A stretch of 64,000 bases of DNA from contig NW_003314353.1 in the NCBI RefSeq assembly GCF_000143415.4, positions 50,075 to 114,074 of the forward strand, given 5' to 3'. Below are positions 1 to 64,000 of the stretch, piece by piece (positions within the stretch are counted from its first letter, which is position 1; every line of letters starts with the position of its first letter). Source of the stretch: Selaginella moellendorffii (Eukaryota; Plantae; Lycopodiophyta). Made by a program: the position numbers and the translations under genes. The notes beneath the pieces were generated by a model, which was not told the DNA's origin, ran no database searches, and saw nothing but the letters and a program-made list of their open reading frames with translations.

Positions 1-2794
1 GGCCAAGGATCCATAGCAACTGAGACTGGGTGTCCCCATCTCATTCACCACGTCCTTGGTGCCTTTTGCACCAAAGTGTTCAAGTTAGATATGCCGAACT
101 TTCACTCTAAGCAATCTAACCGTGCATCATGACTCCGAGGCATCCCTCACTTGGCGGTGTGCCCAAATCAATCTCCCCACTGAGAGTCCATGACCACCGA
201 AATATGAGTGTCCTCATATTCCAAACCATCACCACGCCCTAGTGAGTTGGGACTCGAACCCAAGCACTAGAGGGTCGGGACTCGAACCCAACCTCCGTAT
301 ATGCATCTACAGACGGCATCACATAGGATGCCTGGCGTGACTCCCCACGCCGGTGCACCAACTTATATTTAAAGCGCGCTATAGATCACAGCTTAGGAAC
401 CTAGTTCCTCCGCACTGCCAAGTCCTCTCACTTGACATGTCTATGATCACGCATGGACTCCTCCATGCTCAGCCCCCTAGGCCAACCCTTTGAAGTTGGC
501 TCCTTCCACTAGGGTATTCGTTCCCCCCGACTTGCCAATCTCACTTAGCAAGTCATTCGGCCACCGTAACATGGTTCATGCATAAGCGTGAAAGTCCTTA
601 ACCATCGACTTTCGTTCAAAGCCTTCTCTTTGAACACTCGGGAACTACTTCCCCAATCTTGATAGCCTCACCTCATGGCAAGCTTCAAGACGACGCTCCT
701 GCTGCGCCACTCTGATTTCGCGCATTCTATGAACCATTTACACTTGGCTGACTAGGTACTTATCTACCTAGGGGAACGTTCAAGGAACTCTGTTCCTTGG
801 CTTACTAAGCCCTCTCCTTTCGCAAGCTTTTCAATTACCATATAGTCTAACATGGACAATCCCATGCTTTAGACTCTCCATGGCATCCCAGTCGCTAGTA
901 ACAACATGCTTGAGCACCCACTTGATTCTCCACTCCCAACTTGCATAACCACCTGTCAATTCCTATGGTTCAGTTCTATCCCTTTACTACTTGCCTTTTG
1001 GCCTCATATGTTTTCTTCGGTCATTCTCCTCCAGACTAAGAAGATAGCTTTGCACTTTCTACCATGCTTTGGCAAGTATTCATAGGGATGAACTTACCCG
1101 ACAACCTAGGAGTGGTTCCTCAATCCGGGTTTGCTCACCTTGTAATCCCATACCCTAGGATTACCATTGCTACTTATGGGCCTTTATATGCCCATCCCTA
1201 GCCTTGCCAAAATCCCCTTTGGGCTTTGTCCAATTGCGGTAGACGGACTTCTCTCGTCTCCGCAACCTTGGACATTTGGATAGCACTTCCTATCCATCAT
1301 TTGCTAGGGACTTTATCCCTTGGGCATTATCCATTGCCCTCACGACACCAAACACCACCTTCTGGTGTTCTAGAGTGTTTGGGTGTTCTAATGATGGTTT
1401 CTCTGACAATGAGCATTCCCTTTTCAACATTGACTTACTATATCGCAACATAAACAATTTATCCCCCATAAGGGTATATCCAACTTCTTTATCCCCATAA
1501 GAAGTCTTAGGTAGTTGCCTTCTACCAGTTTAACGAATTATTTTGCACCTTTTACTTAGTTGTCTCATAGTTGTCAAGTCCTACAACTCATTGCTAGTGC
1601 TTCCACACCTCCATCATTATCTAGGTCATCACACTCTAACCACATGCCTTTCAGCTTAGGCTATGCCATTCCTATTTCCATTGGGATTCCTTTGGAAGGG
1701 GTTCTCATAAACCTGCCAACTTGACCTCAAGGCAGCACGCCTTGGCATATTCAGTGTTTCCACACTATTGGCTCCAGGATCCTACCTTTATGACACTTCT
1801 TACTTGTGTCTAGGTCTTTTGCCAAGACCAATATGGTTGTCTCTGATGCCAATTATCCACTAGCACTGCACTATAGAGTTCACGCACAACTTTGTGTCAA
1901 AGTTGTTTTCTTCCGGGAAACTCTTTCCCACAACTTTAGCATGGCACCTTCTGCTATCAATGAGATACACATTGTTCTCATGCTTGGATCTCAAGATCCT
2001 CCCCATCTTTCATGGGGCACCACACACCTCAGTCCAAATGCTTCCATCAATCCCTTAGGATTATTCTTTGACTCTATTAGAGTTATCAAACTTTTTGGAC
2101 TTTGCTAATCCAACGACCCATGAGGTTCTACTTTTGAGGTGCTAGCTCACTTGAATACAATTCCTTGTATTCATGTCCTACTCACAAGGACCATCTTTGC
2201 AAGTGTTACTCCGACACTTGATTTGTTCTCTAGGGGCAACCTCTCACCCCTTATGACCACTTGTCCATGTGATGAAAATACCAACTCATCCTCTAAATAC
2301 ACCCCTAACTCCTTGGGTTGTTCCAGCATTTATTAGAGGTAGCCCCGGCTACCATTTCAAGGACTTGTGTCCTCTTCCGTATTTGACCTCCCACGGTCAT
2401 CAATTCCAATCCCAAATTTATGAGCACTTGCCTCAACTATGTGAGGATAATCTTATGACTCCTTTATTGTTTTGGAGTCTCTATCTTTCTTGTGATCCCA
2501 ACTATAGTTATTTACCACAACTACCTTAGTCAATTTGATAAATCAAATGCTCATCCGGATCACATCCTCAACTCAATGAGGAAAACATTGCACTGTTCCC
2601 AAGATCCCAAAGTCGTTCCATTATTGGCCTTTTTCTATCCACCACCTCGTTTACAAATTCACACGTGAACTGTAATGGAGAGCCATGTCTTCCCGACTTG
2701 CTACTCCGCAAGGATAGGCCCACTCCTCAGACCTTTCGATGCCAACACAAGTGATGATATACTTGAGCACCAATAAAAGTCGGACTAAGGAACA
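1..2794 (-). mobile_element. Degenerate internal region of an LTR retrotransposon (probably Ty3/Gypsy), continuing beyond the window start
   Basis: Lies directly downstream of an LTR end and PBS on the minus strand. No long ORF. The minus strand near 560-620 reads MVKDFHAYA*T then, after a frameshift, CYG, resembling the integrase zinc-finger region. Confidence 0.55.
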
Positions 2795-2806
2795 GTTCCG
2801 ATACCA
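2795..2806 (-). promoter_or_regulatory. Primer binding site (tRNA-iMet-like)
   Basis: Minus strand TGGTATCGGAAC starts 3 nt after the LTR end ...CTTACA; canonical PBS is TGGTATCAGAGC. Confidence 0.75.
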
Positions 2807-2809
2807 AGT

Positions 2810-5076
2810 TGTAAGTGACTAATTTTTCCATTCTACTTTAGTCACTTAACCACACCTCCGACCACTTGGAGGAGTCTCACTCACAACCTCCATAGGTCCT
2901 ATTTTGGACTTAGGGACTTGCTAACCCCCAAGAATGGCATTCATGCCACTTAACCATTGCACTTGGTCCAAGTGCTCCACGTGTCCGATCCCATGATCAA
3001 CACCCCAAAGTACCACCACATATCAGTTTGTTACGCTAAGGCCATGCCCATTCACCTTGGTCACATTGGTGGTTTGACACCACCTACATTACAGTCCCGT
3101 CTCTCAAAGACTGGGCCATCCATCCATGAGTGATCATCCCAGATCCACTCCTTAGCATCCTTAGGATGCCTACAAACCTGGGGAATAGCCTTCCCCCATA
3201 TCCCTTTTCCGGTCCCCACCAAGTCCCTTTCTGCCCTTGGCCGTGTTCGCCAACACTGCCACTAGATCAAGGCCCATAGGCTTGACCACTAAGTCCCATG
3301 GTCCTTTGGGACTTCCTCACTACCCGACTGCATCCTTGGTCACTACACTAGAGGACTACTCCTCTTCATTTCCACAGTCTGGGACTTCGGGGCAACATTT
3401 CGGAACACCGTGGCCTTACGCAAGCCTCGTGGGTAATCTCCCCACCTTCCGCCTTTAGGTGCTCTAGCCATGGGCTTAGAGCGAGGTTCCGTTGAGCCAC
3501 ACCAGGTATCCAAGTAGGTAGTGCCACTCACACTTGGACTGGGAGCATCGGCCAGTCGATCTCCCGGGGGAACTAGAGCCGGCTCTTGAACACTTCACCA
3601 AGCTACCCCGCTTATCGGTCCATATTCACTGTAGTCTTGGACTTCCCGGTGGTCAGTTCATCACCCAACACTGGGTCTGGCCTTCCTGGGCCAAACTGGC
3701 CTTTCCTGACTAAACTGGCTCCACTGTAGTCCTCCCCCTTATTATACTTTTGGAGCTCACCAAACCCCCCAGGGTCTAGGAGACAAATGCTTTGGGCTTT
3801 CACCCTCTCAGACTCGAAGTCGGACTCGGACTCGGACTCGGACTCGGACTCGGACTCGGCCTCGGTCTCGGTCCCGATCTCAGTCTCGGTCTCGGTCCCG
3901 GTCTCGGTCTCGGTCTCGACCTTGGACTCCATCTCGGGTCCTTCTCGGACTCCATCTCGGATTCCATCTCGGGTCCATCTCGGACTCCGTCTCAGTCCAC
4001 CTCGGACTCTATCTCGGACTCCATCTTGGTCCATCTCGGACTCCATCTCGGACTCCGTCTCGGTCCATATCGGACTCCGTCTCAAACTCCATCTCGGACT
4101 CTGTCTCGGTCCAGCTCGGACTCCATCTCGGACTCCATCTCAGACTCCGTCTCGGTCCACCTCGGACTCCATCTCGGACTCCATCTCAGACTCCATATCG
4201 GACTCCGTCTTGGTCCATCTCGGAGTCCATCTCGGACACTTCCATGTGTCATGTGTTAGTCCTTTTTGGGTCCCTTTTTGGAGCCTTGCTTATTGGTTGC
4301 CTCGTGCTCGCTCCTCGAGCACTTTGTTGGGAGTTCCACTCCCACTCTCGACCTTCGAAGTCGGAGCTTTTAGTCCAAACGTGTTACGCTTGTTTGGCTT
4401 TCGCTTCGGCCACTACCACGTGGCGCCCTTCCGGCTCCACTTTGGGGCCTAGGGATTTTGTGTCTCACATAAGGCCACAGTGTTCCGAAATGTTGCCCCA
4501 AAGTCCCAAACTGTGGAAAGGAAGAGGAGCCATCCTATAGTGTAGAGATCAAGGATACAGTCATGTGAGGAGGAAGTCCCAGAGGACTGTGGTATTTAGT
4601 GGTCGGGCCTGTGAGCCTTGATCCAGTGGCAGTGTTGGCGAACACAGCCAAGGACAGAAAGGGACTTAGTGGGGACCAGAAAGGGGATATTGGGGAAGGT
4701 TATTCCCCATGTCCATGGGCATCCTAAGGATGTAAAAGAGTGGATATAAGGTGATCACTCATGGATGGATGGCCCAGTCTTTGAGAGACGGGACTGTGAT
4801 GTAGGTGGTTTTAGACCACCGATGTGACCAAGGTGAATGGGCATGGCCTTAGCGTAACGGGCTAATATGTTGGTGGTACCTTGGGGTGTTAATCATGGGA
4901 TCAGACACGTGGAGCACTTGGACCAAGTGCAAAGGTTGAGTGGCGGAGATGCCATTCTTGGGGCTAGCAAGCCTAAGTTCAAAACAGGACTTATGGAGGT
5001 TGTGAGTGAGACTCCTCCAAGTGGTCGAAGGTGTGGTTAAGTGACTAAAGTAAAATAGAAAAATTAGTCACTTACA
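2810..5076 (-). mobile_element. 5' LTR (2267 bp) with ~600-bp terminal inverted arms
   Basis: TGTAAG...CTTACA termini; 2810-3418 is the reverse complement (with scattered mismatches) of 4470-5076; PBS abuts the left end. Confidence 0.75.
3810..4240. repeat. Tandem repeat of (TCGGAC)n hexamers and GGACTCCATCTC-type units in the LTR centre
   Basis: Directly visible; explains the SD/ES/GL low-complexity ORFs at 3612-4452. Confidence 0.9.
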
Positions 5077-5283
5077 CGGAAGAGCAATTTTTACAAAATT
5101 GCAGACAAATTTGTAATAATATTTCGCCAAACCGAGAAAGGAATAAACATTTGATATAGTGGTTAGGACTTCTCAAGACTTCACTAGTTCTACTTTCTTT
5201 GAATTTACCTCAATTATGCCACCACCAACTATATGTTCAAGAAACTTTATGCGCAATTGTCCAAAAGCACATTTACTTTCCTA

Positions 5284-5499
5284 CAGAGATGTCAATGTCC
5301 TTAAATAAACAAACCCGTGTCATTTACTCTGATACCAACTATAGCACACTTTATCTCTCCCTTTAAACTAACTGGAAAAATGGTAATTGCTTAATGAGAG
5401 AGCTTTTAATGACTATTTTATCCTTATTTATCCCCTAAAGTTCCAAGGATCCATGGTAACAGTATATTCAAATTTCATCCCATGATCATATGCGCTATA
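5284..5499 (-). mobile_element. Decayed, internally deleted TRIM copy (LTR 5340-5499 plus PBS)
   Basis: Matches the 162-bp LTR at 36984-37145 with transition changes. PBS complement CTCTGATACCA at ~5327-5337; CAGAGATGTCAATG matches the start of the TRIM internal region at 36664. Confidence 0.8.
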
Positions 5500-5510
5500 A
5501 AACACCAATT

Positions 5511-6651
5511 TCACTTTCCACAGCTGCTATAGAAATCAACCAACAAAGAGATCATAGCTCCCTGGAACTGGAACCCCAAGCTCGTGATCTCTTCATCAAG
5601 TATCCGGCCAAGCCTCAAGGCTACCGAGCTTCCGCCAGCTTTGAGAGCCCAAACGAGTGTCCACACGTCTGGAGAACACCCCTCAAGTTGCATTAGCAAG
5701 AACAAATGTAAAGCAGTTTCGGCCTGGCTGTTTTCAACATACCCGAGCACCAATGCCGTCCAGCAGACTTGATTTGGTTGGAAAATGGTGCTAAACACTC
5801 CAAGAGCATCGCCCAACAAGCCGCGTACATTTGAATCAAGAAGCTGTGAAGAAAGATATCCAAGAGATGCATATGGTTAGTAACTTGCAAGGGTTGTGCA
5901 TGAAAAGCCATATCTCTTTCCAGAGACTTCAGCTTGAGTATCCTTCCATGGATTGTATCTTCTCCTCATTCCGTCTTTGCTAGAGAAGTGATGGCCTGGA
6001 ACACCGCAACAAAGGTTCTGGCATTTGCTCCACTGCTTTCTCGTTGAAGCACCACCTCGCTCTGCCCATTCTCTACAAATCCCTGCATCAAAGATGTCCA
6101 TAGAACTACGTCATGCTTTGGAGCTCCATGAAAAACCTTCCACGCATCCACCACGCTTCCACACCGAGCATACATTCCACCAGGCTGCTAGCTACCAAAA
6201 CGTTTGTGTCGATTCCCCTTGCAGCGGCCAGGGAGTGAAGAGCCATTCCTCTCTCGACAGAAGAAAACTTCACGACGAGCTCTAGATCTTGAAAAACCTT
6301 CCCATGTTCCTTCCCTGCGAGGCTCGCGCAGGCCTTGAGCAATCCAATAAACGTGACAGAACTCCCTTGCAAGCCCCGCGATTCCATGTCCAGGAAGAGC
6401 TGGAGCGCAACCCCGCCATGCCCATTCTCGGCATAGCCCAGAATGAGAGAATTCCACGCGACGGGGTCGGGGCAATCCATCCGGTCGAAAGCCCTGCGCA
6501 CCTCGTCCATGCTGCCGCACTTGCCATAGAGATTCACCAGGTTGCTCGTCACGAACGCATTGGAATCGAGGCCGCAGCGCTCCGCCTCGGCGTGGATTTT
6601 CTTACCCCGGGATCGAGAGCATTCCTTGAGCGACGCAAGGAATCTCCTCAC
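5511..6651 (-). pseudogene. PLS-class pentatricopeptide repeat pseudogene
   Basis: PPR motifs (LVNLYGKCGSMDEVRRAFDRM, VAWNSLILGYAENGHG, MYARCGSVVDAWKVF, WTALVLGYVENSQ) spread over several frames; cut off at the TRIM. Confidence 0.85.
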
Positions 6652-6861
6652 CTCGCAATCGCTGGAGCGGGCGAGGCCAAGCTTGGAACGGAAAGCTCGA
6701 GGTCGCGAAGAGGAAGAACGAAGGTTTCATTTGATTCTTTGTTTCAAAGGGTCAAGATAGTCTTATAAACGGTCAAGGTTGTCCGTACTAAAATAACTAT
6801 TTAATTACATTTTTTATTGCCATATAAAAAGGCCTTTTAAGATTCACACAATCAGGGTTCA

Positions 6862-7554
6862 ATGGCGGCGGAGATCGAGAGTGTGGACAAGAAGGCTAAC
6901 GCTGTGGCAGCGATGACTGTGATCAAAAAGGGAAGGAAGAGGCAGCGAGACAAAGAGGGACAAACTCATACAAAGGCTAGTGCTCCAAAGAGAAGGCATG
7001 AGCTCGAGGAGGAACCCCCTATGGTCCCAAAGAAAAATTTGAGCAGCAAGGTAGTATACAAGATTGATGGGTTAGTTATCACTTCCCACAGCGATTTTCA
7101 TGACTTTTGGCCGCGATCAGCATCCAAGCTACCGGCACCGGACTACCTCCACTGCGCTGGAGCTCAAGAGCTTCACAGCCTCCTCACCCAAGAGCTCTGC
7201 AGGAGAGACCGTGATGATTGCGGCCCGAGGAACGCCCAGCTCTTGGTGGTGATTGGCGGGACGAGATGCCACATGATGAGGCGACTCGAGGACTTGTGCC
7301 ACTCGACTAGATGCGCTGGAGACAAGATCTGGTATGGAGTCCAGATTAAAGAGGGTGGAAGCTTGTGCACGCTGTTCAAGTATATGTTTGATGGGAGGAG
7401 CACGAGCATGAGCCGGGACATGTCCAAGGAAATCCATGCCAAGGATTGCACAAACAAGACAAACAGCATGATTCAAGAGATTCTCTCCCATGTCTCTGGG
7501 AACAAGAGCAACAGTTACTTCTCTCCAATCCGTGTGGAGAGCGTGCACCATTGA
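6862..7554 (+). CDS. Uncharacterised 230-aa ORF with basic N-terminus
   Basis: ATG-started ORF with upstream TATAAA (~6824) and NLS-like KKGRKRQR; a disrupted paralogue lies at 11086-11606. Confidence 0.4.
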   Translation: MAAEIESVDKKANAVAAMTVIKKGRKRQRDKEGQTHTKASAPKRRHELEEEPPMVPKKNLSSKVVYKIDGLVITSHSDFHDFWPRSASKLPAPDYLHCAGAQELHSLLTQELCRRDRDDCGPRNAQLLVVIGGTRCHMMRRLEDLCHSTRCAGDKIWYGVQIKEGGSLCTLFKYMFDGRSTSMSRDMSKEIHAKDCTNKTNSMIQEILSHVSGNKSNSYFSPIRVESVHH

Positions 7555-7781
7555 AATCACCAATGTGATTAAAAGCTTTCACTGTAAGAGAGTACATCAA
7601 AATGGAGAACAATTAAAAGTAGCGTGTTATTCCTCCCGATCGACATTGGTTTCGCTTCTTAAATTCCTGGTGCATTGCTTCACCGATATGGGCTGGCGAT
7701 TCTATAACCGTGACTTCCACAAATTTCAGTCTCTTGATTTTGTCCGGGGCCGTGCCGACTGAAATATTTAGTGGGCCTAAT

Positions 7782-7830
7782 GGGCATTTGGTCTAGTGGC
7801 ATGGTTCTCGCTTTGCAAGAGGTCCCGAGT
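7782..7830 (+). pseudogene. tRNA-Pro pseudogene (truncated)
   Basis: GGGCATTTGGTCTAGTGGCATGGTTCTCGCTTTG..AGAGGTCCCGAGT matches plant tRNA-Pro, with an anticodon-arm deletion and no 3' end. Confidence 0.8.
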
Positions 7831-7839
7831 GTATTTTCA

Positions 7840-8760
7840 ACAAATGAGAAATTGCTCCGCGCTCGTCTCTCCATCTTTCTTCGGCATGGAAGCTTCGAAG
7901 AAGCCTTTTGCCTCGTGCAAGAGCATCACTCGCGCGACCTGGAATCGAATCAGGGACGTGCTAAACAAGCTCTTTTCTTTCGCCATTTGCCCGTTTATGG
8001 CATACCCGTGAATTGTGACGCTTCGAGTGATGGTCTTATCGAACAGCTCTTGAACATATGTTGCCATGAGGGTGCTCCTTGTCGGCATCTTGTAGCGGCA
8101 TAGAATAAAAAATTTGTTTAGCCATTTTCAGATGCCCGGCCTTGGGTTCCACATCACTATATCCTTGCTGCTGGCTTTGTTGGGTTAAGCTCCTTGAAGC
8201 GCTATATGCTTCAATCATCACTTTCCAGGAGATGTCATCATGTCGCGGTGCGGCAAATCCATCAAAGACTTGTTGGGCTTGATCTGTTCTGCATAAGATT
8301 TGAGCATTGTGGTGGGGGAGACAAGATTAACTTCAGTCATGCGATGGAAGATTTGGTCTGTGCTGTGAGAATCCCCAGATCGGGCGTATGTTGACAGGAG
8401 ACAATATCAGAGTTCGTCCATATTGTCACTGTGTGTATAGGCAGCGAGCATTGCGTTCCAGGTGATGAGATCACGTTCCTCCATTGAATGAAAACCTAGC
8501 TTGGCTTTCTCCAAATGCCCAGAACAAGCAAGTGCAGTAAGAATTGTGGTAGAAGAAATGAGTTTTCATTCTGGGATTGATTCATAAAGTGACTGTGCCT
8601 TGAGAAGAGCGTTGTTTGTGATATAACCAGCTATCATTGCATAAGTTGTTTTGATGGATATTGAACAAGAGCTGTTCTGCTTCATGGAGATGACCATTTG
8701 TGGCAAATGCTTACAATATCATCACCCAGGAGAAGCAGTCCTTGGTGACAATTCTGCAAA
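7840..8760 (-). pseudogene. Decayed PPR gene relic
   Basis: Minus strand FHSMEERDLITWNAMLAAY and AGHLKMAKQIFYSMP motifs, with stops and frameshifts. Confidence 0.7.
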
Positions 8761-10170
8761 AAATTTGGTAAGAATGAATCTGGTTAGATCATTATAAATA
8801 ACACCAACCAAAAGAAATTTTGCTTCCTTTAAGTCAAATGTGGTTCACATTCAGTTGCAATTCTTTTATGATTGATTTTGATAGTTAAGTGAAAGATGGT
8901 TGTTTTATATTAGAAAAAACTATATTAATAAAATTATTTTCCAGAGTCTTTTCAGATTTTTTAGGTTTACAGTTTTTATAAAACAATTTGAACAAAAAAT
9001 TATATCAAATTTTAATTTTTAAAATGATAAATTAAAATAAGTGTTCAAAATTTTTTTTAGGAAAAACATTATGATACATATGCATAATTGAACTGAAAAA
9101 ATGATTTTACTCTTTAATTTTTTAAGTAATTTTTTATCCAATTGGATAATTTTACATTTTAATCCTTTACAATATCAAATAAAATAATAATTCATTTATT
9201 TAATTATTATTTAGTTGTAGTTTAGAGTTTGTATAACATGAATATATAACTTTGGAAGCATTTAAAGTCCAAGTGCTAATTTAGAAATAAAAAAATTATT
9301 TTAAAATTGTTCTTTTTTTAATATATTGCAACAATTTTACTTTATAATCTCCAAATGTAAATAAACTTTAATTTTTATTTAATGTTTTTATAGTATTTTT
9401 ATAATATAAATATATAATTTTGTAAACCCAAACACTAATTTAGAAGGAAAAACATGGTTTTAAACTTACAATTGTAAAATGTTTTAACTATATTTTTTTT
9501 CATAAATTTTTTGCATTTGAAGTTTCTAATTAAACTAACATTTTTTGTAAATTGAATTTATAGGTAAGAAATGTCAATTTAACCATTTTATTTATTTTAG
9601 TTGATCAAAATAAATAATAAACCTTAAGACATTATAATACAATTTGGCCAAGCATGAAAAGTATCCATGGATAATGCAGGCAGTGATTGTTCCTAATCCT
9701 CTCTTTTTTCTTTCACATGTGATCCATTCCAGTTCGCATTTCTATTTTTGTAATGATCCTAAATAAGGGAGAGGTATGTGCGATCAGTGCATGCACATCC
9801 ATGACCGGATCAAATAGATCGTCTCATCAACATGTATGGTTGGTCCCAGGCCTCCTCCTGCAGCTCTTGGTTTGACATCCTTTGCAGGAAAAGATATGGA
9901 CGCGATTGCCATTGATTTTGATGGACACAAGAAGGGAATCAGTCGAATCGTGCAGACCATGAGCCGTGACCATGTTTTGGCGATATTCCAGGAAATACAG
10001 ATTGAGCAATGACTACTGCAGGCAATCCCAGCATGCCATCTGAGAAATGCAGCTCCAGGGATCGCTTTAGAGACTTCTTGATTCAATGTAGCTTGCGGAC
10101 GTCCATATATCAACCTTCCATATCATTGAGATCAACGTGAAGCCCGTGTAACGAGCTATGGAGAAATCTT

Positions 10171-10879
10171 TCACAGGAGAGAGAGGATGTTGTCACAAGC
10201 AATCTTCTCCACTCTCTCATCCTTCCACTTGGAGCAAGCACCCAGCAAACTCGTCCAAGTGACCATTGTGGCTTCAAACGGCATAGCTTCCACCATCTCC
10301 ACAGCTTCCTCGAGCTGCTGTGCCTGCATGCCGATCATTCTGTGGTAGTGCTCAATGCCCGGATCTAATCCACACCTAGACGTCATCTCCTGGAAAAACT
10401 TTTTGCCTTGCTCGATCATCCCAGCCCGGCTGCAAGTCGCGATCACCAAGACATAAGTTACACCGTCCGGCTTGACACCCTCGTCACATCACTCGATCGC
10501 TGTCTCCCTGGCGGCTGTAGCCCGCGATAAGTGAGCTCCAACTCACAGCATCCTTCCTCGAGACCGAGTTGAAAACCAGCTCCGCTTCGTCCATGTTCCC
10601 ACAGCTGCTGTAGAAATCGACCAATGAAGAGATCACGGCTCCCTGGAACTGGAACCCCAAGCTCGTGATCTCTTCGTGAAGTATCCGGCCAAGCCTTAAG
10701 GCTACCGAGCTTCCACCAGCTTTGAGCTCGCAAACGAGCGTCCACACGTCTGGAGAACATCCCTCGAGCTGCATTAGCAAGAAAAAATGTAGCACTGTTT
10801 CAGCCTGGCTGTTTTCAACGTACCCGAGCATCAATGCCGTCCAGATCCCGCGATCGCGAGCAGTCCTTGAGCACCGCAA
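10171..10879 (-). pseudogene. PLS-E class PPR pseudogene (paralogue of 5511-6651)
   Basis: VSWSSLIAGYSRQG, CSRAGMIEQGKKFF, PGIEHY and E-domain EAMPFEATMVTWTSLLGAC; frameshifted; 10590-10820 closely matches 5511-5765. Confidence 0.85.
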
Positions 10880-11085
10880 GAAATCTCCTCACCTCGCAAT
10901 CGGTCAAGTTTGGAGCGGAAATATCGAGGTCGCGAAGAGGAAGAACTAAGGCTCATTTGATTCTTTATATTACTTATAAACGGTCATTAGAACATTCGCT
11001 GTCACTTACTCTTAAACAGTGTGTCTAATTACATTTTTTGTTGCCATATAAAAAGGCCTTTTAAGATTCAGACAATCAGGGTTCA

Positions 11086-11606
11086 ATGGCAGCGGCGAAC
11101 AAGAAAGCTAACGCTGTGGTAGTGATGGACGCGATCAAGAAGGGAAAGAGGAGGCAGTGAGACAAGGAGGGACAAGCTGTGCTCCAAAGAGAAGGCGCAA
11201 GCTCCAGGAAAAGCCTTTTTTAGTTCCCAAAAAAAATCTGAGTAACAAGGTAGCATACAAAATTGATGGGTGAATTATCACTTCCCATAACAATTTCCAT
11301 GACTTCTGGCCGCAATCCACGTCCAAGTTACTGGGACTGAACTACTTCCACTATGCTGGAGCTCAAGAGCTTCACAGCCTCCTCACCCAAGAGCTCTGCA
11401 GGAGAGACCGTGATGATTGCACCCCAAGGAACGCCCAGCTCTTGGTGGTGATTGGCGGGACGAGATGCCACCTGATGAGGCGACTCGAGAACTCAACTTG
11501 CACAAACAAGACAAACAACATGATTCAAGAGATCCTCTCCCATGTCTCTGGGAACAAGAGCAACAGTTACTTCTCTCCAATCCGTGTGGAGAGCGTCCAC
11601 CATTGA
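11086..11606 (+). pseudogene. Disrupted paralogue of ORF 6862-7554
   Basis: Same upstream sequence and ATG context; contains stops (e.g. CGA>TGA), indels and a ~150-bp internal deletion. Confidence 0.8.
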
Positions 11607-11888
11607 TTGTAAGAATCACTCATGTGATTAAAACCTTTCACTGTAATAGAGTACATCAAAATGGAGAACAATTAAAAGTAGTGTGCTATTTTTTTGTCTA
11701 TCCCTCTTGATCGACATTGGTTTCGCAGACTTGGCTGGCAATTGACTCCCACCCACAAGTTTCAGTCTCTTGATTTTGTCCTGGGCCGTGCTTTTACTTA
11801 AACACACAGATTATTTATGTTATTCGATATTTCAATCTTACCAGAATGCAACCGTTTAGTGGGCGTTAATGCTTCTTATTAATGTAAT

Positions 11889-11950
11889 GGGCATTTGGTC
11901 TAGTGGTATGATTCTCGCTTTGAGGTCGTGAGTTCGCGTCTCCCAATGCC
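11889..11950 (+). pseudogene. tRNA-Pro pseudogene
   Basis: GGGCATTTGGTCTAGTGGTATGATTCTCGCTTTG-AGGTCGTGAGTTCG...AATGCC; 3' strand of the anticodon stem deleted. Confidence 0.8.
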
Positions 11951-12065
11951 ATCTTCCTTTAAGTTGATCGTTGTTCCAAATCAGGTTCAGATTAAGAAAG
12001 TTCAGAAATGCGTAATTGATTATTGAATTTTACAATCAGAAAGGAAACAAACAAGAGAAAAACTG

Positions 12066-13100
12066 TTACGCTTGCACTGCCCGTGACGATGAAACGGCAC
12101 ACTTCCGGGTGGAGCTTGGATCTGTGAACGAGGCCTTCTTTCCGTCCGGGTCGAGCATCATCGGCCCCGAAAACCTCTCGTTCTTCCTGGGAGCGTTGCT
12201 GGATCCTCCTCCTCCTGCTTCTGTAGAGATCGAGAAAGCCCTCGAGGTAGTAGCAGTAGCAGCCGTGGCGGAGCTGCGCGGATATGGTGGAAGAATGCCG
12301 TCGGCTACGTGGGATTCCGGGACGACCTGGCCGTTTCTCACGTTGAAAGAGCCGTGCCTCCTTGACTGGTCATCAAGTTCTCGTAGTATGACTGGTAGAT
12401 GGAGCGCATCATCGAGCGCGGAATGCAAGCCTCGAGAGTGCTCCTCGGAAGATAACTTGAAAGATCACAGAGCTGGTTCAGGAATATCAGCTTTGCTACG
12501 AGGCCGTCCCTGAAAGGAGTACAAAACAAAACAGTGAGATTGCCAGAGGAACAAAGAAGAAAAACCTGGCTCCATCAGACGACAAATCCAATGCGGTCAC
12601 CACAATGCCTTGCAGGAATGTTTTCATCATCGCCTTGATTGACATCTCGATATAATATTTACTATATATATAGTGGTTTAATTCTGGGTTTGGAGTGCTG
12701 TTGCTCCACAGACTATGGAGAATAAAACACCAAGGCAAAAGATAATGCAGATATGGTGATAGGACTCTTTTTTCTTTCTTTCAAATTTGCAGGAGTCGAA
12801 ATGAACCGTGTAACAAACAACCAGATTTGTAGAGTTTATGTTTTGTAAATGATGTACAGCTGAACATTAATTATGAGAAAAGCTATAAGAATGAAAAACA
12901 AGACTGGATCTTTATAGGGGTATTGTCAGCACCCGCGGCAATGCAACACCCCTTGATAGACCTTGGTGTCAATCCTCTGCCATATCGCTGTTAACTCACA
13001 GGTAAAAAACGTAGCCATCCTTCCTCCAAAGTACCAACACCTTTAGAGGTGGCTTTGGGAGAAGCTCTGTTTTGTGCTTGATAGTAAAGCCGATCATCGT
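12066..13100 (-). pseudogene. NAP1: 3' fragment of NCK-associated protein 1 (SCAR/WAVE subunit)
   Basis: EMSIKAMMKTFLQ...R | DGLVAKLIFLNQLCDLSSYLPRSTLEACIPRSMMRSIYQSYY matches the plant NAP1 C-terminus (HLVAKLIFLDQLCEISPYLPRSSLE). Intron 12510-12565, frameshift near 12370, 5' portion absent. The extent beyond ~12740 is tentative. Confidence 0.75.
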
Positions 13101-13806
13101 CTGATTTTTTAAAAAAACTTTTATAAATAATAATAATAATAATAATAGTAAGAAAATGAAAGAAACGAGAGCTGCAACAATCGTTCTACGCACATTTTGT
13201 TGTCAGAGGAAGGACAAGCTTCCTCTCTATAAGTATAAAACTTTTTTTTCGTTCTTTCTTCGCACCTCTTTTTGACGAAGATCTTCCGCGTTGTTGGTGA
13301 GCGACAAAGCTCACGAAATCTGCTTCTAGTGTGTGCCCAGGCTGCAGGCCAGCCACCACGCACAAGTACCACTCCCCAAGAACACCAAACCATCACTGCG
13401 ACTAGAAACAATTAAACAACGAGAGACAAGACAAGGAAGAAACGAGGAGGGGAATTGAAACCTCTTACAATCTTACAAGATTTGTGCTGAGCTTCTTCGC
13501 TTTGTTGCCTGCGTCCCGGACCCGCCCCCGCTGGGGCAGTGAGACGCTTGTCGAGCACTGTGCACATTAAAAACTTTGGTTTCCCATCCACCTTCCTTCT
13601 CGCCTAGCTTGTCTTCCTCTTTTTTTAACAGCGCGGCCTGTGTAAGAGCGCGAGCAATATACTAGTTAATATATAATTCCCCTGGGAAGCCCAGACTTAC
13701 ATGTATCCAGCAGTGTGTCTCTCGAACTTGCAACGCAGAATTCCGCGGTCCGGTGGAAGTGCTCTCAGCAGAAGCAACAGCGTCTTGATTCTCCTCCTCT
13801 GGAGAG

Positions 13807-14398
13807 ATGGTGATGACGATCATCAGTGGCAGGGCCAGGCGAGGAGCGAGGATGCAGCAAAGTCTCCTCGCCTGGTTGGTTCAGGGGATCATGATGAACT
13901 TACTCCTCTCTGCAGCTTCTGCCAGGTCGCTACTCCTGCAACAGCATCATCACCGGGATCAAGGTAAGCTGAGATATCACAGAGAGAAAGAGTGCAGGAG
14001 AAATGCTCACACCTCGACAGCTCGTTTCAAATCTTCCAGAGTCGTCATTAAAGGCGAGGTTTTGCTTTCCCCTCACTCGTCTCGGCTTCTTAAAGAGGTA
14101 AGAGCTGGCACGAACAATTCATTTCTCGCCGCATCTGATCGCATGGTTTTGGACACAGAGAGTTGTTTCGGATGGGCTGAAAGCAGCGGCAACAACTGCG
14201 GCAGAAGCACAAACGCAACGAGTCAGAACTCCGCTGCCAGAAAAGATATCTTCGAGATCTCAAAAACAGGAGATCGATTTCAAGAGCTACACGCTGCATG
14301 ACAATCGCCACCACCACCAAAAGCCGAGAGAGAGCGAGGACTACACCTTTCATGTAGACTACGCCGGACCCAAGCGACATCCTCCCCACAGTCATTGA
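13807..14398 (+). CDS. RGF/GOLVEN/CLEL sulfotyrosine peptide precursor (exons 13807-13963, 14021-14097, 14159-14398)
   Basis: Two GT-AG introns give an open 157-aa frame with a hydrophobic leader (LLAWLVQGIMMNLLLSAASA) and a terminal 13-mer DYAGPKRHPPHSH*; TATA-like element near 13670. Confidence 0.85.
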
Positions 14399-14874
14399 CC
14401 CGATGTTCCATTCTCAGCCACTTCTTTCAGATACTTCAATGCAGGACACTGCCAGCAAAAAGAAAAACATGTAGTAGTTAGAACCTGCTCGAAATCGAGT
14501 ATCAGATCTTCTTTCACGGCGGAAAAATTCAGCTGCTTTTTTACCTTGTAAAAATTCTCCAATAAAACCTTGAAAAGGAGCTTCAATCAGCCACGAAAGC
14601 ATGGCAGCCTTACGCATAAAAAAAACAAGGACCTTGATGAACATACCAGAAACCGTACAATATAAAGAACATTTGTTCAAGTCTCCCCAAAAACCAAGTT
14701 AGTTCGATCAATAATTGCGAAATCCTTACCTTCCCAGTACAATAGAACGCTGATACAGGACTATAACAAAAGAGTATTATATAATCGTACGGCAAAACAA
14801 AAACAAAACAAAAAGAAACCGTTATTCTCCAAACCAAAACCAGTGAAGCCGAAGAATTTGCCACGGCTCTCAAC

Positions 14875-16522
<1,648 letters not shown>

Positions 16523-16657
16523 AATGCGACAAGCAAATGCCAATTTATAGTATGTAGCCTAACTTCCATTCCGCGGAGTCGAACACGCTACTCCTTGCCA
16601 AGCACACGTCACGAGTTCGATTCCACTCTCTGTTCTTTTTTAATTTCCACAGAACTT

Positions 16658-18939
16658 TCAGTATGTTTTTCTTCCATCCCCCTCCGTGATGATATCTTTG
16701 AACGAAGAACCACCAGGAATCATCGGTAAGACGTGCTCCTGAGAGAAAAAAAGAAGGAAACTCTTTGAGCTATGGTCGATCGATCGACTGATAAGCACAA
16801 ACCTGATGAGGAACAATCACGTCTAAAAGGTATGGCCCGGGAGTGTCAAGCATTTTCTGGATTGCTGCTTTGAGATTGGAGCGCTTTGTTACTCGAGCAC
16901 AGGGAATCTAGCAAAGAGAAAGCTTTTAGAAAACGTACGGGAACAATTCAGCAAACCTTGCATCCCTCGGCGAACTTCAGGAAGTCGGGAAAGATCTCGT
17001 CCTCGTGGTCAGGATCTCCAAGATAAGTGTGAGCCCTGTTTGCCTGGAGAAAGCACGGAGGTTAGAAAACGCTACTTAGTCTACCCGAAAGATTAAACCT
17101 TGTAGAATCTATCCTCCCATTGTACAACCATTCCCAAGTGCTGGTTGTTTAACACCATGATTTTCACGGGGAGTTTTTCCACGTGAATCGTCGCTAGCTC
17201 CTGAAATTACGAGAGGAGTATGTGAAATGAAAACGTTAAAGCTCGCACCGACCTGGACATTCATGAGAAAACTTCCATCTCCATCGATGTCAATCACAGG
17301 AACGTCAGGGAAAGTCGCTGCAGCTCCAATCGCAGAAGGTAATCCAAAACCCATGGCTCCCAATCCTATAGAGAAAAGTTGTGACACTCCGAAAAAAACA
17401 AGAGAGAAACAAACCTCCTGAAGTAAGCCATCTCCGAGGCTTGTCATACTTGAACCATTGCGCCGCCCACATTTGATGCTGGCCAACCCCCGTAGAGATT
17501 ATAGCATTTCCTTGGGTGATCTCGCACAGAGTTTGTATAGCGTGCTGAGGAGCAATGCAGTCGTCTCCAAACTCCACGTACTTCAATGGCCACTTGAGTT
17601 TCTGCTCCTCAAGCTCCGCTATCCAGCTTCCAACATCGGGTTTTACTTTCTGCTCCCTCAGCAGCAAGTTCAAGCTTTGAAGCGCTGGCTTTACATCGGC
17701 ACACAGCGAGACGTGAGGCTGCTTGTTCTTCCCAATCTCGGCCGGATCAATGTCTATATGAACAATGCTGGCCCTGCTAGCGAACGCTTCCAGCTTGCCT
17801 GTTACTCGGTCGTCAAACCTCACCCCGAAAGCCAGAAGTAAGTCTGCTCCATCCACAGCGTAGTTTGCATAAACAGTCCCGTGCATTCCCAGCATATGCA
17901 GCGACCGCGAATCCGACTGTGGAAAAATCCCCAGTCCCATCAGCGTCATCGTGATCGGGATCCCCGTGAGCTTCACAAACTCTCGGACTTCTTCGCTAGC
18001 GTTCATGCAACCTCCACCACAGTACACCACCGGCCTCTTCGAGTTTGCAATCAGTCTCACGATCTGCTGGAGCTGCGCCACCTCCGGGAACCGAGGCAGC
18101 CTCTGCATGTAAGCGTTGAGCTTGATCGGCTGCGACCAATTCGGTATCGCAAACTGCTGCTGGACGTCCTTTGGAATGTCGACGAGAACCGGCCCCGGCC
18201 TTCCGGAGGAAGCCAAGAAAAAAGCCTCCTCGATCACCCGGGGTATGTCCTCCACGTTCATCACCAGATAGTTGTGCTTCGTGATGGATCGAGTGACTTC
18301 CACGATCGGAGTCTCCTGGAAAGCGTCGGTGCCGATCATCCTTCTCGGCACTTGTCCCGTGATCGCCACCATTGGAACACTGTCAAGCGCAGCGTCGGCC
18401 AGGCCGGTGACAAGATTGGTCGCTCCAGGCCCCGACGTTGCTATGCAAACTCCAACTTTCCCGGAAGCTTTTGCATAGCCCTCGGCAGCAAACACTTCGC
18501 CTTGCTCGTGGCGGCAGAGAACGTTCCTGATGCACGTAGAGCGAGTGAGAGCTTGATGGATTTCCATGGAAGCGCCGCCTGGATACGCGAAGACTATGTC
18601 CACGCCCTGCCTTTCCAGAGCCTCTACCAAGATGTCGGCCCCCTTTCTTGGCTCAGAATCGCCATAGCGCGACTGGAACAAGCTCGCTGGCGGCGATGCT
18701 TCGCTTTGCTTCCGAAATATCGTGCTTGAGCCTTGCGATTCCTTGACAATCACTCTCGGCTCCTCAAACGGCTCTATCCCAGCCCGGATTCTACCCCTGC
18801 TGCTGGAAATGCCTCTCCGAATTGGAGAAATGAGCTCCGCCAACGAAAGATTCTCCTCCGATCTTCGTGAATTCAATCCCGTGCTTCTGCGACATACCTG
18901 CATTGCAATCGCGCCTCCCGCAATGCCGGTGGCCGCCAT
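16658..18939 (-). CDS. ALS: Acetolactate synthase catalytic subunit (5 introns in the 3' part)
   Basis: [68 protein letters not shown]...EGDGRKTY*. Confidence 0.97.
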
Positions 18940-19113
18940 CGCTGTGCTCTAAAACCCTATCTTCTCTCTGTTTTTAGGGTTCTTAGTTTGGTCTAACTAA
19001 GCATGAAAATCTCCATTCACTGTCCACCACGTGGACAGAACAAAAGCTCTCCCTTCCGAGCTACATGTTAGCTTTAGGGCTCCTCGGGCGCAGTCACGGA
19101 ATGCGCGAAGATC
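18940..19113. promoter_or_regulatory. Putative bidirectional promoter ALS/MEX1
   Basis: 174 bp between divergent ATGs; central G-box CCACGTGG at 19027-19034; telo-box-like AAACCCTA (18952) and TTAGGGTT (18974). Confidence 0.55.
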
Positions 19114-20902
19114 ATGGACGCGATTTCGATGCCGCATTCCTCGATCCGAGTTCCGCAATCTCTCCAGGTATTTCACAATCGCAGCGTGAATCGATCGAGA
19201 ATATTACTGATCGATTTCAAAATCGCGCTCTTTGTGTTCTTTCGCGATCGTAGATGCTACAAAGGCGCCAGGGATACGATAAAATCTCGCCAGGCTCGCT
19301 CTGGAGCAGCGATCGAGCATCGAATCCACTTGTTGGAGCAAATGCCAGTCGATTGGGAGCTCCAAGATCATCTCCATTGCTCTCATTTATTCCAAAAAGA
19401 GGAGCGCCCGTGAGGTGCAGTGATACATCACCGACCACTTTTCACAGAGTAAGCGTTGGATCGATTTGATTGTGTCAAAGTTTCTTTCTTTCCTTTCTCA
19501 CTCTTTTTGCGCAGCCAAAGGATGAGAAGCTCGAAAACGAGACTTACAAATACTGGAACGCTACCACCGAGCAGCTGGCTGGATCGGCTACTCTCGCGTT
19601 TTTATTACTACAACTTCCACAGACCATTCTCAATGCTCAAAACCTTATGGCCGGGAATAATAGTGCATTGTTTGCAGTCTCCTGGATGGTAAGATTTTCC
19701 TTTCGATCTTTTTCGAGTAACATTGTGTCGGATGGTGTTTGCTGTTTTGTAGAGCTTACTGACGAGTCTCATGGGGAATCTATCGCTGCTTTCTTACTTC
19801 GTGATGAAGAAAGAGAATGGAGCCATGATCGTTCAAGCGGTCGGTGTTCTTTCAACTTACGTGGTTTTGGCCCAACTTGCGATAGCAGGTTCTATGCCAT
19901 CAACAGTTTTTCTCGCGACGTCCATAGCTGTGATAGTCGGCTATGTTATCAATTTTCTTAACTACAAAGGGTATCTGAGAAGCGAGCTTTGGAAACTTTG
20001 GCAAGATATCATCAGCGTTGGAGGGGTTTCGGTCCTCTCACAAGTGAGTTTGAAGATGCTACGATTTTTTCGTCTTAACTTTCCTTGATTCAGGTAATGT
20101 GGTCAACGTTTGAGCCATTTCTTCCGTCGACGATACTGCCGGGAGTCTTTGCTTTTGTTACCACCTTAACACTGATCATACAGGTGAGAAAAAACTTTCA
20201 AAACTATGAGGCGTGATAAGAGCTGGTTGAACTTGCAGGATCGTAAAGGAAAACTATCAGAGCCTTTGCATAAATTCGTTGGCGGCCTTGCTGCTTGGTC
20301 CGCTACTCTACTTTTTATGTGGAGTCCCGTCGCTCAAATGGTAAAAAGCTTCATGACAGCCTCGTCGCTAGCTACTTAATCCACGACTGATTTTGCAGTG
20401 GACAAACATCACAAATCCTGCGAATCTACGAGGCCTTTCTGTGATCACCGTGCTTCTAGCTATGGTCGGGAACAGCCTGCTACTTCCGCGCGCGCTCTTC
20501 ACTCGAGACTCCATGTGGTACGCCTCGGCTATCTCCAGATCCAAGTAGCATCAAACTTTACTGTCGCTTCTTTCCAAAGGTTTACAGGGTCGTCGTGGGG
20601 AGCTTTGGTTCAAGGATGGGGCCTGTTGCTCAGCATGTATATGTAAGTTTCTCCGTGCTTGGATTTCTTTTTCCAAGCTAAAGTTTTGATTCTCCAGATA
20701 CGAGTGCGTAAGTGGGTCTGTGTTCTTGGGCATTACTGCTGGATTGGCATTTTGGATAGGTACTGTGCTTCCAAATTCACTCCAAATTTTTTTTCTCATG
20801 GACGATCACACAGGAAACATGCTCGTCATGGACTCCAAGGCAAATTCTTTGAGCTCTCCTTTCACGCCACTCGCGGAGCTGTTAAGCTCAACCCGGGAGT
20901 AA
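19114..20902 (+). CDS. MEX1: Maltose excess protein 1 (plastid maltose exporter), multi-exon
   Basis: FLLLQLPQTILNAQNLMAGNNSALFAVSW, MGNLSLLSYF, QVMWSTFEP, TLLFMWSPVAQ match the MEX1/RCP1 family. Confidence 0.9.
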
Positions 20903-20949
20903 GAAATGATGTTAATCTTCTCTAACTCCTGTTAACAAAATAAAGGCAT

Positions 20950-21040
20950 CCCGTTATAATTCGTAACGGGGTTTTTGGCGGGAACTCATCTCAGCCGTCC
21001 GTTGGCGATCCTCGTCTGGGCGGGAAATCGAAGTATAAAG
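20950..21040 (+). promoter_or_regulatory. E2F and MSA-like elements upstream of HMGB
   Basis: TTTGGCGG 20974, GGCGGGAAA 21019 (reverse complement TTTCCCGCC), three AACGG/CCGTT cores, TATAAA at ~21034. Confidence 0.5.
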
Positions 21041-21194
21041 TTTGTGTGTTCTCCTCGACCTAGGGAAGGCTTTCGTTTCGTCCCTCTTTTATTTTCGAGA
21101 GAGAAGTTCTAGGCGCTCATCAGGTACTCTCCTCCATTCTCTTCGATCGTCTGGCTCGTCTCTCTCACATCGATCGACTCGCAGGGTTCTAGCG

Positions 21195-21949
21195 ATGAAG
21201 GGAATCAACAGCGTCGTGTCAGCGCCAGCGATTGTCCCAGCGACGAAGTAATATTTCGGATCTTTCTCTTCTTCGCTCTCGCCTGATCGATCTGGATCTC
21301 TCTTCTGGCAGGGACAGCAAGCGAAAGCCAGCCGCGGCGTCCAAAGAGAAGAAGCCGAAGAAGGCCAAGGGGGTCGCCGCCAAGAAAGATCCAAATCTCC
21401 CAAAGAGGCCGCCGACGCCTTTCTTTCTCTTCATGTAAGGGCTGGTCGATCGATATCGCGATGGTTTCTCACGATCCGGCTCGTTTTCCAGGTCGGAGTT
21501 CAGGCAGGAATACAAGAAAGCGAACCCCGACGTCAAGGGTGTCGGTGCCGTAAGTTCTCTATTCTTCGACATGCTTTCTTTCTAGCTAGGAATTTACTAT
21601 CGATTGGCAGGTCGCCAAGGCTGGCGGAGAGAAATGGAAGAGCATGACGGACAATGTAAGTCTTTCTTTAACATCGTCGTAGATTTTTACTTGTTCCTTG
21701 TCTTCTACGATCTCCAGGACAAGAAAGCCTACACGAACAAGGCCGCGTTGCTGAAAGCCGCGTACGCGAAGGATCTCGCAGAGTACGAGGAGACCCAGAC
21801 TGCCGAAGGATCTGGAGAGACGAAATCGGAGATGACAGAGGATGCCGATCAGAGCACGCTGGTAAGAAGTCTTTACGAAATTCTAGGATCTTCCGTTGTT
21901 TTATTGCATCGTTCTCGTTTTCACGATTCCTTTCCAGGACGACATGTAA
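21195..21949 (+). CDS. HMGB: High mobility group B protein, multi-exon
   Basis: KKDPNLPKRPPTPFFLFM, EFRQEYKKANP, AKAGGEKWKSMT HMG box; basic N-terminus and acidic tail. Confidence 0.92.
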
Positions 21950-22353
21950 AAAGAATGAGCTAGTAGACTACCTGTACACTGTGCATAGCTAGCTAGTAGC
22001 TCGCAACGATGTCGCAGTTTGTGTAAACATTTCTCGTTTACTTGCTCAATGTCACGGGTAAGAAAATTTTCCGTACCACTTACCGTCAGCGCTGTCCAAA
22101 GAGGAGAAGCTTTCGAGAAGGAATCTAGTCGTCTTTGGAGTTGAACTGTCTGTACATCGTGGCTTCTAACGTCAGCACAGCAAAGCGTGTCTGCAACTTA
22201 AAACTGGTTAGCAAACTTTTCACGTTAAGTTTTATACTTGTTTGCTGTTGTCCCACGCTTACGCCCATCTTCCGTGCTTACAGGTCGAGTCGGAGCTTAT
22301 GAACAGTTCTGAAACGTTCTGCCTATCGCAAGTACACTGATGCTGCGGGTCCT

Positions 22354-23805
22354 TTAGTAATCAGAAGGATTCGGTTCAACCCCCGGTAACAAGATTCCCT
22401 TGACTTTGGCTAGTCTACACGCATCGCTGGTAACCTTCTCCTTCTCCACCCATAGTTTTTTCAAGCTCGGGCAACCGGCTAGCACCATCGCTACGCCCGC
22501 AGGACTAATCCCGTCACAGCTTGTGATCACCAGGTTCGAGAGTGCCCGGCATTTCTGTCCTATAAACTCGAGCGTGGCATCCGTCACCTTCCGGCACCTA
22601 CGCAGTCTCAAGTGGATCAACCTGTCCCCGCTCGAGTGCAGCAGTCCCGTGATCTCTCTATCCGCCAGGTGGTCATTCTCGGAAACGTCCAACCGCCGGA
22701 GGCTCTTGAGATCCTGCCCGAGGTAAGCCAAAGTACCCGTGTCCTGGACGATGGCCCGGCACCGTATTAACACCAGCTCTTCCAGGCTCGACTTCATCTG
22801 CGTGCCGAGGAGCTTGAAGCCGTTCCCGGTTCCCATCCAGCAGCTATACAGGCGCAGTATCTTCAGCGACAGGCAGTTCTGCGCAATGATCGCGAGGTCC
22901 TCGTTAAACAAATCCAGCGGCAGCCGCAACTCCAGAGTCTCGAGCGACTGGCAGCTGCGAACGATGCGGTGCAAGCCGTTCATGTCCCCGCCATCCATGA
23001 AGATGAGAACCTTGAGCCCGTGGCAGACCTCGGCAACCATGAGCAGCACCTGGGTGGCGATACACCGGCAGCGCCTCAGCCGAAGCTCCTGGAGATTGGG
23101 CAGGCACCAGGCCAGCGACGCGATGTCCGAGTCTCCAATCCCCTGGCAGCCGAAGAACTCGAGGCGGCGGAGCTTGTGGCAGCTCCGCCATAGCCACCCA
23201 AGCCCACTGTTCCTGGCGCCGATGCCCTCGACGCAGAGCTTGTCCAGCGGGAGATCGCCGTCGGGGACGCCAGCCAGGTCGGAGCTGTCGCCGCTGAGGC
23301 AACCGGTGAGCGAGAGCTCGGACAGGGACCGGAACTCGTTGAGCACGGGCAAGTGCTGAGTCGCCAGCGCGACAAGCTCCAGGGAGACGAGGCAATTGCA
23401 TGCTCGGGCCAGGGGCTCCAGGCCGGAGGTGGTGACGGGGCCGGCGAGGAAGCGGAGCTCGCGCAGCAGTGGACAGGAGGACGCCATCGCCGAGAGGATG
23501 AGGTCCAGCGCCTGGGAGTCATGCTGGTCGCCCTCGGAGACGACGGCGAGGGAGACGAGGTGGGAGTACCTGTGGAAGAGGGCGTGGATGGAGGAGCACA
23601 AGGAGAGGATGGTGGAGGGGTCGGGGACGCAGAGGCCGAGCTTGGTTTTGATCCGGCCCTCGAGGGAGAGCCATCTCTTGCAGACGAGGGTGGCAGATTT
23701 GCGGTCTTGGGTGGAGTGGAGGCGGGAGAGGATCTCGGACAGGAGCTCGTCGCAGAGGAGCGTGTTGATGAGGTCGCCGGGCTCGTCGCGGGTAAAGTGG
23801 CCCAT
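22354..23805 (-). CDS. F-box/LRR-repeat protein (single exon, 483 aa)
   Basis: N-terminal F-box LLCDELLSEILSRL...LVCKRWL followed by cysteine-containing LRRs. Confidence 0.9.
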   Translation of the reverse strand: MGHFTRDEPGDLINTLLCDELLSEILSRLHSTQDRKSATLVCKRWLSLEGRIKTKLGLCVPDPSTILSLCSSIHALFHRYSHLVSLAVVSEGDQHDSQALDLILSAMASSCPLLRELRFLAGPVTTSGLEPLARACNCLVSLELVALATQHLPVLNEFRSLSELSLTGCLSGDSSDLAGVPDGDLPLDKLCVEGIGARNSGLGWLWRSCHKLRRLEFFGCQGIGDSDIASLAWCLPNLQELRLRRCRCIATQVLLMVAEVCHGLKVLIFMDGGDMNGLHRIVRSCQSLETLELRLPLDLFNEDLAIIAQNCLSLKILRLYSCWMGTGNGFKLLGTQMKSSLEELVLIRCRAIVQDTGTLAYLGQDLKSLRRLDVSENDHLADREITGLLHSSGDRLIHLRLRRCRKVTDATLEFIGQKCRALSNLVITSCDGISPAGVAMVLAGCPSLKKLWVEKEKVTSDACRLAKVKGILLPGVEPNPSDY

Positions 23806-24249
23806 AAAGAGAGAGAGAGGTATCGTCCTATCTATCTATCCATCCATCCATTTTTTCTTTCTCTCTTCTCTCTATCTAATCTAACCGTGTTTGTGTGATG
23901 TTCTTCTACCTATTGCGCTTGGCGAGGAAGGGAAGGAAGAAGACGAGAGGCCCCAAAATGCGAGCGGAAGAATGGGGAACTTTTACGTGCCTGACACGTG
24001 TCGGGATCGTGGTCCTGCGGGATCCGACGGACAGACGCGTCTTTTAATGTTGCCGGGATCGATCTCTCGCTTTGCCGCCAGGAATTGATAGAATATGCTT
24101 TCCCAAATTTTTTGCGCATATTCCAAGCACAAAAGGGCAGGTTTCGACCAGCTGAGGCCTTAAACAATCATTTAGAAATTTCAAGGAAAAATTATTTGTA
24201 TAATAAGAAATAAAATCTGTTATTGTTATGGTAATTGAGTTTATGAGCT

Positions 24250-26157
24250 TTACAAACCATGGATGACACTTGGCTTCCAATCCTCAGCTAGAAGGCTTGA
24301 TATGTCCTCGGAGCTGGTGTACCGGCCGATGGCACCTCGGTCGAGCAACTCAAGCAGCGCAGGAGACTTAATGCATCGTGGGGTCTTGTACTGACTGGCT
24401 AAAGCTCCGCTCTCGATCGCTTTCTCCATGAGTTTCTCAAACGTCCCTTGCTTCACAGTCACCAGTTCCAGCGCTCCCAGAGTCTTGTCCACCCCTCCAG
24501 TCAGGTAAGCGGCATTGAAGCCTCTATCCAGGGCATTGCACGAATCCCTCAGCTCCTCATGCCTGGAGTTATCCCCATCGTTCTTGAGCTCCCAGTAGAT
24601 CACGTAGTGTGGACGTTCCTTGGTAGTGAAATCAGCGCAGCTGGTGAAGTTTGCGATCTCCAGGGGACAGGCGCTGCCCATGACAACCTTTTGGAGTTCT
24701 TGTTCGTCAACCTTCTCCGCATTGATGCTCAGCACGGCGTTCTTGCGATAGGAGAAAGCGACGATGGGCGACTCGTGGTGGAATCCGGTCACTTTGACAA
24801 CATCTCCAATCCTTTAGCGATACAATCCTGGAAGAGATAAAAGGAAAGAAAAGATCTTTGCATGAACAAAGAAAGGCTGACCTTCAAACGTAGTCACCAC
24901 AAGTTCATACTGCTTTCCCACTTGAAGGTCCTTAAAACCAAGAGTCTCTCCTTTCTGATGATCAGGAACTTCTTCCGGATCGACCGGAATGAACTCGAAG
25001 AACATAGTGTAGGGGATGAGCGTGAAAACAACTTCCTCCGGGGGAGTGGCAGGCCGCATATTGATTCCAAGGTAACCCTCCGACGCAGAGTAGTCGAATC
25101 CCACAATCGCCAACTTATCTCCAGCGTACTTCTTGAGCACAGGAATGTAAGGTTCCATGGCACCAGTTACAACCGTGTGCACGTATTTGGCTCTCGGCCA
25201 AAGCAGCGGAAGCAAACCAGACCATCTCGATTCTGTGCCTGCGATGAAGATCTCCGAGATCTCCCTTGCAACTTGCGACGAATCCTTACCTCTGAGCTCG
25301 CGCTCCATGAGCTTCAAGACCGGCACCCTGAGCTTTTCATCCGTGACCTTGCTCTCGCTCACACGCCGAGCGGATATGTCCTCGCATAGAATCTTCCAGT
25401 TGCTCTCGAGAAGCCTGAACACCTCACTGAGCGTGTAGGCAAAGGTTGCGTGGATGAACTCAATCTTGTGGCGCTGGACGAGGCCGCAGAGTAAGTGGCA
25501 GTAAGTCGTTTGCTGCCAATCCGATCCGGCAAGCAGCGCCTCGTACGGAGTGGCGAGAGTTTCCGCCTCTTGGTTGTACGCTTCGCTCTTGTAGTAGTTT
25601 GTTGATCCGGCTCCTATTAACAGGCCAGACTTGGCCTTATACTGTTCTCCGGAATACACAAAGTGCAGTCCAATGGGCTTGGTGCTCTCCAGCGGGAAGA
25701 TTCTGGCAAAGATCCGGTCAAGCTTATATGCACTAACATAGATTCTTACTCGTCTCTATAAGCATTCGAGGATGCGTATGCTCTGGCTAGCAAAGAGTAT
25801 CCACAGTTTGTCTGCGGTAAGATCTTATGCTTGCCAGACGACGTCCCTGAGCTGGATTCATGGCGACACATTCGAAACATTAGGAAGAGAATATAAAAGA
25901 TCGTACCTAAATGTGAAGTATAGAATCGGATCGCAGCCCAAGAGGAGGTGAGAAGTTCCATGATCAGCTATCTGTTGGAGTTCTGGAGAAATGTTGTCGT
26001 AGGAGATGATTGGAAGCTGAGCCTTGAAGGATTTCAAACACAGGGGCTGCCCGGACCTTTGTAGATATTGGCAGCTACCATTTCTCTGCAAGATTTGGAC
26101 GAGTGCCTCCTCTTGGGCTTGCACCGCATTCTTGCACACAGCCTCAAAGTCCTCCAT
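24250..26157 (-). pseudogene. GH3: GH3 acyl-amido synthetase copy 1, full length but with a nonsense codon
   Basis: SSGTSSGKHK, YSASEG and QYKTPRC motifs; conserved GLYRYRIGD reads GLYR*RIGD (TAA at 24814-24816). Confidence 0.88.
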
Positions 26158-26306
26158 GAGAATATCGTGGCTTCATCCTCCCTGTTCTTTATAGTGCCAA
26201 TGCGTTAGTTTGGGTCATCAAAAAGCTTGCACAGGGGCACATGTTTTGACTTTAAGGCTGTTCTCTTTCATGTGGGCACATGTTTTGACTTTAAGGCTAT
26301 TTACAC

Positions 26307-29300
26307 GCCTCCCGTTAAACACCATCCTGATTCACTCTCTCTCCGCTTACCTGACGATGACGTGGCATCAGCCCTCCTTTTTGTTTTATCTCCAGTGCAC
26401 TCCCTCTCCCGTCCGTCGCTGCTGCACACTCCCGCCCGCGGCTATCGCCCTCACGGCTCCCGCCCGCCCAGCGTGCGCCCTAAAATTACTTCCACGTGGC
26501 CACAGCCCCAACACTTACCCAAATTTCAATCAGCGCGCGCGTGGACGCCTTTCTACGTGCTTTACGTGGCCAATGAGTGTCATGGATGACCATTAGGAGT
26601 GGTAAACTTATGAAATCTTCTCGCTAATTTAAATATATTGCAATGTAAGTATATAAAGAGTTTGTTTTTTTAATTTATTCTTTGCTAAGATTGAGTTTTT
26701 CGTTTAAAGAGCTTTTCTTTCTTGTCTTCCTCTGCCTAGTGAAAGGAGTTGCTTTTGGACTACTAGAAGCTTTTCTTTTACCTGTAATTCTTTCCACCAA
26801 AGGTTTTGCTTGCTCCAAGGATGTACCATAACTATCAACACGCTGTTGAAATTCTGCTGTAGGATGAATAAGATTGTCTGGCCTGGCTTTAAAAGTTGCA
26901 ACCTTCTGCTGTATCATTTTTAAATTATTGTCAACCATAGATAAAAAAGCTTCTTTATCAGAAAGATCTTGTAAGATATCCATCATCTTTTGTTGTAATG
27001 TCGTTTTTGTAACTTTTGATGGAGTGATATCTTCCTGCTTAAAGTTCATATCAATATTTAAAATTTATTTAGTGTAAATTACTTCTATAGTAGTCCTTAG
27101 CTGAATTTCTTGTTGATGCTGTATATTTTGATGGATATCTTCCTGCTCAATATTCATATATATTAGTATATAAAATATGTTAGTTTACCTCTAATGTAGT
27201 CTCCAACTGAATTTCTTGCTCATGATAAACATCTTGATGGATGTTTTCCTGCTTAAATTTTTATAAGTATTTCAAAATTTTAATTAATAAGTGAATTACC
27301 TCTGTCATAGCTTCCAAGTCAAGTGCTTCAAAATCTTGATGACGATAAAATAAATCATCTGGCCCAGGTTCTAAGATTGCATGCGATTGTGATGGTTGAA
27401 CCTTATAACTAGTTGTAGTCCAATCGGTTTTTTCTCCTTGTTTTAACATAATAACTTTTGTTTGATGCTTGCAAAAGTTTCCTTTGGTTGCCCATGGACA
27501 ATTACACCAAGTCGAAAAAGCCCAATCACTGTGTCCTTCACCTCCGACAACAAGATACCATATAGTTGGATCTAAAGAGGATTGTACATAGGATTTGTGA
27601 GTATTGTCCTTATCGAATTTTACTTGAGAGTCGTTAATATTTCTTGCTTTAACAATTGCACCATCGATTAGCTTTTCATATGCATGGTTTCGGATAAAAC
27701 CATGATCTTTGCAATAAGTAGTAAACCAGTACCTCGTATGAACCTTAGTAGTAAGTTGATGAATTGCCCAATCCATCCTTCGATTGCGACCATGTTTTTT
27801 TTCGGATGAGAATATAGCTTTCATATTTGCATGGAATGCCTCAATTGAACTATTTGTCTCCTTGTTAGCATGAGGGAAATTTCGAGCAGCAACAACCCAC
27901 ATATCTATCAAATATAAATTAAAATAAATTATAAAAATTAAATTATTGATTCACTTACCAACTTTGTCCTTCCATTCGTCTTGAAAATACTTGATAAAGG
28001 CTACTTCATTTTGAAAATCCACCTCAAAATGTTCAATAAGTTGTTTAATCTCAGCTTGCATAATATTATCATCATGAAAAGCTGCATGAATTGAACTTTC
28101 TCGGGATTTGTGTTCTTCCAAATACGTACACTCTATGCGTCATTCTCATGTAATCGATAAGTTGAAAGTGAATACTTCCTATGCAGATTGTTGATATCTT
28201 ACATAGTTAGAAAATCATCTCGATGAAGAGGTTCACCAGCTAACTTGTTCCTTTCCACAATCTGTATATGCTCATTATAAATCTGATTTGATGTGAAATC
28301 CTGCTGAATCATATGAATCACCCAATGTCGAATATCTGCTGAAAGCTTCTGAGGAAATAATGACTTTCCCCCAGTCGGATCAAGTTGACCATGACAAGGA
28401 ATGCCATTCTTATCACAATGTTCTCTATGATAATATGTAATCTGCACATAATCAGGCCATTTGTAAAACTGTTTGACCAAAAAATTGCAAAAGCAACCCC
28501 GCTTATTAGAACTTTGACCTAGTCTACTTCCAAATCCTGACTTTGGTGTAGATTCAGCAACTATAATAGAGGATGTTTCACGAGCATCTTGTTTTCCATA
28601 TTCACACAAATACCTGTATCATGAAGTTAGTAATTATATTTTGTTAAAAAGATATACCTGATTAATGATAAAAAGCTTGTGTTTTTGGGTCATTTCAAAT
28701 CTCCAGGATCACGATTTTTATTAGAAAATTGCCAAAAATCCACTCCATCACCCCTTCTCCTTTCACCATCTAGAAACTTGTTCACATCCTTCTGTAATAT
28801 ATACACAATAGGAGCTATAGTTTCATTTGATTTAGACAAATTCCAATCTAAATCATCTGCACAAAAATAATCCTTTTCATGGAATTCTTGCACCTCATCA
28901 AGCCATGGGGGATCCTAAATGATTTTCTTGAATCAATATGAAATTGAATTGATTGCTTACCTCTGGAAATTGATGTGCTGCTGCCATGCCCGATCATAAA
29001 AGAAACAGAAATGTTTTTAGGTCAATTATGGGGCAACCATCGGGCGTGAATGGGTGGACCAGGGCGTGCTGATTGAAATTTGGCTAAGTGTTGGGGCTGT
29101 GGCCACATGGAAGTAATTTTAGGGCGCACGCTGGGCGCGGGCGGACGTGTGGGGGCTGGTGGGAGTGCGGGCGGGAGCCGTGAGGGCGAGCGGGCGGGTG
29201 GGAGCTGCGGGCGGGCGATAGCCGTGGGCGGGAGTGTGCAGCGGCGACGGACGGGAGAGGGAGTGCGCTAGAGATAAAACAAAAACGAGGGCTGGTGCCA

Positions 29301-29356
29301 CATCATCACCAGGTAAGCGGAGAGAGAGTGAATCAGGATGGTGTTTAACGGGAGGC
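26307..29356 (-). mobile_element. Mutator-like (MULE) DNA transposon, internally deleted, with SWIM-domain transposase
   Basis: GC-rich TIRs ~26307-26540 and ~29064-29356. AT-rich intron-containing coding relic with KRGCFCNFLVK, HCDKNGIPCHG, TNSSIEAFH and SWIM CNCPWATKGNFCKH. Absent from the paralogous site at ~34395-34412. Confidence 0.85.
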
Positions 29357-30248
29357 ACAACGCACAATTGAGTATGTGTATTATAAATTTTTCATGGGAC
29401 ATGTGTATAAATCCATAGACAATCCACAGGATTGCCTACAACATGCAGATACTTGAGGATTGCCATATGTCATATTACATTGAGTGCTAAAATGTTTCAA
29501 AAAATGATATATGGATAGAGCTACCACAATTCTTCTTTCTTGATAACAAAATTGTGCCTATGTTACTGTAATTGCTGTCAAAAGGTATGGTGATCAAGGT
29601 TTAAGAGAGTACAATTTGTGGAGAAAGCAAAGCAAGAATTTTTTAAAGATAAAGTTTAGTTTAAAGTGATCTTTCCAACCTCTTAAACAAGAAATTATGT
29701 CTCTCAAAAAACTTAAACCTTGTAAGCCATACCTAAAATGCAAGGTATGATATAGAGGTTGTCCATGCCCATGCATCATATCAATGCAATGTTTATAAGA
29801 AACAAATTTGTATAATTTCCATATGGTGTTATGTTCATGTTAGGCGCAAGTTTTGACCACGTGGTCAACTTCGGTCGGGAAGCTCAAGAGTATATATTAA
29901 AGCATGTTAGGGTAAAGAATTTAACTTACCCTAAGGCTCACAGTGCACAATGGAGCTTTTGAGGTAGTTTAAGAATGGTTGGGTGGTAAAGAACTTCAAG
30001 AGGAGGCATAATATAATTTAGGGAGATTAAATCTTTATTTTTTTGCACCAGATCATAAAATTGGTATTAGAAAAATTGGTTGTGATGGCCAATTGGAATC
30101 CTTTGTTGATGGTGGTGCCAATGATGGTGCTGATGGAGGTGCGGAGGTTTGGACCATTCAAGATATTGTTCATGAGTTGCGAACCTTTAATTAAAATTAG
30201 CAAGAGATGCAAAACGAGATGCATGGCATGATGGGTAAGTGTGTCAAA

Positions 30249-32645
30249 TGTAATGCACTTGTATTTGGAGTCAAATTCCAAGCCCGTTGCATTACGAAAC
30301 GAGGGTCTAGTATAATCCCACGAGCACTAGCTCCCCTTATCCTGCATGCAAAATGGTGTCAGATGGAGTTTGGCATAATTTTAGTATACTGGTGGCTTAA
30401 CGCAAGGAGGGTACCCCACCAACTAGAGCAGCATAGAGCTTGGGCTTAGACCTAAGCTGGACGCAGAACAAAGAGCAACACAGCCTAGCGGGAGCCAAAT
30501 TAATGTCTTAAGTGGTCAGATATGCATTCCAACTACTATCCCTACTATACATTTGGAACCCCCTATAGCCCCCTCTTTGAGGAACACACACTTTGGGATT
30601 TCACCCCAAGCCTCCCTTAGTACCAGGAGTTAGTCTCTGGGACAAGCTCAAAATTTACTAAATATGTAATATCCCTAAATTGCAAATTTGGACACGGGAC
30701 AAACACCATATCAATCTTTACATTCCATAAATATGCCAAATGAGTGAATTTAGACACTTTCCATAAATAGCATTTGAAACCGAAATGAGACTAACACAAA
30801 AGGCATGATAGCGAGGGTGTTTGGCAGATACGGTAAGCTATCATCCAGCAATATTAAGGGACTAATCTCAGTACGCGAGGGTTCTTGTCACTAGCCAGTG
30901 CAAGACATAACGAGACGGGAACTCCTTACCGGGCTAAGTATGTTTAGGTAATAGCACGTAGGAATTCCATCCTTATGCTCGTCAGGTCTAAGTACACTCA
31001 AAATGCCTAGTTAACTCCACTAGCACAAGAGGGGCTACCAAAGGGATTTAACTGTACCAACCTCCTACCATTATGGCAGTAAGGAAAGAGTGTCTATAAG
31101 GACTGACTGACAAGTATCTTTCGATACCCGAAGTCATATTCGCAACACTCTCCCCCCTTGCGGAAGATCGACGTCCTTGTTGATGCATACCCGAGTCTAA
31201 CACACCGTCAAGGAAACAACTCTGAAAGTTAATGGAAAGCACATTATATGGGAAACACACTGACTTAAATGAATTATGGAATGACCTCTCCTCTACATCC
31301 AAAGACGTTAAGACTCAAACACCCTCCGGCTGTCACCAATAAGAAAATGACTAACGGAGTTAGCCACCCTTGCTGCTCCGAGTACCACTCAGCTCACAAA
31401 GGAATGATACATCCCTGCCCACAGGGACATAGGGAGAAGGCCAAAGGCCCAACTTCCCCTTAGCAAGAAATCAACCCCATCGGGAAGATTTAGACAACTA
31501 TTATAAACTGGCAGATTAAGTTGTTTACACGACTATGCCCTTTTTCAAAAATGGGTCATCGAGAAAGAGATAGGGATTTGTGATCAGTTTATAATAATTA
31601 TCCCCATGGCTATGGATTGGACCCATGCACTGAAGTGTGAAGTCAGGCTGCTAAAATTGACCCAAATACAAATGAATGAGAGAAATGAAACTTTTGATTT
31701 ATAGAAATATATTACTTTAATAATTTGCAAGATTTATTACAAGATTTACAAGATTTAAGCTAGTCTTTATTACAATTCTCATACTCGGTGACAAGCTCAC
31801 GAGCATGTGTAAGATTCCTAAGAGGTTCCCAAGTTGATTCACAAGTCAGGTAACCTTTCCAGTTAATGAGATATTCCTTCGCACGAGCCCATCTCCAAAA
31901 CTGGGAATCCAAGATAGTTTCAACTTTGTATTCTAGTTCACCGTCCACAATGTCTGGTGGCAGATGAATCTCCCCGTGTTGCACAACATCCATAATGTAA
32001 GGAGCTAATAGATTGGCATGAAATACATTATGAATATTGGACATCTCCACAGAAAGATTTAACCAATAGGATACATCATTGATTCATTTCAACACCCAAT
32101 AGGGTCCAACATATCTCAGTAATAGCTTTCGAGATAAAGATCCCTTAATGTTCAGATTCCGGGAAGATAACCACACTTAGTCCCCCACTTGATAGGATAC
32201 ATCCCAATGATGCTGATCCTTATTACATCAATACCTATCCTGAGCTTTGCCCATCACCTCAGTAGCTCTAGACCAACTTTGGCATAGCTGCTCCGCATAA
32301 GTCTCAACGGTTGGGACCAACACTTCGGGCATTAATTTTGGTATAACAATCTATTGAGGCACCCCACGAGCATTCCCTTGCAACATCTCCCATGGAGAAC
32401 AGTCAATAGCACTGTGAAATGTGTTGTTATAACAAATTTCTACTGTATCCAAATGCTCAACCTAATCGCATTGGTTTGCCGCGACATAGTACCACAAATA
32501 ATCCTCAACTTGAGTATTCACGCGTTCAATCTGCCCATCAATTTGAGGATGATAAGCCGTACTAAACCTCAACTTGGTACCAAACATTTGGAATAGTGTG
32601 CCCCAAAACTTCCCCGTAAACCTCAAATCTCTATCCAAGATAATC
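30249..32645 (-). mobile_element. Older 5'-truncated chromovirus copy (integrase end, chromodomain, PPT, 3' LTR 30249-31147)
   Basis: Reverse-complement match to ~40915-43335; DRDLRFTGKFW, STAYHPQ, EYLINWKGY..STWEP. Confidence 0.9.
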
Positions 32646-34309
32646 AGGTAAGTGGCATTGAAGCCTCTATCCAAGGCATTTCATGAATCCCTCAGCTCCT
32701 CATGCCTAGAGTTATCCCCATCGTTCTTGAGCTCCCAGTAGATCACGTAGTGTGGACGTTCCTTGGTAGTGAAATCAGCGCAGCTGGTGAAGTTTGCAAT
32801 CTCCAGGGGACTGGCACTGCCCATGACAACCTTTTGGAGTTCTTGTTCGTCAACCTTCTCCACATTGATGCTCAGCACGGCGTTCTTGCGATAGGAGAAA
32901 GCGACGATGGGCGACTCGTGGTGGAATCCGGTCACTTTGACAACATCTCCAATTCTGTAGCAATACAATCCTGGAAGAGATAAAAGAAAAGAAAAGATCT
33001 TTGCATGAACAAAGAAAGGCTGACCTTCAAACGTAGTCACCACAAGTTCATACTGCTTTCCCACTTGAAGGTCCTTAAAACCAAGAGTCTCTCCTTTCTG
33101 ATGATCAGGAACTTCTTCCGGATCGACTGGAATGAACTTGAAGAACATAGTGTAGGGGATGAGCGTGAAAACAACTTCCTCCGGGGGAGTGGCAGGCCGC
33201 ATATTGATTCCAAGGTAACCCTCCGACGCAGAGTAGTTGAATCCCACAATCGCCAACTTATCTCCAGCGTACTTCTTGAGCACAGGAATGTAAGGTTCCA
33301 TGGCACCAGTTACAACCGTGTGCACGTATTTGGCTCTCGGCCAAAGCAGCGGAAGCAAACCAGACCATCTCGATTCTGTGCCTGCGATGAAGATCTCCGA
33401 GATCTCCCTTGCAACTTGCGACGAATCCTTACCTCTGAGCTCGCGCTCCATGAGCTTCAAGACCGGCACCCTGAGCTTTTCATCTTTGACCTTGCTCTCG
33501 CTCACACGCCGAGCGGATATGTCCTCGCATAGAATCTTCCAGTCGCTCTCGAGAAGCCTGAACGCCTCACTGAGCGTGTAGGCAAAGGCTGCGTGGATGA
33601 ACTCAATCTTGTGGCGCTGGACGAGGCCGCAGAGTAAGTGGCAGTAAGTCGTTTGCTGCCAATCCGATCCGGCAAGCAGCGCCTCGTACGGAGTGGCGAG
33701 AGTTTCCGCCTCTTGGTTGTACGCTTCGCTCTTGTAGTAGTTTGTTGATCCGGCTCCTAGTAACAGGCCAGACTTGGCCTTATACTGTTCTCCGGAATAC
33801 ACAAAGTGCAGTCCAATGGGCTTGGTGCTCTCCAGCGGGAAGATTCTGGCAAAGATCCGGTCAAGCTTATATGCACTAACATAGATTCTTACTCGTCTCT
33901 ATAAGCATTCGAGGATGCGTATGCTCTGGCTAGCAAAGAGTATCCACAGTTTGTCTGCGGTAAGATCTTATGCTTGCCAGACGACGTCCCTGAGCTGGAT
34001 TCATGGCGAGCATTCGAAACATTAACTAAAGATAGGAAGAGAATATAAAAGATCGTACCTAAATGAAAAGTATAGAATCGGATCGCAGCCCAAGAGGAGG
34101 TGAGAAGTTCCATGATCAGCTATCTGTTGGAGTTCTGGAGAAATGTTGTCGTAGGAGATGATTGGAAGCTGAGCCTTGAAGGATTTCAAACACAGGGGCT
34201 GCCCGAACCTTTGTAGATAGTGGCAGCTGCCATTTCTCTGCAAAATTTGGACGAGTGCCTCCTCCTGGGCTTGCACCGCATTCTTGCACACAGCCTCAAA
34301 GTCCTCCAT
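32644..34309 (-). pseudogene. GH3: GH3 copy 2, premature stop and 3' truncated
   Basis: Near-identical to copy 1; TGC>TGA at 32681-32683, LYRY>LYCY, and fused directly to chromovirus integrase at ~32644. Confidence 0.88.
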
Positions 34310-35941
34310 GAGAATAACGTGGCTTCAGTGCCAATGCCTAGTTTGTTTAAAAAAAGCTAGCAGATGAGGCACGTGTTTGACTTTGTTATCCTTTATTTAC
34401 AACACACAATTGATTAAAATTTTTGTATGGGACATGCCACATATAAACCCATGGACTGACATGCAGATACTTGAGGATTGCCATATGTCATATTACAATT
34501 GAGTGCCAAATTTCAAAAAATATCTCCTTTCTTGCTTTTCTCCACAAATTGTACTCTCTTAAACCTCGAGCATCATACCTTTTGACAGCAATTACAGTAA
34601 CATAGACAAGGCGATCAAAGCAAGAAAATAACTTTTTTTTAGATAAATTTTCTACTTCGTGTTCTATAAGGGGCTGGGACAGCCTCCTATAGTAGAGCTC
34701 TTCTAGACTAAAGCATAGAATGTTTTTTCGAGATCCTCCAAGGTTTTTTTTCATCTAGAAAGGCAGTAGAATTCCTAGGATTCACATTGGTAAGCTTGCA
34801 CTGCTAGGGTTTCCTTGGAGAAGTGGCTGAAGGATTTGAATAAAATATGGATCTCTTGCTCTGGACGGGGCTATGGGAGAGGGAATGGGGGTGCAATCAG
34901 GCCAATTCTCTTCTGGAGGTCATTTTCTAATCTTCACGGAATGCTGGGAGAAGAAGTGCAATTTTCACAAAACGATTAAGCTCTAGATACTGAAGGACAA
35001 GTGTTTCAACTCCTTGATGAAGCTACTTCACATTGCCTGGCCTAAGATGAAAGTGTGCAGGCTCTATGATGCACATTTGTTCTTGTTTATCTTCTTTAGC
35101 CCCTCCAGTTTTATATAGTTTAAAGTAATTTCTCAGCCTCCTAAACGAGAAATTATGTCTCTCAAAACTTAAACCTTGTAAGTCATAACTAGAATGCAAG
35201 GTATGATGCAGAGGAAGGTGGGTTGTCTGTTTAATGCAATGTCTGTAAGAAACAAACTTGTACAATTTCCACATAACATTATGTTCATGAAAGCAAAATG
35301 CTTGCCTAAGCAACAGAAAATAACCTTCTCACAAGCTTTTTCTAGTCACTGTGTCAAACTTGCAAAGATGTGTGCAAAAATGAGCTCTTGTATTCCCTAT
35401 ACCTTAGAGTAAAGGATATTAAAAGCCCTAGCAGCAAAGATCATCATACTATATCCTCCCTAGAAGTTGTAAATTAGAGGTATTTTAAAGACCATTGGTA
35501 GGCCTTCTCTAGTGGTTTTGTCATTCCACACAACCTGTGTGCATGGTTAACAATCCATGAAGATTTGTGTTATGTATATACCACTATCATATAACATTTC
35601 ATTTGAAAATAAATGTAGAGATAAAATCCAAAATATATCATAAAAGAAAGTGCATCCCACAAAAACTGCCAAACACTTAAAGATTCTATAGAGCTCTTAG
35701 ATAAGCACTCACCTTTATATTTGGAAGATGCACAATTTGGAGAATAGTGACAATAAGAGCAATGCTCTTCTAAAAGCCAAAAGCCTTGATGAAACACTTA
35801 TGATTGCATCAGTATAACTTATTAGCATATCTTGAGCAATCTATCAAAGTTTACATGTTGGTACATAGTTGTAAGCTCCTAAATTTAAACTTCTTGGGAG
35901 TTCACCCAACCCAGTACTATTCAAACCCAAAGAAGCTTAAC

Positions 35942-38900
35942 TGTCGCGAATGTGACTTTGGGTATCGAAAGATACTTGTCGATCGGTCCTTACGGACACT
36001 CTTTTCTTACTGCCATGATGGCAGGAGATCGGTACAGTTGGATCCCTTTAGTAGCCCCTCTTGTGCTAGTGGAGTTAACTAGGCATTTCGAGTGTACTTA
36101 GACCGGACGAGCATAAGGACGGAATTCCTATGTGCTATTAGCTAAGCATACTTAGCCCGGTAAGGAGTTCCCGTCTCGTTATGTCTTGCACTGGCTAGTG
36201 ATAAGAACCCCCGCATATTGAGATTGGTCCCTCAATATGGCCGGATGATATCTTACCGTGTCTGCCAAACACCCTTGCTATCATGCCCTTTGTGTTAGTC
36301 TCATTTCGGTCCCAAATGCTATTTATGGAAAGTGTCTGGATTTGTTCATTTGGCATATCTACGGAATGTAGAGGTCGGCCTGAACACAATGGTGTTCGTC
36401 CCGTGTCCAAATTCGCAATCTAGCGCCATTCCATATTTAGTAAGTTTCGAGCTTGTCCCAGAGACTAACTCTTGGTACTAAGGGAGGCTTGGGGTGAAAG
36501 CCCAAAGCGTGTGTTCCTCAAGGGGGGGGGGGGGCAATTGCTTGATGAGAGAGCCCTTAGTGGCTATTTTATCCTCATTTATCCCCCAAGGTTCCAAGGA
36601 TCCACGGTGATAGTATATCTAAATCTCATCCCATGATCACATGCGCTACACTCACCCCCCCTTCAGAGATGTCAATGCTAGCAACCCCTACTGAGCTAAA
36701 GGGAACCAGCACCTCCATTTCCGCACTCAATCTACCAATCCTTCCATTATGTAGACCAGCTATTCCATGTGAGGCAACTAGTCATCCACCCGTACCGCAG
36801 TCCCACGGTGGATACCTTCGTCCGTGGATACACCACACAAGAGGAAGGACGTACGCATGGATGCCCAATACGTACGATTTCAAATTTAGGGGTAGGAATA
36901 TACCTTGCTCAAGGGTATATTATACTTTTAAGTAGCCACTAATCAATGGGAATCGAACCCGTGCCATTTGCTCTAATACCAACTGTAGCGCACTTTATCT
37001 CTCTCCCCTTAAGCCAACTGGAAAAGGGGCAATTGCTTGATGAGAGAGCCCTTAGTGGCTATTTTATCGCCATTTATCCCCCAAGGTTCCATGGATCCAC
37101 GGTGACAGTATATCCAAATCTCATCCCATGATCACATGCGCTACAGAAACTCCTGTTAGAGATGCTGCGGAAGAGGTTGAGGCTGAGTCGGAAGAGGAAG
37201 AGCTAGATGCTGCAACATTGTAGCGTACGGCTCAGGAAGTCGAGATCGAGAATTTGCGAAAGGAGATTCGCAAATTGAAGAAGGAGAACAAAAAGAGGAA
37301 GAAAGAAGCTGAGGTAGCTAAACCAGCTAAGCCTAAGCAACCAGACTCCTCTTCAAGTTCTGAGGATGATGAAGTTCTACAGCCGCCCCCGGTTGCACGA
37401 GTTTCAAAGTTCAAGCCCCCAAAACCACCCAACTTCAGAGGCATGCGGGACTATCAGGTTTTGGAAGACTGGGTCTACGATATGGAGAACTACTTCATAG
37501 CGGCAGACGTAAATGATCGTACGAAAGTTGCGTGTGCACAATCCTTTCTCACCGATCATGCCAAAACTTGGTGGCGCCAAGTGTGTGCTGAAAAAGGGCA
37601 GACTAGAAGTTGGACCAAGATGCGGTCTCGTATCCGTAAGGAATACTTGCCGAATGATCTTGGTCTGAGACTTCGCATGGAGTTGCGGCGGTTAAAGCAA
37701 TGAGGGGATCTCATGCATTACGTTAATGCGTTTGCTCAGAAGCACATTATGATTGCAAATATGAGTGACGAAGATGCTCAGAGTTATTTTCTGGAGGGTT
37801 TAAGTTCACTTTCTCGTAATGAGATTTTGAAGTTTAAGCCGAAGACGTATCTGGAGTGTAAGGAGGCAGCGCAGCAAGTTGCCTTTAGTCACTCACTCAT
37901 GGAACTATATCAGCAACCGTATGCTGGTAATTCGGATAAGAATAGGAATTCTGGAAATAAACAAGATGATCAGAAACAGAGGGTGGAAAGCAGGTTCCAC
38001 CCTGGAGGCTCACAAGCAATAGTTAACAAAGGTGGTGGTGGTTGGAGACCACCAGCAGCTTCTTCTGGTCCTAGGCCCTCTGTTCCTCCTCCTGGTGGGT
38101 ACAAGCAGCAGCAACCTACAAAACCTGCTCCTAGCGGAACAGGTAGTGTGGGTCATTGCTTCCGTTGTGGAGAGTCGGGACATAGGTCCTTGGAATGTCC
38201 CAACAAGCATAAGACAAGGTCTCGGGTTAATGTCATGAGGGAAGACGGTGGTGGTGAAGCTGAAGGGGTTGACGAGTTGGTCAATGCAGACTATGAGGAA
38301 GAAGAGGTGACTAACTTTTGTTACTTTCCTCAAGCTTTTCGTGCAGTCAATGCAAACACTGATCCATTGATGTATCTAGTAGGCTTTGTCCGTGGACACC
38401 GAATCCGAGTGATGATTGACACAGGAGCTACGCACAGCGTGATATCCGAAGACTTAGTTAAGTTGTTAGGATTGAATGTTGAGCAAATGTCGCCTATGCA
38501 CTTCCGGTTTGCGGAAGGTGGGCAAGTAGCCAAAAAGTTTGTGAGTGATGTTCCAATAAAGATATCCAAGTGGAAAGAAAGAGTGGACTTGGTAGTGTTG
38601 AAGATACCAGATTTTCAAATGGTGTTTGGTATGGACTTCCTCAACAAATATATAAAAGGGATTTATGGTGCTAGACAAAGTCGTATCACGTTGAAGTCCG
38701 AAGGACAACCCAATGTGTCTTTCCAGTTACAAAAGCGTTCCTCAAAGGATTGGGATGGAAACTTCCTGACTGCGAGGGCCGCTCAAAAAGCAACTAAGAA
38801 GGGAGGTCGGACCTTTTAGGTTCAAGTGATGGAAGCTGAGAGTGTGGGTGACTCTGTTCGAATTAGCGACGGGGTTGATCCTGTACCAAATAAGATATTG

Positions 38901-41900
38901 GAGTTGTTGGCGCAGAATCAGGATATCTTCCCGAAGGATTTGCCACTAGGGCTACCCCCTAGCCGTGAGGTTGATCATCGGATTGAGGTTATTCCGGGTT
39001 CTAAACCACTTACAAAAGCTCCGTATCGGTTGAACATCAAGGAGATGGCTGAACTCAAGAAGCAACTCACGGAGCTTCTTGACAAAGGTTATATCTGACC
39101 CAGCAAGTCACCTTATGGAGCACCAATCCTTTTTGTTATGAAAAAGGATGGAACTATGAGGATGTGTATTGACTATCGGGCACTCAACAAGATCACGGTC
39201 AAGAACAGTTATCCTTTGCCTCGCATTGATGACTTGTTTGACCAACTCTTAAAGGCTAAATATTTTACACGACTTGATTTGCGGTCCGGGTATCATCAGA
39301 TATGGGTGGCGAATCAGGATGTGGAGAAGACAGCCTTTAAGACTCGGTACGGATCTTATGAGTTCCTTGTCATGCCGTTCGGGTTATGCAATGCTCCGGC
39401 AATGTTCAGCACTATGATGGATAGAATATTCAGAGATTATTTGGATGCATTTGTCGTCCTATATATCGACGATGTTCTAGTCTTTAGTGAAACGTTGGAG
39501 GATCATTTGAAACACTTGGAGCTAGTGTTTCAGAAGTTGCGCGAACATAAACTGTATGCTAAGGAAAGTAAATGCACTTTTGGTCAATTGCGTGTAAACT
39601 TTCTCGGACATATAGTTGGTGGTGGCGTGATTGAAGTCGATCCAAAAAAAGTGGAAGTGGTGAAGTCCTGGAAATCCCGACCATTGTATCAGATGTTCGT
39701 TCCTTTCTCGGTTTGGCGGGATATTATCGCAAGTTTGTCCGCAATTTTGCAAGAACTGCTCTTCCGTTGACTGAGTTGACGAAGAGTACTATTCCGTTTC
39801 ATTGGACACTAGCTTGTCAGTGTGCTTTTGTACGGTTGAAGGAGATCTTGACTACGGTTTTTGTTCTCAGGATCCCGGATCTTGATAAACCCTTTGAAGT
39901 GCATTGTGATGCATCTGGTTATGCTATTGGTGCCGTGTTACAGCAAGATTGTGACAAAGCCGTTGGTGTTACGCTAAGGCGACATGGTTGTCTCGTTGCG
40001 TTCTATTTCAAGAAATTGGATGAAACCCAACGAAGATGGCCAACGCATGAGAAAGAGATGTTTGCTATAGTGTCGGCCTTGGAACACTGGAGACACTACT
40101 TGGGTGGACACACCAAGGTTTATACAAATAGTAACACACTAAGCTACTTTGCTACGCAGCCTAAGCTTACGCTGAAGCAGGCTTGTTGGCAAGAGAAGCT
40201 TGCTAGATATGATATTGAAATCATATATAAACCTGGTAAAGACAATATTGTTCCGGATGCGTTGAGTCATCAAGCTCAGTTCCGGGCAATATCGGCAATC
40301 AGTTCGGACTGGTTGGAAGACATTCGAGCTTCATATGGAAGTGATCCATTGGCGAAGGCAATCTTATGCCGTGCGGGGTTGTTGAAGCAGAGCCCTGGTA
40401 GTGAAGCAGCAAAAGTTGCTAGTCGCACTAATGTGAAACTTCACTTCTCAGTTTGGGATGGGCTTATATTCTATAAGCAAGAAAGATTGTATCTTCCCTC
40501 TAAGGATCTTCAGCAGTTATTTCTGCGGGAACATCATGATGTTCCAACAGCAAGACATGGTGGAAAGCGCAAGACTCTGGCTTCATTGAAAAAGGGATTT
40601 TTCTGGTCTAGTATGGAAGGTGATGTAGCGGATTATGTCCGTTCTTGCCCTATATGCCAGCAATGTAAGCACAGAACTGAGAAGCAGGCTAGAAAGTTGC
40701 AGTGCATTCTAGCACCGGCATGGCCATTTCAAAGTGTAACACTTGATTTCGTCACTTGCTTGCCGAAGTCTAAGGGTTATGATTCTTTGATGGTGGTTGT
40801 GGATCAGTTGTCAAAGATTGCACACTTCATTCCAATTGTGGGAACAGTAAATGCGAAACAAGCAGCAAAGCTCTTTTTCCATGAAGTAGTGCGGGTTCGT
40901 GGTCTTCCTGAAGAGATGATCTCAGATAGAGATTCGAGGTTTACGGGGAAGTTTTGGGGCACACTGTTCCAGCTATTCGGTACCAAGTTGAAGTTTAGTA
41001 CGGCTTATCATCCTTAGACTGATGGGCAGACCGAACGCGTGAATGCTCAAGTTGAGGATTATCTGCGGTACTATGTCGCGGCAGACCAACGCAACTGGGT
41101 TGAGCATTTGGATACAGCAGAAATCTGTTATAACAACACATTTCACAGCGTTATCAGCTGTTCTCCATGGGAGATGCTGCAAGGAAATGCTCGTGGGGTT
41201 CCTCAATAGATTGTTGTACCAAAACCAATGTCCAAAGTGTTGGTCCCAGCCGTTCAGACTTATACGGAGCAGCTATGCCAAGGTTGGTCTAGAGCTATTG
41301 AGGCGATGGGTAAAGCTCAGGATAGGTATCGACGTGATAAGGATTAGCATCGTCGGGATGTATCCTATCAAGTGGGAGATCCGGTGTGGCTATCTTCCCG
41401 AAACTTGAACGTTAAGGGTTCTTTGTCTCGGAAGCTCTTGCCGAGATATGTTGGACCCTATCGGGTGCTAAAACGCATTGGTGATGTATCCTATCGGTTG
41501 GATTTGCCTGCTGAGATGTCCAATGTTCATAATGTATTTCATGCCAATCTATTGGCTCCTTATACTATGGATGTTACACGTTAAGGGGAGATTCGTCCGC
41601 CACCAAACGTTGTGGACGGTAAACCTGAATACGAAATGGAAACTATCTTAGATTCCCGGTTCCGAAGACGGGCTCGTGTGAAGGAATATCTAGTTAAGTG
41701 GAAAGGTTACCCAACTTGTGAATCAACTTGGGAGCCTCTTAATAATCTTAACCATGCTCGTGAGCTTGTCACGGAGTATGAGAATAATAATAAATCTTAG
41801 CTTTTGTAAATCTTGTAATCAATCTTACACATCAATAAAGTTTTCTATTTTTATAAATCAAAGTGTCATTTCTCTCGTTCGTTAGTACTTGGGTCAGTTT

Positions 41901-43335
41901 TGGTAGGCTGACTTCAGCACTTCGGTGCATGGGTCCAATCCTTAACCATGGGGATAACTATTATAGACTGATCACAAGTCCTTGCCTCTCTCTTGATGAC
42001 TCATTTTCGCAATGGGGCGTGGTTGTGTAAACAACTTAATCTGCCAGTTTATAATAGTTGTCTAAATCTTCCCGACGGGGTTGATTTCTTGCTCAGGGGA
42101 AGTTGGGCCTCTGGCCTTCTCCCTACGTCCCTGCGGGCAGGGATGTATCATTCCTTTGTAAGCCGAGTGGTACTCAGAGCAGCAAGGGTGGTTAACTCTG
42201 TTAGTCATTTCCTTGTCGGTGACGGCCGGAGGGTGTCTGAGTCTTAACGTCTTTAGACGTAGAGGAGAGGTCGTTCCATCACTCATTTAAGTCGGTGTGT
42301 TTCCCATATAGTGTGCTTTCCATTAACTTTCGGAGTTGTTTCCTTGACGGTTTTTCTAGACTCGGGTATGCATCGACGAGGACGTCAATCTTCCCCAAGG
42401 GGGGGAGAGTGTCGCAAATGTGACTTTGGGTATCAAAAGATACTTGTAGACCGGTCTTTACGGACACTCTTTTCTTACTGCCATGACGGCATGAGATTGG
42501 TACAGTTGGATCCCTTTAATAGCCCCTCTTGTGCTAGTGGAGTTAACTGGGCATTTCGAGTGTACTTAGACCGGACGAGCATAAGGACGGAATTCCTACG
42601 TGCTATTAGCTAAGCATACTTAGCCCGGTAAGGAGTTCCCGTCTCGTTATGTCTTGCACTGGCTAGTGATAAGAACCCCCGCATATTGAGATTGGTCCCT
42701 CAATATGGCCGGATGATATCTTACCGTGTCTGCCAAACACCCTCGCTATCATGCCCTTTGTGTTAGTCTCATTTCGGTCCCAAATGCTATTTATGGAAAG
42801 TGTCTGGATTTGTTCATTTGGCATATCTACGGAATGTAGAGGTCGGCCTGAACACAATGGTGTTCGTCCCGTGTCCAAATTCGCAATCTAGCGCCATTCC
42901 ATATTTAGTAAGTTTCGAGCTTGTCCCAGAGACTAGCTCTTGGTACTAAGGGAGGCTTGGGGTGAAAGCCCAAAGCGTGTGTTCCTCAAGGGGGGGGGGG
43001 GGGGGGCTGTGGGGGGTTTCAAATGTATACTAGGGATAGTGGTTGGAATGTATGTCCGACAACCTGAGACATTAGTTTGGCTCCCGCTGGGCTGTGTCGC
43101 TCCTTGTTCTGCGTCCGGCTTGGGTCTAAGCCCAAGCTCCACGCTGCTTTAGTCGGTGGAGTACCCTCCTCCTCGCGTTAGGCCACCGGTATGCCAAAAT
43201 TGTGCTAGACTCCGTCTGACACCATTTTGCGTGCAGGTACTGGATACGAGGAGCTGGTGCTCGTGGGATTGTACTGGACCCTCGTTTTGTAGCGTAACGG
43301 GCTTGGAGTTTAGCTCCAAATTCAGGTGCGCTACA
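35942..43335 (+). mobile_element. Ty3/Gypsy chromovirus, near full length, defective
   Basis: 5' LTR 35942-~36534 (truncated), 3' LTR 42410-43335, PPT 42397-42409, TSD TTAAC. Gag CFRCGESGHRSLEC, protease IDTGA, RT YIDD, RNase H DASG, integrase and chromodomain (41612-41800); several in-frame stops. Confidence 0.95.
36531..37145 (-). mobile_element. TRIM (terminal-repeat retrotransposon in miniature) nested in the chromovirus
   Basis: 162-bp LTR 36984-37145 (TGTAGCGC...GCGCTACA), PBS TGGTATTAGAGC 36970-36981, ~310-bp non-coding interior, PPT 36651-36662, truncated second LTR 36531-36650. Confidence 0.9.
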
Positions 43336-43637
43336 TTAACCCTAATTATCTCATAACCCTTAGCCAATTGAAAAAGGGGGTGCACTCTTGGTAATGAGCC
43401 CTTTCCCTTTATATTTGAACCTTTATGGATCATCTCTCGAGTCGTTCCCTTTGGTTGCTTACAATAGCTCATAAGATAATAAATGTGATGCAAAATGTGA
43501 TACAAGCATTGAAAGTATCAAGATGCTACCAAACTTGTGAAGAAGTTAACAAAGAAGTACCATGCTTTTTTGGCTTTGGAGGCAGTGATCAAGCTAATCC
43601 TTTGGTTGCTTGGCCTGGGCCTTAACAAAATAACATG

Positions 43638-43862
43638 TGTATACAACTAAAAGAAAAATTCAAGAGACGATCTATAAGAGTTTAAATATAAAAAGAAAAA
43701 ACCCATGAATAAAAGTGCATCGTTTTTTTTAATCGGTTAAATTTTTAAGATATTTGGGATTAAATGTTTTTGGGTTTAAATAATACTGGTTGGGTAACCT
43801 CACGGGATGGCTTTGACTTGGGTTAAATGATCTCCCAAGAAGTCCAAAGCCAAGAGTTTATA
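43638..43862 (+). mobile_element. Decayed solo LTR of the 5S-promoter family
   Basis: Colinear with 63390-63573; contains TAATACTGGTTGGGTAACCTC and TGATCTCCCAAGAAGTCC (C-box region apparently duplicated). Confidence 0.65.
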
Positions 43863-45652
43863 ATAAATTCCCCACTTGTGTTGCACCAAGAGTTTGGAAA
43901 ACAACTTGAATGCAAAACTAATGTTTAATTGTAGCATATGTGATTTTCACCCTTTATTTTATGGTGATTTACCATAAGATAACTATAGAGTGGAATCTTA
44001 AACTTTAGATACATGGGCCAAGGCAATAGAGTGAAACTCAAGTTCAAGGCCTTGGGCCATTAAATGAAAAGATAAAGTTAAATTATCAACCATATAACTA
44101 AAGTGTGAAGGAATTGATGCACAAAATGACTTTTGAGCATTTAGCCCAAGAGTGAAGGGATAAGAGCATAGAGCAATATTAGAATAATCTTAGAGCATCA
44201 AACATATAACTAAGGAGTAAAGAAATTAATGCACAGAACAACTTTAATGCTAACACACAAAACAAAGCTAAACAAAACTTGGCATAATTTTAACATACCG
44301 ATGGTTTAACGCAAGGATATAGGTATTTCAATAATTAGTATGGTATAAATGATGGTTAGTTAGATGATATGATTTTTCATTTTAAGTCTAGTATTGAGTT
44401 GAGTGTTTTTTATTCTCCTTGTACTAATCTGGATGCTGAGTATATGCATAAAGTTCAAAATCTTGATTTTATTTCATTTATAAATTCTTTGATTAATTTT
44501 AATATTGAGTATTCCCATGTTCTAAGGGTTGTATACCGTTTTGTTAGAGTTTCAAGTTGAGTGCATATCCTCAATTGTGAGTGCCATTAAGAGCCTTTAC
44601 TTTACTGTTACTACTAAAGAATTTATGTTTTCCTTTGAAAATGTGAATGTTTTAATTAATTTTCCTGTTTTAAGTGTGAGTTATGTATTGAAGAAGTTAA
44701 GTGGTGTGAATTTTTTACTTATGTTATGATGGCCAAAGTATTTTATGATAGGAAGTCTATTGTTTTCCAAGCTTTAAATACATGTCCTTTTTTTTATTTC
44801 CTTATTTCCACATTAACAACTGCTGAAAATTCCTCTTCCAATACTTCTTTATCTCTTAGTTTTTCTTAATTTCTCATTTGTTTCCTGACACTTCAAACTT
44901 TTTTTTTCAAAGGTAGAAAGGGTTCAACCTCAACAATGGAGTGAGGATGAGCAAATATGATAGTGAAGTGAGGATGAACAATATAAATTGTGGAGTGAGG
45001 ATGAGTGTAGTGAATCTAAATGAAATATCCAATCTTAATGTAGTGAGGCTGAATGAATATAATAATAGAGTGAAGTTGAACATAGATGGCAAAATGAGGA
45101 TGAATGTAACAAGTTCAAACAAAGTTAATGCTTCAAAACTTTTTTTTTTCAAGGAGAGGATAAAAAGGATGTAAATAATAAATGGAGTGAATCTGACTTT
45201 TTATATATAGTGCTAAACAAGGGCGAAGGTCATGAGTTTGAATTAATATGGGTCTCGAATGTTGATCAAATGGAAGATGCAAAGCTAAATTCTACTTATG
45301 GTTGTGAGTTCGAGTTAATGGTGGTCTTAGAAGATTACAAATTTAAAGGTAGTATATATCATTCACTACAATTGCATTTTATGGATTATAATGGCTCTTG
45401 AAGTTCCTTACTTTAGTTCAAAGTTATGGTTTTGAAGTTAGTTTAAGCATTTGGCAACTATATATAGAGTTACAACTAATTCATTAAGATTTTATAGTTG
45501 ATTAATGTTTATGCCATGGCTTTAGATTTTGTGTTAGTCATAGTTATCAGTAACTACATTAGTGGTTTTGTGGGATTTTCAAGTTTTAATAGCAATTTAT
45601 AATCACTTAACAGAAGCTCTAAATGTTCCACTTAATCATTATCATCTTTTCG

Positions 45653-45742
45653 TCTTTCGGAAAAGAGAATAGTGTAAAATCTATAAATATATGTATATAT
45701 TTATTTATTTATAGATTTTACACTATTCTCTTTTCCGAAAGA
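45653..45742. repeat. Perfect 37-bp inverted repeat with 16-nt spacer
   Basis: 45653-45689 is the reverse complement of 45706-45742. Confidence 0.9.
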
Positions 45743-45749
45743 GAATAGT

Positions 45750-46191
<442 letters not shown>

Positions 46192-47717
46192 AATAATATT
46201 TTAAAAAAGAAACTTTTAATCAGATATTGATTGATTGATCATACTATCATCAAATTTTGCAGGAAGCTAAAAGGGCTAGAAGCAAAATTAGCATCACTAA
46301 ATAAGAAGCAAAGGCCTTCTAGCAACAATGGAAGATTAAATACATCATAATACTATAGACATTTTTGTTTAAAGTTAAAATTGAGTTATGGTAGATAAAT
46401 AAATTGTATCAATGGTTTCAGGGAGACTAAAATAGAGCCATTGAGCTTTATCAAGTTGAAAAAACAAAACTCGCTATGTATAGGAAGTCAGAAAAGATCA
46501 TTAAGATAATTAGCAAGTTGATAAAGATTTCTATTTTGAGGCTATTCCATCCTGAGATGGAGATCCATCTCTACATCTACACAGGCTCTTTGATTGGCCA
46601 AGACCTTGAAGGGCAGTTAATGAGATCCAAACCATCCTATAGTCAATTTTGTGTGAAGGGGCTACTAGAGTTGTCAACTACCAGTATCATTCTACATGGA
46701 CAAAGCATTAGTGAGATTTGACACAGCAAATACATGGAAAGTCATGCCATGTTCTAGCCATTGTATACATGAAGAATAACAATAAATGTTTACCAAGTCT
46801 TTTGCACCCAACTGGAGCAGCATCAAGAGTGAGGAGTGTAGGTAAGCAGAACACTTGGTGATCTACCTATGCAAAATCTCCTTTTTTGAACAGAATGTAT
46901 TTCAAGGGGCATATACCCAGTGTTGATGTAGTTAGGTTGCAAATTCTTTAGTGGGAATTGGTTAGAGCTTGTCCATCAAATGTGTTGGAAAACTAAAATT
47001 ATAGCTGTGTAAATTAAAAAATGGTGGCAACCTTGGCAAGAATTCCAAGTGATGCCACTATTGAGGCCAATTGTATTGGAGATGCAATTTTTTGGGCGGT
47101 GTATGCCAATGCAAGAGTTCCAACTTTACCATTTCCATCTTGAAAGAGAGGATTTAAGATTATAAACATTCATTATTATTTGTTTTCTTTTTATAGAATT
47201 GTAACAGATAGCTGTAAAGGAGCTTAGACCACCTTTGTTTCTCTAAGTTTTGTCTAGCTTGATTTATCTTGTTCTTAGTCAGGCTCAAGAAAATGATGCA
47301 ATGTCTTTGTGTAAAGGAAAACAAGTGCTCCAAACCTGGGAAAATGATATTTATAAATAGTGACAGCATCAAAAAGTGTTAAAAAAATGTATCCTAACCC
47401 TAAAACGTTGGGCTAACAATGTACCATGTTACATCGCCTGGCACGTGTAGGGCGGATCTCTCGCTTAAAAGCTTCACTCCCTCGCGACAAAGCAGAGCAG
47501 GGCGGAGGCAAGATCACTCTTCGAGGGAGCAAGAGATCTTCGCGGCAAGGGATCCACTCCACTCCTCCTTGAGGTAGCGCGCGCTTAGCTAGGATCTAGC
47601 ATTTTCTTGCTCGCATTTGCGCCTTTGTGGCCAGATGCGGTGGAAATGCTCTCGCGAATCGCGATCCGTGTGTGTGTGATTCTCGGGCTAACTGCGAAGT
47701 GAAATCTCGTGCAGGTA

Positions 47718-49414
47718 ATGGCGGCCAACACCATGCTCATGGACTCCTCGAATCTCCTCGCGCCGGGAAGTGCTCTTGGTGTGAGAGATCTCGGCGGAGC
47801 TCGTGTGATCTCCCCCAGCAGGATGAACAGTAGCAAGATTATCGCCAGGGCCGCTACTGCCGTCTCCACCACGAGTAACGAGTATGTTTTCCATCACTCT
47901 TTTCGATCCGAAAGCTATAGCTGCATGCATGCTAAAAAATTTCCCGGAGTGCATGCCACTGGCTTGTTCTCTCTTTTCTTTTCTCTCTCGTCCATCGTGA
48001 GTCGTTTGCTTCTTTTTTTTTCTATTTTTTTTTCCTCTCCAAGATTTTCCTTTTCTCTCCTCTACATTGACAAGCCCTTTCTCTCTTCATGTTTTTTTTT
48101 TAAATTCCATTTCTTTCCTTTCATTCTTCTTATGCCAATTTTTTTTTTCCTTTTTCTCTGCTCGACAACAAGTTTTCTTCATTCAGTTTGCTATCGTTTT
48201 CTGGTTCGTTGCATCGTCATAACTTTGTCTGCTCGTCCATGGCGAGCTTTCTAACTTTCGCCATTGCTGCTTCTTCGGCAGGAAAGTGACGCCCAAGCCT
48301 CTCACAAAGCAAGCCTCGCACTCCCTCCCTCCCGAAAAGGTCGAGATGTTAAAGTCCTTGGATGGCTGGGCCGAGGACAACATTCTCACTTTCCTCAAGC
48401 CCGTGGACAAGTGCTGGCAGCCACAAGAGCACCTCCCGGAGCCATCCTCGGAGGAGTTTATCGACGACATCAAGGAACTCCGGGCCCGAGCAGCGTGCTT
48501 GCCGGACGACTACATGGTGGTGCTGGTTGGCGACATGATCACCGAGGAAGCTCTTCCAACTTACTTGACCATGCTCAACACCCTGGATGGAACCAGAGAC
48601 GAGACCGGCGCGAGCCCGACCGCCTGGGCTCGATGGGGCCGAGCTTGGACAGCCGAGGAGAACAGGCACGGCGATCTCCTCAACAAGTATCTCTACTTGA
48701 CCGGACGAGTGGACATGAAGAAGATCGAGCAAACGATCCAGTACCTGATTGGATCTGGCATGGTACGTAGTCTATAAAGTTCTAAACTTCTAAAGTTCTC
48801 TAGAGTTCTCTCGAGTTGATTGAAGTGTTTCTTTTTTCAACCAGGATCCACAAACCGAGAACAATCCTTACCTGGGGTTCATCTACACGTCCTTCCAGGA
48901 GCGGGCCACTTTCATCTCGCACGGCAACACCGCCCGCCACGCCAAAGAGTACGGTGACATGAAGCTCGCAACGATCTGCGGATTGATTGCGGCGGACGAG
49001 AAGCGACACGAGGGTGCTTACAGCCGGATCGTGGAGAAGCTGTTCGAGCTGGATCCCGAGGGAGCTCTCCTGGGCTTCGAGGACATGATGCGCAAGAAGA
49101 TCTCCATGCCGGCTCACCTCATGTACGATGGCGAGAACCCGAACTTGTTCGAGCACTACACGGTGCTCGCGCAGAGGCTGGGAGTCTACACCGCCAGAGA
49201 CTACACGGAGATCATCGAGCACTTCATCAAGAGGTGGAAGGTCGACGAGATGCGAGGCTTGTCCGGGAGAGGAGCGAAGGCCCAGGAGTATATTTGCGGC
49301 CTTCCGGCAAGGTTTCGCAAGCTCGAGGAGAGAGCCCACGGCAAAGCTCACAAGAACGTCCCAAAAGCCGGGCCTTTTAGCTGGATTTTCAACAGGGAAG
49401 TCCAGATAATGTGA
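47718..49414 (+). CDS. SAD: Stearoyl-ACP delta-9 desaturase, plastidial (3 coding exons)
   Basis: [37 protein letters not shown] di-iron motifs; transit peptide in exon 1. Confidence 0.96.
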
Positions 49415-50344
49415 TATGGGAGAGCAAAGTTTTAATAAATTAATGCCACCTTTTTTGGTTCGTTATTTATTTAGGTAAACTGATTTAACTTATGGCAGTG
49501 GTTATAATGATCCTAAAAGGGTAAAAGAAGGTATGAAAAAACTCTCCCAATTTGCTCGAGTTCGTCGCAGCAAATGGTAAAATTCCGGACACCTTGTCTC
49601 ATAGATTGACACTCTCAAAGGGAGGCATGTCATTTTTAGTAGAGATCTGCTAGCAATTCCTGAAGTTTCTCTTGGAATGAATGTTTTTGAGATTGGGAGT
49701 TTGGCGTTTGAGCTGCCACGCTTTTGCAAAAAGCTTTTATGATCCTTGGAGAAGTTGCATTATTGTGTGCGGAAAGGTAAGCTCCAATGTTTATAGAAGG
49801 ATCGGCCTGGCTTCGCCACTTTACAATAGTCTGCTGGAAAACATGGTACGAATTGACTTTCGAAAGTTCACGTCGTTTGGTGTTAACTTACATGGTCTGC
49901 ATTATGGATGCATGTAAGCAGTTCTGATTTTAAAATAGAGAAAAAATACTAGCGGAAAAAAAATCTAAGACACTATTTTATAAATTAATATCTTCTATTT
50001 GTATTTTTTTATTTTCATCTTGATCTTGAAGCGATATTTTCATCTTTATATTGAAGTTATTAGTTATTTGTTCTAACATAATCCAGCTGCCAACTTGCAG
50101 GTATATCTCCATGCAAGATACAAAATTGCTGCTGCCAACCTTTTTGTTTCCCTGCGAATATGCGTCGAGATACATACTGGAGGTGATGACATGTAGTCGA
50201 GCGCCATGCAAGCAATGGCGATGCAACACTTGGTTTGCATTTCAGTCTGCATTGGATTCAGGGTACTATAAATTGGAGGCGAGCGTCGTCGTTCCTCCTC
50301 ATCCAGATCTCCTCTAGATATTGCAAGTAAAGAGAAAAGAAAGG

Positions 50345-51856
50345 ATGAAAGCTTTTGTGTGTCTTTTGCTTCTAGCTTTGTTCGTGGGTCAGTCCGTGGC
50401 TGGCCGCGAGGACGATCGCCGCGACGATAAGGATCGCCGCCGAAAGTTTGAGGATCTCAAGCTGGGCGATCCGCGAGAGATCTTCCGCTCCGAGGGTGGA
50501 AGAATCCACGAGTGGGATCCGAGGAGCAATCCTGCTATGTGCGATGCCGAGATTGGAGCTCGCAAGCTCATTCTCGAGACGAATGGCCTCGCGGTTCCTT
50601 TCTACAAGGATTCCCCTGTCCTTAGTATCATCGTTCGAGGTCTGGAAAGTGTTTTTGTCGATCATCTCGTTCTAAGTTTTGGTGTTTCTCGTTTTTGCAG
50701 GGAGTGCCAAGGTTGGAGTGATCAATCCCCTCGCTGACAAGATTATCGACCGATCCACGGTGTTTCATGTGAGAGCTGGCGACGCCATCGCGCTTCCTCG
50801 CGGCACTGCTTCGTGGATCTTCAACGATGGCCAAGAGCGCACCGAGGTTTTAGAAGTTGCCGAGACGAGGAACAGCGCCCAGTGTGGTCGCTTCAAAGTA
50901 AAGATCTCTTTTGAGAATCTCTCGACAAATTCTAAGTCACTCTTTTCGTTTGTGCACAGGTGTTCTTGCTCGCTGGTGGCAAGAAGGAGAACTACGCGAG
51001 CGTTCTCCATGGCTTCTCCAAGCAAATACTGTCCCATGCTTTCGATGTGGAAGAGCAAATCGTGGACAGCATGCTCGAGGGCAATGGCGTGGCGATCATC
51101 AAAGTTGACGAGAAGAGGAAGATGTCTCTCCCCGGCAACACCCACAGCAACAACATCTTCATCGACTATGTCTACCGCTGGTCTCACCTCCAGCCCGACG
51201 TTCGCGTCCGCGACGCCGGAGAGCTCCGCCTCCTCAATAGCTTCAAGCTCCCGATCCTCAAGAAGCTCAACATGGGTGCCGCTTACCTCAAGATGGAAGC
51301 CGTGGGTTTCTCCTAACTTTCTTGATCTTTGGTTTAATTTGATCTTGGGCTTTCGTGATCTAGGGAGCTCTCACTGCGCCTGGATGGATCCAGAATGCCC
51401 ACAAGGTGATGTACGTGGAGAGGGGAGATGGAAGGGTCCAAGTTGCGCGGGACAGTGGAGAGCAAGCTCTTGACGAGCCTGTCCAGGAGGGAAGCCTTGT
51501 GATCGTCCCTGCGAACCATCCCTCTGCCAAGCTCGCGGGAAAGCAGGGTCTCAACTATTACTCCATCTTTACGAACGATCAGTAAGTCATGAATCATTTA
51601 TCTGGAACTTTGAGCTTGATCTCGTCTTTGTGATCGAACAAACAGGCCGATCGAGTCCTACATGGCCGGAAGGAACTCTGTCTACCGTGGAATTCCTCGT
51701 CAAGTCCTGTCTTCTGCATTCCAGATCGATGAGAAGACTCAGCAGCAGCTCGAAGATGCGCGATCCGAGGATGCTTATATCTTCCCTCCCAGGAAGGAGA
51801 GTCAGCCGAAGCGCCATGGCCAGTCCATCCTGGATACTCTTGTGGGTGCTTTCTAA
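50345..51856 (+). CDS. Secreted bicupin, legumin/11S-globulin-like storage protein, multi-exon
   Basis: Signal peptide MKAFVCLLLLALFVGQSVA; two cupin domains (VRAGDAIALPRGTASWIFNDG; NSFKLPILKKL, PGWIQNAHKVMYVERG, MAGRNSVYRGIP). Confidence 0.85.
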
Positions 51857-52443
51857 GAGAGCTTGTTCTTCGTGTTGTGGAAAATAATGGAGATACGCAA
51901 TAAAAAGCTCGAAATATAAATATATAAAACTTTTATATACTTTGAAATGGTCAATTTAACTGCTGACAAGTGGAATTAATAAATATTTAAAAGTTTGATT
52001 TTAACAAAATGCGCATAATATTACGTCACCTCAACAAAGATTTTGTTTCAGGCGATCTCCATATCTCGACTGACAAGGATCGAATTATTTATAATTTGCA
52101 ATGCATGGATAGACATTGCAAACTCACTGACACCATAGTTTAATACACCGAAGATACTGCCTTCACATGTCCCTTGGCAGGACGCTGAGATTGGAGGCGA
52201 GCATATTCGCCCACTTTATTCGAGAATATGCCGCATCCACGACCCAGATATTTTGGCGCATGAGAAATGGTGGTTAGCAGTGCGAAGGGGCGCCATACAA
52301 ACAAGATGGGGGGACTGGAGAAGGGCGACGATCGCCGGTTCTAGCCCTCCTCTCGCCAGGGATTTCTAGGGATTCTCGGCCGGATCAGGTATGCATTGAG
52401 GGATCGATCGATCGGGCGTGATTGATCGGATTGGAGCGCGGCT

Positions 52444-55400
52444 ATGGGCACAATGGGGGTGATTTTGCATGGGGGAGTGGCGCAGCTGTGCTCGATCAAC
52501 AGCGCCAGACCTAGAGCGGCGGATTCTTCCTCCTCGTCCGCTTCTTCTTGCTCGGCAGCCAAGAAGACCAGCATTTGTGGGACGCCGCTGGCATTGACGG
52601 CGACGCGGCGCCCGGGTTTACTTCTGAGGCCCCCGATCGAATCGCTACGAATTCGCAGCGTGGCAGCAAAGCCGAGGCCTCCTCAAGCCGCTTCTGAGAA
52701 AGGTGATCTCTCCTTTCCCTTCCATGTTTTGATGATAGCTCGTTCCTCATGGTGCTGGAACTCTTTGTTTTCTCGATAGCTTTCATTTAGTTTTAAGTGT
52801 AGTCTATGTTAGCGTTAGTGCTAAACCTTCCCACCTTTTTCCAAGTTTTTTCTTCCTGTTGAATTTTTATTTTGGTTGAAAGTTCTGTGCTAAGGATTGC
52901 TAAGGATTGTGTAAGTTACAAGGTGACTTTCCTGGTTTTCGTGGAAAACGCTTAGAGATTTGTTTTGCTTGTGGCTGATGAATTTTGTTACTGCAGGTTG
53001 TCTAGCTGGGGAGGATGCTGCATCAATCGCTGCGAATTTGAAATACCATGTTGATTACAAGCCTCTCTTTTATCCTCTCAAGTTTGAGAGTAAGCAGGCG
53101 TACTATGCAGCGGCTCAGTCCGTGCGTGACCATCTGGTGAAAAGATGGAACGAGACGTTTGTGCACTTTCAGAAGCAACATCCCAAGCACATTCACTACT
53201 TGTCCATGGAGTTTCTTCAGGTAACTTTTCCGTTGTTGTTCGACTCGTGAGTTGCTCATATTTTGAGTTAGTGCTGAACTTGTTTGTAGGGCAGAGCTCT
53301 TACGAATGCAATTGGAAATATGGGATTGACTGACTCTTATGCACAAGCCTTGAAGAAGCTCGGCCACGACCTCGAGAAAGTAGCGATTCAGGTACTTGAA
53401 AAGTGAATTCACAGACTGGATTTTCTTATTATCTTGCTGGTATTTTGAATAGGAACCTGATGCCGCGCTAGGAAATGGAGGTCTTGGTAGATTAGCGTCT
53501 TGCTTCCTGGATTCGTTGGCAACACTTAACTACCCTGCATGGGGCTACGGACTTCGTTATAAGTATGGTCTCTTCCGTCAGCAGATCACAAATGAAGGAC
53601 AGCAAGAATGGCCAGAAAGCTGGCTTGAGGTGCTCAACAGCTTTACAGTTTATTGACGTTGTGACTGATATTCTGCTTTTGGTTTCCTACAACTCCAGGC
53701 TGGAAATCCTTGGGAGATACCGAGGTTCGATGTTTGGTATCCGATAAAGTTTTTTGGACGGGTGATTTCAAGCAAGTCAGGCAAGAAGAAGTGGGTTGGA
53801 GGCGAGGATATTAGAGCTGTTGCTTACGACCTTCCGATTCCCGGTTACAAAACTAAGAACACTATCAGTTTGAGGTTGTGGTCTACTACAGTAGCCGCTG
53901 AGGATTTTGATCTCGTCTCGTTCAATGCTGGTGAACATGACAAGGCTGGAAGAGCCATTTACAGCGCAGAGAGGGTAAGTTTTTGTTTTTTAATTTTTTG
54001 CGTTTGTTGATGGTCTCCATTAAATATTTTGTTTTCTTCAGATCTGTAATATTTTGTATCCGGGTGATGCAACGCCCGAAGGAAAACTCCTCAGATTGAA
54101 GCAACAGTACACGTTGTGCTCGGCTTCGATACAGGACATGATTGCTCGCTTTAAGGAGCGGTCTGGAAGCGGGTTCAGCTGGTCCAAATTCTCTTCCAAA
54201 GTTGCCATTCAAATGAATGACACGCACCCTACACTTTGTGTTCCCGAGTTGATGAGAATTTTGGTGGACATCGAGGGCCTCGCATGGGAAGAGGCCTGGA
54301 AAATTACTCAGGCGTAAGTTTACAATTTGCTAAACGTTCTGTTGACTTCCTTTCTTTCGCAGGACTGTGGCGTATACCAATCACACTGTACTCCCGGAAG
54401 CATTGGAAAAGTGGCCGCTGGATCTTATGCAAAAGCTACTGCCTCGACATATAGAGATCATCCACAGAATCGACGAAGAGGTTGAAAGTTGTCAGATTAG
54501 TTTGATTTTGACCCGTGACTCTCTGGCTTCAGTTTATTAAAACACTGATAACTTCCGGAATCGACAAAGGGGAGATTGAGAAAAAAATCTTGAGTATGCG
54601 AGTTTTTGAAAATGTGGCCTTGCCCGAGTCCGTGAAGTCCTCGGTTCCTCACCAGCATGGTAAGGACGACGACGAGTTCAATCCAGCACCAGAGCTTGTC
54701 CGAATGGCAAACTTGTGCGTTATTGCTGGTCATAAGGTCAATGGAGTGGCCGCCATTCACAGCGAGATTGTTAAGGACGAAGTGTTCAATGATTTCTACA
54801 AGGTAGAGTTATTTGTCAAGTTTTCTCTACTTTAGATTGTTGGCTGAGGTTTGTGATTGTGCAGCTCTGGCCAGAGAAGTTTCAAAATAAGACCAATGGT
54901 GTTACTCCTCGTCGTTGGATGAGATTCTGTAACCCGGAGCTTAGCAAAGTTATCACCAAGTACCTTGGAAGCGAAGAATGGGTTGCAAAAACTGATCAGC
55001 TTGCCAGGCTTAAAGACGTAACACTTTTCTCCTTGTTTTTGCTATCTAATGCTGATTGCGATCTTGAGGTTTTGCAGATGGTCGATAACAAGGAATTGAT
55101 TAAAGACTGGGCAGCGGCAAAAAGAGCATGTAAATCTAAGCTCGCAGCATACATCAAGGAGCAAACTGGACTCGTTATTAGTCCAGACTCGCTGTTCGAC
55201 ACGCAGGCAAGTGGATTTATTGTCTCACCATGTGAGGTTCTCACTAAAAGACTATTTAACAGGTGAAAAGAATCCACGAGTACAAGCGTCAACTGCTAAA
55301 CATTTTAGGATGCATCTACCGCTACAAAAAGATGAAAGAAATGAGTCCAAAAGAGAGGAAAGCGAAGTACGTAAACCGTGTGACCCTCTTTGGTGGCAAA

Positions 55401-56313
55401 GCCTTTGCCACGTATTGGAATGCCAAGCGAATTGTAAAGCTCATCACGGACGTTGGCAATACTGTGAACAAAGACCCGGATATTGGCGACCTGATGAAGG
55501 TAATTTTTCTTTCTTGTCTTTGAGGTCAGATATACACCGATTTTCTTTCTGTTTTTCAGGTGATCATTGTTCCTGACTACAATGTGAGTGTTGCAGAAAT
55601 TCTCATTCCAGGGAGTGAGCTCTCAGAACAGATCAGGTACATACCATTCGCTCTTTTCTTCTGTTTGAACTGGATATCTTCCTTTTGATGATGTAGTACG
55701 GCGGGAATGGAAGCTAGTGGAACCAGCAACATGAAATTCTCGATGAACGGAGCTGTTTTGATTGGCACTCTCGATGGTGCCAACGTCGAGATCCGCGAGG
55801 AAGTTGGCGAAGACAACTTCTTCCTCTTTGGCGCATTTGCTCATGAGGTTGCAAACTTGAGAAAGGAGAGGGCCGAAGGCAAGGTACGGGATTCCCAGTT
55901 TTTGCGATGCGGGACGAAACCTTTTTTTTAACAATGCAGTTCGAGCCTGACCCGAGATTCATAGAAGCCATGGATTTCATAAAGAGTGGTGCCTTTGGTG
56001 GCTATGACTACACACCATTGCTAAGCACGCTTGAAGGTAACAGCGGATTCGGCCAGGGAGATTACTTCTTAGTCGGAAAGGATTTTCCGGACTATATCGA
56101 GTGCCAAGAGAAAGTCGACGAAGCTTACAGGGACAAAGAGGTACGAAAGTTTTCTACAGGAAAACAAGGCTAAACTTTGTGCGTGATTTTTTGCAGAGAT
56201 GGACCAAGATGTCTATAATGAACGTCGCGGGATCTCCAAAGTTTAGCAGCGATCGAACCATCCATGAGTACGCGAATGAAATATGGGGCATTAAGCCTCT
56301 CCCGGTGCCCTGA
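52444..56313 (+). CDS. PHS1: Alpha-1,4-glucan phosphorylase, plastidial (L-type), ~15 exons
   Basis: [56 protein letters not shown]; Ser/Ala/Arg-rich transit peptide; RLWST..DFDL..FNAGEH is L-type-like. Confidence 0.95.
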
Positions 56314-56640
56314 GAAAGCCTCTTCTCTCTTGAGACTTTAAAGCCGTACGAGATTCTCTTTTTGCCTGTAACAGTTACCGTACATTCGTGTGATAGGAAG
56401 GGTTTTCGTACAACTCCGTGTGATTATTCTAGAATATGCCTCGGTGAATTTTAGGGTTTTAGCGCTTCTTGTTCTTTGCAAAGACATGGTTGAATCGATC
56501 CACCGCGCCTACGAAAATGTAGCTTCTCACGGTGAGATCTTAGCTCCTACTGTGCTTCCTGTATCTCTCGATTGATTGACTGAATGATTTCCCCCAGATT
56601 ATTTCTCGCATTACCCAGGGCGCGGGCGTGATCAATCGTC

Positions 56641-58004
56641 TCACGGCATTGCAAGGATTTGCGCCAGATTGACGGGGCTGATGTCGTTGGGGCCGCCATT
56701 GATGATTCGATTCGTGAAGATGTAATTGAAGGACTGGGAGGGATGGAACGCGTCCCAAAACACATATTTGCTCCTGTCCGGGCAGAGATTCGAGAGCGCC
56801 GTACACACCAGCACACCGTTGTACGGCCCCTGTCCACAGCACGCCTTGTTGGAGACCGCAAAGCCTGCAAGAACAAAGTAAGTAGTGGCAATGTTTGTTC
56901 TTTCTCGTTCTTTTCTCTTGTTCTTGTCTTTGTTTGTGGATTGAGATGGTTTTGATCTTACCTCCCTGCGCAGGATTGTCGATGTACTCCTTGAGAATGT
57001 CGAAACCATTGAGGTAGGCAAAGAGTGCTCCTGGAAGTTCCTGGTTGAGCTCCACCAGCATGTTTTTCAGCAGCGCGTTGAAGTTGAGGACGTAGTCGTT
57101 CAGCTGCTGGACGCACTGCCCGTCCCGGCTGCGCTGCGAGAGCTGCGACGGGATGCATCCGATCGGTCCGATGTTTCCCACGGTTACTTTGCGTGCACCG
57201 AGAGCGTAGACGGTCTGCCATTTTTTTTTCCTTGGGTAAGCTTTTGTTTGGATTGATGGAGATGCTTACTCTGAGTTGCTGCCGCAGAGTGGCGATGAGC
57301 AGCGTGTTGAACTGCGCGGGAGAGAACTGAGCCGCTCGAACCGAGACCGGCAATAGATAGTTGTTGATGTAGTCGTTTCCTCCGATGGTGAACGAGTAGA
57401 GGCCGTCAGCTACGATCCTGGCTGCCGCAGCAGGGCCAACGAGCGATGTTATTTGACCTTTGTACTCCTGAAACAGTCTAAACTGGTCCGGAATGGTCAA
57501 GCGCTGGACCTGTTTTCCACAAGCGAAGAAAACAACTCTCAAGGTAACTTCTTTCCTAGAATCGGACCAGTAACGAACTTACGAAGATTACTCCCGTATC
57601 CTCTAGGATTCCAGCGCCAGCCGAGGCGAAGTTTGCACCTCTGAGAAGATTTGCTCCTCTTGCGAATGGACTGAGGATCTCGAGGACCGACGGCACTCCC
57701 ATATAGTCGCCTGGACAAGGATGAATCGTTGAAGCAATGACGAACTGATACGGGTGGACTTACTTATGATGTCGGAGACAATCTTGCCGTTGCCAAAGCG
57801 ACCGGTTGCTGTTCGGGACGGCAAGTCGATCCCGTTTGGTGGGAAGTTAGCTCGGGCCAGGGACGGAATGAAGTTGTTGTTCCCTGAATCGACGAGCGAG
57901 TCACCGAAGACGAAGAGAGGCAAAGCCGCATATACATTGCTGGTGAGAGCTGCGAGACTGAGAACCGAGGCAATGATGAGCAGCAGGCGGAAGCGATCCC
58001 CCAT
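56641..58004 (-). CDS. GDSL esterase/lipase, secreted, 5 exons
   Basis: FVFGDSLVDSGNNN, ANFASAGAGI, IGGNDYINNY, FWDAFHPS blocks. Confidence 0.95.
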
Positions 58005-59898
58005 TTTCCTGCAAAGGCGAAGTTACAACTTTACGCTCGGCTAAACGAGCTGGAAGCAACGCGAGGGAGATGCATAGGCTCCGAGAAGACTTGGATGGCA
58101 ACTACAACCTCTTCCAAACATGGTGGCAACCAGCTGGAGTGACGCAGATCATCATCAAGGAAGTGAAGAAGAAGCCTGAGTGACCTACACGAGGGAGATG
58201 CTGCAAGCAGAAGAGAATGGAGATCGAAGAGAGGGAAAGGAGGCAAGCAGGGAAGAGCGCTTCAATGCTCTCGTTGAAAGAAAAGGCACACACAAGTCAC
58301 CGCTCCACGAGAGCGATGAGGTACACGTAATTATCAGCGAAAAGAGATGAGAAAGAAGGGAGGAGGAGGAGTATTACTCACTTTGGAGTGGCGCGCTTTC
58401 ACTCTCTCGAGGATTGTGACAAGAGCTCGGGCTCCTGAGATGATGCTGCTGCTCTGCTGCTCCTGCGGTTCCTCCAGCTCGGTCGAGTTTGTCACGACCC
58501 CTGGTAGGAGGAGAAGTGGAGAAGTTATATTTCCAGCGGTATAAGGAGGAATATTGATTGCGGAGGAGCAGTGCCAACGATGCCCAGTTCCTCCGACCTT
58601 GGCTGGCAATGGCTGGGAGAGCGGGGCACCTATAGCGAGGTACATCCAGCAAGCTCCATTGCATCACATTAAGTCGTGCAGATTGGCAATGCAGGCAGGC
58701 CGGAGGCGGGGTGTTGTAATGGACGAATAAAATACACTCCCCAGCCTTTTGTACAGAGTGGCTCAACGATTCCTATAAAGGTAAAGCTTTTTGTTTTCTT
58801 TCTTTCCTTCCTCTCTGAGAAAGTTTACTGGCATGCCATCGACAGGATTTCAATGGAGCGAGCGCACCAAGCGACGAAAAAAACTTGGAGAATGCTGTTT
58901 CACCGACGTTTTTATGGATCCTTAGACATTTTTCGTGAGTGACCGGTACTTCAGAAGGCGAGACGAGTGCACACCAGCGGTGCAACCTGGCACAGCTTAC
59001 AGAGGAGGGGCGAGCCAATATAACGTGGTTGTGAAAGCGAATCCTCCACTTTTTGGGATTGCTCACTCACCCCACTCCTCAGTTGACTGGCATACGATAC
59101 GAGGCCGTGGCCAGCAATTTTGTGTCGGAACGCACCAGGAATTGATTCCGGATGAATGCGGTGAAAGAAGACAACAGCAACAGCAACCAGTCGAAAAGAC
59201 AGCCATACATTGAAGTCTAAAGCGCACTACTCAAGCCACCATTAAGCTTTTACTGAGGAGGTGAGTTGCGATCTAATTTTCTTTCAGAGTGACTTTCGGA
59301 GCAGGAAAGTAACACGGCTGACTTGTTTCAGAAATTTTGAAGCCGTGACAGCATCTGCCATCAAGTCGAGAGGTTGGCTGCCTGTTGATTGCATGTTTTT
59401 AGTATTTGCAGCAGATTTCGTTATCTTACATTTTTCGTTCTTCTTTTCCAGAGCGAAGTTTTTTAAGTTGTATTTACTTCTTCGACAAGGACTGGCCAGT
59501 TCTTCAGACACTGCAGTGCTCACACTGTCATTGTGGAGCGAGAGATCTACCTAACATTTCTCGTCGCGATCTCACGAAATGCCATGCTCTGGAGCTAAAT
59601 GCCGATTCTTCTCGAAAGCAAGAAAGGTACGATCGTCAGTTTTCTTTTTCCAACCTTTCTCTGGACAGTGGCTTAAGCTTGTTTTCTATAGATTGATTCA
59701 AGGACCGAGCTCTACCATACGGACGACTTACAAATGCCTGAGTAAGCAGCGGATCGTTAACTTTTAAATGCTCGTCCAGCCCCCCATGTAAGCCGTGAAC
59801 ACAACGATCACAGAGCTTGAAAGGCAAATCCTTTTCGAGCTTATTCTTTCTGATTTTGGTGCTTCTCTCAATGTACTAGAGGACTACGCGCTAGTGTA

Positions 59899-60341
59899 CT
59901 AACTGTAGCGGCTGCAAATGACGAAGTTTCCATGGCCGTTGCTTATGTACGAATTGCGGTCCAGTCGGCTTACCATCTGCGCCTCTCGTGTCACAGGGAG
60001 CCTTTAGATTAGAACCAACAAGAGTGATGTTGCTGCAAGAGACTCGAAAACCACCTTCTCTACCATAAGCCAGGCTTCCTCTGAGATTTGTGAGTGTGTT
60101 TGTTATCGAGCAGTGTCCGTGCTGGGGTATCTCCAGAGCAGTCGGCTTCGAGAATGTCGGTATCGAGAAAGTATTTGGGGTTCTTGCAGCTGTAGAAGAA
60201 GGCACCGCAGCACAACTGATTGAATGACAAACAAAAGAACGATCACAAAGGTATTTCTTCAGACTCTTCAAGTGTTTCTGTACATACGCTTTGATGGACT
60301 TGTGAAAGGAGGAAGAGCAGTAGCATTGCTATGAGCCCCAT
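59899..60341 (-). pseudogene. Cyanovirin-N homologue (CVNH), secreted, two frameshifts
   Basis: Signal peptide MGLIAMLLLFLLSQ, 72-nt GT-AG intron, then GAFFYSCKN..ILEADC..LD/ITNTLTNLRGSLAYGREGGFRVSCSNITLVGSNLKAPC../LDRNSYISNGHGNF: two CVN half-repeats. Confidence 0.75.
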
Positions 60342-60879
60342 TTGATGCGAAAACTTGAGAAATAAAGCTTCATATTTTACTAGGAATGACGAGAGTTTTG
60401 GTTCTTTTAGCATCTTGGGTAATGTTTTCAATCCTTCTAGTGGTTGCAAATGAAGCTATAATCACTAATTATTCTGGGAGTGACATAAATCTTCACTGTC
60501 AGTTAGGAAACAAGAATTAGAAAAAAGTAACCCTCAAGGATAAAGAAAATTTGACAGTAAAATGTAGCACATTATTTTGGTTATGATGCATTTCAGAATG
60601 TGTCATATATAAGTGAACAGACAGCATATTCGTACACGATTATGGAGTAATATTTTGGCACGTTAATTGTGACATAGGATATCCTTGCATGCAATATGGG
60701 TTAAGAACAACATATTGGGTGTAACAATGTGTTTAATAATATAATAAGATGTTTTTCTTTCAGATTATTGAAATACTTTTATTTACACAAAATGATAGAT
60801 GGTAAAACTTTTATTGATTTTTATTTTTATTACAGAAAAAATGAATTCTTATTTTAATAAGAAATCCATAAGTTCAAAT

Positions 60880-61045
60880 CAATAGAAGTATGATGAAGAT
60901 TTAATGTTTTTGAAAGACAATTAGTTTTCAAAATGGATTCTTCAAGAGTTGAATCTTAACATGTGTAACGCACCCATTAAATTGTGAAAAAACACCAATA
61001 GCTTCAATGTCCCATTAGTATTTGTAAAATATATATTTAAATATA
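60880..61045 (-). pseudogene. Highly decayed CVNH-like relic
   Basis: LNIYFTNTNGTL...STLEESILKTNC; paralogous to 61940-62140. Confidence 0.45.
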
Positions 61046-61939
61046 AAATCACTTTATTTAAAAATCATTTTGTAAAATATTAGCTTCAATTAATTTCAAA
61101 TTTGAGCAGTGATATAGTAATATATAACACTAAACAAAAATAAATAATTAACAAGAAAATATAAAAAATTAAATTAAATTATCAATTTGATTAAAATCTT
61201 CAATTAATATTATAAAAAAATTCCATATGATAAGAATATAGGCTATGATATTCATAATTAAAGATTTGAGAGTGACTGAAGCTTTTAATAGGATAATTTA
61301 ATATTAGTTTCATATTCTATATGGTGGTATTATTGTATCTTTATTTAGATGTTTATATGGTATTTTAAATGCCACATTTTGTTTTTCTTAAGCAAACCTA
61401 CTTGAAGATTCTAGGATATTCTATCAGTTATTCATTTAGATTAATCTTGAACAAGTTAATATGCAATAAGATTAATCTTGTATTTAAACTCTATGTTGCC
61501 CAGAAGAAGAATCACCATTGCTGGAGCTTCCAAATCTCACAACCTTGCTATCGCCATGGAATTTGGAAAGAACCAGCTGGAACTTTAAGTAAAACTTGCT
61601 GCTGTCATTTCAAAAACATTTATGATTTTCCCAGCAACAGCAATCAAGCCTGCTACTTCGTCTACAACTATGGGCCTAGGCATCAAAAGTGGTGTTTGCT
61701 TTCTGGATATATAACAAAAAGAACAAGAAAAGGCATGCTTCATTTGGGAAATAAATTTCTGGGATATTGACATTCTAACTGGGTATTGGTGGTCTCTTTT
61801 TGTCTAATGAAACAAGATAAGTTTTATGTATGGTTTAATCATTAACAACAATAGTTTGGAGCTGCAAAAAAAGAAAATGAGGCAAGAGTTGCAACTATAG
61901 CTTATAGTGCAAGCTTATAAAAACAAGAATGATAAGTCG

Positions 61940-62140
61940 CTACTCTTTATTTTGATAAGTCAATAGTAGTGTAATATGAAGATAAAAGGTTTTTGAAGCA
62001 CAATTGGTTTTTAAAATTGATTCTTCAAGAGTTTTACACTTACATGAACGTATAAAATAACCATTATCATCTGAGTTCACTTTAATATCTTCAATGTTCC
62101 CATTTACATTTGCTAAAATGTAGGCTAAATTTAATTCCAC
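61940..62140 (-). pseudogene. Decayed CVNH-like relic
   Basis: ELNLAYILANVNGNIE...GYFIRSCKCKTLEESILKTNC fits the CVN pattern LDLNxxIxNxNG..GxFxxSC..L....L.A.C. Confidence 0.55.
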
Positions 62141-62707
62141 TTCATTTGGAAGTTTTCTTTAAGGTTTTTACCTTCAAGCAAAATAAATTTTGGACAATTA
62201 TATAGCACACTAAAATTGAAAAGGAATTAACAAAGAAAAACCTAAAATATTAGCTTATACTATTAATATCTTTAAATTCTTGAATGAAGGTTATTAAAAA
62301 GTTCAATGTGATAAGAATGTAAGATGCTTTCATAATCTTGATATAAATATTCAATTAAAACTTTGAAAGAAGCTTTGAAGTACTACATTAGCTAGGGTAT
62401 ATCCATTACTCCTAGTCTTTTACTACAAGTTTATTGTCTTATATTAATCTAATATTTGAATGTAATTTTAAAATATTTAGATGTCCTCTAAGAATATTCA
62501 AAGTATATTTTAAAAGTCATCTGTAAATAGTCATGTTTGGCCCTCTCAATAAGGTATGGTGGCACTTTGGCAAGATAAGTAGTTCCTAGCAAGATCAGTT
62601 TATGACCTTGTGTCCACTCTACTATCTGGGGGTTTAGTGAATATCCACACATGTTCTTATAAATCAAAATATTCAGTTTAAAGCCTTATGAATATTTACG
62701 CCTAACT

Positions 62708-63388
62708 TATAGCACATATGAATTTAGAGCTAAATTCTAAACAAGTTGCACTATAAAATGAGATTTGGTACACACTCAAAACCCCTTACGAGCAATAGTT
62801 CCCTATATCCAACTTCTACATGCAAAATAATGTCAAACAGTGTTTAACACAATTTTGGCATACCAGTGGTCTAATGCAAGGAGTTGGGTACCCCATCAAC
62901 TAGAGCAATATAGAACTTGAGCTTAGGCCCAAGAAAGATGCAAAACAAGGAATGATATAACCTAGTAAAAGTTAAATTAATATCTTAATTACATGACTAT
63001 ACTTCCAACCACTATCCCTACAATACATTTAAACCCCCATATAACCCCTCATTCCTCTATATAAAAGCATGTTTTGGGCTTTCACCCCAATCCTAGGAGT
63101 TAGTCTCTAGGATAAGCTTGAACACTTATTAAATATGGAACTGTGCTAGATTATGAATTGGGACATAAGAACAACACAATAGGGTTCAAGACATCTATGC
63201 CTCACTAGCAGATTATAGCACTTACCATAAATAGCATATAGGACTGAAATATAACTAATATATAGGTGTCTTGCAAATACAATAAACTATAATATAGTAA
63301 TTTTAAGGGATTAGACTTAATGCAGAAGGGTTTTATCATTAGTTAATGCAAAACATAATGAGATAGAAACTACTTATTGGGTTAAATA
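62708..63388 (-). mobile_element. Strongly decayed LTR fragment of the same chromovirus family
   Basis: Colinear with 30249-30940 and with the reverse complement of ~42610-43335; heavy C>T/G>A drift. Confidence 0.75.
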
Positions 63389-63389
63389 T

Positions 63390-63587
63390 TATAAGTATCC
63401 AAAGAGAACAACTTGAATAATGATCCATTGAAAGGTAAAGGGTCCATGAATAAAAGTGCACCCTTTTTTTCCAATTAGTTAGGGGTTTTGGGGTAATTAG
63501 GGTTAAGTGTCTTTGGGTTTAAATAGTATTGAGCTGAGTGATCTCCCAAGAAGTCTAAATTCAAAAGTTTACATTTGGTATTAGGAG
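63390..63587 (+). mobile_element. 5S-promoter (Cassandra-like) LTR 63390-63573 followed by a PBS-like site
   Basis: GGTTAAGTGTCTTTGGGTTTAAATAGTATTGAGCTGAGTGATCTCCCAAGAAGTC; ends TTTACA, then TT and TGGTATTAGGAG. Confidence 0.7.
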
Positions 63588-64000
63588 GGGTCTTATGTTC
63601 AACTTTGTTAGTTAGTGTAAGCCACAAATTTTTTCTTTCCAATTTGCTAGCTTACCTCGTCTATCCATCCAACACTGCCTTGACTTTTGCTAAGTTCCCT
63701 CGCCAAGGTTCCCTCCTATGGTACCAGCTCCTACTTGGTCTTACTTGGTTTCAACTACTCACTACATAAGCAACGGAGTGTTAGCCATCCATCCACGGAT
63801 TCCCAAATCTCTCCCAATCCCCCTCCCCGGGTTAGACTAGACTTAAGGTTCGGCTACACTCCCCGCAAGCACAAGCAGCCAAGCACACCAAGCCTTCAGG
63901 TTTCTAACACCCCTTAGTACCACAAGACTTGATCATGGGACCCTCTAAATCCCAAGTCTTGGGTGCAACACTTGCTTCGGGATGCCAGGGCGAAACACCG

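Follow-up and report, generated by a model that had tools for sequence, protein, structure and literature searches.

A three-exon gene of Selaginella moellendorffii that very probably encodes an RGF/GOLVEN/CLEL prepropeptide of lycophyte Group H

Introduction

The characteristic residues of the RGF/GLV/CLEL peptides are Asp1, a sulfated Tyr2, Pro10 and Asn13, and Pro5, His8 and Pro9 are highly conserved. In lycophyte Group H the defining features are His8, His as the last residue and a precursor with the peptide region at its very end (both from Furumizu & Sawa 2021, PMC8329595).

Arabidopsis RGF1/GLV11/CLEL8 (DYSNPGHHPPRHN) consists of a signal peptide, a variable region and a C-terminal 13-mer that ends in HN, and its function has been demonstrated (root meristem, RGI receptors, PLETHORA). 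MpRGF of Marchantia polymorpha (DYAEPDTHPPESN) is a Group H RGF of a non-seed plant, for which experimental data have been published (PMC8329595); its peptide ends in SN, as is typical of liverworts. RGF signalling works in this rootless plant, which indicates that it is not tied to roots (PMC8329595).

Selaginella moellendorffii has three RGI orthologues, and the RxGG motif, the reader of the sulfated DY, is conserved in the RGI orthologues of land plants; a phylogeny of TPST was given in the same study (PMC8462819). For S. moellendorffii, Furumizu & Sawa 2021 (PMC8329595) and Zhang et al. 2021 (PMC8708909) list an identical set of five JGI v1.0 models, which represent three loci (404292/438132, 407655 and 412527/441866). 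A 2026 survey (PMC13503966) counts six RGF genes and five DY motifs in this species, which exceeds the three listed motifs.

Here we describe a further locus, found in a stretch of 64,000 nucleotides of S. moellendorffii DNA (the window).

Results

Structure of the gene

Translated exon by exon, 13807-14398 on the forward strand encodes, across three exons, a precursor of 157 aa (Table 1). Codon 53 is split between exons 1 and 2 (g/ct) and specifies Ala. The first-pass annotation of this DNA had proposed that splicing of the two introns would produce a signal-peptide-like precursor ending in DYAGPKRHPPHSH. Both the GT-AG sites and the exon translations agreed with this proposal.

Table 1. Features of the locus and its neighbors, in window coordinates
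Feature	Position	Strand	Remarks
Possible TATA box TATATAA	13670-13676	+	137 nt upstream of ATG; inference from sequence reading
Exon 1	13807-13963	+	Start codon, residues 1-52, first base of codon 53
Signal-peptide-like N-terminus	13807-13923	+	Residues 1-39; Kyte-Doolittle profile and -3/-1 rule
Intron 1	13964-14020	+	57 nt, GT-AG; 5' GTAAGC, 3' ACAG
Exon 2	14021-14097	+	Last two bases of codon 53, residues 54-78 (25 residues)
Intron 2	14098-14158	+	61 nt, GT-AG; 5' GTAAGA, 3' ACAG
Exon 3	14159-14398	+	Residues 79-157 (79 residues) and stop; variable region, His-rich stretch, C-terminal peptide
EDYTFHV, acidic pre-peptide block with second DY	14336-14356	+	Exon 3 translation
Predicted mature 13-mer DYAGPKRHPPHSH (RGF Group H)	14357-14395	+	TGA directly after, 14396-14398
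Possible polyadenylation signal AATAAA	14561-14566	+	About 165 nt past stop; inference from sequence reading
Ornithine carbamoyltransferase (OTC)	14875-16522	-	Downstream of the RGF gene
Acetolactate synthase	16658-18939	-	Downstream of the RGF gene, past OTC

The exon that carries the peptide had been noted as missing from the ORF track. The frame of exon 3 was open from 14102 to 14395 and contained no ATG, GTG or TTG, which accounts for its absence from the ORF list. A TAA in this frame (14099-14101) lies inside intron 2. It had also been predicted that retention of intron 2 would end the protein at 14301, without the motif. The unspliced reading frame indeed stopped at 14301, as a 164-aa ORF in the list. 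The second DY, reported six residues upstream of the first (EDYTFHVDY), was present at 14336-14362. All sequence-level statements of the first-pass annotation were therefore confirmed.

Intron 1 is in frame and stop-free, and its retention keeps the RGF peptide in frame. This means that only the removal of intron 2 is needed for the RGF motif to be read. A transcript that retained intron 1 would gain 19 residues in the variable region and would still have the RGF peptide at its end.

Identity with a RefSeq model and an allelic copy

The precursor was identical, residue for residue, to the 157-aa RefSeq protein XP_024518454.1 (LOC112341851, 'uncharacterized protein'), a predicted (XP_) model. 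The exon translations matched it at 100% over residues 1-52, 54-78 and 79-157, with the split-codon Ala as residue 53, and both introns were absent from it. The splice model of the first-pass annotation is therefore exactly that of RefSeq, and both introns agree with an independent gene model. The description of the gene as hidden was true only of the prokaryote-style ORF track, since LOC112341851 already annotates the model. The guess at a probable lycophyte was borne out by the source, S. moellendorffii.

The scaffold that bears the gene is GL377657.1 (GCA_000143415.2), and a 20.6-kb locus from it matches window positions 3807-24398 exactly. A word-index protein search was performed with the open frame 14102-14395 as the query and with candidates limited to 54-171 aa. 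It produced a single cluster, the members of which were XP_024518454.1 and XP_024516468.1; within this size range there was no kin besides the locus and its allele.

The second member, XP_024516468.1 (LOC112341129, 158 aa), lies on GL377642.1 and is 97% identical to the first. It adjoins the same OTC and acetolactate-synthase genes, and we therefore interpreted it as the other haplotype of a two-haplotype assembly. Across the 592-nt gene there are six differing positions between the alleles, and exon 3 has a single in-frame insertion of 3 nt. Three amino acids change (M3T, S19T and S41L), all within or beside the signal peptide. No difference affects exon 2, either pair of splice sites or the last 40 residues, and both copies are intact, with splice sites and frame kept. 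The allelic divergence is too small for measuring selection.

Features of the precursor

The N-terminus has an Arg-rich n-region, its hydrophobic core spans roughly residues 19-38, and the likely cleavage is at residue 39 (ASA/RS). This call is heuristic, being based on hydropathy and the -3/-1 rule only. Met16 provides an alternative start codon in exon 1. At the end of exon 2, SRLLKE is a candidate S1P-type RxLx site; its apparent counterpart in S. willdenowii, located by eye, is SLLQN.

Assignment to the RGF family

DYAGPKRHPPHSH occupies the last 13 codons before the TGA and starts with Asp-Tyr. It carries P5, H8, P9 and P10, so that D1, Y2, P5, H8, P9 and P10 are all shared with Arabidopsis RGF1. 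The two precursors also have the same layout of signal peptide, variable region and C-terminal 13-mer. On the other hand, the peptide ends in SH instead of HN, and outside the peptide there was no detectable similarity to RGF1. The likeness to MpRGF lies in DYA-x-P-x-x-HPP, and the difference again in the SH ending.

Position 13 is His, and the peptide thus departs from the Asn13 rule of the Arabidopsis RGFs. In lycophyte Group H, however, His13 has been documented as the rule, and it therefore speaks against an angiosperm-type identity and not against membership in the family. With H8, H13 and an immediate stop, DYAGPKRHPPHSH has all the features that define Group H. The first-pass annotation had called the SH end unusual. 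This view was not upheld, because a terminal His after His8 defines the group. HPPHSH occurs 16 times in the sequence table of PMC8329595, and such endings are common in Lycopodium (PMC8329595).

The Pfam family GLV1-2 (PF21529) aligned with XP_024518454.1 over profile positions 27-66 of 69, with 15.5 bits and an E value of 0.035, below the gathering threshold of 28.1 bits. Exon 3 by itself gave 14.2 bits. This sub-threshold match was the sole Pfam match for XP_024518454.1; the scan of the three exon translations, XP_024518454.1 and XP_024516468.1 otherwise gave chance-level matches to PelD_GGDEF and GCN5L1.

The exact 13-mer has already been listed in Group H from the transcriptomes of three congeners, S. 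apoda (LGDQ-2004949), S. willdenowii (KJYC-2010066) and S. selaginoides (KUXM-2028032), and the near-identical DYSGPKRHPPQSH, which differs at two positions, from S. kraussiana (ZFGK-2028643) (Furumizu & Sawa 2021, PMC8329595, Data Sheet 2). The peptide is thus not new. The first-pass identification of the gene as one for an RGF/GLV/CLEL precursor stood, with the signal-peptide-like start, D1/Y2/P5/H8/P9/P10 and the match of the C-terminal 13-mer to published Selaginella RGFs in its favor. The threefold presence of the identical 13-mer in the sequence table of PMC8329595 is the decisive evidence for the family. Since the entries in Data Sheet 2 are assembled transcripts, these orthologues are expressed.

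The 1KP transcripts were compared by eye, as given in the PMC8329595 table. In all four (S. apoda, S. selaginoides, S. willdenowii and S. kraussiana) the stop follows the peptide directly, as it does in the window. The last 39 residues of S. apoda LGDQ-2004949 differ from those of the window gene at 3 positions by eye, and the variable middle region has strongly diverged in these Group H transcripts. They are partial, whereas the window shows the full gene with its introns.

The Group H paralogue of S. moellendorffii, 412527/441866, has H8, HPP, His13, a signal peptide and a length of ~150 aa in common with the window gene, and its pro-region, acidic-x-L-F-H-I-DY, is similar. Its peptide DYTPAAIHPPRSH differs at positions 3-7 and 11 and is followed by GHNP, that is, by four extra residues past the 13-mer. 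This paralogue was in the JGI v1.0 annotation and is therefore in the published lists, unlike the window locus.

Taken together, we consider it highly likely that LOC112341851 of S. moellendorffii is a three-exon gene for a 157-aa RGF/GOLVEN/CLEL prepropeptide of lycophyte Group H.

Conservation upstream of the 13-mer

S. moellendorffii, S. apoda and S. selaginoides share an unchanged block of 20 residues, EDYTFHVDYAGPKRHPPHSH. Within the genus, the lineage of S. selaginoides is sister to all others. Counted by eye, 14 of the 20 codons differed between S. moellendorffii and S. selaginoides, all synonymously. This purely synonymous divergence shows that both the pro-region and the peptide are under strong constraint. 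Of the seven codons before the 13-mer (EDYTFHV), five differed, again all synonymously by eye.

Both S. apoda and S. selaginoides had EDYTFHV unaltered, S. willdenowii and S. kraussiana differed from it, and the upstream DY was conserved in three of the five congeneric orthologues. The strict conservation of these seven residues, including the second DY, goes slightly beyond the literature consulted.

Alternative readings

The open frame might have arisen by chance, or the model might be mis-predicted and unexpressed, with an RGF-like end that has no function. The word-index search, which returned only the locus and its allele among proteins of 54-171 aa, would fit such an origin. The pattern DY-x5/6-HPP-x2/4-stop, on the other hand, occurred at one site across the six frames of the window and at none in 300 equally long random windows generated by a first-order Markov model. 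Expressed orthologues from four or more further Selaginella species have the same tail, and across the peptide their divergence is synonymous only. Two intact alleles and an independent gene predictor that yielded the same model also argue against a chance frame, and we regard it as very improbable. Equally improbable is that the peptide belongs to another DY-sulfated family (PSY or CIF/TWS1) and signals via PSYR or GSO instead of RGI. All these families are Pro-rich with a sulfated DY at the start, and CIFs and RGFs are sometimes hard to distinguish (PMC8462819). Yet the peptide has 13 residues, compared with about 18-21 for PSY and CIF (PMC8462819, Table 1), and H8-P9-P10 with a terminal His or Asn at the C-terminus are features of RGFs. 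The sole Pfam match, though sub-threshold, was to GLV1-2, and specialists have already classed the identical peptide as an RGF of Group H (PMC8329595).

A different question is where the mature RGF begins. The ligand could be the 19-mer DYTFHVDYAGPKRHPPHSH, which starts at the upstream DY and would have both Tyr residues sulfated, with the 13-mer absent or a co-product. The invariance of EDYTFHVDYAGPKRHPPHSH in the three species and its synonymous-only codon divergence from S. selaginoides (14/20) are in line with this, and so is the acidic context of the upstream Tyr (SEDY). TPST prefers such an acidic context around Tyr. However, S. willdenowii (EAFVFHMDY...) keeps the 13-mer and has no DY upstream, and S. 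kraussiana (ESMFHVDYSGPKRHPPQSH; ESMFHVDY) keeps it almost unchanged, also with no upstream DY. In the paralogues and Lycopodium the corresponding stretch is acidic-x-(L/F)-F/L-H-x-DY and lacks the upstream Tyr, and the known RGFs are 13-mers fitted to RGI receptors. The absence of that Tyr from the paralogues and Lycopodium suggested that the conserved feature is an acidic/FHxDY pro-region and not a second sulfation site. On the simplest reading of the sequences, EDYTFHV would be a conserved acidic/FHxDY context for Tyr sulfation and for the cut before Asp. We therefore prefer the 13-mer as the mature peptide and consider it unlikely that the 19-mer is the ligand; that EDYTFHVDYAGPKRHPPHSH yields a 19-residue, doubly Tyr-sulfated RGF in part of the genus is similarly doubtful. 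If it were true, it would be a ligand form undescribed for the RGF family, and one that might have a different receptor footprint.

Predicted maturation and perception

The function of RGF1 has been demonstrated in Arabidopsis; that of the window gene can be proposed by analogy with it. The N-terminal signal peptide would direct co-translational entry into the ER and the secretory pathway and would be cleaved near ASA/RS (residue 39). In the Golgi, TPST would sulfate Tyr2 of the DY, helped by the acidic ESED patch upstream. Subtilases would then process the propeptide, possibly at the candidate S1P-type SRLLKE site and subsequently before the Asp of the DY. One Pro of HPP may be hydroxylated. 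With the stop codon directly behind the 13-mer, trimming at the C-terminus would be unnecessary. As in Arabidopsis, the free 13-mer would be expected to bind an RGI-type LRR receptor kinase, of which S. moellendorffii has three.

Position in the published lists

The window locus was missing from both S. moellendorffii RGF lists (PMC8329595, PMC8708909), which were built on the older JGI models. DYAGPKRHPPHSH was not found in the supplements of Ghorbani 2015 or Zhang 2021. A search of article full texts, exclusive of supplements, returned no mention of the peptide, the LOC number or the XP accession. The six genes counted in the 2026 survey (PMC13503966) may already include the window gene.

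Gene model, family and exact peptide had all been recorded before, and the novelty left is only the missing family name. With five models at three loci, the S. moellendorffii RGF lists derived from the JGI gene models of 2011 are incomplete, and LOC112341851 and its allele LOC112341129 merit the name RGF-like, Group H. The significance is small, in that a minor annotation gap is filled and no discovery is made. The addition is useful for counting the peptide-hormone genes of early vascular plants and for choosing peptides for studies of lycophyte roots and rhizophores.

S. apoda (LGDQ-2043199) and S. lepidophylla (ABIJ-2006934) have yet another type of Group H peptide, DYAKVKTHPPHSH / DYAKVRTHPPHSH, whose precursor contains a long His run (PMC8329595, Data Sheet 2). 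The published lists give no counterpart of it for S. moellendorffii, and it may be another gene missed by JGI v1.0.

Genomic neighborhood

The coordinates of the neighboring genes were obtained by adding 3806 to the positions in the GL377657.1 locus. In the window, the acetolactate synthase gene is convergent to the RGF gene, with OTC in between. Beyond it are MEX1-like, HMG-box, F-box/LRR and GH3 genes. The S. willdenowii scaffold KJYC-2010066 contains the N-terminus of acetolactate synthase on the strand opposite the RGF ORF (PMC8329595, Data Sheet 2). Possibly the RGF/acetolactate-synthase neighborhood is kept throughout the genus; alternatively, overlapping transcripts may have been merged in the 1KP scaffold.

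The gene caller placed a 170-aa gene with no Pfam matches upstream of the RGF gene (11946-12513, forward strand). At the allelic locus it instead placed a 171-aa gene on the reverse strand (2029-3017 in the coordinates of that locus), which overlaps the RGF start by 17 nt. The disagreement between the two calls makes the upstream gene model doubtful. An antisense ORF at 14090-14395 was rejected as a mirror of exon 3 that lacked support.

A scan of the window for bacterial promoters and terminators gave chance-level counts, and these bacterial models are irrelevant to a plant gene. AT-rich stretches were seen at 8001-10000, 44001-46000 and 60001-64000, with a GC content of 0.27-0.34 against a background of about 0.47. 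These are probably repeats or remnants of transposons.
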